A stretch of DNA of 9,827 nucleotides from Candidatus Odinarchaeia archaeon. GTDB lineage: Archaea > Asgardarchaeota > Odinarchaeia > Odinarchaeales > Odinarchaeaceae. The position numbers and the translations under genes were made by a program. Position 1 is the first letter of the stretch; every line of letters begins with the position of its first letter. Shown here piece by piece: positions 1 through 9,827 of this stretch. The notes under the pieces were generated by a model. It was not told the DNA's origin and did no database searches. It was given only the letters and a program-made list of their open reading frames with translations. Where the stretch lies: the NCBI GenBank assembly GCA_029856525.1, contig JAHQXC010000051.1:1-9827 (forward strand), given 5' to 3'.

Positions 1-734
1 AAGGATTTAGCGAATTTCTGGCCGTGATAGTGAACGGTCCCGATTTGAAGCGTCCGACCGTCTGGGAATATTGTGTCAAATGCGATAGAGTACTCAGCTC
101 CAGGGAATTTATCATAATCAGGTCTTTTACTTATAATATACGGGATGCCGAGCATGTCAAAAAGCTTCTTATATATTTCAACCGCTTCATCAATCTGTTT
201 TAAAGCGTCTTCTTTTGTAGCGTGAGCGGTGTGAGCTTCCTTGAAACTTGTGATCTCTCTAACCCTGATTAAAGGTTTAGTGGCCTTAGTTTCATATCTG
301 ACAGTGTTAACAAGCTGCCAGACTTTAAGCGGGAGATCTGAATAGCTTCTAATCCATTTCGAAAACATGAGATATATAGGTATCTCGCTGGTCGGTCTGA
401 TCGCAAGCTTCACAGCTAAAGGGTTAATACCTCCTTTTGTAACCCAGTAAACTTCCCCTTCGAAACCTTTAGCCGTCTCCTTTTCTAAACCGAATAGACT
501 GTCCGGTATGAGTAGAGGGAAATAGTATTCTTCATGCCCTGTATCAGTTAAAAGTTTTCTCACAATATTGAAAACCATGTTTCTAATCTTCCAACCGTAT
601 GAAAGCCAGGTTTGAAAGCCTTTAACAGGATAAGTTGTATCAACTATCTCCGCCATACGGAGAACTTCATTATACCACTCTCCGAAGTCGCTTTTAGGAG
701 GGATCAGCTTAGGTTTTTCGATTTTAGCGGTCAT
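1..734 (-). CDS. proS: Prolyl-tRNA synthetase, archaeal/eukaryal type; 5' part, runs off the left window edge (absent from the ORF track)
   Basis: Manual minus-strand translation from ATG at 734-732: [54 protein letters not shown]...[12 protein letters not shown]...[11 protein letters not shown]...[12 protein letters not shown]...[39 protein letters not shown]...[37 protein letters not shown]. Open for 244 codons; class II motifs 1 and 2 and the RPTSE motif are typical of ProRS. Confidence 0.97.
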
Positions 735-735
735 A

Positions 736-1419
736 TTAAGCGGTCTCCTGGAATAAGGGTTTAGCCTTACCTTTAAAGATTTTATTAAATAATTTCACTG
801 TAAGCTTAAGAGCCCAAAGCAGGTCGATGCCGGATACACCAGGCACGCCGCAAACAGAAACTAAAATATTTTTCGTATCTGAATCTACTTGAACAGTTTT
901 CGAAACAGCGTACGGATATAGAAAGAATGGTTTACTGTTATCGTAAAAAACTATATCCTTCTCCTCTAAGCTTTTATCCCCTAGCTCTGAAGGGAAAATC
1001 TCACCGCTCTCAGCGTATTTTAAAATAATATCTCCTTCTATTTTATCTTTATCGAATATGAAGACGGGTAAACCAACCGCGCCGGTTATATAGTTGACTA
1101 AACTAGATGGCAGCTTATCCGCGTTTATTTTAAGACCTGTAAATAAAGCGCTGCCGTAAACCTCGTTCGCCGGTTTAACATCTATAAGGTTAAGTTTCAA
1201 AACATCTCTGAAGAAAGTCTGATATCTTATAATATCCTCGGATCTGATTAAAGTGTCAGGATCCTTGAATTTTATTAAAGCAATATTTTTCAGCTTCAAC
1301 TCGAAATCCTCTAAAATTTTCGCGTCAACAGGTTTAATATTTACAGCTTCTATTATAGCGGAGGCTACAGTTAACCCTTTAACCCGCTCATTTAAAGTTC
1401 TATCTACGATTAAACGCAT
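736..1419 (-). CDS. Stand-alone B3/4-domain protein (PheRS beta editing-domain fold), divergent
   Basis: 227 aa. The C-terminal half follows the archaeal free-standing B3/4 pattern ([25 protein letters not shown]...IVFYD...LYPY...[15 protein letters not shown]...AL). GGGGAT SD-like element 6 nt before the ATG. Its TAA (738-736) is 1 nt from the proS ATG. Confidence 0.75.
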
Positions 1420-1425
1420 GATGAG

Positions 1426-1480
1426 ATCCCCGTGCGATATCTTCAGAATCGTGTAGTTAAAGCTATATAAAAATTTTATT
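1426..1480 (-). promoter_or_regulatory. Putative BRE/TATA and SD for the B3/4-proS unit
   Basis: Minus strand reads AATAAAATT-TTTATATA (TATA-like at 1471-1464) about 45 nt upstream of the ATG; GGGGAT at 1431-1426. Confidence 0.45.
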
Positions 1481-1531
1481 TAATAGTTAAACTATATTTC
1501 AAGGTTATTACGGTAGGAGAATATATATTAT

Positions 1532-1583
1532 AAGTTTAAACTTCATTTATAAATAGAGTCTACAACTTGTAGAAGTGGTTTAA
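1532..1583 (+). promoter_or_regulatory. Putative promoter of nikR with palindromic sites
   Basis: TTTATAAA at 1546-1553, about 30 nt before ATG 1584. Perfect palindrome AAGTTTAAACTT at 1532-1543 and inverted repeat TCTACAA-C-TTGTAGA at 1559-1573. Confidence 0.45.
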
Positions 1584-1991
1584 ATGACGGATAAGTTTAT
1601 AAGGGTTAGTATGACACTGCCAAAAGCGCTTTTAGAAGAGTTCGACGAGTTTGTTAAAACTAGAAAATATTTTAAAAGATCTGAAGCGATAAGAGATGCT
1701 CTGAGATTTTTCATAACCGAGAATAAATGGAGATATGAGGAGGACAGCCGCTTCATAGGAGCGCTTCTATTAATGTATGATCATGATGTACCAGGAATCT
1801 CAGATTATCTAACTCATATTCAACACATCTATCACGAGAATATTAAAACCGCGGTTCACATCCACCTCGACGAGCATAAATGTTTAGAGATACTGGCTGT
1901 TGAAGGAAACGGGGGTAGGCTTAGAAATTTAGCTGATGAAATAGGTCACCGTAAAGGTGTTGAAATGAGTAAACTCGTGTTGGTTAAATGA
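1584..1991 (+). CDS. nikR: NikR-family nickel-responsive ribbon-helix-helix regulator
   Basis: N-terminal RHH (IRVSMTLP...EEFD...RSEAIRDALR). C-terminal ACT-like domain with YDHD and all four canonical Ni ligands: QH, HIH and C in IQHIYH...AVHIHLDEHKCLE. Confidence 0.92.
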   Translation: MTDKFIRVSMTLPKALLEEFDEFVKTRKYFKRSEAIRDALRFFITENKWRYEEDSRFIGALLLMYDHDVPGISDYLTHIQHIYHENIKTAVHIHLDEHKCLEILAVEGNGGRLRNLADEIGHRKGVEMSKLVLVK

Positions 1992-2045
1992 AAGATGATT
2001 ATTGATTAATCATAAGTTTTGAAAGATTTAAATACAGGTGAATTT

Positions 2046-2675
2046 ATGAGTCTAAAAAACTCGGCGAGGTTACTTCAAAGACTAATTTATTCACGGAGAA
2101 GTATACGTGTCTTTCAGAAACGTGAAGTCTCATATAAAAAAATTTTAAAGATACTAGAATACGGGGTTTGGGCTCCATCCGCTCATAATTCTCAGCCCTG
2201 GAGGTTTATACTAATATTAAACCAAGATATACGAGGTAAACTCGTAGAGGAGATGAGCCGGTTATATAAAGCGGATATGGAGAGAGACGGTTTACCTTCA
2301 GATATGATTGAGAGAAGGCTTTTAAAATCTAAGTTGATGTTAAAAGAATCCCCGGTTTTAATCCTAGTATGCTTGGATAAAACGGTTTTATGGAGTTATA
2401 GAGATGAGAACCGGGATGAAAACGAGTTTATCATGGGTGTTCAAAGCGTAGCCGCCTCTATCCAGAATATTCTACTAGGAGCCTCCGCTGAAGGGTTAGG
2501 CGCATGCTGGATGTGCGCGCCTTTATTCTGTAAAAAACTTATCCGTGAATTACTCCAGCTGCCCGGAGAATATGAACCTCAAGCTTTCATAGTAGTAGGC
2601 TACCCGGCGGAGAAGCCTATTCCACCGCCTAGGAGAAGTGTAAAAGAGGTCACATATATTATAGACGGAGTGTAG
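2046..2675 (+). CDS. FMN-dependent nitroreductase-fold protein resembling the FbiB C-terminal domain / stand-alone FbiE (putative dehydro-F420-0 reductase)
   Basis: Motifs RRSIR, APSAHNSQPWRF, ADMERDGLPSDMIERR, SYRDENRDENEFIM, QSVAASIQNILL, GLGACW, LFCKKLIRELLQLPGEYEPQAFIVVGYP parallel the mycobacterial FbiB C-domain as I recall it (SDLTSDGLPADAIERR...SYPD...AEHTM...GLGSCW...WEPLGAIAIGY). Directly upstream of cofD and cofC. ATG 2046 preferred over TTG 2019 because AGGTGA (2036-2041) precedes it. Confidence 0.85.
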   Translation: MSLKNSARLLQRLIYSRRSIRVFQKREVSYKKILKILEYGVWAPSAHNSQPWRFILILNQDIRGKLVEEMSRLYKADMERDGLPSDMIERRLLKSKLMLKESPVLILVCLDKTVLWSYRDENRDENEFIMGVQSVAASIQNILLGASAEGLGACWMCAPLFCKKLIRELLQLPGEYEPQAFIVVGYPAEKPIPPPRRSVKEVTYIIDGV

Positions 2676-2690
2676 CCCGGGGGGGTTTTA

Positions 2691-3638
2691 TTGGAGGTCA
2701 CCATGTTAAGTGGAGGGGTTGGCGGAGCTAAACTGGTTGAAGGATTCTATAATATTTTAAATAAAACCAGGCTTAACGTGATCTGTAACACTGGAGACGA
2801 CCTGGAACTCTTCGGATTATATATCAGCCCGGATTTAGATACTGTAATGTATACTCTAGCCGGACTGGTTGACGAAGAGAAAGGGTGGGGTGTTAGAGAC
2901 GATACCTTCCGTTGTTTAAAAGCACTCAGCGAATTCTATAAAAAAGAGAGCTGGTTTAATATAGGGGACTGTGATTTAGCCACGCATATATTTAGAACCG
3001 AGCTTTTAACGAAAGGTTATAGTTTAACTGAAGCAACGAGAATTCTATGCGAAAACCTAGGGCTAGATAGAGTTAACCTTCAGCCGATGAGCGATGACCC
3101 TGTTAGAACAATGGTAATGGTGGACTCCGGCGTCTACCTTTCTTTTCAAGAGTATTTTGTGAAGAGAAAATGCCGGGATCCGGTTTTAAACGTGATATAT
3201 AAGGGTTCAGATGAAGCTAAACCCGGCGGCCATGTTTTAGAAAGCATAGCCAGAGCGGATATAATAATAATATCTCCTAGCAATCCTATAGCTTCGATAG
3301 GTCCTATTCTATCAGTTAAAGGTATTCGCGAACAATTAAAGAAAGCGGATTGTATAAGAGTAGCGGTGACGCCGATTATTCAAGGAGCTCCCTTAAAAGG
3401 TCCGGCGGATAAATTTATGGCAGGGCTTGGATTCGAGGTTTCCGCTTTAGGTGTAGCTGAGTATTATAAAGGTTTAGCTGATGTTTTCATTCTAGATGAG
3501 AGAGACGCTTACTTGAAGAATAAGATAGAAGAGCTCGGCTACAAGGTTCACGTAACTGACACTGTTATGAATAGTTTAAAAGATAAAATAAGGCTAAGCA
3601 GGTTTATATTAAAAGCAGTCGGGTTGAAGGAGAGTTAA
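2691..3638 (+). CDS. cofD: 2-phospho-L-lactate/PEP transferase (LPPG/EPPG:Fo transferase), F420 biosynthesis
   Basis: VTMLSGGVGGAK, NTGDD, PDLDTVMYTLAG, GDCDLATHIFRT, PMSDDPVRT, FQEYFV, PSNPIASIGPIL, GPADKFM. TTG start with a G7 run 5 nt upstream. Confidence 0.96.
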   Translation: MEVTMLSGGVGGAKLVEGFYNILNKTRLNVICNTGDDLELFGLYISPDLDTVMYTLAGLVDEEKGWGVRDDTFRCLKALSEFYKKESWFNIGDCDLATHIFRTELLTKGYSLTEATRILCENLGLDRVNLQPMSDDPVRTMVMVDSGVYLSFQEYFVKRKCRDPVLNVIYKGSDEAKPGGHVLESIARADIIIISPSNPIASIGPILSVKGIREQLKKADCIRVAVTPIIQGAPLKGPADKFMAGLGFEVSALGVAEYYKGLADVFILDERDAYLKNKIEELGYKVHVTDTVMNSLKDKIRLSRFILKAVGLKES

Positions 3639-3640
3639 AA

Positions 3641-4285
3641 ATGGAGGTTAAAGCGAATATAATTATTCCTGTTAAAAACCTCTCTAAAAGTAAAAATAGG
3701 CTTTCAAACATGCTTGGAAGTTATCAGAGACAGCTGTTAGTATTAGTTATGTTAGAGGATATTATAAGAGAGTTAAATAATTCTCATTTCATAAATAAAA
3801 TTTATATTTTAACAGATGACGAGCTTTTGAAGAGAGAGGCTTATTATAGTAACGTTGTTGTCGTGATTCAGAAGCATGGATTAGACGTCAATAACGCGCT
3901 TAAAACGTTTTTAAACGAGGCTTTAGATGAGTTAAGCGATCACCCTGTTATAATAATACCTTCAGATATACCTCTCATTAAACATGAGAGTGTGGATGAG
4001 ATCGTTAAGATGATCTCCCAGCTTAAGAGGAGTGTTATAATATCCCCTGCGCATGATAATGGAACTAATTTAATCGCTTTACCCCCCGGGAAGATTATAT
4101 GCTTCCATTATGGATTGAATAGTTTCCGTGAGCATGCCACCGAGGTTTTAAACGCGGGTTTAAGCCTGTTAATATATGATTCAGAGGACTTAGAGCTTGA
4201 TCTGGATACACCTGAAGACGTTTACCAGCTGGTTAACAGCGGAGTCAACCGTAAAACCGCGTTATATCTTGCGAAGATGCTTTAA
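3641..4285 (+). CDS. cofC: 2-phospho-L-lactate/PEP guanylyltransferase, F420 biosynthesis
   Basis: IIPVKNLSKSKNRLS, IIPSDIPLI, DNGTNL, FHYGLNSFREH, LDLDTPED. Starts 2 nt after the cofD stop. Confidence 0.93.
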   Translation: MEVKANIIIPVKNLSKSKNRLSNMLGSYQRQLLVLVMLEDIIRELNNSHFINKIYILTDDELLKREAYYSNVVVVIQKHGLDVNNALKTFLNEALDELSDHPVIIIPSDIPLIKHESVDEIVKMISQLKRSVIISPAHDNGTNLIALPPGKIICFHYGLNSFREHATEVLNAGLSLLIYDSEDLELDLDTPEDVYQLVNSGVNRKTALYLAKML

Positions 4286-5163
4286 CATTTTATTTTAGAG
4301 ATAAGATAGTCTATTATCAGCTTAGCTATATCGATTTTTACAACCTCGCTGAGACCGTGCCATGAAGGAGCTGCATTAGCTTCAATCACTTTATAGCCTT
4401 CACTAGACTCTATTATATCGATACCTGTGTAATCTAATTCCATGACGCTGGCTGTTTTAACAGCTAACTCTTCAAGCTCAGAGTTTAAAACTAGTTTACA
4501 GGGTTTAGCACCAGCTGAAATATTACTCTTCCACTCTCCGGTCTGCGCTACACGATACATTCCCCCGATTACCCGGCCTCCTATAACGAAGACTCGTATA
4601 TCGCGACCAGGGTTTGGAATATATTCTTGAATGTATAAAACTTGATGTAAACGTTTAAGAGTTTTAATTATTCGATAAGATAAGTCTGGGTTATCTGATT
4701 TAATCGGCCCCAATCCCCGAGAACCTATTAAAGGCTTAATCACCACGCTCCCCCATTCCTCAGCGGTTTTATAAGCCTGCTCCGCGTCCTCTGTTACCAG
4801 TGTCCTAGGTACAGGGATTCTATTTTTACTCAGTGAAACCAGTGTAGCATACTTATCTTTAGCTCTTCTAAAAGCGTATGGTTTATTGATTAAAATCTTG
4901 CCGTCTAAGCTTAAATGCTCTAAAAGAGAGATTCTATAAGTTATTTCATCTGTGCTAGCTGCGCCTAACCCTCTTATTATACCAGCGTCGAAAGATGAAA
5001 GCTCTCTGTTAAAATAGAATTCACTCTTTTCACCGGCTAGCAGCGCGCTTACCTGGTCTAGTCTAATTAATAAAGGTTGGTGGCCGGATTGTTCAACAGC
5101 TCGTATTAACTGGTTTCCAGGCCAGCCTAACCTGTTATCTCCGCTCAGTATCGCGATTTTCAA
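4282..5163 (-). CDS. RimK-family ATP-grasp alpha-L-glutamate ligase, most like MptN/CofF coenzyme ligases
   Basis: INKP...AKDK, IPVPRT, VIKPLIGSRGLG, YIQEYI, RDIRVFVIGG, MYRV...WKSNISAG, GIDIIES, VIEANAAPSWHGL. TTG start with a G6 SD 6 nt upstream. The substrate cannot be fixed from sequence. Confidence 0.88.
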   Translation of the reverse strand: MKIAILSGDNRLGWPGNQLIRAVEQSGHQPLLIRLDQVSALLAGEKSEFYFNRELSSFDAGIIRGLGAASTDEITYRISLLEHLSLDGKILINKPYAFRRAKDKYATLVSLSKNRIPVPRTLVTEDAEQAYKTAEEWGSVVIKPLIGSRGLGPIKSDNPDLSYRIIKTLKRLHQVLYIQEYIPNPGRDIRVFVIGGRVIGGMYRVAQTGEWKSNISAGAKPCKLVLNSELEELAVKTASVMELDYTGIDIIESSEGYKVIEANAAPSWHGLSEVVKIDIAKLIIDYLISKIKC

Positions 5164-5292
5164 GTATTACCCCCCGCATAAATTAAAATAGGGTTCTCAT
5201 CTTGTCTAAATATTGCGAAACTATTATATACATGTTGTATATTCTAAGGTTAATAATTTAAAGCTTTAATATTACTGTGAGTAATTTAGGAG
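5164..5292. promoter_or_regulatory. Divergent promoter region between the ATP-grasp ligase gene and metY-metX
   Basis: 129-nt AT-rich spacer. CGAAA followed by TATA-like TTATATAC (5224-5231, reads TATATAAT on the minus strand). TAGGAG SD at 5287-5292; minus-strand GGGGGG SD at 5175-5170; three short inverted repeats. Confidence 0.55.
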
Positions 5293-6576
5293 ATGAATAT
5301 GAAAGAAGTAAGATTCAATACAAAAGTTGTTCATGCAGGTTATAGAGGGGAGCCTACCACACACTCATGCTTCCCCCCGATATATCAGACAGCAGCATAT
5401 TATTTCGAAAACACTGAGCATGCAGCTAAACTCTTCGCATTAGAAGAACAGGGAAACATATATACTCGGATAGGTAATCCAACTGTCGCGATTCTCGAAG
5501 AAAAAATATCCGTTTTAGAAAACTGTGTAGGTGCGCTTGCAACAGCCTCCGGTCAAGCCGCTATAACACTAGCCCTGTTAAATATATGCGAGAACGGTGA
5601 AGAGATTGTTTCCTCATCAAACTTATACGGTGGAACATATAATCTATTAGCGGTGACTCTAAGAAAAATGGGTGTGAAAACCCATTTCGTAGATCCGAGC
5701 GAACCGGAGAATTTCAATGAAAAAATAAACTCGAACACTAAAGCAGTGTTCGTTGAAACACTGGGGAATCCGAAACTAGACATGATAGATTTAGAGCGTG
5801 TTTCCAAAATAGCCCACGACAATAATATTCCACTTATAGTAGATAACACGGTAACCACCCCTTATCTAATACAACCAGTCGAATACGGTGCCGATATAAT
5901 AGTTCACTCTATGACCAAGTATTTAAGCGGACACGGTAACACAATCGCAGGTATAATAGTTGACTCAGGCCGTTTCGATTGGAGTAGAAAACCCTTCAGA
6001 GGAATAACTGAACCGGACCCAAGCTACCATGGAGTAAACTATCTTGAAAGCTTCGGTGAAAAAGCGTATATCACTAAAGCGCGGGTTCAACTTCTAAGAG
6101 ATTTAGGACCCTCACTAAGCCCGTTTAACGCATACCTTATACTTCAAGGAGTGGAAACCCTACATCTGAGAATGCAACGACAATGCGATAATGCTTTAAA
6201 AATAGCTGAATATTTAAGCCAGCATCCTAAAGTAGCATGGGTTAACTATCCAGGGCTTCCAGATCACCCGACTCATAAACTAGCTAAAAAATATTTACGC
6301 AACGGCTATGGGGCGATTATAGGATTCGGGATCAAAGGCGGTTTAAAAGCGGGTAGAAAATTCATAGACTCACTTAAAGTTTTCTCACATGTAGCGAATA
6401 TAGGAGACGTTAAATCATTAGCCATACATCCGGCTAGTACAACTCATCAACAGTTAACTGAGAAAGAAAGACTTGCTGCAGGTGTAACAGATGATTTTAT
6501 AAGGCTTTCAATAGGAGTTGAGGATGTAAACGATTTAATAGAAGATTTAGATAACGCTATTAAAGCGAGTGGTTGA
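5293..6576 (+). CDS. metY: O-acetylhomoserine sulfhydrylase (aminocarboxypropyltransferase), PLP-dependent
   Basis: [58 protein letters not shown] (PLP lysine), [38 protein letters not shown] 5299 is an alternative start. Confidence 0.96.
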
Positions 6577-6577
6577 A

Positions 6578-8068
6578 ATGTCAGATTACGAGGAGGATAC
6601 GGTTGGACTGGTTGAAACACAGTATATTACTTTCGAAGAGGGAGTCCAGCTTACAAGCGGTTTTATTTTAAAACCCATTACAATCGCGTATGAAACATAC
6701 GGGGAGCTGAATAAAGATAAAAGTAATGCGATTCTAGTCGAGCCGACTCTCACCGCCGACGCCCACGTCGCTGGGATCAATAAAGAAGGACAGGTCGGAT
6801 GGTGGGATATGCTAATCGGGCCGAATAAAGCCATCGACACATACCAGTATTTTGTAATATGCACAAATGTTCTAGGAGGCTGTAAAGGAACAACAGGACC
6901 ATCCTCCATTAATCCTAAAACTAAAAAACCATATGGCTTAGACTTCCCAGTGATTACAATAGAAGACATGGTTAAAGTTCAGAAAATGTTAATAGATTAT
7001 CTCGGAATAAGAAAACTATACGCTGTGATAGGCGGCTCTATGGGTGGAATGCAAGCCCTTCAATGGCTAGTAGACTACCCTGAATATGTGAGGAAAGCGA
7101 TAATAATAGCAACATCTGCAAGAAGCTCACCTATGTGCATAGCATTCAACCAGGTGGGGAGAGTCGCCATAATGTCGGATCCTAACTGGAATGGAGGAGA
7201 CTACTATGATAAGGAGCCGCCGCGGGCGGGATTAGCTTTAGCTCGAATGATAGGCCATATAACATATTTAAGCGATAGTTCCATGCGTGAAAAATTCGGT
7301 AGAAAACTGCAGGGAAAAGAAAGCTACGGCTATGATTTCAACATAGAATTCCAGGTTGAAAGCTACCTGCAATATAAAGGAGCGCATTTCGTTAAAAGAT
7401 TCGACGCGAACTCCTATCTATATTTAACAAGAGCAGTCGACTATTTTGATCTCACAAATAACGGGAAAAGATCTTTAGCGGAAGCCTTCAAAAATGTGAA
7501 AAGCAAGGTTCTGGTCATAGGCATAACCTCGGACTGGTTATATCCAACATACCAGCAGAAAGAAATCGTTTTAGCGTTATCCGCTAATAACGTAGATGTC
7601 ACATACCAGGAGCTGGAATCAGACTACGGCCACGACGCTTTCCTAGTTGAGAAAGGCCAGATGAATTATATAGTAAAAAACTTTCTTTCAAAGAACAAGG
7701 TACGCGACATCATGATGAAGGGAATAAAGGTTTTGAAACCTGAGGATAACATTGAGAAAGCCGCTCAGATAATGCTTAACGAATCAGTCACCCACCTACC
7801 GGTAGTAGACGATGACAACCAGCTCATAGGCATAGTCACCTCCTGGGATTTATGTAAAGCAATAACAGGCCACTACTCGAAAATCGAGGAGATCATGACT
7901 AGAAACGTTATCACAGTGAATCTGGAAGACGATATCCATGTAGCCGCTAATAAAATGAAAAAATACGATTTCTCAGCGCTACCGGTTTTAGATAATAATA
8001 ATAAACTTGTGGGTATGATAAACGTTGAGGCGATAACAACCGTCCTAGGGAAAAGCTACTTCCCGTGA
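6578..8068 (+). CDS. metX: Homoserine O-acetyltransferase (MetX alpha/beta hydrolase) with C-terminal CBS pair
   Basis: AYETYGELN, GWWD, NVLGGCKGTTGPSS, FPVITIEDMV, GGSMGGMQAL (catalytic Ser), ARMIGHITYLS, RFDANSYL, SDWLYP (Asp), YGHDAFL (His). Two CBS repeats from about 7700 to 8045. ATG 6578 lies 1 nt after the metY TGA; the ORF track uses GTG 6569. Confidence 0.94.
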   Translation: MSDYEEDTVGLVETQYITFEEGVQLTSGFILKPITIAYETYGELNKDKSNAILVEPTLTADAHVAGINKEGQVGWWDMLIGPNKAIDTYQYFVICTNVLGGCKGTTGPSSINPKTKKPYGLDFPVITIEDMVKVQKMLIDYLGIRKLYAVIGGSMGGMQALQWLVDYPEYVRKAIIIATSARSSPMCIAFNQVGRVAIMSDPNWNGGDYYDKEPPRAGLALARMIGHITYLSDSSMREKFGRKLQGKESYGYDFNIEFQVESYLQYKGAHFVKRFDANSYLYLTRAVDYFDLTNNGKRSLAEAFKNVKSKVLVIGITSDWLYPTYQQKEIVLALSANNVDVTYQELESDYGHDAFLVEKGQMNYIVKNFLSKNKVRDIMMKGIKVLKPEDNIEKAAQIMLNESVTHLPVVDDDNQLIGIVTSWDLCKAITGHYSKIEEIMTRNVITVNLEDDIHVAANKMKKYDFSALPVLDNNNKLVGMINVEAITTVLGKSYFP

Positions 8069-8070
8069 AA

Positions 8071-8120
8071 AGAAAAATTTATAGCATAAACCAGTATTTA
8101 TAAGTAAAACCATAAAGGTG
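8071..8120 (+). promoter_or_regulatory. Putative BRE-TATA and SD for the CBS gene and hypothetical gene
   Basis: AGAAAAA-TTTATAGC (TATA-like at 8078-8085), a second TTTATAAG at 8097-8104, and AGGTG at 8116-8120 seven nt before ATG 8128. Confidence 0.45.
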
Positions 8121-8127
8121 TTCATAT

Positions 8128-8550
8128 ATGAATTACGTGATAGACGTTATGAGGCAGCCTAAAACATGTCCACCTGAGATGAAAGTAAGTGAAGCAGCCC
8201 GGATAATGAGAAAAGAGAGAATAGGCAGTCTAATAGTTGTTGATGAAAACCAGAGGGTTCAAGGTTTAGTAACTGAAAGAGACCTAGTATACAGGATTTT
8301 AGCAGAGGATAAAAACCCCGGGGATTACACTGTTAAAGATATTATGACAAAGGATCCGGTTACAATTAAACCTTATAACACTATATTCGAAGCTATAAAA
8401 ATTATGAGAGAGAAGCATGTTAGACGGCTGCCGGTTTTAAAAGAAGATAAACTGATCGGAATAATAACTGAACGAGAAATATTAACGTATATTCTAAAAG
8501 CTACTGAAGCCGTCGATAAAACAGCTATATTCAAAGAAATATTCCTATAA
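8128..8550 (+). CDS. Stand-alone CBS-pair (Bateman module) protein
   Basis: 140 aa with two CBS repeats: VIDVM...EAARIM...GSLIVVDE...GLVTERD and VKDIMTKDPVTI...EAIKIM...RRLPVL...GIITERE. Confidence 0.93.
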   Translation: MNYVIDVMRQPKTCPPEMKVSEAARIMRKERIGSLIVVDENQRVQGLVTERDLVYRILAEDKNPGDYTVKDIMTKDPVTIKPYNTIFEAIKIMREKHVRRLPVLKEDKLIGIITEREILTYILKATEAVDKTAIFKEIFL

Positions 8551-8563
8551 ACTGATAGAAGAG

Positions 8564-9793
8564 ATGATTATGCTTCCAGATCTAGTTACCGTTTTAAACA
8601 CAGCACCAGACTTAAAAGACCGTGTTAAAAAAACACCTGAAGGAGTAGTGAAACTAAACCAGGCTAGGGATCGAATCCGAGAGGAGCTGGAAAATTATAA
8701 AGCTAAATCGATACTTTACTGGAAGCGTCAGACAGGTGTTCGAATATTCGCTCGCGGGGAGAACATAGAAGCCGGTCATCTAGAAATAGACGTGAACAGG
8801 TACGGTGACGAATATTTCATAACTGTTAACAATATCCCGGCGAGTGAAGAAAACATAATAGATAAAGGTTCACTAGGCGACATGTTTAAACTATACGTTT
8901 TACAGGATAAAATAGTATTTGTAAACGATAAAAGTGAGAGATTAGAGCTGCCAGCTGACACATATAAACTCATAGAAACAGATTTCTTCAAAGACTTGTA
9001 TTTAGACGGTTCCAGTGACTGCTGTCAACTTACATGGCGTACAACGATGAGAGTTATAGAGGAATTAGAGAAAAACAATTATCCGGTTGAGCATATTAAA
9101 AGCATCAGAGAATTCTATGAGAGAGAAATATCTTCATGGCCATACCAGTTAATCTTCGATAGAAACAGGCTCACAGTTACTAATAGAAAAGTGAAGTTTG
9201 AAATGGATATCCCCCCGCAGGGAATCCCTTTAAAACACGACAGCTTAGTTGAATTCATGGGATTCCTCACAGGGTTAACAGGGACAGCTCACTCCGATAG
9301 TAAACAATTAGAGAACCTCAACAAGTTAAATGATATAACACCAGATAAAATCATAGAATACCTTGAAGAAGCTAAAGAGCAGGCTCTGCTTCACACCGAT
9401 CCGAAGTACGCTAAAGACTTATACGATAAACTAACAACTATAAAGTTTATTGAAGACCCTGAAAGCGGGGATATACTAGTAGCTGTCCCTTTAAGTGAAG
9501 AAGAACTACTAAAAGTTAAAAAAGAAATAGTGAAAATGTTAAAAGAAGGTGTTCCTAAGGAGAATCTGCCTGCGATAATGGATGAAAACCGGAGAAAACT
9601 AGGAATATCCAACTGCTTTGTACCAATTCAGGTAACACCTATCTGGTGTGGGATGACAATATACGTAACACCAGAAAAAGAGTATAACCCGATCTTGACA
9701 ACGAGGCTTTTAAACCAGCTTAAAACTGTACTTAAACGGTTAAGAGTATACTTCGAAGAAACAGAGATATCTGAAGAGGAAGCTATCGAGTAA
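8564..9793 (+). CDS. Hypothetical soluble protein, 409 aa, no family recognised
   Basis: Long ORF with the same purine-rich codon style as its neighbours, 13 nt after the CBS gene stop. No obvious signal peptide or transmembrane helix. Acidic C-terminal tail EETEISEEEAIE. ATG 8570 is an alternative start. Confidence 0.85.
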   Translation: MIMLPDLVTVLNTAPDLKDRVKKTPEGVVKLNQARDRIREELENYKAKSILYWKRQTGVRIFARGENIEAGHLEIDVNRYGDEYFITVNNIPASEENIIDKGSLGDMFKLYVLQDKIVFVNDKSERLELPADTYKLIETDFFKDLYLDGSSDCCQLTWRTTMRVIEELEKNNYPVEHIKSIREFYEREISSWPYQLIFDRNRLTVTNRKVKFEMDIPPQGIPLKHDSLVEFMGFLTGLTGTAHSDSKQLENLNKLNDITPDKIIEYLEEAKEQALLHTDPKYAKDLYDKLTTIKFIEDPESGDILVAVPLSEEELLKVKKEIVKMLKEGVPKENLPAIMDENRRKLGISNCFVPIQVTPIWCGMTIYVTPEKEYNPILTTRLLNQLKTVLKRLRVYFEETEISEEEAIE

Positions 9794-9815
9794 ACTGATC
9801 ATTGAAATAATATCT

Positions 9816-9827
9816 AAAAATTTTTTT
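9816..9827 (+). terminator. Possible archaeal oligo-T terminator
   Basis: AAAAA followed by T7 at 9821-9827, 27 nt after the stop of the last gene; truncated by the window edge. Confidence 0.35.

Follow-up and report, generated by a model that had tools for sequence, protein, structure and literature searches.

A stand-alone B3/4-fold protein encoded with prolyl-tRNA synthetase in Odinarchaeia: a candidate accessory subunit of the enzyme

The stretch of DNA analysed here (the window, 9,827 nucleotides) comes from a Candidatus Odinarchaeia archaeon. It is contig C86 of a 1.32 Mb, 93%-complete genome. At its left end, two genes on the reverse strand follow one another closely. The upstream gene encodes a 227-residue protein that matches the B3/4 family (PF03483, E 1.3e-13 in Pfam) and is 85% identical to a protein named from Ca. 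Odinarchaeum yellowstonii. The downstream gene is proS, encoding prolyl-tRNA synthetase (ProRS), which is interrupted by the contig end and continues on contig C24. A complete ProRS of 490 residues is present in the related locus L004. The best NCBIfam family is TIGR00408 and the enzyme is of the archaeal/eukaryal type. The features discussed below are as follows.

736-1419, reverse strand: stand-alone B3/4 protein, 227 residues, CtdA fold (PF03483, AF2 model, Foldseek, clade support 96).
3-734, reverse strand: proS, codons 1-244 of 490 (TIGR00408), cut by the contig end.
745-750, reverse strand: Shine-Dalgarno-like CAGGAG for proS, inside the 3' end of the B3/4 gene (codons Q224-E225).
1464-1477, reverse strand: AT-rich, promoter-like stretch AAAATTTTTATATA; the B3/4 start lies 44 nt further downstream.
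1147-1191, reverse strand: decayed remnant (residues 77-91) of the basic signature that reads DPTKxRPxxEALxRR in the CtdA-2 consensus, with K80, R90 and R91 replaced.
1051-1107, reverse strand: residues 105-123, which form the helix and strand of the active site (N109 kept; V108 in place of Y104; F120 at the position of G116/H265).
904-918, reverse strand: YPYAV, residues 168-172, where the CtdA-2 consensus is YPYRD (V172 at the pocket position of CtdA Q173 and PheT G318).
793-834, reverse strand: predicted ProRS-docking helix, residues 196-209, the core of the predicted interface.
805-822, reverse strand: clade-specific motif L200-L201-W202-x-L204-K205 within the docking helix.
Beyond the window (contig C24 and L004): ProRS zinc-domain insertion, residues ~416-435.

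The first-pass annotation had placed the B3/4 stop codon one base from the proS start, and the coordinates agree (TAA at 736-738, ATG at 732-734). It had also held that no separate Shine-Dalgarno sequence serves proS. That is not borne out: the Shine-Dalgarno-like CAGGAG lies 10 nt before the ATG. This hexamer is complementary to the 16S 3' end of the same genome, and its spacing is equal in loci L004-L007, even where the two genes overlap by 11 nt. The element AAAATTTTTATATA has near-identical copies in L004-L007 and is a candidate promoter of the B3/4 gene. Gaps of one nucleotide are ordinary operon packing. What lifts the B3/4-proS arrangement above chance is its conservation and not the gap.

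The remainder of the window can be described briefly. A divergent nikR gene (1584-1991) lies upstream of the B3/4 gene, and in L004 a proteasome alpha subunit gene (8181-8903) lies downstream of proS. Both are conserved across the Odinarchaeia loci, but neither is conserved in distant carriers of the pair. Behind nikR, positions 2019-5163 hold cofD and cofC together with a gene of the nitroreductase family and, in convergent orientation, one for a RimK/CofF-like ATP-grasp protein, a set that resembles a cluster for F420 biosynthesis. These are followed at 5293-8068 by a MetY-like Cys/Met PLP enzyme and a MetX-like alpha/beta hydrolase that carries two fused CBS domains, and at 8564-9793 by a 409-residue frame with no Pfam or NCBIfam match.

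What kind of B3/4 protein is this? Its AF2 model (pLDDT 86, pTM 0.85) is matched best in Foldseek by CtdA (9MKL/9F7E), with TM 0.71-0.77 over the full length. Profile matches and the tree place its descent within the free archaeal stand-alone B3/4 group, here called CtdA-2 with a label borrowed from PMC12449066, whose reference sequences were left out of the tree. The window's genome has three B3/4 domains: the window copy, a stand-alone copy on contig C44 and that of PheT on contig C32. The C44 gene (L001:1300-1983, in the region L001:421-1986) points away from a gene for a TrmI/GCD14 tRNA methyltransferase and has a gene for a long IFT52 GIFT-domain protein downstream.

The neighbourhood survey proposed in the first-pass annotation bore out the linkage. 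A B3/4 gene lies directly upstream of proS at 15 loci, with gaps of -20 to +9 nt. Ten are in Odinarchaeia: four Odinarchaeum genomes, one genome of the sister family, P0005, P0007, P0008, P0009 and a contig encoding an identical protein, which is counted together with the window's own locus. The others are the Thermoproteota-type P0010, Kor1 and INS_M21_B166, together with P0011 (a MAG labelled Promethearchaeota) and P0015/P0162. The direct look-up of contexts covered clade members other than P0002, P0004 and P0006. The distant linked proteins are only 27-32% identical to the window protein and have different flanking genes. By comparison, 117 further stand-alone B3/4 proteins, whose sources include Asgard, Bathyarchaeia, Nitrososphaeria, Hadarchaea and ANME-1, all lack proS within 1.5-3 kb. 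The pair occurs in 2 of 40 genomes of Kor1's Thermoproteota class, and no other B3/4 locus searched in that class is linked to proS. Since kin are not independent, the linked loci represent one origin, not 15.

A second association is with tRNA-Pro. At locus L220 the gene order is B3/4, proS, tRNA-Pro(GGG), tRNA-Pro(CGG). P0013, which was first assigned to the clade through its motif and not through linkage and is also placed there by the tree, has a tRNA-Pro(CGG) gene 33 nt after B3/4. Its contig is only 941 nt long and lacks proS; a second tRNA-Pro-like gene is cut off at the contig end. No tRNA-Pro was found at the free B3/4 loci.

At all three Thermoproteota-type loci (L069:4678-4688, L099 and L100:3678-3688) the B3/4 gene and proS share a reading frame, with one TAG plus 9 nt between them. 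Read-through of the TAG was not adopted because a GGTGA Shine-Dalgarno sequence overlaps the stop. A search for a natural B3/4-ProRS fusion, which carries little weight with 8000 candidates scored, returned only PheT-like matches among longer proteins. Fusions of B3/4 domains to other synthetases do occur (P0071, P0098, P0127, P0108). They include one 744-residue chain combining B3/4, a YbaK-type editing domain and a class Ic (Trp/Tyr) synthetase, two B3/4 plus ArgRS (1124 residues), and a 1072-residue protein with a class II D/K/N synthetase, a tRNA-binding domain, B3/4 and HD. The B3/4 fold is repeatedly recruited to synthetases.

The linked B3/4 proteins form one branch (support 96). So do the linked ProRSs, also with the C-terminal domain left out of the alignment. 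The Kor1 ProRS groups with those of Odinarchaeia, apart from the ProRS of its own class (28 others). This placement fits a scenario in which B3/4 and proS moved as a unit, although the trees (FastTree or quick IQ-TREE, midpoint-rooted, thinned rows) are not used to claim a donor or a direction of transfer.

Each partner also has a private signature. In the B3/4 protein it lies in a C-terminal helix, where L201 and K205 are both present in 17/17 clade members versus 2/214 others; free stand-alone proteins have polar residues at these positions. In ProRS it is an insertion of ~11 residues in the C-terminal zinc-binding domain, common to all 12 linked ProRSs. The segment is 34-37 residues long in these enzymes, 23-26 in 24 of 25 other Asgard ProRS and 23-24 in all 28 of Kor1's class-mates. 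Two genomes are of interest here. G053 is from the same order as the window and is 78% complete; no linked B3/4 was found in it and its ProRS is a different one that lacks the insertion. The Asgard genome G010 has a ProRS (L214:2473-3910) that groups with the linked enzymes, with an intermediate insertion and without the zinc cysteines, and no B3/4 adjacent to its proS gene. An unlinked, very divergent B3/4 protein of G010 (L213:2124-2721) has a docking-like helix. Possibly, the G010 proteins are a broken-up version of the same module.

Do the two signatures meet? Structure co-prediction, another suggestion of the first-pass annotation, indicates that they do. When ProRS and B3/4 were folded together the ipSAE was 0.88, compared with 0.07 for the best control. 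Of 80 solved complexes 58 come up to the mark used, and so do 2 of 110 mismatched pairs; these counts are only a rough guide here because the co-fold used its own small alignments. At least 93% of contacts recur between runs, and the partner pLDDT is 91 or higher. The predicted interface brings ProRS 416-435 and 449-458 against B3/4 196-209, 17-21 and 219-226. In other words, it pairs the ProRS insertion with the private B3/4 helix, and both signatures had been noted before the co-fold. Conserved hydrophobic residues make up the ProRS side (F/L416, F/L418, I/V424, Y/F457). Recall from a solved structure is an unlikely source of the result, since no ProRS-B3/4 complex is among the PDB matches. 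The complex is a predicted one. Physical partnership of the window B3/4 protein with ProRS is judged very probable. The zinc domain of ProRS packs against the catalytic domain (PMC7960942), so a B3/4 protein docked there would sit near the synthetic site.

The idea that the two genes are merely operon neighbours has to be weighed against these observations. It holds that a CtdA-2 paralog came to be co-transcribed with proS by historical accident, without any physical link. Short gaps are routine, nikR and the proteasome alpha gene are conserved across Odinarchaeia just as the pair is, and a single origin could account for every linked locus. However, outside Odinarchaeia only the B3/4-proS pair survives while the flanking genes differ, the co-fold brings the reciprocal private signatures together, and tRNA-Pro genes are adjacent. 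Mere co-transcription is therefore improbable.

The first-pass annotation had suggested an undescribed ProRS partner built on a fold other than INS/YbaK. The linkage, the matching clades, the matched signatures, the tRNA-Pro adjacency and the co-fold all speak for such a partner, although the reasons originally given for it (no Shine-Dalgarno sequence, no INS domain) do not carry the argument. The enzyme does lack INS and is collinear with 1NJ8 and 1NJ1. Nevertheless, this is the normal state of an archaeal-type ProRS and so is uninformative.

Whether the partner is also an editing enzyme is a separate matter, and the active site makes this doubtful for the Odinarchaeum copy. The roles of the relevant residues are taken from PMC12449066 and 10.1101/2024.11.30.626143. 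Window N109 corresponds to CtdA N105 and E. coli PheT N254 and is kept in all Odinarchaeum copies. It is the only one of the CtdA set to survive, since Y104 is V, G116, E118 and C166 are each F, Q173 is V and E191 is C. Likewise, PheT H265, G318 and E334 are replaced by F, V and S, and the basic residues K80, R90, R91 and R171 are lost. The CtdA-2 consensus (DPTKxRP..EALxRR / VVDAYN / YPYRD), scored at 26 residues, is not intact in the window copy, which keeps 6 of them. On this scale Odinarchaeum and its close relatives score 6-10, the sister family 13-14 and the basal linked members 24-26; free proteins have a median of 26, and the free paralog in the window's genome scores 25. The trans-editing role put forward in the first-pass annotation thus fits the basal members better than the Odinarchaeum copy.

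The linked B3/4 gene is nevertheless under purifying selection. Its dN/dS is 0.08-0.17, and its amino-acid identity is as high as, or above, that of the free paralog. A pseudogene was rejected on these grounds (dN/dS about 0.1). Purifying selection together with residue losses suggests that the fold and the docking face are better preserved than the active site. Besides the linked copy, the Odinarchaeum genome has a second stand-alone CtdA-2 protein that is intact. In the Kor1 genome, where the linked copy is intact, no second stand-alone B3/4 protein was found. In these few genomes, the pattern fits release of the linked copy from catalytic duty.

We favour the explanation that the window B3/4 protein serves ProRS as a dedicated accessory subunit, ancestrally a tethered tRNA-Pro deacylase and probably non-catalytic here. 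Taken as a whole this statement has an even chance of being right. An archaeal CtdA-2-type stand-alone B3/4 gene would have become linked to proS, the B3/4 protein would have acquired its hydrophobic surface helix (LLWxLK) and ProRS its ~11-residue zinc-domain insertion, after which the two genes would have spread together; these steps leave traces in the sequences. The helix is predicted to dock on the insertion and to keep B3/4 beside the synthetase. The basal members, with the whole CtdA-2 signature, would be tethered deacylases for tRNA-Pro mischarged with Ala, Cys or a proline analogue. The Odinarchaeum copy appears to have lost its basic tRNA-binding residues and to have had its pocket filled with bulky ones. 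It would most likely be kept for a structural and not a catalytic role, as a subunit shielding the hydrophobic insertion and lending stability to the zinc domain.

Could the Odinarchaeum copy instead have remained active in editing? In this scenario the bulky residues F120, F166 and V172 would shrink the pocket to a sieve that selects small acyl groups, namely Ala and Cys, the amino acids mischarged by ProRS (PMC6344894), and ProRS would supply the tRNA. Loss of basic residues is expected where a synthetase delivers tRNA, as argued for PheRS B3/B4 (10.1101/2024.11.30.626143). The same delivery would make the basic residues of the window copy dispensable, leaving room for catalysis. N109 is kept throughout the genus, conservation extends to YPY, D123 and the fold, and purifying selection is strong. 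Moreover, no YbaK/ProX family gene was found in 7 Odinarchaeia-order genomes or two Thermoproteota carriers. That absence predicts little, though, because 83 of the 121 Asgard genomes searched likewise yielded no member of the family. Two relatives with both the linkage and the docking motif have K and Y, respectively, in place of the equivalent Asn. In addition, the equivalent of Y104 is lost, and in the published work CtdA is inactivated by a bulky substitution at G116. Continued editing by the Odinarchaeum copy is less likely than not, although of the alternatives it is the one to be taken most seriously.

A detached PheRS editing domain acting on Tyr-tRNA-Phe, or a CtdA-1-like canavanyl-tRNA-Arg deacylase, is very improbable: bacterial PheT is the best single-sequence PDB match and CtdA the best fold match, but the genome has a full PheT-length frame of 574 residues with its own B3/4 domain, key PheT and CtdA residues are replaced and the genomic context is proline-specific. 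A split PheRS was rejected on the first of these points, PheT being whole in the same genome, and a canavanine deacylase on the residues, only N105 of the CtdA set being kept.

How does the proposed accessory subunit, with its putative editing ancestors, compare with known systems? CtdA shares the stand-alone ~225-residue B3/4 fold, but is a monomer acting alone on tRNA-Arg, whereas the linked clade is tied to proS and tRNA-Pro and has a docking helix. Most of the catalytic and tRNA-binding residues of CtdA are missing from the Odinarchaeum linked copy. In the basal linked members, on the other hand, the consensus shared by the free archaeal CtdA-2-like proteins is complete. PheRS beta B3/B4 has the same fold and the conserved Asn and places an editing fold beside a class II synthetic site. 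In contrast, the window B3/4 is a separate polypeptide with a different synthetase and without conserved pocket residues; at 227 residues it falls far below the TIGR00472 cut-off when scored as PheT. The archaeal-type enzymes 1NJ8 and 1NJ1 have catalytic, anticodon-binding and C-terminal zinc domains collinear with those of the window lineage and no INS. The about 11 extra zinc-domain residues of the linked ProRSs are missing from 1NJ1 and from unlinked ProRS.

To our knowledge, the known post-transfer fixes for ProRS mischarging use the INS/YbaK fold. Functionally, the linked clade appears to work most like ProRS-bound YbaK, without being of the YbaK family. In the YbaK-ProRS-tRNA-Pro complex, as with ProXp-ala (PMC6344894), a free-standing editing-type protein binds ProRS and gains tRNA-Pro specificity, and this offers a working model for the basal linked members. 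YbaK, however, has the INS/YbaK fold (PF04073) and serves bacterial ProRS, whereas the linked clade has the B3/4 fold and would serve an archaeal ProRS with a dedicated partner insertion. PF04073 has no match in the window B3/4 protein or its genome. A literature search of incomplete coverage turned up no description of a B3/4-ProRS pair or of a CtdA-ProRS link.

The broader proposal is that ProRS is heteromeric in some archaea, with a CtdA-fold subunit that sits on a co-evolved zinc-domain insertion and proofreads tRNA-Pro, and that this module, in places with tRNA-Pro genes, has moved between archaeal phyla, leaving living intermediates between active editor and pseudo-enzyme subunit. We put this forward tentatively, as slightly less than an even prospect. 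If true, proline mischarging would have a remedy that does not depend on the INS/YbaK fold, and the CtdA-2 group would gain its first substrate. That group is uncharacterised and has no known substrate (PMC12449066), and the linked clade offers it a concrete substrate candidate (tRNA-Pro), a partner and an interface that can be mutated. The members with 26, 14 and 6 signature residues may then form a graded natural series leading from an editing enzyme to a structural subunit of a synthetase.

What the first reader, a model, noticed from the sequence alone, without database searches (positions are those of the whole stretch)
2046..4285. Archaeal F420 cluster with a free-standing FbiE-like reductase implies the PEP/dehydro-F420-0 route
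Seen: a nitroreductase with FbiB-C-terminal-type features (DMERDGLPSDMIERR helix insert, SYRD...EFIM) directly before cofD and cofC and not fused to CofE. Established: mycobacteria use PEP to make dehydro-F420-0, which the FbiB C-domain reduces; stand-alone FbiE does this in some Chloroflexota; the classical euryarchaeal route uses 2-phospho-L-lactate and needs no reductase. Inference: this archaeon makes F420 by the bacterial-style PEP route using a split gene set, which bears on where the pathway originated or how it was transferred.
Basis: partly seen in the sequence, partly recalled or inferred. Interest (0 to 1): 0.7.

Follow-up and report, generated by a model that had tools for sequence, protein, structure and literature searches.

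The report
Stand-alone FbiE-type reductase beside cofD/cofC
An Odinarchaeial (Asgard) genome carries a free-standing nitroreductase of the FbiB-C/FbiE type directly before cofD and cofC, which most likely reduces dehydro-F420-0 in a PEP-based F420 route; reviews have already predicted this kind of archaeal gene from genomes, so it is a further example rather than a new system.

Summary
Window 2046-2675 encodes a 209-aa nitroreductase, followed by cofD (2691/2703-3638) and cofC (3641-4285). CofE is a separate 252-aa gene on another contig.

The reductase matches the FbiB C-terminal domain best by HMM, sequence and fold (TM about 0.9). It carries the residues that mark that clade. It groups in a tree with the Thermomicrobium roseum cluster nitroreductase and with actinobacterial FbiB C-domains.

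In 26 of 30 Asgard loci the homologue sits directly before cofD. Natural NTR-CofD and CofE-NTR fusions exist. So dehydro-F420-0 reductase and a PEP route are the best reading (about 0.65), though no enzyme was tested.

It is not new as an idea. Grinter and Greening 2021, citing Braga 2020, state that stand-alone FbiE homologues occur in predicted archaeal F420 producers. The host is an Asgard archaeon, not a euryarchaeon. The data give no direction of origin or transfer.

One addition: FO synthase (CofG/CofH) was not found in the genus, which includes a closed genome, nor in any of 28 Asgard genomes with a stand-alone reductase. F420-dependent enzymes are present, so FO is probably salvaged.

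The parts
1584..1991 (+). NikR-type regulator directly upstream on the same strand. It may be co-transcribed; a link to F420 is not shown.
   Evidence: NF002169 139.8 bits and PF08753. The order NikR-NTR-CofD-CofC is kept in all four genomes of the genus.
2046..2675 (+). Stand-alone FMN nitroreductase of the FbiB-C/FbiE clade (209 aa); proposed dehydro-F420-0 reductase.
   Evidence: TIGR03553 136.7 bits is the best NCBIfam domain model, against BluB 72.5. Best PDB sequence hit is 4XOM/4XOO/4XOQ, E 5e-28. AlphaFold model pLDDT 95.7; the top 11 Foldseek hits are all FbiB C-domain chains, TM about 0.9. Tree clade; signature residues.
2274..2318 (+). Helical insert DMERDGLPSDMIERR (residues 77-91), typical of the clade.
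   Evidence: It aligns with DLTSDGLPADAIERR of Mtb FbiB. D81 and G82 are each present in 52 of 59 clade members, and most outgroup nitroreductases have a gap there.
2394..2435 (+). Segment SYRDENRDENEFIM (residues 117-130) with clade-specific Y118, D120, E127 and M130.
   Evidence: Y118 58/59, D120 58/59, E127 57/59, M130 52/59 in the clade, different or gapped in outgroups. M130 aligns with Mtb M372 of the docked enolpyruvyl pocket.
2691..3638 (+). CofD/FbiA-type transferase that joins the activated C3 acid to FO. The likely true start is ATG 2703.
   Evidence: TIGR01819 330.1 bits, over its cut-off. PDB 3C3D (M. mazei CofD) 232.5 bits; 6UVX (M. smegmatis FbiA) 196.8 bits.
3641..4285 (+). CofC/FbiD-type guanylyltransferase.
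   Evidence: TIGR03552 141.8 bits, over its cut-off. PDB 2I5E, 7P97 and 6BWG. It has Gly at the position where Ser/Thr marks tolerance of 3-phosphoglycerate (with PMC8764529).
4282..5163 (-). Convergent RimK-family alpha-L-glutamate ligase, closest to MptN. It is a neighbour and is not shown to belong to the F420 genes.
   Evidence: NF040720 MptN 268 bits (cut-off 350); CofF 98 bits. The neighbourhood is kept within the genus.

Best explanation
NTR-cofD-cofC is an F420 side-chain operon of an Odinarchaeial archaeon. Inferred chain of steps: CofC activates phosphoenolpyruvate with GTP; CofD transfers the enolpyruvyl phosphate to the deazaflavin FO, giving dehydro-F420-0; the free-standing nitroreductase, an FMN enzyme of the FbiB-C/FbiE type, reduces the methylene double bond with FMNH2 to give F420-0; the separate CofE adds the glutamate tail. 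Shown here: the family of each protein, the membership of the reductase in the FbiB-C/FbiE clade, and its tight gene linkage and fusion with cofD and cofE across archaea. Inferred: the substrate (PEP), the reaction, and the source of FMNH2. FO itself is probably taken up from outside, because no FO synthase gene was found.
For: Best HMM is the FbiB C-domain model TIGR03553, 136.7 bits over its full length; BluB scores 72.5, and the two other nitroreductases of the same genome score at most 38 bits. Best PDB sequence hit is Mtb FbiB C-domain, E 5e-28. The model has pLDDT 95.7, and its first 11 structural hits are all FbiB C-domain chains at TM about 0.9; the next hit has TM 0.79. It is 42% identical to the T. 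roseum nitroreductase that lies in a cofD-cofC-DMT-NTR cluster. The tree has a 59-row clade (88/95 support) holding the window protein, all CofD-linked Asgard NTRs, CofE-NTR and NTR-CofD fusions, T. roseum, and Rhodococcus/Nocardia FbiB-C; it excludes BluB and generic paralogues. Clade-only residues H47 (59/59), D81-G82, Y118, D120, E127, M130 and S134 are all present. NTR lies directly before CofD in 26 of 30 Asgard loci and in Bathyarchaeia. Fusions NTR-CofD (followed by cofC) and CofE-NTR exist. CofC has Gly, not Ser/Thr, at the 3-PG diagnostic position. The genome needs F420: Mtd 328 bits, Fno 184 bits, FrhB-like and LLM proteins.
Against: No enzyme activity is known for any archaeal member. 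The TIGR03553 score is under its curated cut-off (249.55). Of the three Mtb pocket residues named from docking, only M372 is kept; P289 aligns with Ala and R337 with Lys, and the R337 column varies across the clade. AU tests are weak: joining the Odin group to all outgroups is not rejected (p 0.118), nor to BluB (p 0.08); joining to the generic paralogues gives p 0.017. CofC and CofD are closer in sequence to the methanogen enzymes (2I5E, 3C3D) than to mycobacterial FbiD/FbiA. Two CofC/CofD pairs from uncultivated archaea were 2-PL specific (PMC8764529). Two clade members on proteobacterial plasmids lie away from any cof gene.
Confidence: 0.65

Rival explanations
1. The main route uses 2-phospho-L-lactate as in methanogens, and the reductase is a repair or back-up enzyme. 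It would rescue the unstable dehydro-F420-0 that forms when CofC/CofD take PEP by mistake.
For: CofC enzymes generally accept PEP at 3.5-30% of the 2-PL rate, and two uncultivated-archaeon CofC/CofD pairs were 2-PL specific (PMC8764529). CofC and CofD here score higher against methanogen structures than against FbiD/FbiA.
Against: No lactate kinase for 2-PL is known in any organism (PMC6450877, PMC8498797). The strict adjacency and the fusions to CofD and CofE fit a main-line step better than a side repair. About half of the CofD-bearing Asgard genomes have no such reductase at all, which fits two distinct routes rather than a general repair need.
Confidence: 0.15
2. The nitroreductase is tied to F420 synthesis but does something other than reduce dehydro-F420-0. 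It could help CofE bind F420-0 and extend the tail, or reduce another flavin or deazaflavin intermediate linked to use of salvaged FO.
For: The Mtb C-domain was first described as needed for tail extension and it binds F420 (as reported in PMC6450877). All 28 Asgard genomes with a stand-alone reductase lack CofH, a correlation the PEP route does not itself explain.
Against: The tail-extension effect was later explained by the reductase activity (PMC6450877). The gene is linked to cofD far more often than to cofE. The family with the CofE-NTR fusion does have CofH.
Confidence: 0.12
3. It is a generic nitroreductase or a BluB-like enzyme that lies next to cofD by chance.
For: The whole family shares one fold. 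The AU test does not formally reject a grouping with BluB (p 0.08). The TIGR03553 score is under its cut-off.
Against: BluB model 72.5 bits against a cut-off of 150. There are no cobalamin genes nearby. Adjacency to cofD holds in 26 of 30 loci across families, and fusions exist. Clade-specific residues are present.
Confidence: 0.03

Closest known systems
FbiE, the stand-alone dehydro-F420-0 reductase of Thermomicrobium roseum (Braga et al. 2020, as named in Grinter and Greening 2021, PMC8498797)
   Same: A free-standing nitroreductase of about 210-225 aa, 42% identical, in the same tree clade, encoded with cofD and cofC while cofE is unfused.
   Different: Archaeal host. The gene order is NTR-cofD-cofC, against cofD-cofC-DMT transporter-NTR in T. 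roseum. I could not read Braga 2020, so treating the clustered T. roseum gene as the tested enzyme is my inference.
C-terminal domain of M. tuberculosis FbiB (PDB 4XOM, 4XOO, 4XOQ)
   Same: Best sequence and fold match (TM about 0.9). Shared helical insert D..DGLP..IERR, the Y-x-D...E..M segment and the invariant His of APSAH.
   Different: About 30% identity and not fused to CofE. Mtb P289 and R337 correspond to Ala and Lys. The score is under the TIGR03553 cut-off.
CofE-NTR (FbiB-like) fusion of Lokiarchaeota-type Asgard archaea (PMC6450877, PMC8498797)
   Same: In the tree its NTR part is the sister group of the Odin proteins (92/86), and it is also followed by cofD.
   Different: It is fused to CofE, and the genomes that carry it also have CofH, whereas the window's genus does not.
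Classical methanogen pathway CofC/CofD/CofE with 2-phospho-L-lactate
   Same: CofC and CofD are closest in sequence to the M. mazei structures 2I5E and 3C3D; CofE is a single domain.
   Different: A reductase gene is coupled to cofD, and no CofG/CofH was found.
BluB (5,6-dimethylbenzimidazole synthase)
   Same: Same nitroreductase fold; it is the second-best NCBIfam model.
   Different: 72.5 bits against a cut-off of 150, a different clade, and no cobalamin gene context.

Membership tests
FbiB C-domain / FbiE dehydro-F420-0 reductases | Nitroreductase fold with the FMN phosphate-binding RRSxR motif | tested here: met
   PF00881 111.5 bits. R17, R18, S19 and R21 are conserved. Model pLDDT 95.7, TM about 0.9 to the FMN complex 4XOO.
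FbiB C-domain / FbiE dehydro-F420-0 reductases | Scores over the curated cut-off of TIGR03553 (F420_FbiB_CTERM) | tested here: not met
   136.7 bits against a cut-off of 249.55. It is still the best domain model and is matched end to end. The model is annotated for the C-terminal domain of the fused FbiB protein.
FbiB C-domain / FbiE dehydro-F420-0 reductases | Falls in one clade with experimentally studied members, apart from other nitroreductases | tested here: met
   A 59-row clade with 88/95 support includes T. roseum and Rhodococcus/Nocardia FbiB-C. Support is moderate: AU p 0.017 against a join with the generic paralogues, but 0.118 and 0.08 for the two other joins.
FbiB C-domain / FbiE dehydro-F420-0 reductases | Clade-specific residues (His of APSAH, D-G of the insert, Y-x-D, E, M, S) | tested here: met
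   H47, D81, G82, Y118, D120, E127, M130 and S134 are all present. Each is held by 52-59 of 59 clade rows and is largely different or gapped in the 12 outgroup rows.
FbiB C-domain / FbiE dehydro-F420-0 reductases | Pocket residues named from docking in Mtb FbiB (P289, M372, R337) | tested here: inconclusive
   M372 aligns with M130 (kept), P289 with A46, R337 with K94. Ala is the rule in the clade (54/59), and the R337 column varies.
FbiB C-domain / FbiE dehydro-F420-0 reductases | Gene linked or fused to F420 side-chain genes | tested here: met
   Directly before cofD-cofC here and in 26 of 30 Asgard loci. NTR-CofD and CofE-NTR fusions exist.
FbiB C-domain / FbiE dehydro-F420-0 reductases | FMNH2-dependent reduction of dehydro-F420-0 to F420-0 | not testable with these tools
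   Needs an enzyme assay with LC-MS.
CofD / FbiA | Over the TIGR01819 cut-off, full length | tested here: met
   330.1 bits against 257.45.
CofC / FbiD | Over the TIGR03552 cut-off; residue at the 3-PG diagnostic position | tested here: met
   141.8 bits against 105. It has Gly at the position of Mtb G163 / Mycetohabitans S162, so it is of the 2-PL/PEP type and not the 3-PG type (PMC8764529). No known residue separates PEP from 2-PL.
BluB | Over the TIGR02476 cut-off; cobalamin gene context | tested here: not met
   72.5 bits against 150. No cob/cbi genes in the window.

The most novel reading that the evidence does not exclude
Several Asgard lineages, the Odin genus among them, may be FO auxotrophs running a tail-assembly-only F420 pathway: salvaged FO, then PEP via CofC/CofD, then a stand-alone FbiE coupled to CofD, then CofE. 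In the 121 Asgard genomes searched, all 28 with a stand-alone reductase had no CofH. The family with the CofE-NTR fusion had CofH in 16 of 16 genomes. Another 24 genomes had CofD and CofH but no reductase. F420 supply in these archaea would then depend on FO released by neighbours, and the reductase route would mark a distinct pathway type within Asgard archaea.
Probability: 0.45. Interest if true: 0.5.

Novelty: new member of a known kind. Interest (0 to 1): 0.35.

Why it matters
Whether archaea build F420 from PEP through dehydro-F420-0, and which enzyme would reduce it, has been open since 2019. That year's paper proposed an unidentified archaeal reductase, provisionally called CofX (PMC6450877). 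A 2024 paper still calls the archaeal reductase possibly a stand-alone nitroreductase 'or a yet-unknown enzyme' (PMC10949242). This locus is a compact candidate set of three adjacent genes plus a separate cofE, from a small genome that has a closed relative, and it could be expressed to test the idea in an archaeal system. The split within Asgard archaea between lineages with and without the reductase, and the missing FO synthase, bear on cofactor dependence in these communities. It does not change the current picture, which already predicts such genes.

Tried and rejected
Complex prediction of the NTR dimer with CofD gave no verdict (score 0.00). It is not evidence either way.

The run search found only the source sediment metagenome; no RNA holder is listed.

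Braga et al. 2020 and Bashiri et al. 2016 are not held. I therefore could not check which T. roseum gene was assayed, nor the published F420-binding residues.

cofD also has its own GGAGGT-ATG start. So I reject a conserved read-through fusion, although true NTR-CofD fusions exist elsewhere.

3PG-F420 route: rejected, because CofC has Gly at the diagnostic position.

CofC/CofD similarity to methanogen versus mycobacterial structures cannot decide the substrate.

The sigma-70 promoter scan was not used, since the organism is an archaeon.

Literature searches for FO scavenging by organisms that lack cofG/cofH found nothing relevant.
Full report
WHAT IS THERE

The window is contig C86 of a 1.32-Mb genome in 127 contigs, 93% complete. 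The closest relatives of its proteins are from Candidatus Odinarchaeum, for example 74% identity to an O. yellowstonii nitroreductase. The host is therefore an Asgard archaeon, not a euryarchaeon.

The gene order is ProRS, a B3/4-domain gene, NikR (1584-1991), a nitroreductase (2046-2675), cofD (2691-3638), cofC (3641-4285), then a convergent RimK-family ligase (4282-5163) and methionine-pathway genes.
- The nitroreductase ATG at 2046 is preceded by GGTG.
- cofD most likely starts at ATG 2703, after GGAGGT.
- The gaps between the three genes are 15 (or 27) and 2 bases, so they look like one operon, possibly together with NikR.
- The whole order is kept in the three other genomes of the genus, one of them closed.

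That includes the absence of a CofE fusion: CofE is a 252-aa single-domain gene on contig C95.

WHAT THE NITROREDUCTASE IS

Among NCBIfam models the two best are the full FbiB protein model and the FbiB C-terminal domain model TIGR03553.
- TIGR03553 scores 136.7 bits, E 8e-40, matched over positions 4-187 of 194.
- BluB follows at 72.5 bits.
- The score is under the curated cut-off of 249.55. That model is annotated for the C-terminal domain of the fused FbiB protein.
- The two other nitroreductases of the same genome reach only 38 and 33 bits on that model.

The best solved structure by sequence is the M. tuberculosis FbiB C-domain (4XOM/4XOO/4XOQ, E 5e-28). An AlphaFold model built on 35 homologues has pLDDT 95.7. 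Its first eleven Foldseek matches are all chains of that domain at TM about 0.9; the next match reaches 0.79/0.84.

A protein search of plasmid records found the Thermomicrobium roseum megaplasmid gene TRD_RS12805, 42% identical. It lies in a cofD-cofC-DMT transporter-nitroreductase cluster. T. roseum is the organism in which a stand-alone reductase was shown (Braga 2020, as cited in PMC8498797). I could not read that paper, so equating the clustered gene with the tested one is my inference.

TREE AND SIGNATURE RESIDUES

I built a 71-row maximum-likelihood tree. A clade of 59 rows (88 ultrafast bootstrap, 95 SH-aLRT) holds:
- the window protein;
- all Asgard nitroreductases that lie beside cofD;
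- Asgard and bacterial CofE-NTR fusions, and NTR-CofD fusions;
- Bathyarchaeia, Nezhaarchaeota and Thermoprotei homologues;
- the T. roseum protein and the Rhodococcus and Nocardia FbiB C-domains.

Outside the clade lie two BluB proteins, a Clostridium nitroreductase, the two paralogues of the window's own genome and seven other Asgard nitroreductases.

AU tests are only moderately helpful:
- Joining the Odin group to the generic paralogues: p 0.017.
- Joining it to BluB: p 0.08.
- Joining it to all outgroups: p 0.118. This means the Odin group could be a basal branch of the clade.

Residue patterns are sharper, and the window protein has all of them:
- His47 of APSAH is present in 59 of 59 clade rows and in none of 12 outgroup rows.
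- D81 and G82 of the insert, Y118, D120, E127, M130 and S134 are held by 52-59 of 59 clade rows and are largely different or gapped outside.

Three pocket residues were named from docking in Mtb FbiB (PMC6450877). M372 is kept as M130. P289 is Ala, as in most of the clade. R337 is Lys, in a variable column.

GENE CONTEXT

Of 121 Asgard genomes, 46 have a homologue at E 1e-20 or better. Three of these are paralogues that fall outside the clade in the tree.
- In 26 of the 30 best loci the gene lies directly before cofD.
- In one family it is the C-terminal half of a CofE-NTR protein of about 475 aa, still followed by cofD.
- The same NTR-cofD adjacency occurs in Bathyarchaeia.
- A Nezhaarchaeota homologue lies next to an FrhB-like gene.
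- A search for longer proteins found NTR-CofD fusions of 531-534 aa, followed by cofC. This is the window's gene order in fused form.
- It also found CofE-NTR fusions and one NTR-NUDIX fusion.

This ties the clade to the CofD step and to F420 side-chain synthesis much more firmly than sequence similarity alone.

PATHWAY READING

A reductase coupled to cofD is what the PEP route needs: PEP to EPPG to dehydro-F420-0 to F420-0. CofC has Gly at the position where Ser/Thr marks tolerance of 3-phosphoglycerate (PMC8764529), so a 3PG-F420 route is unlikely.

PEP against 2-PL cannot be read from sequence. Hasan et al. 2022 show that CofC assays do not discriminate between them and that CofD acts as the filter. 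They also found two CofC/CofD pairs from uncultivated archaea to be 2-PL specific. Here CofC and CofD score higher against the methanogen structures than against mycobacterial FbiD/FbiA, which proves nothing either way. I put the reductase-plus-PEP reading at about 0.65. The alternatives are a repair role beside a 2-PL route, and another F420-linked role.

WHAT IS MISSING

No CofG or CofH was found in this genome, in the three others of the genus (one closed, 98% complete) or in three genomes of the same order. Yet the genome encodes F420-dependent Mtd (328 bits), Mch, Fno (184 bits, over its cut-off), an FrhB-like protein and luciferase-like oxidoreductases. So F420 is needed, and FO is probably taken up from outside.

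Across the 121 Asgard genomes:
- 24 have CofD and CofH but no clade reductase.
- The fusion family has CofH in 16 of 16 genomes; the clade reductase was found in 15 of them.
- 28 genomes from five families have a stand-alone reductase, and CofD was found in 26 of them. None has CofH.
- 16 have CofD only.

Related genomes are not independent, and many are incomplete. Even so, 0 of 28 is unlikely to come from gaps in the assemblies.

COMPARISON WITH WHAT IS KNOWN

Bashiri et al. 2019 looked beside cofE in more than 1000 archaeal genomes. They found only the Lokiarchaeum fusion, and proposed an unknown archaeal reductase (CofX) located away from cofE.

Grinter and Greening 2021 named the stand-alone enzyme FbiE. 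[quoted passage not shown] They also note that Odin and Thor genomes hold only some of the F420 genes.

The finding is therefore a further member of a known, predicted kind.
- the systematic cofD linkage;
- the NTR-CofD fusions;
- the clade signature residues;
- the link between a stand-alone reductase and a missing FO synthase in Asgard genomes.

The tree gives no direction of transfer between archaea and bacteria. It does place the Asgard CofE-NTR fusions apart from the bacterial ones, which hints at independent fusion events.

VERDICT

It is a new member of a known kind, with interest about 0.35.

Noticed in passing
whole genome G000 and relatives G001-G006; Asgard sample G001-G120: No CofG/CofH in the window's genus (including a closed genome) or order, although Mtd, Mch, Fno, FrhB-like and LLM genes are present. 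Across 121 Asgard genomes, all 28 with a stand-alone FbiE-like gene have no CofH, while the family with the CofE-NTR fusion has CofH in 16 of 16. This suggests FO salvage.
   Followed up: partly
P0121, P0122; loci L066:1080-2684 and L067:939-2543: Natural nitroreductase-CofD fusion proteins of 531-534 aa, followed by cofC. This is the window's gene order in fused form.
   Followed up: partly
L036, L039, L040 and P0123 against P0125-P0132 in the tree: Asgard CofE-NTR fusions are sister to the Odin stand-alone proteins and lie apart from the bacterial CofE-NTR fusions and from actinobacterial FbiB. The fusion probably arose more than once.
   Followed up: no
window 2673-2705: The nitroreductase ends in TAG and cofD lies in the same frame. 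This is also so in G001, but not in G002 or G003. cofD has its own GGAGGT (2693-2698) and ATG (2703), so a conserved read-through fusion is unlikely.
   Followed up: partly
window 1992-2045: The spacer between nikR and the nitroreductase holds a perfect 10-base palindrome TGATTAATCA (2003-2012), next to a repeat of TGATTA. NikR precedes the F420 genes in all four genomes of the genus. It could be a regulator site; this was not tested.
   Followed up: no
window 4282-5163 (-): A RimK-family ligase, closest to tetrahydromethanopterin:alpha-L-glutamate ligase MptN (268 bits, cut-off 350; CofF 98 bits). It overlaps the end of cofC by 4 bases, tail to tail. The genome has Mch and Mtd, so a role in methanopterin cofactor synthesis is plausible.
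   Followed up: partly
L006:2239-2868 (-) = G000 contig C95: A MobA-like nucleotidyltransferase (87 bits to MobA, under its cut-off) abuts the start of the free-standing cofE. GAPDH and phosphoglycerate mutase genes flank the pair.
   Followed up: no
L047:5903-6859: In T. roseum a DMT-family transporter gene lies between cofC and the nitroreductase. It could be a deazaflavin transporter; no counterpart is in the window.
   Followed up: no
L048:5932-6606 and L054:3890-4585: Paraburkholderia and Variovorax plasmid nitroreductases fall inside the FbiE/FbiB-C clade, next to bacterial CofE-NTR fusions, but lie among unrelated oxidoreductase genes. Clade membership alone does not prove an F420 role.
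   Followed up: no
P0124: A 417-aa protein in which the clade nitroreductase domain occupies residues 238-403, with a NUDIX (PF00293) and a PF28549 match elsewhere in the protein. Its function is unknown.
   Followed up: no
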